Shown in pieces: positions 1 through 64,000 of a DNA stretch of 64,000 nt. The notes under the pieces are model-generated. The model was given only the letters and a program-made list of their open reading frames with translations. It did not search any database and had not been told where the DNA came from. Made by a program: the position numbers and the translations under genes. The stretch comes from Alphaproteobacteria bacterium. GTDB lineage: Bacteria > Pseudomonadota > Alphaproteobacteria > SP197. How positions within the stretch are numbered: position 1 is the first letter of the stretch; each line of letters opens with the position of its first letter. The stretch spans positions 4,373,095 to 4,437,094 of the forward strand of contig OZ219747.1 in NCBI GenBank assembly GCA_964291265.2. Reading direction: 5' to 3'.

Positions 1-1
1 T

Positions 2-2119
2 GCCCAGTTGGCCCGTCTCATCGACAGGGGCGCGGTCGAGGTGAGCGGCGGCAGCGCGCGACGCAAGCTCTATTATCTGACCGAACGGCTCTACAACATC
101 TACTACCTGATGCGCCGGGCGCACGGACCGGAGCCGCTGATCGACGCGCTGATCCGTTTCATGGAGGCATATTATTCCACCGATCAGTTGCGGGACTTCG
201 GGGCCCGCGTGGCGCGTGAAGCGCCGGGGTTCGACGGGAATGCGTTGGCGATCTACCGGATCGCATTCGAGCGTCTTGTCAGACTTCCGTCCCTGGAGGC
301 ACACCGCGAAGAACTGCTTTCTCTTGCGCCGCCTGACTTGGCGCATGCGCCCGGTGAGTCTTCTCCGGAGTCCCCCATTGCACCGTCGGCCGCGAGGGAA
401 CTCTTCGAGAATGCACTGGCGCTCGCGGAAAACGATAGGTTGGAGGAGGCCGTGGCGGCTTGGGACGAGGTCGTCCGGACGTTCTGGGAGAGTGATGCAG
501 CGACGGATCTCGAGCACGTGTCGATGGCGCTCGTCAACAAGGGAAAGGCGTTGAGCAGGCTCGGGAGGGCAGAAGAAGCGCTGGCAGCCTGGAACGAGAC
601 CGCTCGACGTTTCGACAAGAGTCGGGTGCCGGCGCTTGAGGTAGCCGTGGTGAACGCGCTGCATGGGAAGGCGATCGCGCTCAACACATTGAACCGGCAC
701 CGGGAAGCTATGGAGACTTGCGACGAAGTGCTGGAACGCGTCGGTAACAGCAGTTCGCCGGCACTTCAGGGAGAATTGGCGGCAGCGATGGTCGAACGGG
801 GTCACGCGCTGATCTTGCTGAACCACGCCGACGAGGCCATGGATGCCTGGGGCGCCGTGGTGGAACGTTTCGGAAGGAGCGACTCTCCCAGAATCGTCGA
901 ACCGGTAGCCGCGACCTTCGCCAACATCGGCACGGGCCTCCTTCAGTCGGGCCGATTGAAGGAGGCGCTCGCCGCGTTCGAAAGGGCCATGCAGAGCTGC
1001 AAGGCAAGCGATACGCCGATCCTTCGACAAGTGACAGCGCACTGTTTCGCCAACAGAGGCCACGTGCTGGCTGCGTTGGAGAGGGAAACGGAAGCACTCT
1101 CGTCCTGGGAAGAAGTGATCAGGGGCTTCGAGGCGGGCGGTTTCCCGGATGGAGCAGAACCGTATTGCGACGCGCTGACCAACAGTGCGGCTGTGCTGCA
1201 CAACGCCGGCAGGTACGAGGAAGCCCTGCAGCTGTGGGGCAAGGTGGCGGAACGCTTCGAGGACAACAACGAGCCCGTCATCCTTGCCATGGTTGCGAAT
1301 GCCGAGAGGAACAGGGGCATCTTGTTGGAACGGTTGGACCGTTACGAAGAGGCGCTCGCGGTCTGGCAGCAGGTCGAAGACCGCTTCGGAAACAGTGACA
1401 TGCCGGAGTGGGTCACGCTGGCCGCAATCTCCTTTCAGCACAAATGCACCATCCTGTTCGAACTGAACCGGAAGGAAGAGGCGCTCGAAACCTGTGACCG
1501 GGCGATCGATCTCTTGGGAAAGAGTATCGTGCCGGGAGTTGTCGATACGGTCGCACAGATTCTCCTCGGCAAGGGTATCGTACTCGATACTGCGCAGAGG
1601 AACCAAGAGGCGCTGGCGGTCTGGGACGAGGTTATCCAGCGCTTCGAAGCGAGCGATGTGCTTGCGCTTCGCGACGCGGCGGAAGCCGCACTGTGCAGCC
1701 GGGCGCAGCACGAATTGACAGAAGGCCGCACAAGGGCTGCTCTTGGATTTCTCGACCGAGCGCTGCAGCAGGGGCGAGCGGGAACTCCGGACAGCAGAGT
1801 GCGGGGTCATTTGATCCGGGCCCGTGGGCACCTGGCGGAAGGCGATGGCGAATCGGGTGCCCGTGATGTCGAGACGGCACTGTCGATCCTCCCTGAACTG
1901 GAAGTGCTGCCGAGGGACTTGGTGGTGGATCTGGCCGATCTTTCCAGGTGCGTTGGACCGGAGAGGATGTGCGATCTGATCAAGTCGTCGCCCGTCGGCG
2001 ATCTCCTGCTTCCGTTGAGGACGGCGCTTGAACGGGAACTCGGGTTGGAGCCGAGGGTGGCTAGGGAAGTCGAAGAGATTGCCGAAGACATACGTCGGGA
2101 ATTGCTCACCCCTCCGTAA
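2..2119 (+). CDS. TPR-like repeat protein, 5'-truncated by the window edge (probable N-terminal ATPase/winged-helix part upstream)
   Basis: Frame is open from the window start. About ten 43-aa repeats of type EEALxxW/CDEVxxRF...AxAxxNKG. The N-terminal RRKLYYLTERLYNIYYLMRR resembles the wHTH tail of ATPase-TPR proteins. Confidence 0.75.
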   Translation, partial: AQLARLIDRGAVEVSGGSARRKLYYLTERLYNIYYLMRRAHGPEPLIDALIRFMEAYYSTDQLRDFGARVAREAPGFDGNALAIYRIAFERLVRLPSLEAHREELLSLAPPDLAHAPGESSPESPIAPSAARELFENALALAENDRLEEAVAAWDEVVRTFWESDAATDLEHVSMALVNKGKALSRLGRAEEALAAWNETARRFDKSRVPALEVAVVNALHGKAIALNTLNRHREAMETCDEVLERVGNSSSPALQGELAAAMVERGHALILLNHADEAMDAWGAVVERFGRSDSPRIVEPVAATFANIGTGLLQSGRLKEALAAFERAMQSCKASDTPILRQVTAHCFANRGHVLAALERETEALSSWEEVIRGFEAGGFPDGAEPYCDALTNSAAVLHNAGRYEEALQLWGKVAERFEDNNEPVILAMVANAERNRGILLERLDRYEEALAVWQQVEDRFGNSDMPEWVTLAAISFQHKCTILFELNRKEEALETCDRAIDLLGKSIVPGVVDTVAQILLGKGIVLDTAQRNQEALAVWDEVIQRFEASDVLALRDAAEAALCSRAQHELTEGRTRAALGFLDRALQQGRAGTPDSRVRGHLIRARGHLAEGDGESGARDVETALSILPELEVLPRDLVVDLADLSRCVGPERMCDLIKSSPVGDLLLPLRTALERELGLEPRVAREVEEIAEDIRRELLTPP

Positions 2120-2566
2120 CCGTTCGGTCAAGCCGTGGAACCCTCGGACCCGTACAGGAGATCAGGAAAAACGGCCTGGGTTTCCGGTAAGGGTGATCGT
2201 TCGCGACCGCCACTCGGCCAAACCGTCACGGCTTCACCGAAAGGAGTCCGATTTCCCGGCAAGCGCAGCGAGAACGCGAGCGTGCCAATCGGATCACAAG
2301 CACCCGAGTTCTTGTCTCGATGGATGATTGCGGATTCCATGGCCCCAATCCGGGGGACTTCAATAGTGGCGTCATACATCCAGTTATGTCACACATACCT
2401 CGAATGGAAGAACCTGGCAGGGATGCCGAAACGGGCGCGCCGTGGTGAGTCGCTTGCTTGCCACGGAAATCATCATCGGATCATGGGCTCATGTGATCTT
2501 GCCCCGGGCAGGGGGTGGTGCTAGCGTCGGCGCCGCTCTGCACTCCCAACATCAGGCAGCGATGTC

Positions 2567-3127
2567 ATGAAGATCGACGGCAACGCGATCCGTCCCGGCA
2601 TGGTGATCCACCACAAGGACCGGCTCCTGGTCGCCACCAGGATCCAGCACACCCAGCCCGGCAAGGGCGGCGCCTATCTCCAGGTGGAACTCAAGGACAT
2701 CCGCGACGGCACGAAGCTCAACGAACGGTTCCGATCGTCGGAGTCCGTGGAACGGGTCAGGCTCTGGGACACGCCGCACCAGTTCCTCTTTGGCGACGCG
2801 GATTCCTTCACGTTCATGAACTCCGAGACCTTCGAGCAGACGGTCATCCACCGTGACATGCTGGGTTCCGACGCAGCCTTCCTCCAGGACGGCATGGAAG
2901 TCATGATCCAGTCTCACGAAGACGAGGTTGTCGGCGTCTCCCTGCCGGAGACGGTCGTTCTCGCCATCGTCGAAACCGAAGCGGTGGTCAAGGGGCAGAC
3001 AGCCGCGTCGTCCTACAAGCCCGCCATTCTCGAGAACGGACTGCGCATCATGGTTCCACCCCACGTCGAGACCGGCGTCAGGGTGGTGGTCAATACCGTG
3101 GATGCGACCTATCGGGAACGCGCGTAA
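2567..3127 (+). CDS. efp: Translation elongation factor P
   Basis: 186 aa; PGKGGAY loop, KGQTAASSYKPA and VPPHV motifs. Confidence 0.97.
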   Translation: MKIDGNAIRPGMVIHHKDRLLVATRIQHTQPGKGGAYLQVELKDIRDGTKLNERFRSSESVERVRLWDTPHQFLFGDADSFTFMNSETFEQTVIHRDMLGSDAAFLQDGMEVMIQSHEDEVVGVSLPETVVLAIVETEAVVKGQTAASSYKPAILENGLRIMVPPHVETGVRVVVNTVDATYRERA

Positions 3128-3143
3128 GGAATGATCGGCGGTC

Positions 3144-3884
3144 TTGGCCTATCAATCACCCCTCATCACCGTCATGGCGAAGGCAGCATCGAAGGCCGCT
3201 GTCGCCCTGATTCGGGATTACAACGAGGCCGACAACCTGGTGTCGTCGATGGCGGGCGCGGCACGGTTCATCGAGGCGTCGAGACGTCGTGCGAACGAGA
3301 CCATCAGACGGGAACTCGCTCGTGCTCGTCCGGATTTCTCCTTCGATGACCAGGCACCGGGCAGCCGCTGGATTCTCACTGCCCTTGATGGTGTGAGCAA
3401 CCTCGTCCATGCCATTCCCCATGCCTCCATAGCCGTCGCCGTCGAGATGACCGGCGAGACCGTCGCCGGTGTCGTCCTCGACCCGCTGAGGGATGAACTC
3501 TTCTGGGCCGAAAAAGGACACGGCGCCTTCATGCGATCACGACGACTGCGGGTGTCCCGGACCAGATCACTCTCCGGAAGCGTCCTTGCCCACGGCGACG
3601 GCGTACCGAGCGCACTCGGCATCGCCCGGCTGCTGAAACAGGGTCCCCGGCTGCGTTGCCTCGGCGCTCCCTCACTCGATCTCGCCTGGCTGGCGGCGGG
3701 CAGGCTTGACGGATACTGGGCGGACGCCGCCGACCCGGACAATCTGGCGGCCGGCACCATCCTGATCCAGGAAGCGGGGGGTATCGTCACCCGAATCGAT
3801 GGCAGCCCGCCCGGCGGCGCGCCACCTTCCGTCCTTGCCGGGAATTCAGGCGTCCACGGGCACATGCTCCGGTCGCTTGCCTGA
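3144..3884 (+). CDS. suhB: Inositol monophosphatase family protein (SuhB-like), catalytic motifs degenerate
   Basis: LFWAEKGHGAF, LDLAWLAAGRLDGYW and QEAGG motifs; position after efp. DPLDGT appears as TALDGV. Confidence 0.8.
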   Translation: MAYQSPLITVMAKAASKAAVALIRDYNEADNLVSSMAGAARFIEASRRRANETIRRELARARPDFSFDDQAPGSRWILTALDGVSNLVHAIPHASIAVAVEMTGETVAGVVLDPLRDELFWAEKGHGAFMRSRRLRVSRTRSLSGSVLAHGDGVPSALGIARLLKQGPRLRCLGAPSLDLAWLAAGRLDGYWADAADPDNLAAGTILIQEAGGIVTRIDGSPPGGAPPSVLAGNSGVHGHMLRSLA

Positions 3885-4024
3885 CACAATGCCGCCACCG
3901 TGCGGTGATCGATGGACGACACACTCAAGTCCATGGTAACCACGCCCAACGAGGGTTGCCGACAAGCAGTCTCGGTGGGACGAACCGGTGAGCCGGAGCA
4001 TGTCGGGTTGATGTGGAGCATCGC

Positions 4025-5176
4025 ATGACGCGCCCGAACCGCTACATCATCAGGATGGCTGCGTTCCTCCTCGTTGTGCTGGTCATCGCCGCCTTCCTGT
4101 CAGCGACGCTGCTCGTCGCCTTCCAGGCGAACCCCCTGCTCAACGGGCTGATTCTCGGCGTCCTTCTGTTCGGCATCCTCTATGTCTTCCGGCAACCCCA
4201 GATGCTCTACCGGGAGGTCGCCTGGATCGACAGTTTCCGCACGTCGCATGCTGGCATCCAGACAACCCCCCGGCTGCTCGTGCCGATGGCCGCCATGCTC
4301 GGCAAGCGCCGGTCTTCCGGTGCAGGGTTCAGCCTCACCCCGACGTCGACGCGCTCGATCCTCGACAGCATCGGCGCCAGACTCGACGAGTCCCGCGAGA
4401 TTTCGCGGTACCTCATCGGTCTCCTCATCTTTCTCGGACTGCTGGGAACCTTCTGGGGTCTCATCAAGACCATCGGCGGAGTCAGCGCGACGCTCACCAC
4501 GCTCAATCTCGACCCCGGACAGGACATTGTCGGTCTCTTCGAAAGCCTCAAGGAAGGCATGGCGTCGCCCCTGTCAGGCATGGGGACGGCCTTCAGCTCG
4601 TCACTCTTCGGACTTGCCGGATCCCTGATCCTCGGCTTTCTCGACCTGCAGTCCGGTCAGGCCCTCAACCGGTTCTACAACGAACTGGAGGAGTGGCTGT
4701 CATCCGTGACACGACTCCATTCCGAACGTGGCGACGGTGACACCCCGGATGGGGGTGACGCACCGGCCTACGTCAGCGCCCTCCTCGAGAAGACCGCCGA
4801 GAGCCTCGACCGCCTCAGCATCACCCTCGACAAGAACTTCGCGAACCACAGGCAGATCGACGAGAAGATCTCCACGCTCACGGACAGACTCGTCTCCATG
4901 GTCGACCGCATCGGCGCCGAGCAGAGACAGCTCGGCACGCTGATCGAGAGCCTGGCGGATCTCAGGGTGGTCATCCACAACCTGATCGAGACACAGAGGA
5001 GCACTGCCTTCGACGAAGCCAGCCGGATGCATCTTCGCAATCTCGACGATGCCATGGGCCGCCTCGTCGAGGAGACCGCTTCGGGACGGAGTGCCATCGC
5101 CAACGACGTGCGCTCGGAAATCAGGTTGCTGGCACGCACCATCGCGGCGGTACGCTCCGACGACGGAGGCACCTAG
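4025..5176 (+). CDS. MotA/TolQ/ExbB-like proton channel membrane protein with C-terminal helical tail
   Basis: TM segments LIFLGLLGTFWGL and GMGTAFSSSLFGLAGSLILG; directly followed by a MotB/OmpA-type gene. Confidence 0.85.
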   Translation: MTRPNRYIIRMAAFLLVVLVIAAFLSATLLVAFQANPLLNGLILGVLLFGILYVFRQPQMLYREVAWIDSFRTSHAGIQTTPRLLVPMAAMLGKRRSSGAGFSLTPTSTRSILDSIGARLDESREISRYLIGLLIFLGLLGTFWGLIKTIGGVSATLTTLNLDPGQDIVGLFESLKEGMASPLSGMGTAFSSSLFGLAGSLILGFLDLQSGQALNRFYNELEEWLSSVTRLHSERGDGDTPDGGDAPAYVSALLEKTAESLDRLSITLDKNFANHRQIDEKISTLTDRLVSMVDRIGAEQRQLGTLIESLADLRVVIHNLIETQRSTAFDEASRMHLRNLDDAMGRLVEETASGRSAIANDVRSEIRLLARTIAAVRSDDGGT

Positions 5177-5180
5177 GTTC

Positions 5181-6857
5181 ATGGCCTCCCGCGGCCGCCG
5201 TACGCAGTCGGGTGGTGAGACCTGGGCCGGATTTGTCGATGCGCTGTCAGCCTTGCTGATGGTGCTGATCTTCGCCCTGTCGGTCTTCATGATGGCACAG
5301 CTCTTCCAGGGAGCCGCCCTGACCGGCCAGAACCAGGTGATGAGTCGGCTGCAGGCCCGGATCAATGACCTCACCGACATGCTGTCCCTGGAACGCGACA
5401 ACAACGCGACGGTCCGCGAACAGCTGACACGGCTCTCGGCAGAACTTCAGCAGTCGGCGGCAGCCCGGGATCACGCGAACCGGTCGCTCGCCCTCCTGTC
5501 GAGTGAGCACGACGCACTGCAAGCGGAACGTTCGGCTCTTGAGGCGAGAGTGCTCGCCAGCGAACGGGAGCTTGACGATGCGCGGGCACACCTCCAACTG
5601 TTGGCAGAAGATCTCGACGGCACTCGGGACGATGCGGCGGCCAGCAAGGACGCTCTGGCGCGCAGGTCGGTTCAACTCGCCAGCCTGCAGCGCGACATCG
5701 ATGCCCTCGAGCAGGTACGGCGCAATCTCGAAGGTGAAGTCGGACGCTTGTTGCTGGTTCTTGAGGAGGCCCAGGTCCTTGAAGCGGACCTCGAGCGCCG
5801 CTTGGCAGATCTGGACGCCGAACTCTCGCAGACACGAACCGCGCTCGCTCAACGCGAGACGGAGCTGAGCCTCACCGAGGCCGGTCTCCAGGAGTCACGG
5901 GGCAGAGAGGAAGAACTCGCACAGACCCTCAAGACAGAGCGCAGCGAACTCGAACGCCTTGCTCTCCTGCTCCGGCAGTCCCGCGAGGCGGAGGAGCGGA
6001 CGGCCGAGGCGCTCGCAGCGAGAGAACTGCAACTCGAGGATGCAGGGACAAGAATTGACCAACTCATCGCGTCACTCTCCTCCGTGCGCGACCGTACGCT
6101 GGAACTGGAAGCCGAGCTTTCCACCGAAGAGGAACGCAACCTTCTCGCCCAACGGGAAGTGGCCGACAGCAACCAGCAAATCACCGAACTCACACGGCGG
6201 CTCGGCATCGTCGAGGGCGAACGGGATCGGGCTGTGGAACTGGGTGGTTCGCAGGCACAGCAGATCGCCGACCTGCGAGACCGCCTGGCCTCGCTCAACA
6301 GTGTCCTCGAGGCAGCCGAGATCAAGGCTGCCCAGGATCTGGTGCAGATCACGTCGCTGGGCGAGAGGCTCAATGCCGCGCTGGCTGCCCGGGTTCAGGA
6401 TCTCAGCCGTTATCAGAGCGACTTCCTGGCCCGCCTGCACGACCATCTCGGCAACCGGGAGGGCGTGAAGGTCGAGGGTGACCGATTCATCATCCAGTCG
6501 GGTGTGCTTTTCTCCAGCGGCAGCGCGGACATTTCCGAAGCGGGCCGGGAGAACCTGCGTCAGATTGCGGACCTCATCCGTGGACTTGTCTCCGACATCC
6601 CCGACGATGTGGACTGGATCCTCAGGGTGGACGGCCACACCGACTCGAAGCCGATCCAGACGACCCGGTTCCCGAGCAACTGGGAGCTGTCGACGGCCCG
6701 CGCCACCTCCGTCGTCCGCTTCCTGATCTCCCTGGGTGTGCCCGAACATCGCCTGATGGCCGCCGGTCTCAGCGAATTCCGGCCCCTTGCCGCCGGAGAG
6801 GATACCGACACCATGCAGCGCAATCGCCGAATCGAATTCAAGCTGACCGACCCTTGA
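5181..6857 (+). CDS. MotB/OmpA-family peptidoglycan-binding protein with long coiled coil
   Basis: N-terminal WAGFVDALSALLMV TM with Asp, long heptad-rich region, C-terminal VDGHTD...NWELSTARA...NRRIEF OmpA domain. Confidence 0.88.
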   Translation: MASRGRRTQSGGETWAGFVDALSALLMVLIFALSVFMMAQLFQGAALTGQNQVMSRLQARINDLTDMLSLERDNNATVREQLTRLSAELQQSAAARDHANRSLALLSSEHDALQAERSALEARVLASERELDDARAHLQLLAEDLDGTRDDAAASKDALARRSVQLASLQRDIDALEQVRRNLEGEVGRLLLVLEEAQVLEADLERRLADLDAELSQTRTALAQRETELSLTEAGLQESRGREEELAQTLKTERSELERLALLLRQSREAEERTAEALAARELQLEDAGTRIDQLIASLSSVRDRTLELEAELSTEEERNLLAQREVADSNQQITELTRRLGIVEGERDRAVELGGSQAQQIADLRDRLASLNSVLEAAEIKAAQDLVQITSLGERLNAALAARVQDLSRYQSDFLARLHDHLGNREGVKVEGDRFIIQSGVLFSSGSADISEAGRENLRQIADLIRGLVSDIPDDVDWILRVDGHTDSKPIQTTRFPSNWELSTARATSVVRFLISLGVPEHRLMAAGLSEFRPLAAGEDTDTMQRNRRIEFKLTDP

Positions 6858-7602
6858 CGGAACAGCCGGCGCGAGCCAGTCTGCGAGGCGCCTCGTCACT
6901 CTCCCAGCTGCTGCAGAAGGCTTCGACGCCGGCCTCGATGGCGTCATCAACATGCATGCGCGCCCAGGTGCGCATCAGTCTCTTCTGGGCACGGATAGCG
7001 CGCGGTCCCGCATCAAGAATGGCGTCTGACCATGTCGCCACGACATCGGCCGGTTCCTCAGCCACGGCCTCCACCAAACCGGCGGCGCGGGCTTCGCTGG
7101 CGGTCAGCGTGCGGCCGGTGAACAGCAGTTCCGCAGCCCGACCCCAACCCATCAGCCGCGGCAGCAGGGCGGCCTCGATCACCGAGGGAATGCCGAGCCG
7201 CACCTCCGGCATGGCGAAGGTCGAGCGCCCGGAGGCGGCACGCATGTCGCAACTCGCGGCAAGTTCAAGGGCTCCGCCCAGACAGGGACCGTCGATTCTC
7301 GCGATGACCGGAACCGGACAGTCGCGCACCGCCTGGCAGGCATCGTGCAAACAGCGGATGAACCGTTCCGCACTTGACCGTTCCAGTCGACGGAGATCCG
7401 CCAGATCGGCGCCAGCGGAGAACGCACGGCCGGCGCCGGAGAGCACCACGCACCGGATATCGTCGTCGTCACGCAGACGGTTCAGGATGTCGATCAGTCC
7501 CCCGAGAAGGGAGAGGGAGAGAGCGTTCAGCTTGTCCGGCCGATCGAGGACAACCTCGACACGACCGCGTGCCTGACGCTGAAGATCGATGAAGCGGCTC
7601 AC
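6838..7602 (-). CDS. Enoyl-CoA hydratase/isomerase family protein
   Basis: DRPDKLNAL, AFSAGADL, CLGGALELAASCD, FAMPEVRLG; GTG start with GGGAG RBS. Confidence 0.9.
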   Translation of the reverse strand: MSRFIDLQRQARGRVEVVLDRPDKLNALSLSLLGGLIDILNRLRDDDDIRCVVLSGAGRAFSAGADLADLRRLERSSAERFIRCLHDACQAVRDCPVPVIARIDGPCLGGALELAASCDMRAASGRSTFAMPEVRLGIPSVIEAALLPRLMGWGRAAELLFTGRTLTASEARAAGLVEAVAEEPADVVATWSDAILDAGPRAIRAQKRLMRTWARMHVDDAIEAGVEAFCSSWESDEAPRRLARAGCSVKGRSA

Positions 7603-7677
7603 GTGTTTCTCCCTCAAGACGATTCGGCGACAATGATGACCCGGTGGTTGTGACACACAAACAGGGAATGGAACGCG

Positions 7678-8403
7678 ATGACAAGACTGGCGCTTGTGAC
7701 CGGAGCATCACGGGGTATCGGCAGGGGTATCGCGCACGCACTCGCTGCAGCAGGCTACCGGGTGGCGGCCAACTATCGGTCCAGTGACGATGCCGCCCGC
7801 AGCCTGACGGAAGTACACGCCATCCCCGCCTACAAGTGGGATGTCGCTGACTACCAGGCCTCCAGGGAAGGAGTCGAGCGGGTGGTGGCCGATCACGGCG
7901 CCATCGATATCCTGGTCAACAATGCGGGCATCTCTCCAGACCGCTTCATGCACAAGATGGGCGACGATGTCTGGCGACAGGTCATCGACACCAATCTCAA
8001 CGGCTGCTTCAATGTCACCCGCCAGGTCATCGCACCCATGCGCAAGGCCGGTTTCGGACGTATCGTCAACATCGCATCACTGTCGGCCTTCGCCCCGAAC
8101 CATGGCGAAACCGCCTACGGAGCCGCCAAGGGCGCCATCATCTCCTTCACCAAGGCGCTGGCGAAGGAGAGCATTGCCCGGGGAGTCACCGTCAACGCCG
8201 TGGCGCCTGGATACATCGACACGGACATGGTGCGTGTCGCTCCGCAGGACTGGCTCGACGATCTCGTCCGCCACCACATTCCGGCAGGGCGCCTCGGGCG
8301 GGTTGAGGATGTGGCGCGCTGCGTTCTCTTCCTCGTGGCCGACCAGGCCGATTTCATCACCGGCGCGACCTTGGACGTCAACGGCGGCCAGCTCATGCGG
8401 TGA
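7678..8403 (+). CDS. SDR, acetoacetyl-CoA reductase/3-oxoacyl reductase-like
   Basis: TGASRGIG, NNAG, YGAAK, APGYIDT. Confidence 0.88.
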   Translation: MTRLALVTGASRGIGRGIAHALAAAGYRVAANYRSSDDAARSLTEVHAIPAYKWDVADYQASREGVERVVADHGAIDILVNNAGISPDRFMHKMGDDVWRQVIDTNLNGCFNVTRQVIAPMRKAGFGRIVNIASLSAFAPNHGETAYGAAKGAIISFTKALAKESIARGVTVNAVAPGYIDTDMVRVAPQDWLDDLVRHHIPAGRLGRVEDVARCVLFLVADQADFITGATLDVNGGQLMR

Positions 8404-9403
8404 CGTGCATCGATGCCAGACGCTGGTTCATGATGGCCGCGGCATCAACCATGATCCGTTCGACGAGGTCCTCCACGTGAGGGACATCATGGATCAGACC
8501 AAGGACCTGACCGGCGGACCAGATGCCGGACTCGAGTTCGCCTTCGTCGAACAGCCTGCGTCCTTCCGCGCCGGCGACAAGCGGCGCCAATTCCTCGATG
8601 GTCACACCGCCTGGTCTCGCTTCGAGTTCCGCCACCTTTTGCGTGACGGAGTTGCGGAAGAAGCGGGCCGTGTTGCGGAAGCTGCGCAAGATGAGCTGGG
8701 TGTCGCGTTCCGTTGCCTGAACCGCGGCCTCCTTGACCCGATCGTGAATGGCGGCTTCCCGGGTGACCATGAAACGGGTGCCCATGTTGATGCCATCCGC
8801 ACCCAGGGCCAGTGCCGCCACCAGCCCGCGGCCATCGGCGAATCCACCGGATGCGATGACCGGGATGGTGATCCGGTCGACAACCACCGGGATCAGCACG
8901 AGTCCCGGCACGTCATCCTCCCCGGGATGTCCGGCGCACTCGAAACCGTCGATGGCGATGGCATCGCAGCCGATTTTCTGGGCCTTGATGGCGTGGCGCA
9001 ATGACGTGCACTTATGGATGAGAAGCGCCCCGGCAGTCCTGATCCTTGGCACAAAGCGCTCCGGGTTGTTGCCCGCGGTCTCGATGATCGTGACACCGGC
9101 CTCAAGGGCCGCATCGAGGTACTCCTCGTACGGCACCGGCTTCAGCGTCGGCAGGATCGTGAGGTTGACACCGAAGGGCTGGTCGGTGGAATCGCGCAGG
9201 CGGCCTATCTCCCGCTGCAGTTCTTCCGGGTCGGGCTGGGTGAGCGCGGTCAGGAACCCGAGAACCCCGGCTTCGCAGACGGCCGCGACAAAGGGTGCAC
9301 GGCCAACATGAGTCATGCCCCCACAACACAGGGGGTGTCTGGAACCAAAGAGCTCGGTGAAGCGTGTCTTCAGCAACGAAGCCTCCTCCACATGGTGCCT
9401 CAT
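8393..9403 (-). CDS. Nitronate monooxygenase / FabK-like flavoprotein
   Basis: PFGVNLT, GFECAGHPGEDD, ASGGFADGRG, GINMGTRF. Confidence 0.9.
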   Translation of the reverse strand: MRHHVEEASLLKTRFTELFGSRHPLCCGGMTHVGRAPFVAAVCEAGVLGFLTALTQPDPEELQREIGRLRDSTDQPFGVNLTILPTLKPVPYEEYLDAALEAGVTIIETAGNNPERFVPRIRTAGALLIHKCTSLRHAIKAQKIGCDAIAIDGFECAGHPGEDDVPGLVLIPVVVDRITIPVIASGGFADGRGLVAALALGADGINMGTRFMVTREAAIHDRVKEAAVQATERDTQLILRSFRNTARFFRNSVTQKVAELEARPGGVTIEELAPLVAGAEGRRLFDEGELESGIWSAGQVLGLIHDVPHVEDLVERIMVDAAAIMNQRLASMHVTA

Positions 9404-11259
9404 GCCCGATCGGGCAGGGTTTCATCGAACTGCAACCGGGCAAGCCGCGCATAGCGGCCGTCGGCCGTCACGAGTTCTTCATGGCGACCGCTTTCGACGA
9501 TCTGTCCCTCGTGCAGAACGATGATCCGGTCGGCCTTGAGGACGGTCGCCAGCCTGTGGGCAATGACCAGGGTTGTCCTCCCCGACATCAAGGTCTTCAG
9601 AGCTTTCTGAACTTGCCGTTCGCTTTCAGCATCAAGGGCGCTGGTCGCCTCGTCGAGAAGCAGCAGGGGCGCATCCTTCAGGATCGCCCGGGCAATGGCG
9701 ATCCGTTGACGTTCGCCGACCGAAAGACGCGTTCCGCGTTCTCCGACAAAGGTGTCGTAGCCTTCCGCGAGGCGTTCGATGAACCCGGCAGCAAAGGCAC
9801 TTCGGGCGGCGGCACGGACTTCACTCAAGGTCGCCCCGGGCCTGCCATAGCGGATGTTGTCGGCAATCGAGGCGCCGAAGATCACCGGCTCCTGGGGAAC
9901 GAGGGCCATGCGCTGCCTCAGGCTGGCGACGGGGGCCTTTCGGACATCGACGCCATCCACGGAAACGGTGCCCTCCTGTGGGTCGTGGAATCGCAGGAGG
10001 AGACGAAACAGCGTGCTTTTTCCGGAGCCTGATTGCCCGACCAGGGCCACGGTCTCGTCACATTCGACTTCGAACGAGACACCGTTGAGGGCCGGTTCGT
10101 CGGGACGTGCGTCGTAGCGGAAGACGACATCGCGAACATTGACGATACCCTGCGGCGGCTCAGGCAATGCCACTGGATTCGCCGACTCGCGTATGTCCGA
10201 CCGCACTTCGATCAATTCACTCAGGCGTTCCGCTGCGCCAGCGGCCCTCTGGAGTTCGCCCCAGATTTCACTCAGCACGCCGGCAGCGGCCGCCACGATC
10301 ACCGCGTAGAAGACGAACGACGCCAGGTGTCCGCCACTGATGCGACCGGCAACGACGTCATGGCCTCCCATCCACAGGACGCCGGCAATCCCGCCGAACA
10401 GCAACAGGATGACACTGGAGAACAGGAAACTGCGGGCCGTGATGCGCCGCACCGCCGTGTGAAACGCCATCTCGACCGTATCGCCGAAACGCTGTCGCTC
10501 GAACGTCTCGCGGACGAAAGCCTGCACGGTGGGAACGGCATGCAGTGTTTCATCAACCCGGTGGCCGACATCGGCAAGGCGATCCTGTGACAGCCGTGAC
10601 AGGCGGCGCACCCGGCGGCCAAACACCAGGACCGGCATCAGCACAACCGGCACCATGAGAACCACGATGGCTGTCAGCCGGGCGCTCGTCACTGCCAGCA
10701 TGGTCGTGCCGCCGGCCAGCAGCAGGACATTGCGCAAGGCCATGGACACCGATGATCCGACCACCGTCTGCAGGATGGATGTATCCGTCACAAGCCTGGA
10801 ATGCACCTCGCCGATGCGGGTCACTTCGAAGAAGGTCGGCGACATGGCGATCATCCTGTCGAAGACGTCCCGGCGCAGATCCGCCACCACGCGTTCACCG
10901 ATCCAGGAGACCAGCCACGATCGGGCAAAACTCGCGATGGCGAGGACGACGACAATGACCATGAGAACGACAAGGGCCTGGTCAAGGATTCCAGCATCGG
11001 TTTCGGCCAATCCCCGGTCGATCAGGACTCTCAACCCGACGCCAAGGCCCAGCACGGCCACCGCGGCGACGATCAGCGCCAGGACGGCGCCTGCCACCTG
11101 TACCCTGTAGGGTGCGAGGTAGGGCAGAAGGCGTCGCAGTTCGCCCAGATCACGACTGCCCTCGCGTTCCGATGACTCCGTCCTGCTGCCAGGGCGCCTG
11201 GTCTTTGGGCCTGATCTCGACACAAGCGCTGCTATATCAGCGGTCAGCCGGGCCAACAA
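9400..11259 (-). CDS. ABC transporter fused permease/ATPase (MsbA-like exporter)
   Basis: N-terminal TM domain; Walker A GQSGSGKST, signature LSVGERQR, LLLDEATSALD, IAHRL. Start uncertain. Confidence 0.9.
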   Translation of the reverse strand: MLARLTADIAALVSRSGPKTRRPGSRTESSEREGSRDLGELRRLLPYLAPYRVQVAGAVLALIVAAVAVLGLGVGLRVLIDRGLAETDAGILDQALVVLMVIVVVLAIASFARSWLVSWIGERVVADLRRDVFDRMIAMSPTFFEVTRIGEVHSRLVTDTSILQTVVGSSVSMALRNVLLLAGGTTMLAVTSARLTAIVVLMVPVVLMPVLVFGRRVRRLSRLSQDRLADVGHRVDETLHAVPTVQAFVRETFERQRFGDTVEMAFHTAVRRITARSFLFSSVILLLFGGIAGVLWMGGHDVVAGRISGGHLASFVFYAVIVAAAAGVLSEIWGELQRAAGAAERLSELIEVRSDIRESANPVALPEPPQGIVNVRDVVFRYDARPDEPALNGVSFEVECDETVALVGQSGSGKSTLFRLLLRFHDPQEGTVSVDGVDVRKAPVASLRQRMALVPQEPVIFGASIADNIRYGRPGATLSEVRAAARSAFAAGFIERLAEGYDTFVGERGTRLSVGERQRIAIARAILKDAPLLLLDEATSALDAESERQVQKALKTLMSGRTTLVIAHRLATVLKADRIIVLHEGQIVESGRHEELVTADGRYARLARLQFDETLPDRA

Positions 11260-11560
11260 GTGACCAGGTCAGGGGCGCAGTGTCGTTTCCCGGTCCTTCT
11301 TGACGGGGATGTCGGCGGAAGCCGGGGGTTCGCTCGCCCCCCGAATCATGTCGGACACTTGTTCGCCGATCACGATGGTGCGGAGTCGCTGTGCGGCGGT
11401 GACGGGGACAAGCCCGTGGGGGGAACCGAAGGGGCTCGTTGGCGGAACCGGCATCGGGCACCATGGTGGCAGGCCAGCACTCACGACACATGAAACCTCA
11501 CCGACAACGATGCCTCCGACAGTGGCGAGATCATGGTCGGACCGCCAATCACCACTGACC

Positions 11561-11589
11561 TTGCATGCAGGGAGGTGGTTGCCTATAAA
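11561..11589 (+). promoter_or_regulatory. Putative sigma70 promoter of rpmE
   Basis: TTGCAT-17 bp-TATAAA, 26 bp before the rpmE ATG. Confidence 0.55.
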
Positions 11590-11615
11590 TCGATGCCGCA
11601 CCACGGGGGGTTGCC

Positions 11616-11840
11616 ATGAAGGACGGAATTCATCCTGACTATCACGACATCAGGATCGTCATGACCGACGGCACGGAATTCGTGACTCGCTCCACGTGGG
11701 GTAGCGAAGGCGCCACCATGACGCTGGAAATCGACCCGCTCTCCCATCCCGCCTGGACCGGGGGAAGCCAGCGACTCGTCGATACCGGCGGACAGGTGGC
11801 GCGGTTTTCCAAACGATTCGGACATCTCAAACTGGGCTGA
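11616..11840 (+). CDS. rpmE: 50S ribosomal protein L31
   Basis: [10 protein letters not shown]...[13 protein letters not shown]...[10 protein letters not shown], alphaproteobacterial Cys-free type. Confidence 0.96.
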
Positions 11841-11873
11841 GCCAAGGAGGAGGGTCCGGCCGAGAGGCTCTTC

Positions 11874-12755
11874 ATGTCACGGCCCGTCATCATCACGTGC
11901 GCGGTCACCGGTGGCGGTGACACCGTTTCGAGAAGCGACAAGGTCCCGGTCACGCCGGAACAGATCGCCAAGGCCGCCATTGATGCCGGCAAGGCCGGTG
12001 CGGCGATCTGCCATATCCACGTTCGCGATCCCGAAACCGGCGCGCCATCGATGAGGCAGGACCTCTACTCCGAAGTCGCCGGCCGCATCCGTGATTCCGA
12101 CAGTACGATTGTCATCAACCTGACGACCGGACCGGGAGCCGGGTTCATTCCGTCGGCTGACGCCCCCTCACGCACCGCGGTGCCGGGATCGTTCCGCACT
12201 CCCGGAGAACGGGTCCGCCATGTGGAAAAACTGTTGCCCGAGGTGTGCAGCCTCGACGTGGCAACGATGAACTTCGGCGAGCGCGCCTTCGTCAATGTCC
12301 CGGCACACTTGCAGGAAATGGCCGGGCGCATCCGCTCTGTCGGCGTCAAACCCGAACTCGAGGTGTTCGATGCCGGCCACCTCAGGCTCGCCAGGCGCAT
12401 GGTCGACGACGGCCTCATCGATTCCCCGCCGATGTTCCAGTTGTGCATGGGCATCCCCTGGGGAGCGCCGGCCGCCGCCGAAACCGTGACCTATCTTCGT
12501 TCGATGCTGCCCGACGGCGCCCTGTGGGCCGGATTCGGCATTTCACGGCTGCAGATGCCCATGGTCGCGGAAGTGGTGAACCAGGGCGGTCATGTCCGGG
12601 TCGGCCTGGAGGACAACCTCTACCTGGAACGGGGTGTTCTGGCGACCAATGCCGAACTCGTCGAGAAGGCAGGCGGCATCATCTCCATGCTCGGCTGCCG
12701 CGTCGCAACATCCGACGAGGCACGATCCATGCTCGGCCTCAGGGGCACCCAGTGA
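11874..12755 (+). CDS. Beta-keto acid cleavage enzyme (BKACE/DUF849)
   Basis: IITCAVTG, ICHIHVRD, KPELEVFD, HVRVGLEDN. Confidence 0.92.
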   Translation: MSRPVIITCAVTGGGDTVSRSDKVPVTPEQIAKAAIDAGKAGAAICHIHVRDPETGAPSMRQDLYSEVAGRIRDSDSTIVINLTTGPGAGFIPSADAPSRTAVPGSFRTPGERVRHVEKLLPEVCSLDVATMNFGERAFVNVPAHLQEMAGRIRSVGVKPELEVFDAGHLRLARRMVDDGLIDSPPMFQLCMGIPWGAPAAAETVTYLRSMLPDGALWAGFGISRLQMPMVAEVVNQGGHVRVGLEDNLYLERGVLATNAELVEKAGGIISMLGCRVATSDEARSMLGLRGTQ

Positions 12756-13510
12756 TCAATTGCGATCTTGCCGGTACGCGCAGTCTCGTCACAGGTGCCG
12801 CCTCCGGTATCGGTCTGGCGACAGCGACGCTCCTTGCCCGTTGCGGTTCCCGCGTGGCACTCAACGACCTTCCCGGCAACCCGCATCTCGCCAGGGAGGT
12901 GACGCGCCTGCGGGACGCAGGACTGGATGTCATGGCGGCGCCCGGTGATGTCGGGGACGCGCGTGGCTGCGAGGCCATGGTTTCGGGCACCATCGATGCA
13001 CTCGGCGGACTCGACCATCTTGTGAACAATGCCGGTACGCCGGCGACATCAAGCCCGGTGCCGCCCCGGGATCTTGACGCCATCGACGAGGACATGTGGC
13101 TGAAGGTGCTGTCAGTCAATCTCGTCGGTCCCTATCGGTGCGCCCGCGCCGCTGCCGCGGCCCTGCGACAGGGTGGCGGGGCGATCGTCAACACCTGTTC
13201 GGTGGCCGGTCTTACGGGAGTCGGCTCATCGACGGCCTATGCAGCATCGAAGGCCGGCCTCATCAACCTGACGCAGGCCCTGGCCAAGGCTCTGGCGCCG
13301 GAGGTGCGGGTCAATGCCGTCGCCCCTGGCGTGGTGGACAGTCCCTGGGAATGCCGCTGGTCCGAGGAAGGCAACCAGGAGCGCCTCACACGTGTCCCTC
13401 TGAACCGGGCCGGTCAACCCGATGACTTCGCCGAGAGCATTCTCTTCCTCGCCCACGCTTCGTACATCACCGGCCACACGCTCGTGGTCGACGGCGGCAT
13501 GACTGCCTGA
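12752..13510 (+). CDS. SDR family oxidoreductase
   Basis: TGAASGIG, NNAG, YAASK; GTG start overlaps the BKACE stop (GTGA). Confidence 0.88.
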   Translation: MINCDLAGTRSLVTGAASGIGLATATLLARCGSRVALNDLPGNPHLAREVTRLRDAGLDVMAAPGDVGDARGCEAMVSGTIDALGGLDHLVNNAGTPATSSPVPPRDLDAIDEDMWLKVLSVNLVGPYRCARAAAAALRQGGGAIVNTCSVAGLTGVGSSTAYAASKAGLINLTQALAKALAPEVRVNAVAPGVVDSPWECRWSEEGNQERLTRVPLNRAGQPDDFAESILFLAHASYITGHTLVVDGGMTA

Positions 13511-13546
13511 ACCGTTTCATCGGCGCACAGTTGCGCCTGAACGGGT

Positions 13547-14509
13547 TCAGATGTCGAGGGTCAGCATCGGCGAACGGGCGCGGCTGCAGCAAACCATGAT
13601 GAACTCGCCACGCGCCTTTTCCTCGTCGTCAAGCACGAAGTCCCGGTGATCGGGCTCTCCGTCGAGCAGCACCGTGGCACAGGTACCACAGATTCCTTCC
13701 TCGCACATGGTTTCGACATCAAGGCCGTTGGCGCGCAGCACCTCGACGATTGTGCGGTCCGCCGGCACGTCGAGCACTGTGCCGGTGCTGGCGATCTTCA
13801 CCTGGAAGGCCGCGTTCTCGTCGTGTTCGACGGATTCGTCGACAGAAAAGTACTCGAAGTGAACGGTGTGCCGAGGCCAGTGGGCGAGGGCCGCCTCACA
13901 GGCGTGCATGAACCCCGCAGGACCGCAATAGTAGACATGCGTTCCCGGGCGCACCTCCTTGAGGAGACCGGTGATGTCAAGGCCGTCGGCGGGATTGCCA
14001 TTGTCATGGTGGAAGATCACGCGATCGGCAAAATCCGATTGCGCGATATCGGTCCGGAAGGCCGTGCGTTCCGGTGAACGCGTGCAGTAGTGCATATCGA
14101 AGGAGGCTCCGCGCCCTGCAAGATCACGAGCCATGGCCATCATCGGTGTCACACCGATACCGCCGGCCAGCAGGATGTGATGGCGTGCATCGGCCGCCAG
14201 GGGAAAGTTGTTGCGTGGACCGTGGATCGTCAGGTGATCCCCCGGGCGAACTCGATCGTGCATGCACGTGGACCCGCCCCGGCTCTCCGGCTCACGCAGA
14301 ACTCCGACGACATAGCGGTCCACGTCCCGCGGATCACTCGAGATCGAGTACTGCCGGACGAGACCGTTGGGCAACTCGATGTCGACATGGGCCCCGGCCG
14401 CAAACATCGGCAGCAGGCGGCCTTCAGGATCCACCAGCTCGTAGGAGCGGATGTCTATCGCCTCGTCGATGACCCTGTTCACCTTCAGGGTCAATGCCAC
14501 ACCACTCAT
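13547..14509 (-). CDS. PDR/VanB-family oxygenase reductase (FMN, NAD, C-terminal 2Fe-2S)
   Basis: RQYSI, SRGGS, AGGIGVTP, YYCGP, CEEGICGTC...MVCCS. Confidence 0.93.
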   Translation of the reverse strand: MSGVALTLKVNRVIDEAIDIRSYELVDPEGRLLPMFAAGAHVDIELPNGLVRQYSISSDPRDVDRYVVGVLREPESRGGSTCMHDRVRPGDHLTIHGPRNNFPLAADARHHILLAGGIGVTPMMAMARDLAGRGASFDMHYCTRSPERTAFRTDIAQSDFADRVIFHHDNGNPADGLDITGLLKEVRPGTHVYYCGPAGFMHACEAALAHWPRHTVHFEYFSVDESVEHDENAAFQVKIASTGTVLDVPADRTIVEVLRANGLDVETMCEEGICGTCATVLLDGEPDHRDFVLDDEEKARGEFIMVCCSRARSPMLTLDI

Positions 14510-14611
14510 CGGGATTGTCTCCGTTTCCTCAAGCGGGCTGCACCACTATCACGGTGCCGGCCTCTCGTGCCATGACAACGTGCGGCCTGTTTGCCTCCGG
14601 CAGGGAGATCG

Positions 14612-16120
14612 TCAGGCGGCAGCCAGACGACTGGCGTACTGGGGATAGAACCTCTTCGGTTTCACCGGCGCCGTGACGGAACACTGCTTGACTGCCGCCA
14701 CCGCGTGGACCCAGTTCAGCGGTTTCCGGCAGAACCGGTATTCCTCCAGGGCAGCCTGCTGGATCTTGTAGCCATGCATTTCGGAGGCGTCCTCGCGGCA
14801 CGCCAGGCGCGTCGCAAGGGTGAAGAGATCATCGGTATCGTAACCCGCCTGGACGTAGGTGCGAGCGAGATCCACGATGTCCCGGACCGCATCCGGGGCC
14901 ACCAGTTCATTGATCGGAACCTCGAGTCTTGTGACATCATGGCCATCGAGAGTGACGATCGCTTCCTCGATCCGCTCGAGCAGGACGTTCGCCGGTTCCA
15001 TGACAGCGGGCTTCCTGCCCTGCCAGTCCCATGTCAGGGTGGCGTCGAGATAGCGAATCTCGTAACTCCATGCCCAACCGAGCAGCGCCAGGCACTTCGA
15101 GCGGAAAGAGACCTCCGGAAAACCGATCACGTAGCGCCGGGCGGAGATTCCGGTGTGAATGTGTACGTCGAAAGGATTGGCGGTGTGGGAACGCAGGAAG
15201 ATCCTGGCTCCACCGATGGAGAGTGCTTCGCAGGTTCCCTCCAGTGACAGGCCGCCTCCCATGGTTTCGGCGACCATGCCTGGCAGTTCCGCAATCGACG
15301 CAACAGAGCCCACCCTGTCGGCAAACTCTCCGATCGCCGCCGTCTCGGACGGACCGGTCTTCAGGGGTACGGTGTCCGGTGTGAGCCGGAAGGTGTCCAT
15401 CAATGCATCGAGTTCACCGAGCCTGTGGTGAAAGGCAATGCCGTCGTCAATAGCCTGCTGGTCGAACTCGCCGAAGGAGGAGAACGGAGCATGCCGTGCC
15501 AGGTATCTCACCACCGGGCGCAGCAGCACCGGTCCCCATTGCCAGCCGATCCGGTCAAGGGCGCGCATGGCGTAGACAAGGTAGAGGAAATAGTGATCGT
15601 CCAGCACATTGCGCTCGAGCGCCACCGGCAGCAGGCAATCGAGGATCCGGCCAGGTGACACGGTCTCGCAAGCCAGGGTCAGCGCCCTTTCGGCAAGACG
15701 CTGTTCATGGGCCCGGACGGAGCTCGCGAGCCGTTCGAGTGTTCTTTCCGGGCTGAGGTCGCGATTGAGGTCGTCGAAACGCACCATGACTGTCGGCCCC
15801 ATGGACGGCAGGTGAATGTGCTTGCAGGCCAGTGCCACGCTCTGGACGGCGGGCAGTTGTCTGTTCTCGCCATCGAGCCGGTCCATCATCGACAGCACGG
15901 CGTGAATGCCCGCCACGGGATGAATCGGTCCGCCATGGTGTCCGGATGGAAGTTCGCTCGCCCGTGAGACCGCCAGGGCCGCAGCAACCACGAGATCGTG
16001 CTCATCCTCACCCTCCTCCAGGCGGTCGAGTGTCCTGTCCACGATGTCGGCAGGACGGGTCTCCTCGATGAAGCGTACCCGCTCCTCGACATCGGGGCCA
16101 AAGCTGACGAGATGTACCAT
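14612..16120 (-). CDS. Uncharacterised 502-aa protein with several His motifs
   Basis: Long ORF with RBS; motifs GHHGGPIHP, DDHYFLY, FDVHIHTG, SEMHGYK. No family recognised. Confidence 0.7.
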   Translation of the reverse strand: MVHLVSFGPDVEERVRFIEETRPADIVDRTLDRLEEGEDEHDLVVAAALAVSRASELPSGHHGGPIHPVAGIHAVLSMMDRLDGENRQLPAVQSVALACKHIHLPSMGPTVMVRFDDLNRDLSPERTLERLASSVRAHEQRLAERALTLACETVSPGRILDCLLPVALERNVLDDHYFLYLVYAMRALDRIGWQWGPVLLRPVVRYLARHAPFSSFGEFDQQAIDDGIAFHHRLGELDALMDTFRLTPDTVPLKTGPSETAAIGEFADRVGSVASIAELPGMVAETMGGGLSLEGTCEALSIGGARIFLRSHTANPFDVHIHTGISARRYVIGFPEVSFRSKCLALLGWAWSYEIRYLDATLTWDWQGRKPAVMEPANVLLERIEEAIVTLDGHDVTRLEVPINELVAPDAVRDIVDLARTYVQAGYDTDDLFTLATRLACREDASEMHGYKIQQAALEEYRFCRKPLNWVHAVAAVKQCSVTAPVKPKRFYPQYASRLAAA

Positions 16121-16269
16121 GGGGCATCCTCCCGACTGCTGGATGAAGCGTCAGTGCACTATGGACCGGAATGCCAGAGATGTTGATCTTTTTTTGTGGG
16201 CCGCCAGGCGTTGACGCCGGGCCGCGACCGGTGCCATGACACACTCGGCGGACGTGACGCGAAAGGAGT

Positions 16270-16746
16270 GTGGCCAAGGTGACTCACCCCATGACACGAG
16301 AGGGCTTTGAACGCCTGTCCCTTGAGTTGAAACGCCTCAAGAACAGCGAGCGCCACGAGATTTCCCGGGCTATCGAGGCGGCGCGTGAGCACGGTGACCT
16401 CAAGGAAAATGCCGAGTATCATGCGGCCAAGGACCGTCAGGGATTCGTGGAGGCGCGCATCAGGCAGCTTGAAGGCGTCCTCGGCGAGGCGCAGGTCATC
16501 AACCCGGACCGGCAGCCCCGGGACAGGGTCGCCTTCGGAGCCCGTGTGACGGTGGTCGACCTCGATACGGGAGGCGAGGCGTCATACCGCATCGTCGGTG
16601 AACACGAGGCCGACACCGACGAGGGGCTGATCTCCATCAGGAGTCCGATCGCGCGGGCCCTCATGGGGCGGGAATCGGGGGATGACGTCTCCTTCGCGAC
16701 ACCCAAGGGACAACGGGAAATCGAGATCACGGCCATCGACTACTGA
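16270..16746 (+). CDS. greA: Transcription elongation factor GreA
   Basis: AREHGDLKENAEYHAAK, ISIRSPIARAL. Confidence 0.96.
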   Translation: MAKVTHPMTREGFERLSLELKRLKNSERHEISRAIEAAREHGDLKENAEYHAAKDRQGFVEARIRQLEGVLGEAQVINPDRQPRDRVAFGARVTVVDLDTGGEASYRIVGEHEADTDEGLISIRSPIARALMGRESGDDVSFATPKGQREIEITAIDY

Positions 16747-16764
16747 CCGCGTCGAGGCAACTGT

Positions 16765-17148
16765 TCAGGATGCGCGGTCGCGGGAGCCCGACTTGGCGAC
16801 GTAGGCAATGTCGCTGTGTTCCTGACAGTAGGGTTTTCCCGGGACCACGGCCTTGCCGCAAAAGTAGAAGTCTTCCTCGTCGGGATTGCCAAACGGCCAG
16901 CGGCACAGGTGGGCCGTCAACTCGATGATGTCGGTGATGCGCTGCCTTTTCATCCGGGGAGACCCGGTCACCGACTTCTTTTCGCCTGCCCTGACGATCG
17001 GCGATGGTCGCGCCGGAAGCTTGAGGCGGCGCGACTTGCCGATCACCGCGTTCTTGGAAACGCCGAGTTCCTTGCCAATGACCGATGCGCTGGTGCCCTT
17101 GGCCCACAACTCCTCCAGCCGGCGGATCATATCGTCACTCCAGACCAT
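16765..17148 (-). CDS. gcrA: GcrA cell-cycle regulator family protein
   Basis: WSDDMIRRLEELWAKGTSASVIG...SKNAVIGK; CRWPFGNP...FYFCG...PYCQEH. Confidence 0.88.
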   Translation of the reverse strand: MVWSDDMIRRLEELWAKGTSASVIGKELGVSKNAVIGKSRRLKLPARPSPIVRAGEKKSVTGSPRMKRQRITDIIELTAHLCRWPFGNPDEEDFYFCGKAVVPGKPYCQEHSDIAYVAKSGSRDRAS

Positions 17149-17456
17149 CGCCTCGCTCCACCATATCCTGACACGTGAAGCAGCCATCAATAGGTCAGGT
17201 CGCCCCCGCGGTCCATACCGTAGTGCCGAACCGCAGGCGCGCCGGTGACCGCAATGCCACCGGACCTGACAGGTTCGACGCGATACCCAGGCCGAAGTGA
17301 GAGCGACAGTGCATGAGGACCACGCTCAACAGACATGCCAGCGATGCGACTCGGCATAGAGGTTCCGGAGAACGTGACGTGGGCTGCAGGACCATCCCAC
17401 GCTTGATTCCTCTTGGGCGTCGGGCATCCAGGCGTTTCACGCGCGCAGATGTCGGC

Positions 17457-17610
17457 AGTCTCGCGCTCGGGTTGAGTCCCTGCCGATGATCGGCAGGCTG
17501 CTCCAGCACAGCCAGGTCGAAAGCAGTGCCCGGTACGCCCACCTGGCACACGATTCCTTGCAAGAGGCGGCTGCACGGGTGTTTGCCAACATCGCCGAGG
17601 ATGTGGTGCA
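17457..17610 (+). pseudogene. C-terminal fragment of a tyrosine recombinase/integrase
   Basis: LALG..(frameshift)LPMIGRLLQHSQVESSARYAHL matches the box II LLGH...TxRYAH end of phage-type integrases; the rest is absent. Confidence 0.7.
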
Positions 17611-17788
17611 GGAAGTACCCGCAAGCACTGTGTCGGACCGGCCCGGCCGGCCTGCGGGGAAAGTCGCCAAGAGGAGCGTGGCAGGCGTTGGAGTGATGCT
17701 CTCCTCGGTGGCGATGCCCGTTGCCGCGCACAGCGTGGTGAAACCGTGGCGCACGGATCCGCCACATCGGCCGGGAGTGGTTCGGTGC

Positions 17789-18040
17789 TTACACCGATTC
17801 GGCGCGGATATCGAGAAGGCTGCGCGCCTCGCGCCCGCAGGCCACGCCGACGAGGTGGACCGCATTGCCATGGTCGCGGTAGGTCTCGGCATTGCCCCGC
17901 TCGCGCATCTGCGCCAGCGCCGCGGCGCCGCCCCCCTCGCCCTCGGCCATCGTGAACTCCGGCACGAAGACCTGATCGCCGAGGCGCACCACCATGTCCG
18001 CACGAACGCGGTGCGAGGCCTCGTCGCGCGCCAGGTCGCC
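17789..18040 (-). pseudogene. C-terminal fragment of an AAA-ATPase/PD-(D/E)XK nuclease (DUF1703-like)
   Basis: RADMVVRLGDQVFVPEF...ALAQMRERGNAETYR...VHLVGV resembles the GRxD...EFK...AxxQ..xxxY pattern; no N-terminal ATPase present. Confidence 0.55.
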
Positions 18041-18188
18041 CTTGAGGGGATGCAGCCGGAACATGATGCCTCGAGAACTGTGGCACGAGACCGGCAGGAA
18101 GCCGTGCAACTGCACGACCTGCACAACATTGCGTCACGGGGGAAATACGGGTCATATGAGCCCCCTCCAGTGCATCGGGCGGCAACGC

Positions 18189-19202
18189 ATGGAATCGATC
18201 TACTTTGTGCTGACGTGGCTGTGCCACCGGCGCTGCCGTCATTGCTATGATGACCGCTTCCGCCCCTATGTCCGGGACGAACTCAGGCAGGTGGTGAAAC
18301 AGTCGCAGACCAACGTTCCCCGGATCATCGATCATCTTCCGGAAAGCATGATGGTCACCGACTCCACCGGTGCAAGGTTGAAGGGACGCATCATCGTTTC
18401 GGGGGGCGAGGTGCTCCTGGAGCCGGTGCGCAAGTCCGTGCTCTATCCGGCCATCGAGCAGATCGGTTCACGCTATCGTGGCGAGGTGCATCTCGTCGTG
18501 CAGACGACAGGAGATCGGCTCAGCGCACGCATTCTCGACGAACTCCTCGCCAGGAACGTGAGCACGGTCTCGATCTCGGGCTTCGACAGCTACCATGTCG
18601 GCATCAACCGAGCCGATCGCGCCAAGGTCCTGCGCGAACAGCTGCTCGCCATGTTCGATGCCGCAGGTGTGCGCGAAGCCGGGAACGAGCTCCCCAGCGA
18701 CGACGGCCCGCCTCTCTTCAACATCTTCGGAGCCAACGAGGACACCTGGATCGGCAAGTTGTGGCCTCGCGGACGCGCCTGGAGGAATGGACTGTCGCGT
18801 GCCGGCATGGAGGACAACTTCTGCCATGCCTGGTCCGGCGGACTGAATTTTCTCGAGAAGGGCCGGACGGGCTCGGAGGTGTCCATCGAACCCACCGGAG
18901 ATGTCTATCCCTGCTGCCTCAAGACGCGCCTTCCCATCGGCAACCTGATTCATGAACACCTCGATGACATCATCGACAGCCTGCGCAATCATCCGGTCTA
19001 CGAGGCCATCAACCAGGGAACGCCGGAGACCATGGGACATGCATTTGGCTGGACTACGGAGCGCTTCCTGGCCGAGTCGCAGATCGACACCCCGCAAGGC
19101 CGTTCCTACCGGAATCTCTGCATCGGCTGCGACAGGTTTCACGACAAGGTTCTTGGTCCGATGATCGAATCGGCCCGCCAGAAACGACACGGGCAAGCAT
19201 GA
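18189..19202 (+). CDS. Radical SAM protein with SPASM/twitch-type C-terminus
   Basis: CHRRCRHC (CxxxCxxC), SGGE, later FC, GDVYPCC and CIGC. Confidence 0.88.
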   Translation: MESIYFVLTWLCHRRCRHCYDDRFRPYVRDELRQVVKQSQTNVPRIIDHLPESMMVTDSTGARLKGRIIVSGGEVLLEPVRKSVLYPAIEQIGSRYRGEVHLVVQTTGDRLSARILDELLARNVSTVSISGFDSYHVGINRADRAKVLREQLLAMFDAAGVREAGNELPSDDGPPLFNIFGANEDTWIGKLWPRGRAWRNGLSRAGMEDNFCHAWSGGLNFLEKGRTGSEVSIEPTGDVYPCCLKTRLPIGNLIHEHLDDIIDSLRNHPVYEAINQGTPETMGHAFGWTTERFLAESQIDTPQGRSYRNLCIGCDRFHDKVLGPMIESARQKRHGQA

Positions 19203-20698
19203 TGGTGGATCTCGCGGGTGCGGCCGATGCTCCGGCCATCGGCGCCCCCGGGCGTCATGCGATGAGCTATGGCGACCTTGCCGCACTGATCTCCGAGACC
19301 CGGGGCATTCTCGGTCATGCCGGTCTTGTCGACGGCGACCGCGTCGCCCTGGTCCTTCCCAATGGCCCCGAGATGGCCTCGGCCTTTCTCGGCGTTGCCT
19401 CGGGTCTCACCGCCGCACCGCTCAATCCAGCCTATCGGAGTGACGAATTCAGGTTCTATCTCGAGGATCTCGATGCGCGGTTGCTGATTGTCGAAGAGGG
19501 ATCCGGGTCCGACGCCATCGCCGTGGCACGCAATCTGGGCATGGGACTGGCAGAGACTTGCGTCGGGGAGAACGCAAGCGCCGGTGCGTTCACCTTGCGT
19601 CTGCGCGAGAAACCGGGCCGTCGCACGCTGACCCATGATGCCGGAACGGCGCTCGTCCTGCACACCTCGGGAACCACGTCGCGACCCAAGATCGTGCCCC
19701 TGTCACGGGACAATCTCGCCGCCTCGGCCACGAACATCGCGCGGAGCCTCGCCCTTTCACCCGATGACCGGGCTCTCAACATCATGCCCCTCTTCCACAT
19801 TCACGGACTTGTCGGGGCCGTGCTCTCGACCATGCGGGCTGGGGCCAGTGTTCACTGTGCTCCGGGATTCAATCCCTTGAGGTTCTTCTCCTGGTGCGAG
19901 GATGTCCGGCCCACCTGGTACACGGCCGTTCCTACCATGCACCAGGCTATTCTCGCCCGTGCGCCACGCAATGCCACGACGCTGGCCTCGATGGATCTGC
20001 GGCTGATCCGGTCGTCCTCGGCATCGCTGCCTTCGCGAGTCATGGAAGAACTCGAGACAACCTTCGGCTGTCCGGTGATCGAATCCTACGGCATGACCGA
20101 GGCGTCCCATCAGATGACCTCCAATCCTCTTCCCCCGGCGCCACGGCATGCCGGTTCGGTAGGTATCGCTGCTGGGCCGGAGGTGGCAATCATGGATGAG
20201 GACGGCGGGCATTTCCTTTCGGCCGGGGAGACGGGTGAGGTCGTCATCCGCGGCGTCGGTGTGACCCGTGGCTATGAGAACAACGATGCCGCCAACGAAG
20301 CGGCCTTCGTCGATGGCTGGTTCCGCACGGGCGATCAGGGCCTGCTCGATGACGAGGGCTACCTGTGGCTCACCGGGCGCCTCAAGGAAATCATCAATCG
20401 GGGAGGAGAGAAGATCAGCCCCCTCGAGGTGGACGAGGTCATGATGGCACACCCCGATGTCGATCAGGCGGTCACATTTGCCGTTCCCCATGACACGCTC
20501 GGCGAAGAGGTCGCCGTTGCCATCGTGCCCAAGGACGGAAAGGCTCCGTCAGAAGCATCGCTGCGGTCCTTTGCAGGCGCACGCCTTGCCGCCTTCAAGG
20601 TTCCCCGCCAGGTGGTCGTCCTCGACGAGATCCCCAAGGGAGCAACCGGCAAGCTGCAACGCATAGGACTCGCCGCAAGACTCGGACTCGCGCCATGA
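19199..20698 (+). CDS. Acyl-CoA synthetase, oxalate-CoA ligase-like
   Basis: LHTSGTTSRPK, PLFHIHGL, RSSSASL, YGMTEASHQM, FRTGD, PKGATGK. Confidence 0.85.
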   Translation: MMVDLAGAADAPAIGAPGRHAMSYGDLAALISETRGILGHAGLVDGDRVALVLPNGPEMASAFLGVASGLTAAPLNPAYRSDEFRFYLEDLDARLLIVEEGSGSDAIAVARNLGMGLAETCVGENASAGAFTLRLREKPGRRTLTHDAGTALVLHTSGTTSRPKIVPLSRDNLAASATNIARSLALSPDDRALNIMPLFHIHGLVGAVLSTMRAGASVHCAPGFNPLRFFSWCEDVRPTWYTAVPTMHQAILARAPRNATTLASMDLRLIRSSSASLPSRVMEELETTFGCPVIESYGMTEASHQMTSNPLPPAPRHAGSVGIAAGPEVAIMDEDGGHFLSAGETGEVVIRGVGVTRGYENNDAANEAAFVDGWFRTGDQGLLDDEGYLWLTGRLKEIINRGGEKISPLEVDEVMMAHPDVDQAVTFAVPHDTLGEEVAVAIVPKDGKAPSEASLRSFAGARLAAFKVPRQVVVLDEIPKGATGKLQRIGLAARLGLAP

Positions 20699-21681
20699 GG
20701 ATCGCGATTTACGGCGCCGGTGCCATCGGCGGCTACCTTGGGTACATGCTCGCAGGGAGTGATGCCGAGATCACGCTCATCGCCCGCGGACCACATCTCG
20801 CGGCCGTCCAGAAGAACGGGTTGACCTTGGAGTCGGCGGGCGGGCGGCAGACTCGTCGTATCAGGGCCACCGACGATCCGCGGGAAGCCGGACTGCAGGA
20901 CTATGTCATCATCACCCTCAAGGCTCATTCGGTGCCTGCTGTTGTCGGGGCCATGCAGGCCATGCTGGCACCCGAGACGGCTGTCGTGACGGCCGTCAAC
21001 GGGGTTCCATGGTGGTACTTCTACGGCCTTGAGGGTGCATGGCGCGACCATCGCCTCCGGAGTGTCGATCCCGGTGACGTTCAGTGGGACGGCATTGGCC
21101 CCGAACGCGCCATCGGGTGTGTCGTCTTTCCCGCATGCGAGATCACCGCTCCCGGCGTGGTGCGTCATCTCGCCGGTGATCGCCTTTTTCTCGGAGAGCC
21201 CTCGGGCGAAGCCAGGCAACGCACGCGCACCCTGGCACTGATGATGCGCGAGAGTGGACTGAAGGCGCCGGTGCGAACACGGATTCGTGACGACATCTGG
21301 GTGAAGCTGTGGGGCAATCTCTGCTTCAATCCGGTCTCGGCACTGACCGGCGCCACTCTGGAAGAAATGGCCGGTGACCGGGATGTCCGACAGTTGTGCC
21401 GCACGATGATGACGGAAGCCCGCACGGTGGCGGAAACCCTTGGGGTTCGGTTCGCCATCGACATCGACCGGCGGATCGATGGGGCCGGGGCTGTCGGCGC
21501 ACATCGCACGAGCATGCTCCAGGACCTGGACCAGGGCCGGGCCATGGAGATCGATGCGCTGGTTTCCTCGGTTCAGGAACTGGGGCGGATCACCGGACAT
21601 CCCACGCCGACGCTCGACGTCATTCTGACGCTGGTGCGTCAGAAGGCCGAACTGCTCGGTCTCTACAGGCGCTCATCGTGA
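20695..21681 (+). CDS. Ketopantoate reductase family protein (PanE2/oxalyl-CoA reductase-like)
   Basis: GAGAIGG, NGVPWWYF, WVKLWGNLCFNP, TSMLQD; ATGA overlap with the ligase. Confidence 0.85.
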   Translation: MRIAIYGAGAIGGYLGYMLAGSDAEITLIARGPHLAAVQKNGLTLESAGGRQTRRIRATDDPREAGLQDYVIITLKAHSVPAVVGAMQAMLAPETAVVTAVNGVPWWYFYGLEGAWRDHRLRSVDPGDVQWDGIGPERAIGCVVFPACEITAPGVVRHLAGDRLFLGEPSGEARQRTRTLALMMRESGLKAPVRTRIRDDIWVKLWGNLCFNPVSALTGATLEEMAGDRDVRQLCRTMMTEARTVAETLGVRFAIDIDRRIDGAGAVGAHRTSMLQDLDQGRAMEIDALVSSVQELGRITGHPTPTLDVILTLVRQKAELLGLYRRSS

Positions 21682-21682
21682 G

Positions 21683-21756
21683 TGGAGCGGGTGAAGGGAA
21701 TCGAACCCTTGTCTAAAGCTTGGGACGCTTTCGTTCTGCCATTGAACTACACCCGC
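21683..21756 (-). tRNA. tRNA-Gly(CCC)
   Basis: Reverse complement GCGGGTGTAGTTCAATGGCAGAACG-AAAGC-GTCCCAA-GCTTT-...GGTTCGATTCCCTTCACCCGCTCCA; 74 nt with CCA. Confidence 0.95.
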
Positions 21757-21871
21757 TTGCGGCAAGTCTACTCCGAACTCCCGGGACGCCGCAACCGGCA
21801 CACGGCATGGGTTGACCCGACTTGCCGGCCGCTGCACCGTTGTCCCTGTCGCCTGTCCGGAGAGATGGACC

Positions 21872-22264
21872 ATGTATGAAGAAGTGACCCGTGGTGTGCG
21901 CATCTCGGTCAACCCGGTCTACCTCGAGAGCCAGTCCGAGCCGGACAGCAGCCACTTCGTGTGGGCCTACCAGGTCAGGATAGTCAATGAAGGCGCGGAG
22001 ACCGTGCAGCTTCTGACCCGTCACTGGAAGATCACCGATGGACGGGGCCGACTCCAGGAAGTCCAGGGCCCCGGTGTCGTCGGGGAGCAACCTGTCCTCC
22101 AACCTGGAGAGTCCTTCGAATACACGTCCGGGACACCGCTTTCGACCCCATCGGGCATCATGGCCGGAACCTACCAGATGCAGGCCGAATCAGGCGAGAT
22201 GTTCGACGCCGTGGTCCCTGCGTTTTCCCTGGACAGTCCCTGGCAGGCCCGGCGCATCAATTGA
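21872..22264 (+). CDS. apaG: ApaG protein
   Basis: [32 protein letters not shown]. Confidence 0.95.
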
Positions 22265-22323
22265 ACCCTCATTCGCCAGGGGATATGAGGGGCCGGCCTG
22301 CCGATGGTCGGGGGAGTCGAGAC

Positions 22324-22929
22324 GTGAGTGAATCCTGCAAGGACGGTCCCTCCCGAGAGGAGGCCGAGGAAGCGGTCAGGACACTGATACGCTGGGCCGG
22401 AGACGATCCTGGACGCAGCGGGCTGCTGGACACGCCATCACGGGTTGTGAACGCCTATGGCGAGTGGTTTGCCGGCTACGGCATGGACCCGACCGCTTTC
22501 CTCGCAAGGACCTTCGACGAGACCGAAGGCTACGACGAGATGATCGCCCTCAGGAATGTCCGCTTCGAATCCCACTGCGAACACCACATCGCCCCGGTCA
22601 TCGGCCAGTGCCATATCGCCTACCTGCCTCGCTCGCGTGTCGTCGGCATATCCAAACTGGCCCGCATGGTGGAGATCTATTCTCGACGTCTGCAGATTCA
22701 GGAGCGCCTGACGGCACAGATCGCCGATACCATCAACGACATCCTCGAGCCACGAGGCGTGGGCGTCGTCGTCGAGGCCACCCACCACTGCATGACGACA
22801 CGTGGCGTCCACAAGCCGGGCGTCAGCATGGTGACCAGCCGCATGCTTGGCGACTTCCGCGTCAAGTCGGCGACGCGCCGCGAGTTTCTGGCCTATATCG
22901 GCAATCCCGTGCCGGGGATATCGACATAG
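22324..22929 (+). CDS. folE: GTP cyclohydrolase I
   Basis: [32 protein letters not shown]. Start may be 22261. Confidence 0.95.
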
Positions 22930-22963
22930 AAAACGCCGGACCCTCGAAGAGCGGGACACGTCC

Positions 22964-24415
22964 GTGATCGATATCAGGCCCATTCTCCAGGTTGCCGGCA
23001 TCCTCCTTGCCATGCTCGCCGTGGCCATGTTTCTGCCGATGACGGCGGATCTTGTCGAAGGGCATGACGACTGGCTGGTGTTCCTCGGCGCCGGATCACT
23101 GACGCTTTTTGTCGGCATGGCGCTCTTTCTCACCAACCTCACGAGCGCCTCGGGACTGAGCGTGCGCCAGGCCTTCCTCCTGACGGCCGTCTCATGGATC
23201 GTTCTGTGCGCCTTTGCCGCACTGCCCTTTGCCTTTGCCGATCTCGGACTCGACTACTCCGATGCCCTGTTCGAAGCGACAGCGGGACTGACGACGACCG
23301 GCGCCACGGTCGTCACCGACCTGCAGTCGAGGCAAACAGGCATCCTGCTGTGGCGGGCTCTGCTCCAGTGGCTGGGCGGCATCGGCATCATTGTCACGGC
23401 CGTTGCCGTGCTGCCCATGCTGCGCATTGCCGGCATGCAGCTCTTCAGCACGGAGTCGTCTGACCAGGAGAAGATGCTGCCGCGCACCGTGCGCATCGCC
23501 GCCATCATCGCAATCATCTATGCGGCGTTCTCGGTGCTGTGCTTCCTTGCCTACTGGAGCGCCGGCATGTCGACATTCGATGCTCTGACTCATGCCATGA
23601 CAACTGTCTCCACCGCCGGGTTCTCCACCCATGACGACTCCATCGGTCACTTCGACAGTCAGGCAGTCGAACTTGTCGCCATGGTGTTCATGATCCTCGG
23701 TGCCCTGCCCTTCGTCATCTACATGCAGATGACACGCGGCCACTTCGTCCCGCTGTGGCGCGATGTCCAGCTCCGTCTTTTCATGAGCATCACCATCGCC
23801 ATCATCGCCCTCCTGACCGTCTACCGCTCCATCCAGACCGGCGACGTGACGTTCTCCTGGGATGTGCTGCGGGAGGTGTCGTTCAATGTCGTCGCCATCG
23901 CCACGAGCACCGGCTACACGACAGAGGATTTCGGCGCCTGGGGCGGCTTTGCCGTCGCCATCTTCTTCATCCTCCTGTTCCTGGGGGGGTGCACCGGTTC
24001 GACGGCCGGTGGCATCAAGATGTTCCGCGTCCACGTGCTCGCCGCTCTGCTCTACATCCAGCTCCGGCGACTCATCCAGCCGCACGGGGTGTTCATTGCA
24101 CACTACAACGACGTGCGCATCAGCGATGGTGTGGCACAGTCCGTAGCCACCTTCCTGGTCATCTTTGTCGCCGGCTTCTTCCTGCTGACCGCCGGTCTGG
24201 CGGCGCACAACCTCGATTTCATAACCAGTGCTTCGGGTGCGGTGGCCGCACTCGCCAACATCGGACCGGGGCTTGGCCCCGTGATCGGACCGCACGGCAA
24301 CTATTCGCAGCTTCCCGACACTGCGAAACTCCTTCTGTGCATCGGCATGCTCCTGGGCAGACTCGAGTTTCTAACCCTCCTCGTCCTCGTGACACCTGAT
24401 TTCTGGAGAGAGTAA
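22964..24415 (+). CDS. trkH: Trk potassium uptake protein
   Basis: TTTGAT, QWLGGIG, STAGF, GGCTGSTAGGIK, ANIGPG, LGRLE. Confidence 0.93.
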   Translation: MIDIRPILQVAGILLAMLAVAMFLPMTADLVEGHDDWLVFLGAGSLTLFVGMALFLTNLTSASGLSVRQAFLLTAVSWIVLCAFAALPFAFADLGLDYSDALFEATAGLTTTGATVVTDLQSRQTGILLWRALLQWLGGIGIIVTAVAVLPMLRIAGMQLFSTESSDQEKMLPRTVRIAAIIAIIYAAFSVLCFLAYWSAGMSTFDALTHAMTTVSTAGFSTHDDSIGHFDSQAVELVAMVFMILGALPFVIYMQMTRGHFVPLWRDVQLRLFMSITIAIIALLTVYRSIQTGDVTFSWDVLREVSFNVVAIATSTGYTTEDFGAWGGFAVAIFFILLFLGGCTGSTAGGIKMFRVHVLAALLYIQLRRLIQPHGVFIAHYNDVRISDGVAQSVATFLVIFVAGFFLLTAGLAAHNLDFITSASGAVAALANIGPGLGPVIGPHGNYSQLPDTAKLLLCIGMLLGRLEFLTLLVLVTPDFWRE

Positions 24416-24417
24416 CC

Positions 24418-25560
24418 ATGACACCGGTCGACATGATCCGCCGCCTGATTGCCTTCGACACCACGAGCCACCGCTCGAACCTGGAGATGATCCACTGGAT
24501 CGCCGACTACCTGGACTCACACGGTATCGAGAGCACCCTCGTTCACGACGAAGAACGCCGCAAGGCGAATCTGTTCGCAACCCTGGGACCCGACCGGGAG
24601 GGCGGCGTGGTGCTCTCCGGACATACGGACGTGGTGCCGGTGGATGGCCAGCCGTGGGACACCGATCCCTTCGAGGTCCACGACAAAGGCGGCAGACTCT
24701 TCGGCCGCGGCACCAGTGACATGAAGAGCTTCGTTGCCGTCGCCCTGGCATGTGTGCCGGAGTTTCTCGCCTGCGGACTCAAACACCCCGTTCACCTTGC
24801 CTTTTCCTATGACGAGGAGGTCGGCTGCCTCGGTGTCCATGGGCTCATTGGCGAACTCAAACGCCGTGACCTTCGCCCCTCGGCCGTCATCATCGGCGAG
24901 CCGACCTTGATGGAGGTGGTGGATGCCCACAAGGGGATCGCCGTGTTCCACACGCACGTCAGAGGGGTGCCGGCCCATTCCAGCGCCACCCACATCGGGG
25001 TGAGTGCGACCCATGCCGCCAGCCGATTCGTCACCTTTCTCGACGACCTCTTCGAGGAATACCAGACCCGGTCCCGCCCCGACCTCGGTTTTGTGCCGCC
25101 CTACACCACCATACAGGTGGGCATTCTCGACGGTGGAACCGCCAGCAACATCATCGCCCGGGACTGTCACATTGACTGGCACTTCCGCACCATTCCGACG
25201 GACGATCCGGCAGAGATCGAAGACCGGGCGCTTTCGCGCCTCGATCAGCTGCGCGAAGACATGAAAGCACGCCACCCGGACTGTGACATCACCACGACAA
25301 CTGGGGCCAGGGTGCCGCCGCTCAGGCCGGACAGCGCTTCCGCGGCAACCGAACTCGCCCTTCAGCTGACCGGCGCCAACAGCACGTCCCAGGCATCATT
25401 CGGTACCGAGGCCGGCATCTTCCAGGAAAACAGCTACGCTGCCGTGGTGTGCGGTCCCGGCGACATCGCCCAGGCACATCAGCCGAACGAGTTCATCACC
25501 CTGGAACAGGTGGAGGCGTGCCGCACCTTCCTGCGCCGTCTCATGGCACGCCTCTCATGA
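24418..25560 (+). CDS. argE: Acetylornithine deacetylase
   Basis: SGHTDVVP, GRGTSDMK, YDEEVGC, GEPT, AHQPNE. Confidence 0.92.
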   Translation: MTPVDMIRRLIAFDTTSHRSNLEMIHWIADYLDSHGIESTLVHDEERRKANLFATLGPDREGGVVLSGHTDVVPVDGQPWDTDPFEVHDKGGRLFGRGTSDMKSFVAVALACVPEFLACGLKHPVHLAFSYDEEVGCLGVHGLIGELKRRDLRPSAVIIGEPTLMEVVDAHKGIAVFHTHVRGVPAHSSATHIGVSATHAASRFVTFLDDLFEEYQTRSRPDLGFVPPYTTIQVGILDGGTASNIIARDCHIDWHFRTIPTDDPAEIEDRALSRLDQLREDMKARHPDCDITTTTGARVPPLRPDSASAATELALQLTGANSTSQASFGTEAGIFQENSYAAVVCGPGDIAQAHQPNEFITLEQVEACRTFLRRLMARLS

Positions 25561-26930
25561 CCGATCTCTGCCATCTGACGGCTCTGGAACACAAGCGGCT
25601 GCTTGATGAAGGCGCGTTGTCCTCGCTCGAACTCGTCGATGCCCAGATCGCCCGAATCACCAGGAGCAATCGGCAGATCAATGCCTTCGTCACCCTGGAT
25701 GCCGATCAGGCCCGCGACGAGGCGAGGAGAAAGGACGACGAAAGGGCAAGGGGGAGCGCTGAAGGCGTCCTCCACGGTCTCACGGTCGGCGTGAAGGACT
25801 GCTTCGCAACACGGGGGATCCGCACCACCTGGGGGTCACGTGCCTTCGCCGACCACGTGCCGGATCATGATCACCTCGTCGTCGAGCGCGAACGGCGCGC
25901 CGGCGCCATCATCCTCGGCAAGCTCAACACGCCCGAGTTCACGATGGCGCGCAACACCTGCGACAACCCGGTGTTCGGAGCGACACGCAACCCCTGGGAC
26001 GCCCGGCTGTGCCCCGGTTCTTCCAGTGGCGGCAGCGCCGCGGCACTGGCGGCCGGCATGGTATCGCTGGCCGACGGCTCCGACATCGGAGGGTCCCTGC
26101 GCAACCCGGCCGCCTGGTGCCATGTCGTCGGCCATCGCCCGACATCCTGGATGGTGCCGGATGTCCCCAATCCCCTTTACTGGCACAACATGAACTCACC
26201 GGGCCCCATGGCCAGATCGGTAGCGGATGCGGCTCTCTTCCTTTCTGCCCTGGCCGGTCCAGACCCGCGCTCTCCGGTGGTCGTGGCTCCGCCCTTTCCG
26301 GCTGGTCCGGTCGATCTGGCCATCGATCTCTCCGGGGTTCGCATCGGCTGGAGCTGCGATCACGGATCGCTCGATATCGATCCTTCCATCCGCAGCACCT
26401 TCATGACGGGACTCGAGGTCTTCAGGGAGATCGGGGCGCGTCTGGCACGGTGCGATATCGATGTCGATGGCGTTTCCGACTTGAGCCGCCGCCTCTGCGA
26501 ACTGCGCCTGGCCCGCGATGTCAGTGCTGTCCGCAATCCGGGCGTTGATCCGGCCCTGATGCGGCGCGCCGCATCGGCTGAAGCCATGACCGCCAGGGAC
26601 CTGCTCGAAGCCGAGGCCTGTCGTCACCGCGTCTGGGCCGATCTTGTCCGTGCCTTCCAGGACCACGACGTCCTGCTCTGGCCCGACGACCCGTGCGACG
26701 CCATCGGATTCGATGACGATGTGGCCGGTGACCTGATCGACTGGACCCTGCTCTACGTGTCTCCCATGGTGGGCCTGCCGACAACCACTGTCCCCTGCGG
26801 CTTCTCCGATTCCGGCATCCCCCGGGGATGGCAGGTGATTGCCCCTCCCGGGCGCGACCTTCTCGCCCTGCAGGTCGCCTTCGCCTACGAAAAGGCTACC
26901 GAATTCACCCGCCATCACCCGCCGCTCTGA
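25557..26930 (+). CDS. Amidase signature family protein
   Basis: GVKD, GKLNTPEF, GSSSGGS, GSDIGGSLRNPA. Confidence 0.9.
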   Translation: MTDLCHLTALEHKRLLDEGALSSLELVDAQIARITRSNRQINAFVTLDADQARDEARRKDDERARGSAEGVLHGLTVGVKDCFATRGIRTTWGSRAFADHVPDHDHLVVERERRAGAIILGKLNTPEFTMARNTCDNPVFGATRNPWDARLCPGSSSGGSAAALAAGMVSLADGSDIGGSLRNPAAWCHVVGHRPTSWMVPDVPNPLYWHNMNSPGPMARSVADAALFLSALAGPDPRSPVVVAPPFPAGPVDLAIDLSGVRIGWSCDHGSLDIDPSIRSTFMTGLEVFREIGARLARCDIDVDGVSDLSRRLCELRLARDVSAVRNPGVDPALMRRAASAEAMTARDLLEAEACRHRVWADLVRAFQDHDVLLWPDDPCDAIGFDDDVAGDLIDWTLLYVSPMVGLPTTTVPCGFSDSGIPRGWQVIAPPGRDLLALQVAFAYEKATEFTRHHPPL

Positions 26931-27663
26931 ATGAACTCCTCCTTTCTGCAGCCTGGCGGAGAGGCCTGCGGTGATCTCCACTCGGAATACGCGAGGACAG
27001 CTCAGTTGGCAGCGTCGAATGTGGATCGCTCCATGCGCCATCGATGGCAGGAGGTCTGAACGAAGGACGCCGCCGTCGCTGTCCTCGTGCGACAGGTGGC
27101 CCGCCGATGTGCCGACAACAATCCTTGCCGATCTGAAACTGCCCCTGAAGGCCCTGAGCCCGCATCGATACCCTTGGCGTTCGCGATCACGGGTGAACCG
27201 GGGCCATGTGCGAGCAAGAACGAGAAGTTCGTGATCCCTGGCGACCGCATCAAGACCGTTCTTCGCCACAGGCGTCAGGAGTTTCACACGATGCGCCACG
27301 CGAGCGCTTCTCGCCACACGCACACTGGCTTGCCGAGCCTGTCGTCAGGTCGCAACAAGGTGCGAACACCGCCTGGCTCGCATGCCCGCGCAGACGGGTG
27401 GCATGGACATTCTCCGGCGTCAACAGCACATCTGGTCGAACTTCGCGCATGGTCAGATTCGACATCAGGATCGTCTCGTGCGCGGCCGCGCGAGCTTCAC
27501 TCCTGCATTGCCAGATCATCGCACTGCACCTCGACAATGGGTCCGGCGGCCCGTGCGCACGCAGTCCCCTTCGATTGACTCCAAATCGACCTCTGCCTTC
27601 CCCGCATCCTTCGCATGGCGGTTCACACGACACGGTGAGGCGTTGTCGTCGGCGAGAAGCGGA

Positions 27664-28266
27664 TCAGAACCTCATGATCCAGCGCCACAGGTGATCCGCC
27701 ATCTCCTCCTCGAGCCGTTCGTCAAGGGCCTTGACAACGTCCTGGAACAGGGCATGGAGCGTCTCCTCGCGCTCTGCGACCGACAGACTTTCGGGAACTG
27801 TCTGTCGGCGATGGCTCCGGGCCTCGGCGAAGCCGTCTCCCGCAGGGTGATCGACAATCTCGACCCTCACCGCCAGCGACCCTTCGTAGGCAACCGACTG
27901 TTCGTCAGTGAAGAGACCCTCCAGCGTCTCGGCCGTGTCGAGAGGGACGGCAACAAACCGACCTTCCAGGAGGATGACACGCGCCTCGCCCCGGTCTCCG
28001 ACCGCCCGGAGTCGTTCTTCCGACCAGCGCCTCACCACATCGTCAGGCCATTCGGAGAGATCAAATCTCACATCCCGCGCCGGCGCGGCGACGGCACCAT
28101 CTACCGTCCCGTTTGCGAAGGTGATGGCCGCCACGTCCAGGGCCAGCGTTGTCGGCGAGGCAAAACCGATCGCCGGCAGTGCGCGAGCGGCCGGTCGAGG
28201 TGCGCAGCCGGCAAGGACGGCGCCGGCGGAGAGCGCGAGGAAGGTTCTGCGGTTGAGCACCGTCAT
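27664..28266 (-). CDS. Hypothetical lipoprotein with Tat-like signal
   Basis: NRRTFL twin-Arg plus LAGC lipobox; coupled to the hslO stop. Confidence 0.7.
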   Translation of the reverse strand: MTVLNRRTFLALSAGAVLAGCAPRPAARALPAIGFASPTTLALDVAAITFANGTVDGAVAAPARDVRFDLSEWPDDVVRRWSEERLRAVGDRGEARVILLEGRFVAVPLDTAETLEGLFTDEQSVAYEGSLAVRVEIVDHPAGDGFAEARSHRRQTVPESLSVAEREETLHALFQDVVKALDERLEEEMADHLWRWIMRF

Positions 28267-29186
28267 CAGTTCGGATTCGCGGCCGGCAGCTGCACCACGT
28301 CATCGGGGGTGAAGATCTGGCGCCGGTTGCAGAACTTGCACACCACCTCGATTTCGCCGTCCACCACGTACTCGTCGATACTGTCGGCCGGAAGGCGGCG
28401 CAACATCGTCAACGCCCTTGTGTGCGAACAGCTGCATGCAAAACGGACATCCCTCGGTTCATGGACCCTCACGCCGATGTCGTGAAAGAGACGGTACAGC
28501 AGATCCCCGGAGGTGAGGAATGGATCGGTCAGTTCTCCGGCGGTCACCGAACTCAGCAGGATCATCGTGGTGTTCCAGGCGTTCTCCCGCTCGGCCAGGG
28601 TCACCGGCTCGTCTCCGGGACCGAGTTCGGCGATTCGCTGGAGGGCGAGGGCGCCGCTGCGCCAGCACCCTGCCTGGCGTTTCACGGCCACCTCCAGCGC
28701 CGTGTCGATCTGGTCCGACTGCCGGAAGAATCCGCGCATGCAATCGACAAGGTCCGATCCGTCGAGTTCGACAACGCTCTGGTAGGTGTCACTCTTCGAC
28801 CCCTGATCGACCGTCATCACGAGGACGCCCTTGCCGACCAGACCGGAAAGATGGGAAACGCCTGAGTCCAGGCGCTGCCGGTCGAATCCCGCGTAGGCAC
28901 GCACGTCTCCGTCACTCGTGTAGTCGGCGACAAGCAGATGAACGGGCCCGTCTCCCCGGGATTCGGCGGTCATCCGTCCCTCGAACCTGAGACCGGCGCC
29001 AAGGACCAGGGTCATCGTGATCAGTTCTCCCAGCACCCTGGAGATCGCTTCCGGATAATCATGCTGGCCGAGAATCCTGTCGAGCGCCGGACCGAGGCGC
29101 ACCAAGCGTCCGCCGATCTGGAGTCGACCCAGGTTGAAAGGCTGGATCGCGTCATCCCTGCCGCTGATGTTCAGGTCATGCACCAT
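28266..29186 (-). CDS. hslO: Hsp33 redox-regulated chaperone
   Basis: YQSVVEL, FFRQSDQI, C-terminal CSCS...CKFC zinc site. Confidence 0.93.
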   Translation of the reverse strand: MVHDLNISGRDDAIQPFNLGRLQIGGRLVRLGPALDRILGQHDYPEAISRVLGELITMTLVLGAGLRFEGRMTAESRGDGPVHLLVADYTSDGDVRAYAGFDRQRLDSGVSHLSGLVGKGVLVMTVDQGSKSDTYQSVVELDGSDLVDCMRGFFRQSDQIDTALEVAVKRQAGCWRSGALALQRIAELGPGDEPVTLAERENAWNTTMILLSSVTAGELTDPFLTSGDLLYRLFHDIGVRVHEPRDVRFACSCSHTRALTMLRRLPADSIDEYVVDGEIEVVCKFCNRRQIFTPDDVVQLPAANPN

Positions 29187-30091
29187 CCCAGGATCGCCTT
29201 CTGGGCATGCAGCCTGTTCTCCGCCTCGTCGAACACCACTGACTGTGGTCCGTCAGCCACGTCCACGGAAACCTCCCTGCCCCGGTACATGGGCATGCAA
29301 TGCATGAAGATGGCATTGTCGCGAGCAAGCGACATGGCCCTGGCATCGATGCGAAACGCCTCCAGCGCTGTCGAGTCAATGTCCCCGGTCCGCCCGCGTT
29401 CATCACTCATGGACACCCAGGTGTCGGTCACCACGCAATCCGCATCCCGGACGGCCTCATCGACGGTATCGACGATGTGCATACGCGCATCATGTGCAAG
29501 GGCCCAGTCGACAACCTCCTGCGGAGGCCGGTAGAGGGGTGGGCAGGCGATGCGCAGTTCGAAACCGAAACGGGCGGCCGCATGGATCCACGAACAGGCC
29601 ATGTTGTTGCCGTCGCCAGCCCAGGCGACGGTCCTCTCCGAGATCGGCCCGAGGTGTTCCTCCACTGTCATGACGTCGGCCATCAACTGCGAGGGATGAG
29701 TACGGTCCGTCAGGCCGTTGATCACGGGCACCGTCGCGTGGCGCGCCAGGTCGAGCATCTTGGCGTGATCAGTCGTGCGAATCATGATGGCATCGACGTA
29801 GCGGGAGAGCACCCGCGCCGTGTCGGCGACCGACTCGCCGCGGCCAAGCTGCATGTCGCCTGGCGCCAGATTGATGACATGACCGCCAAGCTGGCGCATG
29901 GCGACATCGAACGACACCCGCGTGCGAGTGGACGGCTTCTCGAAGATGGTCGCGAGGACCATGTCGAGGAGAGGCCGCGGCCGGTCGTTCTCACGCCAGC
30001 GCCGCTTGAGGTCATGGGCACTCTCAAGCATGGCCTGCAGATCGCGTTCCCCGAGCTCCGAAATATCGAGGAAATGGCGTACCGGGTTCAT
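29171..30091 (-). CDS. argF: Ornithine carbamoyltransferase
   Basis: FEKPSTRTR, HPSQ, TDTWVSM, HCMP, AENRLH. Confidence 0.96.
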   Translation of the reverse strand: MNPVRHFLDISELGERDLQAMLESAHDLKRRWRENDRPRPLLDMVLATIFEKPSTRTRVSFDVAMRQLGGHVINLAPGDMQLGRGESVADTARVLSRYVDAIMIRTTDHAKMLDLARHATVPVINGLTDRTHPSQLMADVMTVEEHLGPISERTVAWAGDGNNMACSWIHAAARFGFELRIACPPLYRPPQEVVDWALAHDARMHIVDTVDEAVRDADCVVTDTWVSMSDERGRTGDIDSTALEAFRIDARAMSLARDNAIFMHCMPMYRGREVSVDVADGPQSVVFDEAENRLHAQKAILGWCMT

Positions 30092-31260
30092 GGCGCGAGC
30101 TCGTCCGCCGTCCGGTCAAGCGCCTCGAGGGCCACGTCGACTTCCTCGTCGCTCACCACGAGTGGAGGCAGAAAGCGAACCATGTTGTCGCCTGCCGGCA
30201 CCGTGAGCACATGCCGGCGGTTCATGGCGGCCACGATGTCGCCCGCCGGCACATGACTTCTTATGCCCAGCATGAAACCCAGCCCGCGCACGTGATCGAG
30301 GACTGCGGGGTGGCGCTCAATGGTCTCCTCTACACCACGCCGGAGCCGATCGGCCCTCGTGCGGACTGACTCGAAGAAACCCTCTTCCAGCATGACGTCG
30401 AGCACGGCATTGGCGACGGCCGTGGCGAGCGGGTTGCCGCCGAAGGTGGATCCATGGCTTCCCGGCACCAGCACCTCGCCCGCTTCGCCCGTCGCCAGGC
30501 ATGCGCCAATCGGAAATCCGCCACCCAGAGCCTTTGCCGCAGCCATGATGTCGGGCGTGACACCACTCCATTCATGGGCAAACAGCCTGCCCGTACGGCC
30601 CATGCCGCACTGGACCTCGTCGTAGATCACCAGCAGGCCGAATTCGTCAGCCGCGCTGCGCACCATCTCGAGGAACGCGTGGTTGACCGGGGTGATGCCG
30701 CCTTCACCCTGGACCGGTTCAAGAAGGATGGCCGCCGTCTCGGGCCCGATGGCCTCGCGCAACGCGTTCGAATCATGGAGCGGGACCTGATCGAAACCTT
30801 CGGCAGGAGGGCCGAATCCCTCCAAGTGCTTGGCTGTGCCTCCCGCCGCAATGGCCGTCAGCGTGCGCCCGTGGAAGGCGCCGTCGAAGGTAATGGTGCG
30901 GTATCGTTCCGGGTGCCCCTTGGTGAACTGGTATCGCCGTGCCGTCTTCAGCGCACACTCGATGGCTTCGGCACCCGAGTTGGCGAAGAACACGCTTGAC
31001 GCAAACGTCGCATCGACGAGGCGCCGGGCCAGCCGTTCCTGGTTGGGGATCCTGTAGAGATTGGATGTGTGCCACAGTTCGCCGGCCTGCTGCGTGATGG
31101 CGTCGACGAGCCTGGGATGGGAATGTCCCAGACTGGCGACAGCGATACCACTGCCAAAGTCGAGGTAGCGTTCGCCGTCCTTGGTGAAGAGCCAGCAGCC
31201 CGCCCCCCGCACGAACTCGAGATCGAAGCGGGCATAGGTCTGCATGAGAGGTTCGGTCAT
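30088..31260 (-). CDS. argD: Acetylornithine aminotransferase
   Basis: NSGAEA, FHGRT, EPVQGEGG, DEVQCGMGRTG, AKALGGG, HGSTFGGNP. Confidence 0.95.
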   Translation of the reverse strand: MTEPLMQTYARFDLEFVRGAGCWLFTKDGERYLDFGSGIAVASLGHSHPRLVDAITQQAGELWHTSNLYRIPNQERLARRLVDATFASSVFFANSGAEAIECALKTARRYQFTKGHPERYRTITFDGAFHGRTLTAIAAGGTAKHLEGFGPPAEGFDQVPLHDSNALREAIGPETAAILLEPVQGEGGITPVNHAFLEMVRSAADEFGLLVIYDEVQCGMGRTGRLFAHEWSGVTPDIMAAAKALGGGFPIGACLATGEAGEVLVPGSHGSTFGGNPLATAVANAVLDVMLEEGFFESVRTRADRLRRGVEETIERHPAVLDHVRGLGFMLGIRSHVPAGDIVAAMNRRHVLTVPAGDNMVRFLPPLVVSDEEVDVALEALDRTADELAP

Positions 31261-31476
31261 GACACTCTGCCGTATCCAGAAAAATGATGTGGGGAAGGAT
31301 CCTTCCCCCGACTATCCTTTCCCGCAGTGATGCTGTCAATTCGCCCGGTTGCCGGAACGTCAATGCAGAGATCGGTTCGATATCCGATGTAGCTGTTGTC
31401 GCATCATGGAGCGCTGACCTATTGTGCAGCGACGATTCGGGGTGAACCCGGCATTGATGGTGAGTGGGATGAGTGC

Positions 31477-32226
31477 ATGTCGATGTCTCGCATGATGAGG
31501 GTGCCGACCGTTGCCGCTGTCGTCATGCTTGCCGCTGCCTGCGCCGAAGTCCCGGATGACCCTGTCGAGCACGATGTCTTCCTGCAAACGAACGATCCTC
31601 TCGAGCCCGCCAACCGCATCGTGTTCGATTTTGACGTTGCCATCCTTGATCATGCGCTGAGCCCGGTTGCCCTCGCCTACCGGGATCACGTTCCCGAGCC
31701 GATACGCGGCGGCCTCAGCAATGTGCTCGACAACCTGCAGATGCCGGTCACCATCCTCAACAGCGGCCTGCAGGGCGATTTCGACAACATGGCCGAGGCG
31801 ACGATGTCCTTCTTCATCAATTCGACCGCCGGCATCGGCGGACTGTTCGACATCCCCGCCAATGCGGGACGGGAACCTCGAAGGGAGGATTTCGGTCAGA
31901 CACTTGCAGTCTGGGGATTGGCTGAAGGCTCCTATCTCGTCCTGCCTTTTGCCGGACCATCGACCGCCAGGGACGCAGTCGGCCTGGGAGTCGACATTCT
32001 GACCGACCCCCTCACCTGGCTGCTGACTCCGGGGTGGAGTTATCTGCGGTCCGGTGCCGATGTCATCGACAGCACGGCACGCCAGCACGACAGGATCGAG
32101 GCGGCGCGACAGGGCAGCATCGACTTCTACGCCACAACGCGCACACTCTATCGCCAGGTCCGGGCGCGCGAGATTGCCAATGGAATGGCGGACCCCTTCG
32201 AACCAGACGATCCTTTCGAGGAGTGA
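31477..32226 (+). CDS. mlaA: MlaA/VacJ lipoprotein
   Basis: LAAAC lipobox, DPLEPANR, EDFGQTL, YLVLPFAGPSTARD. Confidence 0.92.
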   Translation: MSMSRMMRVPTVAAVVMLAAACAEVPDDPVEHDVFLQTNDPLEPANRIVFDFDVAILDHALSPVALAYRDHVPEPIRGGLSNVLDNLQMPVTILNSGLQGDFDNMAEATMSFFINSTAGIGGLFDIPANAGREPRREDFGQTLAVWGLAEGSYLVLPFAGPSTARDAVGLGVDILTDPLTWLLTPGWSYLRSGADVIDSTARQHDRIEAARQGSIDFYATTRTLYRQVRAREIANGMADPFEPDDPFEE

Positions 32227-32228
32227 CC

Positions 32229-32834
32229 ATGGGACGACTCACCTGGCATCGCATCGCGCCGGTGCTCCTTGTTTCGACTTTCCTCTGGACACCGGTCAGC
32301 GCCGGCTCACTGGAAGAGGCAACCGATTTCGTGGCCCAGGGGGCGGAACGCCTCCTGGCCATCATGACACTTCCACCCGGCCCCGAGCGAAGGGACAGCT
32401 TCGCGCGGTGGATCGCCTCGACAGTCGATCATGACGTCATGGCCAACCGGGCGCTCGGGCGCTATCTCGACGTGGCGACGGACGCCGAGTTGCAGGCCTA
32501 CACGGTCGCTTTCCACAACTACATCATCGTCACATATGAAAGGCGGCTGGAGACCTTTTCCGGCTACTCGCTGAAGGTGGAGCGGTCCCGCGCCCTGAAT
32601 GACAACGATGTCGTCGTGCGCACCACCATCAGGGCGCCGGATGGCGGCAGGACGATTGTCGACTTCCGTCTCGGCAACGACAACGGCGACCAATGGCGGC
32701 TTACGGACTTCGCCATTGAAGGCCTCTCCATGGTGAAGACACTGCGTGACGAGTTTGCCGGAGTGATCCGGCGCGATGGCATCGAGGGGCTGACCGCGCT
32801 CATCGAGAGCAATGTCGCCGAATCGGCCCTGTGA
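32229..32834 (+). CDS. mlaC: MlaC/Ttg2D phospholipid-binding protein
   Basis: Signal peptide, RALGRY, DFAIEGLSM...RDEF; follows mlaA. Confidence 0.85.
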   Translation: MGRLTWHRIAPVLLVSTFLWTPVSAGSLEEATDFVAQGAERLLAIMTLPPGPERRDSFARWIASTVDHDVMANRALGRYLDVATDAELQAYTVAFHNYIIVTYERRLETFSGYSLKVERSRALNDNDVVVRTTIRAPDGGRTIVDFRLGNDNGDQWRLTDFAIEGLSMVKTLRDEFAGVIRRDGIEGLTALIESNVAESAL

Positions 32835-33625
32835 TGCAGCACACGATCAACAGTGGCGGCGTCCCTCTCCGCGTGCGCGAGGACGGCGAGGGAACCGATC
32901 TCGTGCTCGTCCATGGCGTCGGCGCATCCCTGGAAGCCTGGAACGAGGTCGTATCCTGTCTGGGCAGGGGGTTCCGCACCATCCGCCTGGACCTGAGGGG
33001 GCATGGCGCGTCCGGCAAGCCGTCCGGCCCCTACCACATCGACGACCTTGTCGACGACGTCATGGCCGTGTTGGACCGTTTCGGGATTGTGTCATGCCAC
33101 CTTGCAGGCCACTCCCTGGGGGCTCTCATTGCCCAGGGTGTGGCTTTGGCCCATCCCCGGCGTCTGGATCGGCTTGTTCTTCTCTCCGGCATCGCGGGAC
33201 GCACGGCCGAGGAACGCCGCCGGGTGGAAAGGCGGCTGACCATGGTCGCCAACGGTATCCCGGGCGCCCATTTCGAGGCCTCCGTCAGCCGCTGGTTCAC
33301 CGATGACTTCATCCGACGCCATCCCGACATCATCGCCCGTCAGGCCGAAGCCAACCGGCGCAATGATCCGGCGGCCTATGCCGCCTCCTACCGCGTCCTC
33401 ACCGAGACCGACTTTGCCGAACGCCTGTGCGACATCACGGCGCAGACGCTGATCGTGACAGGGGAACATGATCTCGGATCGAATGCCCGCATGGCCCGCT
33501 ATATGCACACGACCATCCCCCATTCATCGCTCCACATCCTCCCCGGTCTCAAGCACGCCATCCTGACCGAAGCCCCTGACGAGGTGGCCCGGCTCATCAG
33601 GGAATTCATCGGGCAACACGCCTGA
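32831..33625 (+). CDS. Alpha/beta hydrolase (PcaD-like)
   Basis: VHGVG, DLRGHG, GHSLG nucleophile elbow, GEHD, KH. Confidence 0.88.
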   Translation: MMQHTINSGGVPLRVREDGEGTDLVLVHGVGASLEAWNEVVSCLGRGFRTIRLDLRGHGASGKPSGPYHIDDLVDDVMAVLDRFGIVSCHLAGHSLGALIAQGVALAHPRRLDRLVLLSGIAGRTAEERRRVERRLTMVANGIPGAHFEASVSRWFTDDFIRRHPDIIARQAEANRRNDPAAYAASYRVLTETDFAERLCDITAQTLIVTGEHDLGSNARMARYMHTTIPHSSLHILPGLKHAILTEAPDEVARLIREFIGQHA

Positions 33626-33907
33626 ATTCGGTCTGCGGCATCTCGATCACCGGCGGGTCCGCAGCGGCCCATTGGCAGGTGTGTCGTGCAGCGCACCGTC
33701 CGTGACGGCCAGGGTCCCGCCTCGCCGCTGCACGCGAGAGGCGCAGATGTCGTCGATCGTTCCGGCCGGATATCGATCGCCGGACATCGCCCGGGCTCGA
33801 GGGCCTTGATCGTGGCCTGATTGCGGGTCGCCGTCCGTTGCGGAGATCCGGGCGGGCCGGCTCCGCGCGGCGCCCACAACGCGTCGGTCGGCATGCAGCG
33901 GCCTGCC

Positions 33908-33925
33908 GAGGCCGTTGAGAAAACT
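33908..33925. mobile_element. Possible orphan IS end (IS5/IS1182-like)
   Basis: GAGGCCGTTGAGAAAACT resembles such IS termini. No partner end or transposase seen. Confidence 0.3.
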
Positions 33926-34362
33926 GCTTGCAGACCGCGCTGTCAAAGCTGGCTCGATCGGCACCGCCGACAACAGCCGGAACTTGAGGTGGTCACCCAG
34001 CGTCCCGACCACTTGCCGCAGCGACGCCCGATCAGAGAGTGACCGGGATCTGGTCAAGAAGCACCGACCGTTCCTCGTTGAGCTCGGTGCCCTTCATCGG
34101 GCCCTCATCGGATTGATGGCGCCACGACCATGGATGTCGTCGAGCCTGGCGAGCATCCCGGCCGAGGCCGAAGCATGCATCGCCAGACGACGGAACGCAC
34201 TGTCCGAGAAGAGGCCCTCGAGAGTCCATGGACAGGTCTTCATGCAACGCCCGCACACTCCCGCCCGCCGCATTGGTGATCCGGCAGCGCCTGCAGTATT
34301 CCGGACCGGAGCGCTGGATCTCGTAGCCGTTGGACATCGACCTCGTTCCGTGCACCCGGCAT

Positions 34363-35241
34363 TCACTGATCCCGGTTCACGCGTGAAACCGGAATGCTCT
34401 GCGTCTCGAACAGCGCCCGCGGACTTCCCATTTCGTAGTAGCCCAGGAAGCCGGATTTCTCGCGGCCGGAGCCGTCATAGATCTCGTAGCCCAGAAGTTC
34501 GCGGGCGCGGACGGGCAGGCGCGCCACGACTTCGAGCGGCAGGTTGAGATAGCTGTTTTCGACCGGCCGCAGCCAACCCAGACAATAGGAGAACGAGATG
34601 GCGCGGCGTCTCGCGCCGTCCGTGTTGGCGCCGCCGGCATGCGTGCAGTCGCCCCGGATGACGGCGATCGAGCCGGTCGGCATCACGGCCTGCGCGACCT
34701 CCCCGGCGGCAGGCTCGCGCCTGTCCTCCCACAGATGACTGCCGGGCACGACGAGCGTTGCGCCGTTCGTTGCCGTGAAGTCCGTGCCGGCGAGCATGAT
34801 GTTCATCTGCAGCAGCCTTGCGCCGACCCGCGGCCAGACGGGCCAGGAGCCGTCATCGATGTGGAAGCGCTGCGCGGTCTCCCCGCCCCTGATCTCGATC
34901 AGCTCGCCGGCGCTGAAGAGATAACTGGAGCAGTGCGGCAGAAGGTAGTGGTCCATCAGCGTCAGCAGTCGCGCGTCGATCATCAGTTCGGCAAAACTCG
35001 GGGCCTTGGCAAGCAGTCCGTGCAGGCGAACCGTCCGGTCGCCCAGAAACTCGTCGATCGCCTGGTTGCCGAAGACGTATCGCCTCGCCCTGTCGACGGC
35101 GGGTTGGATCTCGGCATTGAAGCGTTCGAGCCAATTCGCCGCCACGAAGTCCCTCACGATTGCGACGCCGTCTGCGTCAACGGCCTCGATGATGTCCTCA
35201 ACACTGGCATCACCCGGCAGAAGCCTGACTTCCGCAGCCAT
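34363..35241 (-). CDS. Phytanoyl-CoA dioxygenase (PhyH) family Fe(II)/2OG dioxygenase
   Basis: HIDD (HxD), NGATLVVPGSH, HAGGAN, RRAI. Confidence 0.9.
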   Translation of the reverse strand: MAAEVRLLPGDASVEDIIEAVDADGVAIVRDFVAANWLERFNAEIQPAVDRARRYVFGNQAIDEFLGDRTVRLHGLLAKAPSFAELMIDARLLTLMDHYLLPHCSSYLFSAGELIEIRGGETAQRFHIDDGSWPVWPRVGARLLQMNIMLAGTDFTATNGATLVVPGSHLWEDRREPAAGEVAQAVMPTGSIAVIRGDCTHAGGANTDGARRRAISFSYCLGWLRPVENSYLNLPLEVVARLPVRARELLGYEIYDGSGREKSGFLGYYEMGSPRALFETQSIPVSRVNRDQ

Positions 35242-35432
35242 TGATTTCTTCCTGTCGTCCGATCCGGATGCTAGTGCAATGGACATTTCTGCGCCAACCG
35301 GGCGGGCCGCCCGGCATGACGGGTGCAGGACGCGGATGGCCGGTGGCAGGGACCGAAACGCTCGTCAACCCGCGTTTCCAGAACGAGCCGGCTCCGCGAC
35401 GACGCGGCCTCAGCTCGAGATCGGGCGACCTG

Positions 35433-36428
35433 CTACATCTCGGTCACCGGCAGGCGCGGTGTGGCTGCCGGCAGCGGACTGATTCCGGCATCGAGGTAGT
35501 CCCAGCCCGCCAGGGCGATCATGGCGCCATTGTCAGTCGACCACTTCAACGGCGGCAGACAGATTTCGACTCCGGCGTTGGCCGCGAGTTCACCCATGCT
35601 GTGGCGCAGTTGCTGGCTTGCGGCAACACCTCCGACGACCACCAGAGAACGGCTTGGAGCAGCGTCGAGGGCGCGTCGGCACTTGGTAACGAGAACGTCC
35701 ATGACGACATCGACAAAGGACGCGGCAAGATCAGCGTGATCGGTTGCCGGTGAACGTTCGAGCGTGCGTGCAACTGCCGACTTCAACCCCGAGAAGGAGA
35801 ACTCCAAGCCCTCGCGGATCATCGGCCGCGGCAGCTCGAGCAGGGGCTGGCCCTGCTTCGCCAGGCGGTCTATGAGCGGCCCTCCCGGAAATCCCATGCC
35901 CATGAGGCGGGCGACCTTGTCGTAGGCTTCACCGACTGAATCGTCGCGCGTCGCCCCGAGAACACGCACATTCCGGCGGTCCGCCATGTGGGCGAGAAAG
36001 GTGTGTCCCCCCGACACAAGGAGAATGGTCGCCGGAAACGTCACTCTGGCCTCCTCGAGATCGGCACTGCGCAGGTGGCCCCGCAGGTGGTTGACCCCGA
36101 TCACCGGAACATCCCAAGCGATGGCGAGGGCCGCCGCCGCATTGAGCCCCACCAGGAGAGAACCGATCAGACCCGGTCCGCGTGTCACCGCGATGGCGGC
36201 AAGCCGATCCGGCGATGCCCCTGCATCCCGCATCACCTGGTCGATCGCCGGAATGATGGCCCGCACATGGGCGCGCGACGCCAGTTCCGGCCACACACCG
36301 CCCCAGCAGGCGTGGATGGCATCCTGGCGCGCCACTCCGGACGCCAGCACGCGGCCTCCCCTGTCGACGACGGCAACAGCCGTGTCGTCGCAGGAGGACT
36401 CGATCCCCAGGACGAGGTCCGGGCTCAC
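35433..36428 (-). CDS. tsaD: tRNA t6A37 threonylcarbamoyltransferase
   Basis: LGIESSCDDT, PELASRAH, RGPGL, NHLRGH, VSGGHT, GEAYDK, FSFSGLK, TDNGAMIA. Confidence 0.93.
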   Translation of the reverse strand: MSPDLVLGIESSCDDTAVAVVDRGGRVLASGVARQDAIHACWGGVWPELASRAHVRAIIPAIDQVMRDAGASPDRLAAIAVTRGPGLIGSLLVGLNAAAALAIAWDVPVIGVNHLRGHLRSADLEEARVTFPATILLVSGGHTFLAHMADRRNVRVLGATRDDSVGEAYDKVARLMGMGFPGGPLIDRLAKQGQPLLELPRPMIREGLEFSFSGLKSAVARTLERSPATDHADLAASFVDVVMDVLVTKCRRALDAAPSRSLVVVGGVAASQQLRHSMGELAANAGVEICLPPLKWSTDNGAMIALAGWDYLDAGISPLPAATPRLPVTEM

Positions 36429-37051
36429 CCCAGAATCTCCATGATCCTGGACTGGCTGACGAAACCTTCGCGCTCGATGACGGGTGGTTCGACGGCACAG
36501 TTGACGAGAGAGGAAGGCACGCCCTCGCGCCGTCCTCCGTCAACCGCCATGGCCGGCTCGTGTGCGAGTTGAAGAAGAATGTCCTCTACCGTCTGCATCG
36601 TCGGCAGGCCATGAAGATTGGCGCTGGTGACAAGAAGCGGACCAGCGGCATGGAGGAGGTTCAGCATGAACGGATCCGCAGGAATACGGACCGCTACTTC
36701 GTGGCGTCCTTCCAGCCATGAACAGGGACCCTCGCGACCGAATCCGAAAACCACCGTCAACGGTCCCGGCACCAGGTCCGATTCAAGCAGGCGACGGGCT
36801 CCCTCGCCGACTCCGACGCCCAGCGTAGCGAGGCGGTCCGGCGAATTCACCATGACCGGAAGGTTCCTCCGCCGGGGACGCTGCTTGAGAACGAACAGGT
36901 GATCGATGGCGTTGTCGTCATCGGGACTGACGGCGAGACCGTAGACCGTATCCGTCGGCAGGAGGACAACGCCACCTGCCTCGAGGACGCGATGCGCCTT
37001 GCCGACGGTGTCACGCCCGCACGCGGCAAGGATGTCAACCACGATCGTCAT
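36425..37051 (-). CDS. tsaC: Threonylcarbamoyl-AMP synthase (YrdC/Sua5 domain)
   Basis: PTDTVYGL, KQRP, PGPLT, VAVRIP, TSAN. Confidence 0.92.
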   Translation of the reverse strand: MTIVVDILAACGRDTVGKAHRVLEAGGVVLLPTDTVYGLAVSPDDDNAIDHLFVLKQRPRRRNLPVMVNSPDRLATLGVGVGEGARRLLESDLVPGPLTVVFGFGREGPCSWLEGRHEVAVRIPADPFMLNLLHAAGPLLVTSANLHGLPTMQTVEDILLQLAHEPAMAVDGGRREGVPSSLVNCAVEPPVIEREGFVSQSRIMEILG

Positions 37052-37676
37052 TCCCGGTCGCCAGAGAGGCCGCCGTGAGCGGCTCGAGAGGTTCACGCGT
37101 GGTGTGTCCGCTGGCGAAGGCCTTGTCCGCACAGCGCACCAGGGTGGCGGTGCTTGCCGCGGCAGCACCGATCCTGCTGCCTGGAAAGAGCGCCGTCACG
37201 TCAGGTGTGACAATGCCGGCCAGGACAATGTCAGGCATTCGGGCACGGCAATGCCGGGCCAGTGTGGCGAGATCATCGACCATGAGCGGCCCCTCCCCTT
37301 CCCTGAAGAACCCCTGACCTGCGGTGGTCGGCCTGATGCAGACGACCGCGGAGCAGGCCCCTGTCTCGGCCGTGACGAGATCGAAGTAGTCGAGTGGAAC
37401 GAGGGGGACTCCCAGCCCCCAGGCCAGCGCGTTGGCGAAGGTCACGCCACCGCGTGTCGCAGTGAGACCGCCAGGACCTAGATCGACGGCGATGGCATCA
37501 ACATCGCACTTCCGCAGACCGGTCCCGTCCAGGCCCCGGCGCACGGCATCACCAAGGTACACGGGCCCGTCCACCATTCCGTCTTCGGGGCTGTCCTCGA
37601 AGAGCACCCGGCCGGATTCCCCGAACGCCACCATGATCGACGGCGCGGCGGTCTCGATGCAGAGGATCGTGGTCAC
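37035..37676 (-). CDS. tsaB: TsaB (YeaZ), divergent
   Basis: ILCIETA, IAVDLGPGGLTATRGG (canonical GPGSFTGxRxG); lies between tsaE and tsaC. Confidence 0.8.
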   Translation of the reverse strand: MTTILCIETAAPSIMVAFGESGRVLFEDSPEDGMVDGPVYLGDAVRRGLDGTGLRKCDVDAIAVDLGPGGLTATRGGVTFANALAWGLGVPLVPLDYFDLVTAETGACSAVVCIRPTTAGQGFFREGEGPLMVDDLATLARHCRARMPDIVLAGIVTPDVTALFPGSRIGAAAASTATLVRCADKAFASGHTTREPLEPLTAASLATGNDDRG

Positions 37677-38140
37677 GGGGCGAGGGCGCCGGACAGCGGC
37701 CAGGACCGGCCGCGTCGTCTGATGGTGCAGCGACGCGAGGCGTCGCCCGATCGACCGAATTCGAGAACGAGTCCGAGGTGCACGGGGTGGGCGTCGGCAA
37801 CCCTGTCACCCCATTCCACCATGGTGATGGCACCGTGAGCGAAGTCCTCCGCGCCGAGGTCCACGTACTCCTCCACACCCGACAGGCGATAGGCATCGAG
37901 ATGCAACACCGGCAGGCGAGGCGTTTCGTAGACATGCATCAGCGTGTAGGTCGGACTTGTCACCTGGTCAGTCGAGCCAAGGGCTGCCACGAAGGCGCTC
38001 ACGAGGCGAGTCTTGCCGACACCGATGGGGCCTTCGAGCAGCACGACATCCCCCGCCCCCAGGAGGGCCCCAAGATCTGCTGCCAGGCCTTCGAGCGCGG
38101 CAACGTCGGCAAGTTCACGGACCTCGTCGGCGGGCATCAT
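37673..38140 (-). CDS. tsaE: TsaE ATPase (YjeE)
   Basis: GPIGVGKT, SPTYTL, HLDAYRL, VEWG. Confidence 0.93.
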   Translation of the reverse strand: MMPADEVRELADVAALEGLAADLGALLGAGDVVLLEGPIGVGKTRLVSAFVAALGSTDQVTSPTYTLMHVYETPRLPVLHLDAYRLSGVEEYVDLGAEDFAHGAITMVEWGDRVADAHPVHLGLVLEFGRSGDASRRCTIRRRGRSWPLSGALAP

Positions 38141-38174
38141 GGCGCTCAGGGAATCTCCAGAGGAACGGGTGAAC

Positions 38175-38193
38175 TGGCGGGCCCGTCAGGACT
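38175..38193 (-). repeat. Duplicate of the tRNA-Ile2 3' end (att-like site)
   Basis: TGGCGGGCCCGTCAGGACT versus tRNA 39575-39593 TGGTGGGCCCGGCAGGACT; 17/19 identical, same orientation. Confidence 0.7.
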
Positions 38194-38495
38194 ACCGAAA
38201 ACGGCCTGAAGAACCTCACGATTTCAATGGTCTACGACAGTGTCAAGCGTGACAGATGTACCATTCGTGTGCTCCACCTGACAAGGGCCGGTGACCTTGC
38301 CGGGACAGAACTGTCGTCAAGCCGCGTTTGCAATCGAAGCACCGGGTTCGCCTCGTGAGCAAGGACCGGCGAAGTGTGCCATAGTGACTGCATTGAAGCA
38401 GTCTGATTTTCCGCCGACGGACATTCGTCGATTCTCCGACGAGCCTCGAATGGGCCCGTGTTGCTGAAGCGCGACGCATACTGGGATTACTTGAC

Positions 38496-39455
38496 ATGAC
38501 AGAACCACATTCCAGGGAACCGCGAGATGTTGCGATGATCAGCGAGGCCGCCAGGGCGCTTGCAGATCAGGCCGCGGCGGCGCCTGGTCGCGACATGAGC
38601 AGGCCTGTGTCGGAAATCCGCGAGTCGGCACGTGCGGCCTGCGCATCTCGTTGCAATGCTGCGGTCAAGGCAACCGGCGTGGCCTTGTCCGAACGTGTGA
38701 TATCGGGTGTCACGTGCATGGTGATTGACCCGCCCGGGCCGCATTCAAGCCGCCAGATCGTGTATCTGTTCGGCGGTGGATTCACGCTCGGCAGCCCGTT
38801 TGAGGATTTGCCGATCTCGGCAAGCTTGTCTGCGAAAACGGGAGCACGGGTGATCGCGCCCGAGTATCCCCTGGCCCCGGAACATCCGTACCCGGCCGCC
38901 CTTGACGCCTGCGCCCGCGTCATCGCATCGATCCTCGCCGATGCGCCCGGTACCTGCCTTTGCGGCGAATCCGCCGGTGGCAACCTGGCCCTCGCGGCTG
39001 TTCATCGGCTACGGGCGGAAAATAACCCTCAACCCCGGGCGCTGGCCCTTCTTTCTCCGGCGGTGGACATGGTTGACTCCGGGGATAGCGGCCTTGCCAA
39101 CCGGGATCCCTTTGCACGGGCCTCTGATGCCGGGTTTTTTCGATCCTGTTTCATTCCTGACGACGTTGACCTGGCTGACCCGGGACTCTCGCCGATCTAC
39201 GGGCCCTTCGATGCGGCCTTTCCGCCCGTCATGCTTACCACGGGCACGCGCGATATCATGTTGAGCGGATGTGTGCGCCTGGATCGCGTGCTGCGGGAGT
39301 CCGGTGTCAAGTCCACCTTGCGGGTATGGGAAGGAATGTGGCACGTGTTCGAATACTACCCAGGCATTCCAGAAGCCGAAGCGTCCCTGACCGAGATCGC
39401 CGAATTCCTCAATCAACAGTTCGATGAGAACTCCCGCGACCCGTTGTTCTGCTGA
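38496..39455 (+). CDS. Hormone-sensitive-lipase-family esterase
   Basis: FGGGF oxyanion loop, YPLAPEHPYPA, GESAGG, GMWHVF. Confidence 0.9.
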   Translation: MTEPHSREPRDVAMISEAARALADQAAAAPGRDMSRPVSEIRESARAACASRCNAAVKATGVALSERVISGVTCMVIDPPGPHSSRQIVYLFGGGFTLGSPFEDLPISASLSAKTGARVIAPEYPLAPEHPYPAALDACARVIASILADAPGTCLCGESAGGNLALAAVHRLRAENNPQPRALALLSPAVDMVDSGDSGLANRDPFARASDAGFFRSCFIPDDVDLADPGLSPIYGPFDAAFPPVMLTTGTRDIMLSGCVRLDRVLRESGVKSTLRVWEGMWHVFEYYPGIPEAEASLTEIAEFLNQQFDENSRDPLFC

Positions 39456-39574
39456 CCTTTCCCCCAACCAGGGGCGTATCGCCGCATCCTTCATGCCGCA
39501 TTGGCGGCTCGGCGCACGATTCAGGACATCGCGATCGATGGGTGTTCCCGGGTGCCGCCAGGATGCGGGGAAGA

Positions 39575-39651
39575 TGGTGGGCCCGGCAGGACTCGAACCT
39601 GCAACCAGACCGTTATGAGCGGCCGGCTCTGACCAATTGAGCTACAGGCCC
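39575..39651 (-). tRNA. tRNA-Ile2 (CAT anticodon, lysidine type)
   Basis: Reverse complement GGGCCTGTAGCTCAATTGGTCAGAGCCGGCCGCTCATAACGGTCTGGTTGCAGGTTCGAGTCCTGCCGGGCCCACCA. Ile2 rather than Met is inferred from the acceptor stem and position after rpoD. Confidence 0.9.
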
Positions 39652-39652
39652 C

Positions 39653-41560
39653 TCAGTCCGTTCTGGCGTAGCTCCTGAGCTTGCGGCTGCGGCTTGGATG
39701 CTTGAGCTTCCTCAGGGCCTTGGCCTCGATCTGCCGTATGCGCTCGCGGGTCACGGAGAACTGCTTGCCGACTTCCTCGAGGGTATGGTCGGTTTCCATG
39801 CCGATACCGAAGCGCATGCGCAACACCCGCTCCTCGCGCGGGGTCAGGGTCGAGAGAACCTCCGCACAGGAAACGCGCAGGCTGGCGGCGATGGCCGCAT
39901 CGATCGGCAGGACGGCATTCTTGTCCTCGATGAAATCACCGATGTGACTGTCCTCGTCGTCGCCGACCGGATTCTCCAGGCTGATGGGTTCACGGGCGAT
40001 CTTCATCACCTTGCGCACCTTTTCCAGGGGCATGCCAAGCTTCTCCGCCAACTCCTCGGGAGAAGGCTCCCGGCCGACTTCATGCAACATCTGCCGACTC
40101 GTCCGGGTGAGCTTGTTGATCGTCTCGATCATGTGGACCGGGATGCGGATCGTCCTCGCCTGGTCGGCGATCGATCGCGTGATGGCCTGACGAATCCACC
40201 AGGTGGCATAGGTCGAGAACTTGTAGCCCCGCCGGTACTCGAACTTGTCGACCGCCTTCATCAGACCAATGTTGCCTTCCTGGATCAGGTCGAGGAACTG
40301 GAGGCCGCGATTGGTGTACTTCTTGGCAATCGAAATGACCAGGCGCAGGTTGGCTTCCACCATCTCCTTCTTGGCCTGGCTTGCCTCCTTCTCTCCCTTC
40401 TGGACGACCTGCACGATGCGCTTGAACTCGCTGATGTCGAGCCCCGAATCGACGGCCACCTCGGCGATCTGCTGTCGGGCTTCGTCGATGATCCGCGCGT
40501 CGGCACTGGCAAACTTTCGCCACCTGGGATCATCGAGCGCGGCCATGCGATCCGGCCAGGAAAAATCAAGCTCGCGGCCCACATACTCCTCGAGAAACTC
40601 CTCACGCTTGATACCACGCCGCCGGGCAGCGCGGACAAGCGCGCTCTCCTGCCTGGTGAGCTTGCGGATGGTCCCCTGATGCATGTCGACGAGGGTATCG
40701 ACGCAATTGTTGTGGAGCTTGATCGTGCGCACGACCCTGGCAACCTCGTCGCGCAGCTTCGTGTACCGCCCTTTCACGGAAGGAGAAGGTTCCCGTCCGC
40801 TGAACCGCGCATCCAGATACTTCTCCTGGGCGATTTCGAGGCGCTGATAAAGCTTGGCAACCTTGTCGAACGTCGCCGTGACCTCCGGCAAGACGGCCTG
40901 TTCCATCGCCGCCAGAGTCATGGTGTTGCCGTCATCGTCGTCATCGGAATCGCTGTCGGACTGCCCGGATCCATTGGTCGGCGAGCCTGTCTTGTCGGCT
41001 GCCTCCACGAGGCTGGCATAGGTGGCATCGAGATCGATGATCTCGCGCAGCAGACTGCTTCTCTCGGCCAGATCGTCACGCCAGTCGACGATTTGCCCCA
41101 GTGTCATCGGGCTTTCGAAGATGCCGCGGATCATGCGCCCGCGACCGGCCTCGATGCGCTTGGAGATGGCGATTTCCCCTTCCCGGGAGAGTAGGTCGAC
41201 CCGGCCCATTTCACGCAGGTACATGCGCACCGGGTCGTCCGTGTAACCAAATTCCGCCGTTGTCGATGCCTGGGCAGGAGCCTTGTTCTGAACAACCACC
41301 TTCGCCTTGTCCTCGACCGATTCTTCGGATTCCTCGCTCTCGACGACAATGATGCCCATCTGCGAGAGCTTGGTCATCGAATCCTCGATCTGCTCGGACG
41401 AGAGTTCCTCGGAAGGAAGCGTCTCGTTGATCTCGTCAACGGTCACGTAGCCTCGTTCCTTGCTGCGCATCAGCATTTTCTTGATGGCGACGTTCACGGT
41501 GTCGAGGAGAGGATCCTCGACACTGTCACCGGATTCGACTTCGGCCGTATAGGTCACCAT
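39653..41560 (-). CDS. rpoD: RNA polymerase sigma factor RpoD
   Basis: [56 protein letters not shown]; ATG at 41560 with RBS. Confidence 0.97.
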
Positions 41561-41654
41561 GTCTGAACTCTCCCTAGCCGCCAACCTGACGCGAGCCGGT
41601 ATACCACGAATCGGCACCGTACCGGATGACGCCGATGCACAACCCATCATGGAC

Positions 41655-43523
41655 TCATCCGGATTCCTGCACGCCGCCATCGCCGAGCATCCGACCCTGC
41701 CAACCCTCTCTTTCCTCGATCTTGGCCACCAGGCGCTGCCAAGCCTGTGCCGTGGGGTCGTTCTCCCAAGCATCGGCCTCGGCTCGAATCTCCTGACCCA
41801 GGACATTGCGGCACCGGTGAAGATCGTGGACGTGGTGCCACAGGTCTTCCGCGTCGCCAACCGTCTCCATGACAAGGCAGGAGAAGCCTCCCGCCCGGAC
41901 CACATCCTTCATGAGGTCATCAAGACCTGCCGCTGTCAGGTGGTCCGATATCGTCCTGTTGTCAAGGTCTCCTTCTGCCTCCGAGACTTCGATAAGGCAC
42001 TGTTGCAACCGTTCGTGGCGCGAATCGAGAAAGGTCACTTGGGAGAGGGGCTCGGCGATCCTGCCAAGAAGTCCCGGATAGAGGAAGGGGATGGCGATGA
42101 GCGCCCGTTCGGCGAGGTGGGCGTCACCCGCCGGACCGCCGCCCGGAACGCTGCCTGGCACCGGGTCCACACCGCGGTGGTAGGTCCACGATTCCCTCCT
42201 GCGGCGATCGAGTCGGCGGTGTTCTCCAGGTCGCAGGCGGTCACCCCTGTAGCGTGGCGGGCCGAAAGCGGCCTTCAGCCGCTGACTGATCTCGCTGCGG
42301 TAGTAGTGGCCAACGGCCCGGTCGGCGATGGTTCCGACCAGGGTCATCAGTTCCCTTTCCAGTCCGGCGCGGCGTTCGGGAGTCTCCAACGCCCGTCCCC
42401 GGGTGCGGCTCTGCCAGAGCATGTCCATGAGCGGAATCGCCCGGTCGACCATGTCCTGCATGGTCGCGGCTCCACGGACCCTGACGATGTCGTCGGGATC
42501 CATGCCGTCGGCCAGCAGCACGAAGCGCAGGGACTTGCCCGCTTTCAAAACGGACAACGCCCTCTCCATGGCGCGGCAGGCAGCGGAGTATCCCGCCGTG
42601 TCGCCGTCGAAACACAGCACGGGTTCATCCGCCAGCTTCCACAGCAGGGCGAGGTGGCCCTCGGTCAGCGCGGTGCCGAGGGGGGCAACGACGTGCCGAA
42701 TGCCCGCCTGGACGAGGGCAATGGCATCCATGTAACCCTCGACGACAACCACTGTCCCGGCATCGTGCGCCGGCTTGCGCGCTTCGCTGAAGCCATACAG
42801 GAGGTGGCCCTTGTGGAAGACAGGCGTCTCGGGAGAATTGAGGTACTTGGCCCTCTGCTTGCCCATCGCCCGGCCGCCGAATCCGGCGACGCGGCCATTG
42901 CGATCGGTGATGGGAAACATCAACCGGTGGCGAAAGCGGTCAACCGGCTCGCGGTCGCCGTCGCCGACATAGGCAAGACCCGCCTCGATGATCAGCTCGC
43001 GCGAGATGCCCTTGCCCGAGAGATGACCTATCAGGCGGGTGCGCTCGTCGGGTGCGTAACCCAGACGAAACCGCTCCCGCGTGGTGTCGCTGACGCGCCG
43101 CTCGGAGAGATAAGCGCGTGCCTGGCTCCCAGGGCTGCCGGCCAGCTGACTTTCGAACCAGCGGCTGGCTTCATCGAGGACATCGTGGAGGGTCGCGGCG
43201 CGTCGATAACGCTCCCGCTGCTCCGGGCTGCGCTTGGGCATCGCGAGCCCGACGCGTCCGGCAAGCCTTTCCACGGCCTCCGGGAAGGTGAGATTTTCGG
43301 TCTCCACCACATAGCGGATGACATCACCATGGGCTCCGCAACCGAAGCAATGATAGAAACCCTTGGAATCCGTGACTGTGAAGGACGGAGTCCTTTCCTG
43401 ATGAAAGGGACACAGTCCGACATACTCGCTGCCTCGACGCTCCAGGCGAACGCTGGACCCTATGACTTCGGAAAGCAGAATGCGCGCTCTGATCTCGTCC
43501 AGGAATTCCGGGGTGAACAGCAC
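41655..43523 (-). CDS. dnaG: DNA primase
   Basis: [11 protein letters not shown]...CFGC zinc finger, [18 protein letters not shown]. Confidence 0.96.
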
Positions 43524-43534
43524 CTTGGTTCTCC

Positions 43535-43993
43535 TCAGCCGAGCCGTTTCCTGACCAGAGCACTCGCGGCAGCGCCATCGAAACGTCCCGGATAGAACCC
43601 CTTGAGCAGGGCCATGACCCGGCCCATGTCCTTGAGGCTGACGGCATCGCACTCGACTATGGCGTCATCCACGCAACGTGCCAACTCTTCCGGGTTCATC
43701 GGGTGCGGCATGAAACGTGTGATGATGGAGACCTCCGCCTCCTCCCGCTCCGCCAGTTCCGCCCGGTTTCCCTGGCGGAACTGTTCGGCGGCCTCCCGCC
43801 TCTGACGCACCATCTTGGCAAGAATGCCTATCGCCTGTTCGTCGCTCACCGTCTGCGTGACACCGTTGGCGCGTGAAGCGATCTCGTGGTCCTTGAGGGC
43901 GGCGATGACGAGCCTCAACGTCGACGTCGCGATCCCGTCCTGGGTCTTGACCGCCTGTTTGAGGGCTTCCGTGATCTGCTGCCTGATGGACAT
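43535..43993 (-). CDS. GatB/YqeY domain protein
   Basis: LKQAVK...TLRLVIAALKD...KMVRQRRE...KDMGRVM; upstream of dnaG. Confidence 0.92.
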   Translation of the reverse strand: MSIRQQITEALKQAVKTQDGIATSTLRLVIAALKDHEIASRANGVTQTVSDEQAIGILAKMVRQRREAAEQFRQGNRAELAEREEAEVSIITRFMPHPMNPEELARCVDDAIVECDAVSLKDMGRVMALLKGFYPGRFDGAAASALVRKRLG

Positions 43994-44027
43994 CGCGCTG
44001 ATCTTGATCACCTGATTGCAAGGGGGG

Positions 44028-45309
44028 GGGGGTTACATCGTTGACTGAAAGGCAATGTTGCGGGACTGATCAAGCGTGTGGTTCGGGATCGCCTTCCCCG
44101 CCCCACCAAACGGCCAATGGAGGCCGACCGCGCATGGCGAACGATACCGAACACCGACAGATTGTCTATCGGCTGCTTCCCGGACCCCGGAAGAAAGCAC
44201 GCAGGCTGGCTGCTCTCGCTCACCGCCTGCCGCTTCGTCCGGAACACCATGCTCGACCGGCTTGGAACAGCGGCGAGACTGGCGGGTGCGGAACGGCTAA
44301 CCCGAGCGTTTCGTTCTTCACGGCTCGGCAAGGCCTTCATCCTGGCTTCGCCGGTTGACGCCGTGCTTGCAGGAGATGCCGCAGGATCAGGCGGATGCGT
44401 GGCAGCTATGTTTCAGGGGGCTGAGGCGGCCGCACGAAGTTCAGGCGGCGCGGGCATGACAGCGTGTGCGCTCCCGGGCGCCATCCGCATCCTTCAGACG
44501 GCACGCTCCACGTTCAGGAAGATCGGGCCGATGACGCTGCGCCGCAGGGGAGGGAACCCATGCTCCGACGGCGTGTCGGTCCGCGCCGTCATCAATCAAG
44601 CGGATTGACGGCACGTGGCATGCGATCCGTCCGCTGCAGGATGGCGGCTGTCGTGCACCGGCGACGACGGCGCCGTGACCGGCATCGACATGAACGTGGG
44701 CCAGGTGACCACCAGCTTCATGCACCGGTGACGGACCGCCTCGAAGCGCGATGCCAGCGGTGGCAGCGCAGGATGTCGCGCGGCAGCAGGCGGCGTGAAC
44801 GCACCCGCCGCCGCCATGCCCGGACGGTGTGCAGGATGGCCATGAAACGGTGCAACCGGCAGCACCACGTCTCGCGGAAGCTGGCCGGCGGAACGGTCGT
44901 CGTGGAAGGTCCGAAGACCGCCAACATGACCAGGAGTGCAAAGGGCACGGTCGAGCATCCCGGGACGAACGTGAAGGCGAGGTCCGGGTTGAACCGCGGG
45001 ATCCTTGCCACGGGCCGGGGCGAGTTGCGGACGATGCTCGCCTGCAAGGCACCGCGCCTCGTCTGAGGTGAACGCGGCGCATGCAGCCAGACGTGTGCGA
45101 AGTGCAACAACGGCTTGACGCCGCCTCGCGTCCGTCACAGGCGACATTCACATGCTCAGGCCATGCGGACCTGAATGCGGCCCGCGACATCAGGCGCCGG
45201 GGACTGGCGCATCGGCACGGGGATGGAGCGTTGCCGCCAGGCACTCCGATGATCCGTGACACGGATCGCAGACTGCGGCATGAGCCTTTCAGTCAACGAT
45301 ACAAGTCCC
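44028..45309 (+). mobile_element. Non-autonomous TIR-bounded element carrying a tnpB pseudogene
   Basis: IR 44037-44053 ATCGTTGACTGAAAGGC is the exact reverse complement of 45284-45300, extendable to 22/26. TTGCAAG occurs at 44016-44022 and 45311-45317. Confidence 0.8.
44134..45290 (+). pseudogene. tnpB: TnpB (IS605 OrfB-type RNA-guided nuclease), frameshifted
   Basis: GGAGG RBS; IVYRLLP..ACRFVRN, RuvC-I GIDMNV (44681), VVVEG..NMTRSAKGT..NVKARSGLNRGIL, SQTCAKC, RuvC-III HADLNAARDI, spread across frames. Confidence 0.88.
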
Positions 45310-45440
45310 GTTGCAAGCTGGTCGAGCCGTACATCAGATCGCCGACAAGGGCGAGTCGTTTCCCTCGCACGGTCTCGATACGACTCCGGTGGATAGATTC
45401 CAACAGCGTGATAATGTGACGTTTCTCGCCCCAAGGACGC

Positions 45441-45469
45441 TTGACCACGTCATCCGGCATCCCTATAGT
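45441..45469 (+). promoter_or_regulatory. Putative sigma70 promoter of carAB
   Basis: TTGACC-17 bp-TATAGT upstream of carA. Confidence 0.6.
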
Positions 45470-45498
45470 CCGACAACGTCACTCCTTGGCCGACTTCC

Positions 45499-46653
45499 AT
45501 GTCCCCATCCGTTTCACAGTCGCCGCCGTGGGCCACGGCGTGCATGATGCTTGCGGATGGTTCAGTGTTCTGGGGTCACGGAATCGGCGCCACCGGGCGC
45601 GCCATCGGTGAGCTGTGTTTCAACACCGCCATGACCGGCTATCAGGAAATCGTGACAGATCCCTCCTATGCCGGCCAGATCATCACCTTCACCTTTCCCC
45701 ATGTCGGAAACACCGGCGCGAACGGCGAGGATATCGAGGCACAGGCACCGGCAGCCCGCGGCATCGTGATCCGCGATGCGATCACCGATCCATCGAGCTT
45801 TCGCGCCAGCGGACATTTCGACGGATGGCTGCGCGCCCACAACATCGTCGGCATTGCCGGAGTCGACACGCGCCGCCTGACCCGGCTGGTGCGATCCCGC
45901 GGGTTCCAGACGGCCGGCATCGATCACGGCACCATCGACTGCCTCGGGCTCGCCGGCGAACTTGCTGCCTGGCCGGGGCTCGAAGGCATGGACCTCGCCC
46001 GCGACGTCACCTGTCGGCAGACATACACCTGGACCGAAGGCACCTGGTCCCTGCCATGCTGCCCTGCACAGGCACCGTCGCCGCACCGCCATGTCGTCGC
46101 CGTGGACTACGGGGTCAAGCGGAACATTCTGCGGAATCTCGTCTCCCTGGGATGCCGGGTGACGGTCGTGCCGGCAACATCGGACATTGGCGACATCATG
46201 TGCCATCGTCCCGATGGCATTCTTCTTTCCAACGGACCCGGTGACCCCGCCGCCACCGGTATATGGGCGGTACCGGTGATCCGCGACCTCCTGAATACGG
46301 GAAAGCCGGTCTTCGGAATCTGTCTGGGCCACCAGTTGCTGGCGCTGGCGCTGGGCGCAAGGACGCTGAAGATGGTGAACGGCCATCGCGGCGCCAACCA
46401 TCCTGTGAGGAACCTGGAAACCGGAAGGGTGGAGATCACCTGCCAGAACCACGGGTTTGTCGTCGACCCCGACAGTCTTCCCGACAATGCCGTGATCACC
46501 CACACGTCACTCTTCGACGGCACCCTGGCCGGTTTCAGGATCAGGGAAAAACCAGTCTTTTCCGTCCAGTACCATCCCGAAGCGAGTCCCGGACCACAGG
46601 ACAGCCGCTACCTCTTCCAGTCCTTCATCCAGGCCTTGGAGAATCATGCCTGA
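45499..46653 (+). CDS. carA: Carbamoyl-phosphate synthase small subunit
   Basis: [34 protein letters not shown]. Confidence 0.97.
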
Positions 46654-46766
46654 CAGCACCGACAAGGCCGCCGTCGCCTGTATCTGCGCGATCCGGTCAG
46701 CACTGGCATCACGGCCCCGTCCGGGTGCTGTCCTGCGGGACAAGGTTTCGGCGAACATGGAATGCC

Positions 46767-49700
46767 ATGCCGGCGCGCACTGACATTGAATCGATCCTGA
46801 TCATCGGCGCCGGACCGATCATCATCGGCCAGGCGTGCGAGTTCGATTACTCGGGCACACAGGCGGTCAAGGCCCTCAAGGAAGAGGGATACCGCATCAT
46901 TCTGGTCAATTCGAATCCGGCAACCATCATGACCGATCCCGCCATGGCGGACGCCACCTATGTCGAACCGATAACTCCGGAGATCATCGCCCGGATCATC
47001 GAGCGGGAGCGCCCCGATGCACTGTTGCCGACGATGGGAGGACAGACAGCCCTCAACACGGCGTTGAGTCTTGCCCGCATGGGCATCCTCGATGCCTGCG
47101 GCACGGAACTGATCGGTGCCTCCAGGAAGGCGATCGACAAGGCCGAGGACCGCGAACTCTTCCGCGATGCGATGAACCGTATTGGCCTCGAGTGCGCCCG
47201 CAGTGTCCTCATCCATTCACTCGATCAAGCCTGCAAGGCCCTCGAGGACATCGGTCTGCCGGCCATCATCCGTCCAAGCTTCACGCTCGGCGGCACAGGC
47301 GGTGGCATTGCCTACAACCGCGAGGAATTCTCGGACATCGTCTGCCGGGGGCTCGAGGCGAGCCCGACCAGCGAGGTCCTGATCGAAGAGTCGATCCTCG
47401 GCTGGAAGGAGTACGAGATGGAGGTCGTGCGCGACCGCGCCGACAACTGCATCATCGTGTGCTCCATCGAGAACATCGATCCGCTGGGAATCCACACCGG
47501 TGACAGCGTGACAGTGGCACCGACGCTGACGCTGACCGACAAGGAGTTCCAGATCATGCGCGATGCGTCGATCGCCGTGCTGCGGGAGATCGGCGTCGAC
47601 ACCGGCGGCTCCAACGTCCAGTTCGCCGTCAACCCCGCTGATGGCCGGATGATCGTGGTCGAAATGAATCCGCGCGTGTCGCGGTCATCGGCACTGGCTT
47701 CCAAGGCGACCGGTTTTCCCATTGCCAAGGTCGCCGCCAAACTCGCCGTCGGCTACACCCTCGACGAGGTTCGCAACGACATCACACGGGTAACGCCGGC
47801 GAGCTTCGAGCCGACCATCGACTACTGCGTCGTCAAGATGCCGCGCTTCACCTTCGAGAAGTTTCCCGGGACACAGGCTGAGCTCACCACGTCCATGAAG
47901 TCCGTCGGCGAGGTGATGGCGATCGGCCGGTCCTTTGCAGAAGCCCTGCAAAAGGCACTGCGAGCCATGGAAACGGGGCTCACGGGCCTCGATCCGGTTG
48001 CCTTCGATGACGCCTCGAAGGACGGCATCGTCGCCCGGCTTGCACGTCCTTTGCCTGACCGCCTGCTTGCCATCGCCGAAGCGATGCGTCGCGGTCTCGA
48101 CGATGGCACCATTCACGACATCACCCACTATGACCCCTGGTTCCTGGGCCAGATCCGCCGCATCGTCAAGGCCGAGGAGGCGGTGGCGAGGGACGGTCTT
48201 CCCGAAGACGCGCGGGGCCTCCTCGAGATCAAGAAGCTCGGGTTCTCGGACCGCCGGCTGGCTTTCCTCACCGGGCTGACGGAAGGCTGCGTCAGAGCGC
48301 GACGGGAACATCTCGCCGTGGCTCCTGTGTTCAAGAGAATCGATACCTGTGCTGCCGAGTTTCCGGCGAGCACGTCCTACATGTACAGCTGTTACGAGGG
48401 TGACGGCGTTGTCCCTGCGGAAGACGAGTCGGACGTCAGCGATGCCAGGAAGGTCATCATCCTTGGTGGCGGCCCCAACCGGATCGGACAGGGGATCGAG
48501 TTCGACTATTGCTGCGTTCACGCATGCTACGGCCTGAAAGAAGCCGGGGTCGAGACCATCATGGTCAACTGCAATCCCGAGACCGTGTCGACGGACTACG
48601 ACACGTCGGACCGCCTCTACTTCGAACCGTTGACCGTCGAGGACGTCGTGGCAATCGCGCGCGCCGAAATGGCGAAGGGAACCCTCATCGGCGTCATCGT
48701 GCAGTTCGGTGGTCAGACGCCTCTCGGTCTGGCGCGGGCGCTCGAGGAGGAGAACATTCCCATCATCGGCACGTCTCCTGATGCCATCGACCGCGCGGAG
48801 GACCGCAAGCGCTTCCAGTCACTGCTCCATGATCTTGGTCTCAGACAGCCGGCCAACGGAACCTGCCGGTCGCTCGACGAAGCCCGGCGGATCACCGGAC
48901 GCATCGGCTATCCCGTCGTCGTGCGGCCGAGTTACGTGCTGGGTGGCAGGGCCATGGAGATCGTCCACGACGATGATGCCCTGGCAGTCTACGTGGAACG
49001 CTCGGTCTCCGTATGGGGAGATCATCCCATACTGGTCGACCGCTTTCTCCAGGATGCCGTCGAGGTGGATGTCGATGCTCTGTCGGACGGCAGGGATGTC
49101 TTTGTTGCCGGAATCATGGAACATATCGAGGAGGCCGGAGTTCATTCAGGCGACTCGGCGTGTTCGCTCCCTCCCTACTCCCTGGGAACCGACATCATCG
49201 AAGGCCTGGCAAAGCAGACCAGGGCCCTCGCGCTGGAACTGGGCACCGTCGGCCTGATCAACATCCAGTTCGCGGTGAAGGACGGCAGGATCCTGGTTCT
49301 GGAGGTCAATCCCCGCGCCAGCCGCACGGTTCCCTTTGTCGCCAAGGCCATCGGTATCCCGATCGCCAAGATTGCGGCAAGGGTCATGGCAGGAGAGTCT
49401 CTTGACGCTTTCCGTCTACGCCCGCCCGAGGTCGCCCACATCGCCATCAAGGAAGCGGTTTTTCCCTTCACCCGGTTTCCCGGGGTGGACGTCATTCTGG
49501 GCCCGGAAATGAAGTCCACCGGCGAAGTCATGGGTCTCGATGACGATTTCGGACATGCCTTTGCCAAGGCGCAGCTGGCTGCCGGCGGCGCCCTTCCCTC
49601 CAAGGGTTGCGTCTTCATTTCCGTGCGCGACCGCGACAAGCCGCACGCCGTCTCACTGGGCAGGCGGCTCGCCGACATGGGATTTCGACTCATCGCAACG

Positions 49701-50006
49701 CGCGGCACGGCACGCGAAATGACGGCGGCCGGCCTCGATGTCGAGTGCATCAACAAGGTTCTCCAAGGATCACCGCACATTGTCGATGCCCTCAAGAACG
49801 ACAGCATCGATCTTCTGATCAATACCACCGAGGGTTCCCAGTCGATCACGGACAGTTTCAGCCTGCGGCGCACGGCACTGATGAAGAAGGTGCCGTATGT
49901 CACGACGATTCCAGGAGCCCGGGCGGTGGTCGAGGCCATTGCCGCTCTCAAGGCCGGCGGTCTCGACGTCAAGCCGCTGCAGGCCTACGCCGGAAGCGTC
50001 CTGTGA
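46767..50006 (+). CDS. carB: Carbamoyl-phosphate synthase large subunit
   Basis: [54 protein letters not shown]. Confidence 0.98.
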
Positions 50007-50992
50007 GTGCCGTACATTCCTGGATCGTGACCGACGGCGCTGCCGGCCTGGTGCGCCAGTGCAACGGGCTTGCCAGTCGGCTCGGACTTGAGCCCGACCA
50101 CCGGACGATCGTCATCCGCCATCCCTGGCGGGCACTTCCCCCTGCGTTCTGGCCTTCACCCCTGTCTGCGCTGTCGCCCTGGGGTGACCAACTCGCCCCT
50201 CCCTGGCCTCACCTAGTGATCGCCAGCGGCCGCAAGTCCGTGGCGCCAACGGCCGCCATCCGCCGGAAGGCCCGTGGCCGCACCATCGCCATCCAGATCC
50301 AGGACCCCACCATCAACCCGACCAGTTTCGACCTCGTCATTGCACCGCGTCATGACGGGTTGAAGGGCGCCAACGTCATCGCCACGACAGGCTCGCTTCA
50401 CGGCCTGACGCGAAACGCCCTCGACGAGGCGTCCTGCCGTCACGAGGGAGACGTTGCCCACCTTCCGCGCCCCTTGACCTTGGCCGCCATCGGCGGCCCC
50501 AACCGCGCCTACCGGTTTACACGAGCCGACGCCCGCGACCTTGGCCGACGACTAGGTGCACTGGAGGGCGGCCTCATGGTCATCGTCTCGCGGCGCACCC
50601 CGCCGCAATCCGCCGACGCCCTGATGAAGGAAGTCGATCCGGCGCGTTCCATCATCTGGCAGGGTGGAGGCCGCAATCCTTACGAAGGCTGGCTCGGTCT
50701 CGCCGACTTCATCATCGTGACGTCCGATTCCGTGAACATGGCCACGGAAGCCTGCATCAGTGGCAAGCCGGTGTTCATCGCCGGTCTGCCGGGAGGTTCG
50801 GCAAAGTTCTCCCGGTTTCACGAAGCGCTGAAACGCGGCGGACATGCAAGGAGCTTCGAAGGCGCACTCGATCCCGCCTGGAAGCCCGTGATGCTTGATG
50901 ACGCCACCTGGGTGGCGCAAAGGGTCAGGGATCACCTCGGAGAGCGACTCAGTTTGCCTGGATCGCCGTCGGAATGTAACGGCCGTCCTTAG
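50003..50992 (+). CDS. ELM1/GtrOC1 family putative glycosyltransferase-like protein
   Basis: [42 protein letters not shown]. Confidence 0.85.
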
Positions 50993-51308
50993 GGCCAGAG
51001 AACATCAGTGACACATGGGGGTGCGACACCGGCAGGCCGCTCTCGTCGGTCACCAGGTTCTGTTCCGAGACGTAGGCGACGTACGTGGACTCCTCGTTCT
51101 CGGCCAGCAGGTGGTAGAACGGCTGATCCTTGGAGGGACGCACATCCTCGGGAATGGAGAGCCACCATTCCTCGGTGTTGGCGTAGACCGGGTCGACATC
51201 GTAGATCACGCCGCGAAACGGATAGTGCCGATGTCTGACGACATCGCCGATGCAGAACCGCGCCCTGCGGAAGCCTTCGTCTTTGGCGTCTTGATTGTCC
51301 ATGAACAT
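50949..51308 (-). CDS. hspQ: Heat shock protein HspQ
   Basis: GDVVRHR..FRGVIYDVDP, QPFYHLLAEN, YVSEQNL. Confidence 0.92.
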   Translation of the reverse strand: MFMDNQDAKDEGFRRARFCIGDVVRHRHYPFRGVIYDVDPVYANTEEWWLSIPEDVRPSKDQPFYHLLAENEESTYVAYVSEQNLVTDESGLPVSHPHVSLMFSGPKDGRYIPTAIQAN

Positions 51309-51439
51309 ACTATTGTCGCTTGCAGCGCGCGTGGCAAGAGGACGGACGAGACTGTCCACCCCAATCTTCTTCGCATGCCTTTCACGTCACGGCGCTCTTC
51401 ACTAGATTGTCGATGATCGCGATTCCCGGATGGAACTCC

Positions 51440-52408
51440 ATGCCCGAATGCCAGCATGCCAGGGTCCTCATCATGGGGTCGGGCCCTGCCGGCCTGACCG
51501 CCGCCATCTACGCGGCCCGTGCCGGTCTCGAACCGGTCCTGCTTCACGGAATTCAACCCGGCGGGCAGATGACCATCACCACGGACGTCGAGAACTATCC
51601 GGGATTCGCGGATGTCGTGCAGGGGCCCTGGCTGATGGAGCAGATGACCGACCAGGCCCGCACGGTGGGGACCACCTTGATCCACGACCTGGTAGCCGAG
51701 GTCGATTTCTCCCACCGCCCCTTCGTGATCACGGGCGACTCCGGGGACATCCGCACCGCGGACGCGGTCATCATCGCCACCGGCGCCGAGGCGAAGTGGC
51801 TGGGCCTTGAAAGCGAAGCGCGGTTCCAGGGCTTCGGAGTCTCGGCCTGCGCCACCTGTGACGGCTTCTTCTTCAGGGACAAGGATGTGTGTGTCGTCGG
51901 TGGGGGCAACACTGCCGTCGAGGAGGCACTCCATCTTGCCCAGCTGGCCGCCCGGGTGCGGTTGATCCACCGGCGCGATGAACTGCGCGCGGAGCGGATC
52001 CTGCAAGAAAGGCTGTTCCGCCATCCACGTATCGAGATTCTGTGGAACTCCGTGCTGAGCGAGGTTCTGGGTACCGGTGAACCCCCTTGCGTGACCGGCG
52101 CCAGGGTGAGGAATGTCGTCACCGGCGAGGAACGCGACCTCGTGCTCGACGGGGTCTTCATCGCCATCGGCCACCGGCCCAACACCGGGATCTTCGCCGG
52201 ACTCCTCGACATGGATGAAGAAGGCTATCTCGCGACGGCGCCAGACAGCACGGCCACGGCGATTCCCGGAGTCTTCGCCGCCGGAGATGTACAGGACAAG
52301 GTCTACCGCCAGGCGGTCACGGCAGCCGGCACCGGTTGCATGGCAGCCCTTGAAGCGGAGAAACACCTCGCCCAAATGGCGGCGGGCCACCGTGAGGCTG
52401 CCGAATAG
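51440..52408 (+). CDS. trxB: Thioredoxin reductase
   Basis: GSGPAG, ENYPG, CATCDG, GGGNTAVEEA, AAGDV...QAVTAAG. Confidence 0.97.
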   Translation: MPECQHARVLIMGSGPAGLTAAIYAARAGLEPVLLHGIQPGGQMTITTDVENYPGFADVVQGPWLMEQMTDQARTVGTTLIHDLVAEVDFSHRPFVITGDSGDIRTADAVIIATGAEAKWLGLESEARFQGFGVSACATCDGFFFRDKDVCVVGGGNTAVEEALHLAQLAARVRLIHRRDELRAERILQERLFRHPRIEILWNSVLSEVLGTGEPPCVTGARVRNVVTGEERDLVLDGVFIAIGHRPNTGIFAGLLDMDEEGYLATAPDSTATAIPGVFAAGDVQDKVYRQAVTAAGTGCMAALEAEKHLAQMAAGHREAAE

Positions 52409-52423
52409 GCGGATGGGGCCAGG

Positions 52424-53314
52424 ATGGACTGGGATCGCCTGCGGGTCTTCTTCCATGTGGCGGAAGCGGGCAGTTTCACCAAGGCTGGCCGACAGCTCAA
52501 CCTGAGCCAGTCGGCCATCAGCCGGCAGATTGCCTCCCTCGAGAGGGAACTGGACGTCGAACTGTTTCACCGTCATGCCCGTGGTCTCCTCGTGACCGAA
52601 CAGGGAGACCTGCTCTACGCCACGGCCCGCGAGGTGTTCGGCAAGGTCGCCATGGTCGAGTCCAAGCTCGCCGACAGCAAGAAACGACCTGCCGGCCACC
52701 TTTCAGTGACCGCCACGACGGGTTTTGCGACGATCTGGCTTATGCCGAGAATCGTCGAATTCATGGATCGTTATCCCGAGATATCGATATCGCTCATCAT
52801 CGACGACGGCGAGCTCGATCTTTCGATGGGAGAAGCAGATGTCGGCATCCGGCTGTTCCGTCCGACGCAACCGTCCCTCATCCAGCGGCGCCTGAAGACC
52901 ATCCGCTTTCACTTCTACGCATCGCCGCACTATCTGAAGGCGTGGGGAACACCGGCATCCCTCAGGGATCTCGAGAAACACCGCATCATCATGTATGACA
53001 ACGGGCCCCTGCGGAATCTCGTCAATCCGGCATGGCTGCCCCGCTCATTCGGGATTGACAGGCCCCAGCGCCATCCGGCCCTGACCGTCAATTCAGTTCT
53101 CGGCATGCGCAACGCCGTGGAAATCGGTCTGGGCATCGCCATTCTTCCCGACTACGTCCTGCGCGGTACCGACCGCCAGGTCAGAGTCGATATCGAGGCT
53201 CCCCTTCCCACTCTGACAGCCCACATCGTCTATCCCGAGGAGCAGCGGGGATCGGCGCGGATCGCTGCCTTCCGCGACTTTCTCGTCGAGAAGGTCCGCG
53301 AGGACCGCGCCTGA
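52424..53314 (+). CDS. LysR regulator (LsrB/VtlR-like)
   Basis: MDWDRLRVFFHVAEAGSFTKA..LSQSAISRQI; position after trxB as in many Alphaproteobacteria. Confidence 0.9.
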   Translation: MDWDRLRVFFHVAEAGSFTKAGRQLNLSQSAISRQIASLERELDVELFHRHARGLLVTEQGDLLYATAREVFGKVAMVESKLADSKKRPAGHLSVTATTGFATIWLMPRIVEFMDRYPEISISLIIDDGELDLSMGEADVGIRLFRPTQPSLIQRRLKTIRFHFYASPHYLKAWGTPASLRDLEKHRIIMYDNGPLRNLVNPAWLPRSFGIDRPQRHPALTVNSVLGMRNAVEIGLGIAILPDYVLRGTDRQVRVDIEAPLPTLTAHIVYPEEQRGSARIAAFRDFLVEKVREDRA

Positions 53315-54485
53315 GACCGCCAACGCCCGAAGACAGGCAAGCCGAGCTCGGCATCGACTCGCTCCTGCTGGACTGCGGTGGTCTCCTGTTCGACATCGGC
53401 CGTGGGGCGGCGGCGGAACCGGACCCCCCGGGACGAACGGACTGAGACGCACCGCGCACAGGGCCTCCGAATGCTCGGCGACGACCCGCTCCGCATCCGC
53501 CTTGCGCGGGTCGGGGCCGAACGCGAGCGAGTTCGCGAGGCGGTCGACAGGCTTGCGGAGGCGGCGCTGCAGCGCCGCTCGGAGAGGTTTCGGTGTTCGT
53601 CAGGACAACAGACCGCAACGACACGAGTCAAGTTCCGGTCCGCTCCATCTCCCGTCCTGGACCGTGTTCCGCGACCGGGCGGCGGCTCTCAGGGGCGAGG
53701 AATTCCTTGCGTCCGAGGTGCGGCGCGCCGTGGACTGGGTGCTCGATGTCGATGCCCGCGCGAAGGTGGAGGCCGAACCGGACGCGTCGTCTCCGAAGGC
53801 AGGCGAAGGGCATGAACGCCAGCGGTAGGTTCTGGAGGAAACGCCGGACAGGCGGGACGACTCCCGGGACATCCGCACAACCCGCCCGGCGCCTGCTGGG
53901 CGAGGCCGGACGACCGCACCGCCTCGACCGAAGACGTCAACGAGGGCCGGGTCCACCGCGCGGTCGAGGCGAAGGTCGCTCAGCGCGTGGACAGCATTCT
54001 CTACAACAACCACAGGCTCCGGCTCGACGTCGTCGAGGCTTGCGGCTTGGATGCGCCCGAGCCGGGCAGCAGTATCGAGAGGATGTCCGCCGCCAGCACC
54101 GCACGCGGCTGCTTCCGGGCCGAATGGGCTGAGGAGACCCACCGCGTACGCATTCTGAATCCGCCGAACCCGGTCCAGACGCCCCGACAGACGAAGGAAA
54201 CGCCTTCGGAGCGGCGCGTCGACCGCTCCGAAGGTGTTGGGACATCCATTGAGAGGATTGTGTTATGAGCGCGCCATCTTTCAGCCGAGACTCTGATATG
54301 ACTTTCACCATGGTCGGCAACGCTGAGATTCCTGCGGAGGCGGAAGTGATTCCGAGAGTGAAGGGGTATCGGCGCCGCCCGGATGAACCGAAGGCACGGG
54401 TCGTCGCCGAGCCGTTGTCAGTTCGAGTCACGGTGCGTTCGCATAACGGATTTAATGATCACGAAAAAGCAAGGGAATCCCGGGC

Positions 54486-55955
54486 ATGATTCCGCTCTCC
54501 GATGCCACGCTGACCGACCTGCCGGAAACAGTTGGCCGTCCGGTCTACGACCGGGCGGCCCTGACACCGGGGATCGTCCATATCGGGCTCGGCAACTTCC
54601 ACCGCGCGCACCAGGCCTGGTATCTGCACCGGCTGTTCCAGCTCGGCCTCGACCGCGACTGGGCTATCCTCGGGGCCGGCGTGCGTCCCTACGATGCGGC
54701 ACAACGCGCGAAGCTACTGCAGCAGAACTGCCTTTCGACGCTGATCGAACTCGGTTCGTCCGGCAAGTCGGCCGAGGTCGGCGGAGCGATGATCGACTAT
54801 CTGCCGGTCGAGGACGGAAACGCCGCCCTCATCCGCCGGATGGCCGATCCGGCAATCCGGATCGTCTCGCTGACGGTGACCGAGAGCGGATACTATGTCG
54901 ATCCCGCAACGAAGGGCCTCGACGAGTCGCATCCGGACATCCGGCACGACATGGCAAACCCGCGCCGCCCACGCACGGCGTTCGGCGCGATGGCAGCGGC
55001 GCTCAGGCTCAGGCGCGAGAGGGGCATCGATCCGTTCACCGGCCAGAGCTGCGACAATCTCGTCGGAAACGGCGCGGTGCTGCGCCAGGCCGTGGTCTCG
55101 CTCGCACGGGCGTCCGATCCCGGCCTCGCTGCGTGGGTCGACGCGAACTGCTCGTTTCCAAACTCGATGGTCGATTGCATCGTGCCCCGGAGCGGGCCGG
55201 AGGCGCTTTCGCTTTCACAGGCGTTCGGTATCGACGACGCGGTTCCCGTCACGCACGAGAATTTCCGCCAGTGGATCATCGAGGACGATTTCTGCGCCGG
55301 GCGTCCGGACTGGGAGCGCGTCGGCGCTACCTTCTCGAACAGGGTCCACGATTACGAGGCGATGAAGATCCGCATGCTCAACGCCGGCCACCAGATCGTC
55401 GCGAATCCGGGCGAAATCCTCGGTCTCAGGACCGTCTCGGACTGCATGGCGCAGCCCTTGGTCCGGGCTTTCTTCAACAAGGTGCAGCGCCGGGAGATCG
55501 CACCTCATGTCGGGCCGGTTCCGGAGTTCGCGCCGGAGGACTATCTGGCTCTGATCGGCCGCCGTTTTTCGAACCTCGCCATCGGCGACACGGTACGGCG
55601 GGTCGCCTTCGACGGATCGTCCCGCCATCCGGGGTTTGTCCTGCCGAGTCTCCACGACGGCCTCAGGACTGGTGCCCCGGTCAAGGGGCTTGCGCTGGTC
55701 GAGGCACTCTGGGCGCGCATGTGCGCGGGGACTCGCGAGGACGGCTCCGCAATCGAGCCGAACGACCCGCACTGGGACGCGCTTCGCTCCGCCGCGAACG
55801 CAGCACGGGCCGATCCGCGCGCCTGGCTGGCGCAACGCCGGTTCTACGGCGATATGACAGATGCGCCGCGTTTCACCGGGGCATTCGTGCTCTGGCTCAA
55901 CAAGGTCTGGTCGGACGGCTGCGAAGCCGCCTTGCGGGCGTATGTCGGCACATAG
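54486..55955 (+). CDS. mtlK: Mannitol 2-dehydrogenase
   Basis: HIGLGNFHRAHQ, SLTVTESGY, SCDN, FPNSMVDCIVP, KIRMLNAGH. Confidence 0.9.
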   Translation: MIPLSDATLTDLPETVGRPVYDRAALTPGIVHIGLGNFHRAHQAWYLHRLFQLGLDRDWAILGAGVRPYDAAQRAKLLQQNCLSTLIELGSSGKSAEVGGAMIDYLPVEDGNAALIRRMADPAIRIVSLTVTESGYYVDPATKGLDESHPDIRHDMANPRRPRTAFGAMAAALRLRRERGIDPFTGQSCDNLVGNGAVLRQAVVSLARASDPGLAAWVDANCSFPNSMVDCIVPRSGPEALSLSQAFGIDDAVPVTHENFRQWIIEDDFCAGRPDWERVGATFSNRVHDYEAMKIRMLNAGHQIVANPGEILGLRTVSDCMAQPLVRAFFNKVQRREIAPHVGPVPEFAPEDYLALIGRRFSNLAIGDTVRRVAFDGSSRHPGFVLPSLHDGLRTGAPVKGLALVEALWARMCAGTREDGSAIEPNDPHWDALRSAANAARADPRAWLAQRRFYGDMTDAPRFTGAFVLWLNKVWSDGCEAALRAYVGT

Positions 55956-55985
55956 GGCTTCGGCCGACTTCCCTTCGAACCGCCC

Positions 55986-56990
55986 TCAGGCGATCCTCAG
56001 ACCCTCGCTGTCGAACCGATAGATGCGCCCGGTGTCCGGAGTCAGATAGATCGTGTCGCCATGGTGCATATCCACCTCGCCGCCCGACCGGACGGTGACC
56101 GGGTCGGCATATCCCTTCACGTGGACATGGAAGAACGTGTCCGAGCCGAGATGCTCCGATACGCCTACGCGTCCCTTCCAGGTGCCTTCGTCCGGCGACG
56201 GCGTAATGTGCTCAGGCCGGATGCCGATCGTTTGCGCGTCGAGCTTCTCGGCTTCCGGCCCTTGCAGAAAGTTCATCTTGGGGGAGCCGATGAAACCCGC
56301 CACGAACCTGTTCCGGGGCGTGCGATAGAGTGCCAGCGGCGAGCCCACTTGCTCGATCCTCCCGGCCTGCAGGACGACGATCTTGTCAGCCATGGTCATC
56401 GCCTCGACCTGATCGTGGGTGACGTAGATCATCGTTGTCTCAAGGCGCTTGTGCAGCTCGCTGATCTCGAGGCGCATGCCCACTCGCAGCGCCGCGTCCA
56501 GGTTCGAGAGGGGTTCGTCGAAGAGGAAGGCCGCGGGCTCGCGAACGATGGCGCGACCGATGGCGACGCGCTGGCGCTGACCACCCGAAAGCTGACCCGG
56601 CCGGCGGTCGAGATACTCGGTCAGGTTCAGCACGGCGGCCGCCTGTTCGACACGCCGGTCCTGCTCGGCCTTGTCCAGCTTCGCCATCCGCAGCGGGAAG
56701 CTGATGTTCTTGCGCACCGTCATGTGCGGATAGAGTGCGTAGGACTGGAACACCATCGCGAGGCCACGCTTGGCGGGCGGCACCGATGTAGCGTCCTCGC
56801 CATCGATTCGGATCGTGCCTCCGCTAACGTCCTCAAGCCCTGCGATCAACCGGAGGAGCGTGGACTTGCCGCAACCGGACGGGCCGACGAAGACGACGAA
56901 CTCGCCGTCTTCGATCTCGAGGTCCAGAGGCGGAATGACATTCACGTCGCCAAACGATTTTTCTACCTTGTCGAGAACGATGCGTCCCAT
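55986..56990 (-). CDS. smoK: Polyol ABC transporter ATPase
   Basis: [32 protein letters not shown]. Confidence 0.9.
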
Positions 56991-57000
56991 TGCTTTGCCC

Positions 57001-57831
57001 TCACTTCACCGCGCCGAAGGTCAGGCCGCGGACGAGTTGCTTCTGGCTGAACCATCCGAGGATGAGGATCGGCGCGATGGCCATGGTCGAGGCGGCGCTC
57101 AGCTTGGCGTAGAACAGGCCCTCGGGACTCGAATAGCTGGCGATGAAGGCCGTGAGCGGGCCGGCCTTGGCCGCGGTCAGATTCAGCGTCCAGAACGCCT
57201 CGTTCCATGCCAGGATAAAGTTCAGAAGAACGGTCGAAGCGATGCCCGGGACGGTCATGGGCGTCAGCACGTAGATGATCTCGTTCCTCAGCGATGCGCC
57301 GTCCATTCGTGCCGCTTCCAGGATCTCGCTAGGGATTTCCCTGAAATACGTATAGAGCATCCAGACGATGATCGGCAGGTTTATCAGCATCATCACGAGG
57401 ACCAGGCCGGCGCGCGTGTCGAGGAGTCCGAGTTCGATGAAGATCAGGTAGATCGGATAGAGGGCGCCCACCGCCGGCAGCATCTTGGTCGACAGCATCC
57501 AGAGCAGGATGTCCTTGGTCCGCCTCGACGGCACGAAGGCCATGGACCATGCGGCGGGAACGGCGACGACCACTCCGACAAGCGTGGAGACGCCGGCGAT
57601 GATGACCGAATTCCACAGGAAGCGCATATAATCGGAACGCTCCTGGACCACCGAATAATTCTCCAGGGTCCAGTTGAAGAAGAGAAAGACCGGCGGGTCG
57701 GCAATCGCCTCGGCCTCGGTCTTGAAACTTGTCAGGATCGTCCAGAGGACCGGGAAGAAGATCAGCAGGCCAATCGCCCAGGCGATGGCGGTATTGACGG
57801 TCTTGCGCTGGTTCGTGACGGCTCGGGCCAT
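57001..57831 (-). CDS. smoG: Polyol ABC transporter permease
   Basis: EAARMDGA loop, LSTKMLP, WNEAFW. Confidence 0.88.
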
Positions 57832-57843
57832 GGCTGTCCCTCC

Positions 57844-58710
57844 TCATGCATCCAGGTTCTTGCCGACGATGCGCATAAGGAAGAGCGCCACGATATTGGC
57901 GAGAATGATCGCATAGACGCCGCCTGCCGACCCAAGTCCCACATTCTGGCTCTCCAGCACGCGCTGGAAGATCAGGTACGTCAGCGTTCGGGTTCCGAAG
58001 GAGCCCTGCGTGGTGACGAAGATCTCGGCAAAGATCGACAGGAGGAAGATCGTCTGAATCAGAACGACGATGGTGATGGCCTGACTGAGGTGCGGGAGGA
58101 TGATGTGGCCGAACCGAGCCAGCTGAGCGGCGCCGTCCATCTCCGCCGCTTCCAGCTGCTCGCTGTCGAGCGACTGGATCGCCGTCAGCAGGATCAGCGT
58201 CGCAAAGGGCAGCCATTGCCAGGACACGACAAGGATGATGGATATGAGCGAAGCCTGGCTCAGCCACTCCAGTGGCGCCAGGCCGAAGAACTTCCAGAGA
58301 TGCGCAAACAGCCCGTTCACTGGGTCCATGAACATGTTCTTCCAGACCAGCGCGGAAACCGTCGGCATCACGAAAAAGGGTGCAATCACCAGGATTCGAA
58401 CGATCCCCTGTCCCCATATGGGTTGGTCCAGAAGAAGCGCCAACAGCACCCCCAGGACAAGCGTGACCACGAGCACGCCGCTCACGATGACGAGCGTGGT
58501 CTGCACGCTCGGCCAGAACGAACTTGAGGTAACGAAGCGGAGGTAGTTGTCGAACCCAGCCCATCCCAAGTCGCCGCCGCGGAGCGGCAGATAGCGCTTG
58601 AACGAGAAGTAAAGCGTCATGGCAAGCGGCACGAGCATCCAGACGAGAAGCAGGAAGACCACGGGCGCCATCATCGCTCGGGCGATGGATCTGGAATGCT
58701 TGGTAGCCAT
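57844..58710 (-). CDS. smoF: Polyol ABC transporter permease
   Basis: WQWLPFATLILL, EAAEMDGA. Confidence 0.88.
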   Translation of the reverse strand: MATKHSRSIARAMMAPVVFLLLVWMLVPLAMTLYFSFKRYLPLRGGDLGWAGFDNYLRFVTSSSFWPSVQTTLVIVSGVLVVTLVLGVLLALLLDQPIWGQGIVRILVIAPFFVMPTVSALVWKNMFMDPVNGLFAHLWKFFGLAPLEWLSQASLISIILVVSWQWLPFATLILLTAIQSLDSEQLEAAEMDGAAQLARFGHIILPHLSQAITIVVLIQTIFLLSIFAEIFVTTQGSFGTRTLTYLIFQRVLESQNVGLGSAGGVYAIILANIVALFLMRIVGKNLDA

Positions 58711-58890
58711 GACGCCTCTCATTCCGGACCGGGACGAACCGGAGACGACTACCGCACCGTAGAGGGAGACCGGAGCCGCTCTCCGTCGCGGCGGTTGGCT
58801 GGAAAGGCCTGTTTATCCTTGGTCTTCGGCCTTTCGGGTTGGCGGAAGTCCGTGACCTTTCGGTCGACAGGGGGTTGCGGACGGGGTTCG

Positions 58891-60210
<1,320 letters not shown>

Positions 60211-60254
60211 CCGGATTCCCTCCCGTGAATGTCCCAAGTTTCCCAACTTGATTG

Positions 60255-60283
60255 ACTAAATGACACTCCCACCGACAAGTCAA
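60255..60283 (-). promoter_or_regulatory. Putative sigma70 promoter of smoEFGK
   Basis: Minus strand TTGACT-17 bp-TTTAGT, 45 bp before the smoE ATG. Confidence 0.5.
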
Positions 60284-60540
60284 GAGCAATTCTGACTTGC
60301 CCAGGACCATTCTGTCGTCGCGATCGGCGGTGGACAACCGCGTCAGTGGCCGTTCTTGAAGTGGGTGGCACCTTCTCGAGGTCGGAACCGGCATATCGAC
60401 AACGAAATCCGGTCCCGCATGGACCTCCAGATCTGCCTACAACGCCCCCTCGTCGGACGAAACCGGACAAAAGAATGGTCCTGCTGACTTGCCGCCCGCG
60501 CGCCGCTCAAGTCATATCTCCGACTGGCGTCAACGCTTAA

Positions 60541-60928
60541 GCCGAAGTTCCGGACGATTTCAGCGCTATAACCACATCAACTAGTTGATCTTACTGATAA
60601 AATCGCACAGAGACAACATGCAAGAGTTCCCATGTAACGGTGAAACACCCTGTTGACACAGGAAGCTGTTGCCCCCATGTACGTTGCCATGTACGTGGAC
60701 ATCGTCCCCAACCGCATGAGCCCCCCGCCACCAGTCTCTCCTCCTGGCCCATGGAGAACGTCGAAACCCTGCGGCCCTTCCAGGTCACCACGCGGCCCAC
60801 GCCGCTCCATAAAAAAGCCCTGAACCACCTCGGCGTGCGCCTCTAGCGTTCCCAGTAGCGCCACACGCGATTCTCTCAATCGTCAATACATTCATAACGA
60901 TACGTCTGAACGGTGCTGGAACTTCGGC
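60541..60928 (+). mobile_element. Internally deleted IS1634-family derivative (MITE-like)
   Basis: CTTAAGCCGAAGTTCC (60536-60551) and GGAACTTCGGCTTAAG (60918-60933) form a perfect IR, with TTAA on each side. Contains transposase start MYVDIVPNR (60689) and end FQVTTRPTPLHKKALNHLGVRL (stop 60846). Confidence 0.8.
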
Positions 60929-62188
60929 TTAAGGTCTCCCCGGATTGGCCAGCGACTGCTGATTGACCGCCTGCGGGACCCCCGCCGCCTTCACCAGCAA
61001 TTCCGTGTCGGGAGAGAAACGCCCGATGAGGGGCAGCAGCGCAGCCCCGAGCACACGCGCCTGCGGCCCGATAGACCCCGCCGCGATCTCGATCGGCGAA
61101 AGGCCGGTGGAGTCGAATTGGGCATAGGCGCCGCTCACGCCCTCGACCACGCGACGGCGCCAGTCGGGACGGAGAAGCCCGTCGATGACGACCTCTTCGA
61201 AGTCCACCACGCTCATGGCCGACATGACAGCTCGGGCAAGAGCCGCGACCGCACGCTGCAACCAGGCGTCGAAGATGGCACCGGCCTCCGCGGCGCCGCC
61301 AGGCCTCAACATCTCGGACGCGTCGAACCCGCTTGCAGCCAGCGCCCGCTCCAGATCGATCACCGAGGCCTGGTGAATGAGCTGATGAGGCCGGTTGCCA
61401 TCCCGGGGCCCGTCCATCGGCATCGAGCCCAGCGCGCCCGCATTGAACTGCCGGCCCCGGTACAAGCGGCCGTCAATGACGACCCCACCGCCGACAAACG
61501 TGCCCAGATAGATATAGAGCGCGCTGCTCCGGTCGATCCGGTCGCCGGCGATCATCTCCGCAGCACAGGCCGCCGTGGCGTCGTTGTAGAGCGACACCGA
61601 AAGGCCGGTTGCGGCTTCGAGCTCGGCGGCGACATCGATCTCGCGCCATGCTGCAATCGCCTCGCGTTCCAGGCCGAGCATGTCCGGCCATTCGTACATG
61701 ACCCAGGGCATGGCGACGCCGAATCCGACGATCCGGCTCTGCAAGCGGCGTTTCAGGGAATCGACAAGCTCCAGAGCCGTCTCTTTCACCAGGGCCATCG
61801 TCTGCGCCGGAAGCGGGACCGGATAGGGTGCGAACCGGGAAGTGACGACAGCGCCGCTGAAGTCGACCAGAAGAGCCTCGAGACTGCGCCGGCCGATCTT
61901 GATGCCCAGGGAAAAGGCCCCTTCGGGATTGAGCGCGACCGGCGTGAAGGGCTTTCCGATCCGCCCGCGGACCTTCTCGCACTCGACGAGCAGCCCGTCG
62001 GCAAGCAGGGAGTTCACGATAACCGTGGCGGCCTGACCGCTGAGCCCGGTGGTACGCGCGATTTCCGCTTTCGACAGGGCACCCGCCTGCCTGATGGCGG
62101 CGATCATCAAACGCTCGTTATAGGCCCTGAGGCCGGTAGACTCTCCGCCTCGCATCCCGTCTTCATTCCCTCGCGAGTACGCGGCCAT
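60929..62188 (-). CDS. ROK family transcriptional regulator
   Basis: N-terminal HTH LSKAEIARTTGLS, NDATAAC, YLGTFVGGG, NAGALG. Confidence 0.9.
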   Translation of the reverse strand: MAAYSRGNEDGMRGGESTGLRAYNERLMIAAIRQAGALSKAEIARTTGLSGQAATVIVNSLLADGLLVECEKVRGRIGKPFTPVALNPEGAFSLGIKIGRRSLEALLVDFSGAVVTSRFAPYPVPLPAQTMALVKETALELVDSLKRRLQSRIVGFGVAMPWVMYEWPDMLGLEREAIAAWREIDVAAELEAATGLSVSLYNDATAACAAEMIAGDRIDRSSALYIYLGTFVGGGVVIDGRLYRGRQFNAGALGSMPMDGPRDGNRPHQLIHQASVIDLERALAASGFDASEMLRPGGAAEAGAIFDAWLQRAVAALARAVMSAMSVVDFEEVVIDGLLRPDWRRRVVEGVSGAYAQFDSTGLSPIEIAAGSIGPQARVLGAALLPLIGRFSPDTELLVKAAGVPQAVNQQSLANPGRP

Positions 62189-62283
62189 GCAGATGCAAAC
62201 TCAAACACATAATCCCGCGAGTTCACATAGCGGCGCGATCCCTGGCGTTTGCCGCCCCCAATGCAGGTCGCAACCCGGGCGGA

Positions 62284-63225
62284 TCATCCGGCCTGGAGCG
62301 CCGGCAGGTCGGGGCGACGGGGCATATCGGCGCCGCGGCGTGTGCATGTAACGGCCGCCGCCTCCATGGCGAACGTGACGATGTGGCGGCATTCGTCCAG
62401 CGACAGTTGTTCGAGGCCCTGCTTCGTCGCCTTGCCGAGTTCGTCCAGGCCGCAGAGCAGACCGGCCTGGAAGCTATCGCCGGCGCCCACCGCATCGACG
62501 ACTTCGACCGTGCGGCCGGAGGCTTCGAAGATCTCGCCCCGGAGAGAGACCAAGGCCCCCTCGCCACCGCGGGTCACTACGACCAGTTGCACGCCCCGGG
62601 CGCTCCAGCAACCGACCATGCTGTCGATTCCAGCCCCGGGAAACAGCGCTTCGAGCTCCTCGTCGTTCACCTTGATGAGGTCCGAGATCTCCGAGAATGC
62701 CCCAACTCGTCGGCGCCATCGGTCCGCATCGGGCTCAGCCGCCAGGCGGAGGTTGGGATCGAAGGAGATGAGCTTCCCGCCACGATGGCGCCGGGCGAGC
62801 TCAAGCAGCGAGGAGCCGGTGGGTTCGACCACCAGAGAGTAGGAACCGAAATGAATGGCCGTCACAGAGTCCGGCAGATCGGGCAAATCCATTTCATCGA
62901 CCGAGCAGTCGGCGGCGGCGTGGCTGTAAAAGCTGTAATGCGGAATGCCTCCCGCCTCCAGGCCGACAAGCGCCAGTGTTGTCGGGTTCTGCTTGCTGAC
63001 GACATATGCTGTCTCCACGCCCTCTTCCTTGAGAGTCCTTTCCAGCCGGCGGCCGAGGGGATCTGTGGACAGGCCGGTAAAGAGGGCTGCCTTGCAACCC
63101 AGTCGCGAGAGACCGATGGCGACGTTGAAGGGCGAGCCGCCAACGCAGGCATCGAAGATGAAGCCCGCATCGGTTTCCGCAGAAGGCAAAAGGTCGAAGA
63201 GCGCTTCGCCACAGCTCAGAATCAT
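62284..63225 (-). CDS. PfkB family carbohydrate kinase (fructokinase-like)
   Basis: GEALFD, GGSPFNVA, FDPNLR, DAVGAGDSF. Confidence 0.92.
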   Translation of the reverse strand: MILSCGEALFDLLPSAETDAGFIFDACVGGSPFNVAIGLSRLGCKAALFTGLSTDPLGRRLERTLKEEGVETAYVVSKQNPTTLALVGLEAGGIPHYSFYSHAAADCSVDEMDLPDLPDSVTAIHFGSYSLVVEPTGSSLLELARRHRGGKLISFDPNLRLAAEPDADRWRRRVGAFSEISDLIKVNDEELEALFPGAGIDSMVGCWSARGVQLVVVTRGGEGALVSLRGEIFEASGRTVEVVDAVGAGDSFQAGLLCGLDELGKATKQGLEQLSLDECRHIVTFAMEAAAVTCTRRGADMPRRPDLPALQAG

Positions 63226-63773
63226 ATCAATCTGCCGCACTCCATGACCGACGGAGCCGCAGCATACCAGAAGGAACGAGTGAAGCGGTGAAAGCGCCAG
63301 GCAACCCTGCGGAGCTCGGCGTCACGCAATGGCGTTACTCGGCGTGGCTGTCGAACGTCGATCAGCATGTCAAGCGGCTGCGACAGCTACGAATAGTGGG
63401 CTCAGCGAACGACACGGAACACGCAACAATACCTGACTGCATGTTCGATTGGCCGCGAAGCCAACACAATTGCGTACAAGATCCTGGTTGGTGACGGCCG
63501 GAGCGCCGTCACCACATGGCGCCGCCCCCTGCCGGGAACCGAGAAGCTCTGGCAGAGTTACAAGATCCTCCTCACCTTCGTCGAAAATGACCGAAAAATG
63601 CGGAAACTCGATATGCTGAAACAGTTGGAGTTGACAGTGTCCGGTTGAAAGGTACCGCGTGCTCCGCCATGGGTTGATCTCTTTGCTGCGCCTCGGTCAT
63701 GACCTGCACGTGCAACTGCATCGCACGTCGAGCAACAACATCGCTGTTCGGCGCGGCCCGCTCGTGGAACCAT

Positions 63774-64000
63774 CTACATGAAGAGGGGTTCGTCCTCCAT
63801 ACTGGCGTAGAGAGAGGCTACCTCGACGCCGTAGCCGTTGTAGATCTCGGTGGGGACGGTCTCTCCGGTGCCAAGGACGCGTTCCATGGCCTGGCTCCAG
63901 CGCCGGTGGGGCACATCGGGATTGACATTGGCCCAGAACCCGTACTCGTTCCCCGCCACCTCTTCCCAGAACGTAAGCGGCCGTTCCTCGGTGAACGACA
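63774..64000 (-). CDS. msrP: Methionine sulfoxide reductase catalytic subunit MsrP, C-terminal part (truncated by the window edge)
   Basis: [22 protein letters not shown]...YNGYG..VASLY. Confidence 0.88.

Follow-up and report, generated by a model that had tools for sequence, protein, structure and literature searches.

The window, i.e. the whole stretch of 64,000 nucleotides analysed here, harbours a dead element of 1.3 kb that carries tnpB as its only gene between ends of the IS1595 type and that was likely moved in trans, while in its intact relatives the guide would start at the target-site duplication (TSD) and the TAM would be short and end in G. From our point of view this reading, taken as a whole, is a probable one.

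The tnpB insertion and its empty site

The insertion and its surroundings comprise the following features (window coordinates).

43535..44011, minus strand: left flanking host gene, putative yqeY (open reading frame; present in the empty allele)
44013..44014, plus strand: TG immediately before the left duplication, candidate TAM (suggested by the G at -1 and the TG counts)
44015..44022, plus strand: left 8-bp duplication copy, ATTGCAAG (runs X4 and X5 show the empty allele with a single copy)
44023..44027, plus strand: surplus G's in a G run that varies in length, likely slippage (four G's fewer in runs X2 and X3)
44028..44053, plus strand: left terminal inverted repeat (TIR) of the IS1595 type (end type as on the autonomous IS1595 elements L074, L075, L076 and L214)
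44134..45283, plus strand: tnpB pseudogene with many frameshifts and deletions (intact relatives exceed the cut-off of the TnpB model NF040570)
44687, 44905 and 45168, plus strand: RuvC-I D, RuvC-II E and RuvC-III D in the tnpB pseudogene
45194..45309, plus strand: predicted omega-RNA scaffold (covariation over 57 right ends)
45194-45210, plus strand: scaffold hairpin
45200-45205 with 45304-45309, plus strand: pseudoknot of the hairpin loop with the element end
45216-45220 / 45254-45258, plus strand: scaffold stem, enclosing a further stem
45284..45309, minus strand: right TIR, directly after the tnpB stop codon
45310..45317, plus strand: right 8-bp duplication copy, GTTGCAAG, predicted guide start (from the pseudoknot register)
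45499..46653, plus strand: right flanking host gene, putative carA (open reading frame; present in the empty allele)

The initial annotation of this DNA had described a perfect 17-bp inverted repeat that can be extended to 22 of 26 positions, and this description holds: the core lies at 44037-44053 / 45284-45300 and the full repeat of 26 nt (85% matching) reaches the right boundary of the element at 45309. The core recurs 23 times in the same genome at up to two mismatches, nearly always at the end of an element, and the repeat is not a matter of chance. The duplication proposed on both sides of the insert is also present, its length being, however, 8 bp with copies that differ at the first base and not 7 bp. 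Its left copy is indeed set apart from the inverted repeat by extra G's of a G11 run, the length of which varies, since the insert is present in runs X2 and X3 with a G run that is shorter by four.

An empty spacer with a single target had been predicted for relatives lacking the insert, and it was found in two sequencing runs from two studies. In run X4, one contig bridges the site, skips 1295 bases and joins 44015 to 45311, with seven letters at the junction fitting both sides, and in run X5 the sequence passes from 44021 straight into right-flank-like sequence (read by eye). Because of these empty alleles, the two 8-mers can be traced to a single target that has since undergone one change.

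The cargo of the insert is the frameshifted tnpB with RuvC remnants that had been recognised initially. Compared with the intact relative L039, it shows 78% DNA identity with 25 gap openings, and its protein match is split across three frames. The acidic residues of RuvC I, II and III and the first CxxC can still be read, the second CxxC is deleted, and a 115-aa in-frame piece matches 509 TnpB-family proteins among 1274 candidates. Intact relatives have an upstream in-frame tnpB start, the equivalent of which lies near 44057 in the window. The window copy is thus dead, as had been suspected, and represents the fossil of an element of about 1.3 kb that held only tnpB.

Elsewhere in the same genome, at C2:1326417 (L006), a solo left TIR with TG before an 8-mer has no element behind it; it was considered as an autonomous partner and rejected, as no transposase-like frame could be seen by eye. 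At G000:C2:3967186-3972506 (L003), a copy of the cassette is split by a 5.3-kb insert. The TIR scan also returned another multi-copy repeat with identical flanking text, at G000:C2:157347 and about 16 other places, which is probably a different insertion sequence.

A family of tnpB cassettes

In the genome of the window, 34 BLASTN pieces of the element occur and not one of the 16 protein hits falls within a reading frame that stays free of stops for more than 250 aa, so that no intact copy was found there. Eighteen of the 61 genomes searched match the cassette, among them 13 of the 22 other genomes of the genus, and four of the 18 hold unbroken copies; the existence of intact relatives, previously only surmised, is thereby established. 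A wider genome scan, from which the best 80 of 155 confirmed stretches were kept as 78 loci, returned sequences titled Alpha- and Gammaproteobacteria, Rhodothermales, Caldilineaceae and others, several of these names being those of sponge symbionts.

The inverted repeat and the duplication recur in this family, as had been predicted at the outset. A TIR together with a TSD matching at 7 or more of 8 positions was present in 47 of the 78 loci, perfectly so in 38, whereas mismatched pairings gave 2 of 150 and no perfect case. In a second approach the ends were called by a weight matrix over 134 loci, which, being trained on 44 TIR/TSD-defined elements, is not fully independent of the TSD; after removal of duplicates and of loci without an end, 61 loci remained, with a perfect TSD in 36 and at least 7/8 in 43. 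The cassettes are about 1.2-1.5 kb long and tnpB is their sole gene. By alignment count, 56 of the 58 frames that reach 330 aa or more retain the D-E-D triad, three intact relatives score 190-207 bits on NF040570 (cut-off 100), and the zinc finger and RuvC D-E-D typical of TnpB are both found in the intact relatives. Within the clade, the TnpBs are about 41-60% identical to each other.

A FastTree of 157 rows unites the 58 frames in one clade (support 0.99) that also takes in 39 context-free proteins and leaves out five inspected plasmid relatives. The addition of distant rows lowered the support: in a tree of 197 rows, the smallest clade with all TIR members has a support of 0.39 (1.0 one node up) and includes TnpBs without a recognisable TIR (L337 and L260, with L261 an ambiguous case). 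Five of 154 mostly distant metagenome and viral loci have a TIR-like right end, three of them within the clade.

Several single loci deserve mention. On a viral contig (L337:3001-4270), an in-clade TnpB with an unbroken frame of 418 aa and no TIR stands beside phage structural-like genes and may be a domesticated copy whose guide is fixed. At L040:1060-1095, the left TIR shows a tandem duplication of its first 13 bases. At L002:1850-2600, a cassette is separated from a second right end by short repeated ORFs that end in a hydrophobic tail. In L021 and L044, from two genomes of the genus, one and the same right flank adjoins a full cassette in one genome and an internally deleted cassette in the other.

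IS1595 ends and a transposase acting in trans

Elements of the IS1595 family have TIRs starting with GG and produce 8-bp TSDs at AT-rich targets (PMC8101967). The cassettes resemble them, in the features which that source describes, in all of these traits and in having identical or nearly identical ends in the same genomes, and the TSD profile is AT-rich in the cassettes and in the IS1595 elements alike. They differ from IS1595 in that they have no transposase, carry tnpB as their only cargo, have imperfect ends and show a flank motif on one side only.

The initial annotation had suggested a search for autonomous elements that share the inverted repeat, and such elements, which we take to belong to the ISNwi1 subgroup, do exist. 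L074, L075, L076 and L077 are IS1595 elements of 2.5-3.1 kb with cassette-type ends and perfect 8-bp TSDs, the end type of the autonomous L214 is likewise that of the cassettes, and L060 scores 191 bits on NF033547, over the cut-off. PF12762 exceeds its cut-off in the genome of the window (two of three hits), in four of five genus relatives and in 20 of 20 further hosts vs 1 of 14 control genomes, a control set that holds no cassette-free genomes from the same habitat. The ends of the cassettes fall into several inner types, each of which is nearest to a different autonomous element, with up to 16 of 16 inner positions identical. Since these types appear scattered over the TnpB tree (by eye), L153 carrying the type of L108 and the type of the window occurring in two distant branches, they suggest that ends have been swapped between IS1595 subfamilies.

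No transposase was found together with tnpB within one TIR pair among the 29 IS1595 elements that could be delimited from 70 IS1595 loci (L075 and L076 not being among the 29). tnpB matches occurred at four of the 70 loci, of which L220 and L215 are separate cassettes, the other two being L242 and L238. Conversely, IS1595 hits near cassettes were seen at 2 of 78 loci, where they belong to separate or enclosing elements, and at none of 160 further loci. The cassettes thus have no DDE_Tnp_IS1595 domain of their own and are therefore regarded as non-autonomous IS1595 derivatives and not as strict members of the family. Because of the shared ends and the co-occurrence in 20 of 20 genomes, we consider it likely that the cassette is moved in trans by an IS1595 transposase. 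Of the initial proposal that tnpB is held by an element of the TIR/DDE type moving in trans, the TIR/TSD architecture and the ends shared with IS1595 are hence observed, and the movement itself is deduced from them.

In the genome of the window, both IS1595 transposases look damaged: L058 (83% identical to L060) has N in place of what we take to be the second catalytic D, whereas L057, besides being truncated, is altered in what is presumably the first catalytic motif. Neither can therefore be pointed to as the helper of the window copy, and the right end of the helper at C2:946341 was not found within about 31 kb. The damage, together with a helper search that covered IS1595 only, could speak for a mover from a different DDE family, likewise one that duplicates 8 bp of its target. 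Such a mover would, however, have to explain why cassettes and IS1595 agree at up to 16 of 16 inner TIR positions and why both have the same AT-rich TSD profile, and we regard it as highly improbable.

IS1595 elements also carry other genes. DNA methyltransferase-like genes were seen by eye downstream of the transposase in L057, L058, L064 and L072, and at L143:3780-8305 an IS1595 element with a methyltransferase-like passenger also holds, in its 5' region, a nested tnpB cassette (3895-5293, perfect TSD).

Predicted omega-RNA and guide start

The right ends of the cassettes are predicted to encode the omega-RNA scaffold. In an alignment of 57 of 77 right ends, from which near-duplicates and decayed copies were left out, RNAalifold proposes a 5-bp hairpin and a nested stem with changes on both sides at 10 of 15 pairs, and the 7-nt loop of the hairpin is complementary to the last six bases of the TIR. 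In the full model of 24 pairs, 93.1% of cells pair vs 82.0% after shuffling and 33-52% in slid controls, a comparison that favours the model over the slid controls, the structure having been read from the same sequences that were scored. The pseudoknot alone is paired in 88.6% of cells and has changes on both sides at three of six pairs (in 4, 3 and 3 rows); one of its pairs is unpaired in 22 of the 57 rows, its G-C pairs barely vary, and the G's of the loop double as a Gly codon. In L337, which is outside the alignment and has no TIR, two loop bases and their partners are changed with all six pairs kept (by eye).

A pseudoknot between loop and end is described as general for TnpB (10.1101/2023.11.20.567912; PMC10097598, in the parts covered). 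By eye, the hairpin of IS605-like relatives with 33-39% identity pairs in the same manner, with a G-U-C that stands two bases ahead of their end; these relatives have a subterminal hairpin, which the cassette lacks. Since the pseudoknot engages the six terminal bases of the right TIR, the duplication is the likely beginning of the guide, and the model predicts the guide start at the first TSD base or within one or two bases of it. A guide start at an internal TCAA of the TIR was rejected, as this motif is missing in many clade members.

The same ends bear on the view that an IS605/IS1341 tnpB element with hairpin ends of its own is nested in an unrelated MITE. It might draw on the TCAA that stands 13 bases from the end in the right TIR of the window subfamily and on the five inspected plasmid relatives with IS605-type ends, two of which have a Y1 transposase. 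In the cassettes, however, the TIR directly follows the stop codon, no Y1 subterminal hairpin was seen, many clade members lack TCAA, and the partner of the pseudoknot loop is the terminus of the TIR itself. IS605-type hairpin/TCAA ends inside the inverted repeats, which had been named at the outset as the finding that would speak against capture, were not seen at the right ends of the cassettes. Nesting is thus largely refuted, and we give it hardly any credence. An IS607-type crossover at a direct GG was discarded as well, in view of the inverted ends and the 8-bp duplication.

A one-sided flank signature

Directly before the left TSD copy, at position -1, G is found in 41 of 43 tnpB insertions vs 13 of 29 tnpB-free IS1595 insertions (p = 1.5e-6), whereas the mirror base, C at +1, is found in 16 of 43 vs 12 of 29 (p = 0.81). 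The bias persists within 12 shared genomes (29 of 31 vs 10 of 20) and when each genome contributes a single insertion (20 vs 18 genomes; median p = 9e-5, genomes and TnpB subclades being related). In the window subfamily, TG precedes 14 of 19 raw left ends vs 3 of 32 raw right ends, counts in which one end is misfiled each way and two left ends are out of register. Two complete metagenome elements with perfect TSDs have C (L257) and A (L258) at -1, which brings the total to 41 of 45; L143 has G there. The one-sided G, or TG, is likely a short TAM.

One could also imagine that TnpB is a passive passenger and that the G bias arises from the way in which the transposase handles imperfect ends and not from RNA-guided cutting. 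All copies in the genome of the window are dead, IS1595 elements carry assorted passenger genes, and L257 and L258 are exceptions to the G rule, all of which would be in keeping with this explanation. It is difficult to reconcile, however, with the catalytic triad in 56 of 58 frames and the covariation of the scaffold across proteins that are only about 41-60% identical, and in L105, L113, L147 and L154 the outer 13-14 bases match at both ends, as in the controls, yet the G is present. We therefore deem a mere passenger unlikely.

A further explanation retains the element and its helper and shifts the register: the TAM would be T-G-A, reaching into the duplication, and the guide would start at TSD base 2 or 3, so that the first one or two duplicated bases would belong to the scaffold, much as flank bases are absorbed in IS607 and Fanzor elements. 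A is found at TSD base 1 in 29 of 43 tnpB insertions vs 11 of 29 controls (p = 0.017), and the pseudoknot of ISDra2 spans -2 to -6 and leaves -1 outside, as this register would have it. Arginine often reads G. In ISDra2, Q80 reads TAM position -2 (PMC10097598, in the part covered), and the aligned residue is R in P0002 and, as judged by eye, also in most of the clade. A (67%), however, is far less fixed than G (95%), and the G-U-C register of the IS605-like relatives and of ISDra2 puts the guide start at TSD base 1. The shifted register is accordingly the less probable one, though of the alternatives considered it is the one we take most seriously, and we return to a guide that starts with the duplication.

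Proposed mechanism

A tnpB of the IS605/IS1341 type would have kept the core of its omega-RNA while shedding the Y1 end hairpin and acquiring ends of the IS1595 type. The transposase would insert the cassette at AT-rich 8-mers, the pseudoknot of the omega-RNA is predicted to close on the last bases of the right TIR, and the guide would then consist of the duplication and the downstream flank. An empty allele would offer the TAM and the full target and could be cut, upon which repair from the filled allele would restore or spread the element. The filled allele would be spared, as its left junction matches only eight guide bases and its right junction has C and not G at -1. Insertions without the G would be unprotected and lost, which is our proposal for why the G bias is one-sided. 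A homing role of TnpB has been established for IS605 and IS607 in the account given in bioRxiv 10.1101/2023.11.20.567912; it has been argued in PMC13565253 that cut-and-paste elements gain little from TnpB, a point against the present proposal.

Going further, and tentatively, one could speculate that the cassettes represent a distinct and active TnpB clade which lives only as a hitchhiker of IS1595, with a TAM that has shrunk to one or two bases (G or TG) outside the duplication, the variable 8-bp TSD as guide seed, a pseudoknot that closes on the TIR, and exchanges of the inner TIR by which it follows the resident IS1595 subfamily. This extended view is possible, and we are less inclined to it than to the reading given at the beginning.

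Comparison with known systems

Six DDE-linked TnpB branches (DDE-1 to DDE-6) with inverted terminal repeats, and trans-mobilised solo TnpBs with the same ends, are described in the parts of Altae-Tran et al. (2023; PMC10691335) covered here. That a TnpB inside DDE-type inverted repeats is moved in trans is thus already published, and the novelty initially claimed for the capture of tnpB by a DDE/TIR element was too strong. The likeness extends to TnpB lying between the repeats, to its 3' end near the end of the element (within 250 bp in the DDE branches, the stop codon being 26 bases from the end in the window) and to solo TnpBs that share their ends with transposase elements. The partners named in the covered parts are IS630 (PMC10691335) and ISL2, IS630 and IS1031 (PMC13565253), whereas that of the cassettes is likely IS1595, and a transposase in cis, which is the defining trait of the branches, was not seen in the cassettes; as the branches were compared by their text descriptions, an overlap with one of them is possible. 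Within the text and supplementary parts of PMC10691335 covered, the branch tables and Fig. 4 lying outside them, IS1595 occurs only in a control list, and our literature searches returned no publication whose title points to TnpB with IS1595, and none for TnpB with ISXO2. The IS1595 partnership would hence be new relative to the named DDE partners, and the branch tables may hold such a pairing.

With ISDra2 (IS200/IS605, IS1341), as characterised in the part of PMC10097598 covered, the cassettes share the protein family, the D-E-D triad, the pairing of the first hairpin loop with the 3' end of the scaffold and, probably, homing. They differ in that Y1 transposase and hairpin ends are missing, in that the target of the transposase is not the TAM motif, in an apparent TAM of one or two bases instead of five and in the R that replaces Q80. 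Hairpin ends without TIR and TSD, the hallmarks of IS200/IS605/IS1341 elements, are not what the cassettes show, nor do they resemble IS607 elements, as TIRs and an 8-bp TSD are present, there is no room for a second gene, and NF038280 scores far below its cut-off.

The initial annotation had drawn a parallel to the capture of Fanzor. Fanzor1 and Fanzor2* are likewise TnpB-family nucleases captured by often non-autonomous TIR/TSD elements, in the parts of PMC10711439 and PMC13565253 covered, and PMC13639567, in its covered part, also served for the comparison of Fanzors and TAMs. The parallel thus stands for capture by TIR/TSD elements, and it seems to fail for the use of the TSD. In the Fanzors, the covered parts of PMC10711439 and PMC13565253 place the 5' TSD in the TAM and the 3' TSD in the scaffold, with the pseudoknot lost in Fanzor1, whereas in the cassettes the pseudoknot appears to be kept, the conserved G stands outside an 8-bp TSD of variable sequence, and the guide is predicted to start with this TSD, yet the A bias at TSD base 1 would allow a partial overlap with the Fanzor manner.

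Implications

According to the covered part of a review from 2026, why and how TnpB works with target-duplicating DDE transposons is open (PMC13565253). The cassette family makes this question testable, as it offers intact members in multiple copies, natural empty alleles and a matching transposase that resides in the same genomes, and further handles are the predicted RNA end and a flank signature that is absent from tnpB-free controls. If the extended view of a distinct and active clade is true, compact nucleases with a near-minimal TAM could be drawn from this family as a natural source; should the TAM be G or TG, these nucleases of roughly 400 aa would have a targeting range much wider than that of ISDra2. 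The extended view would, moreover, answer the TAM problem faced by a TnpB that depends on a transposase without target specificity, by a solution unlike that of the Fanzors.
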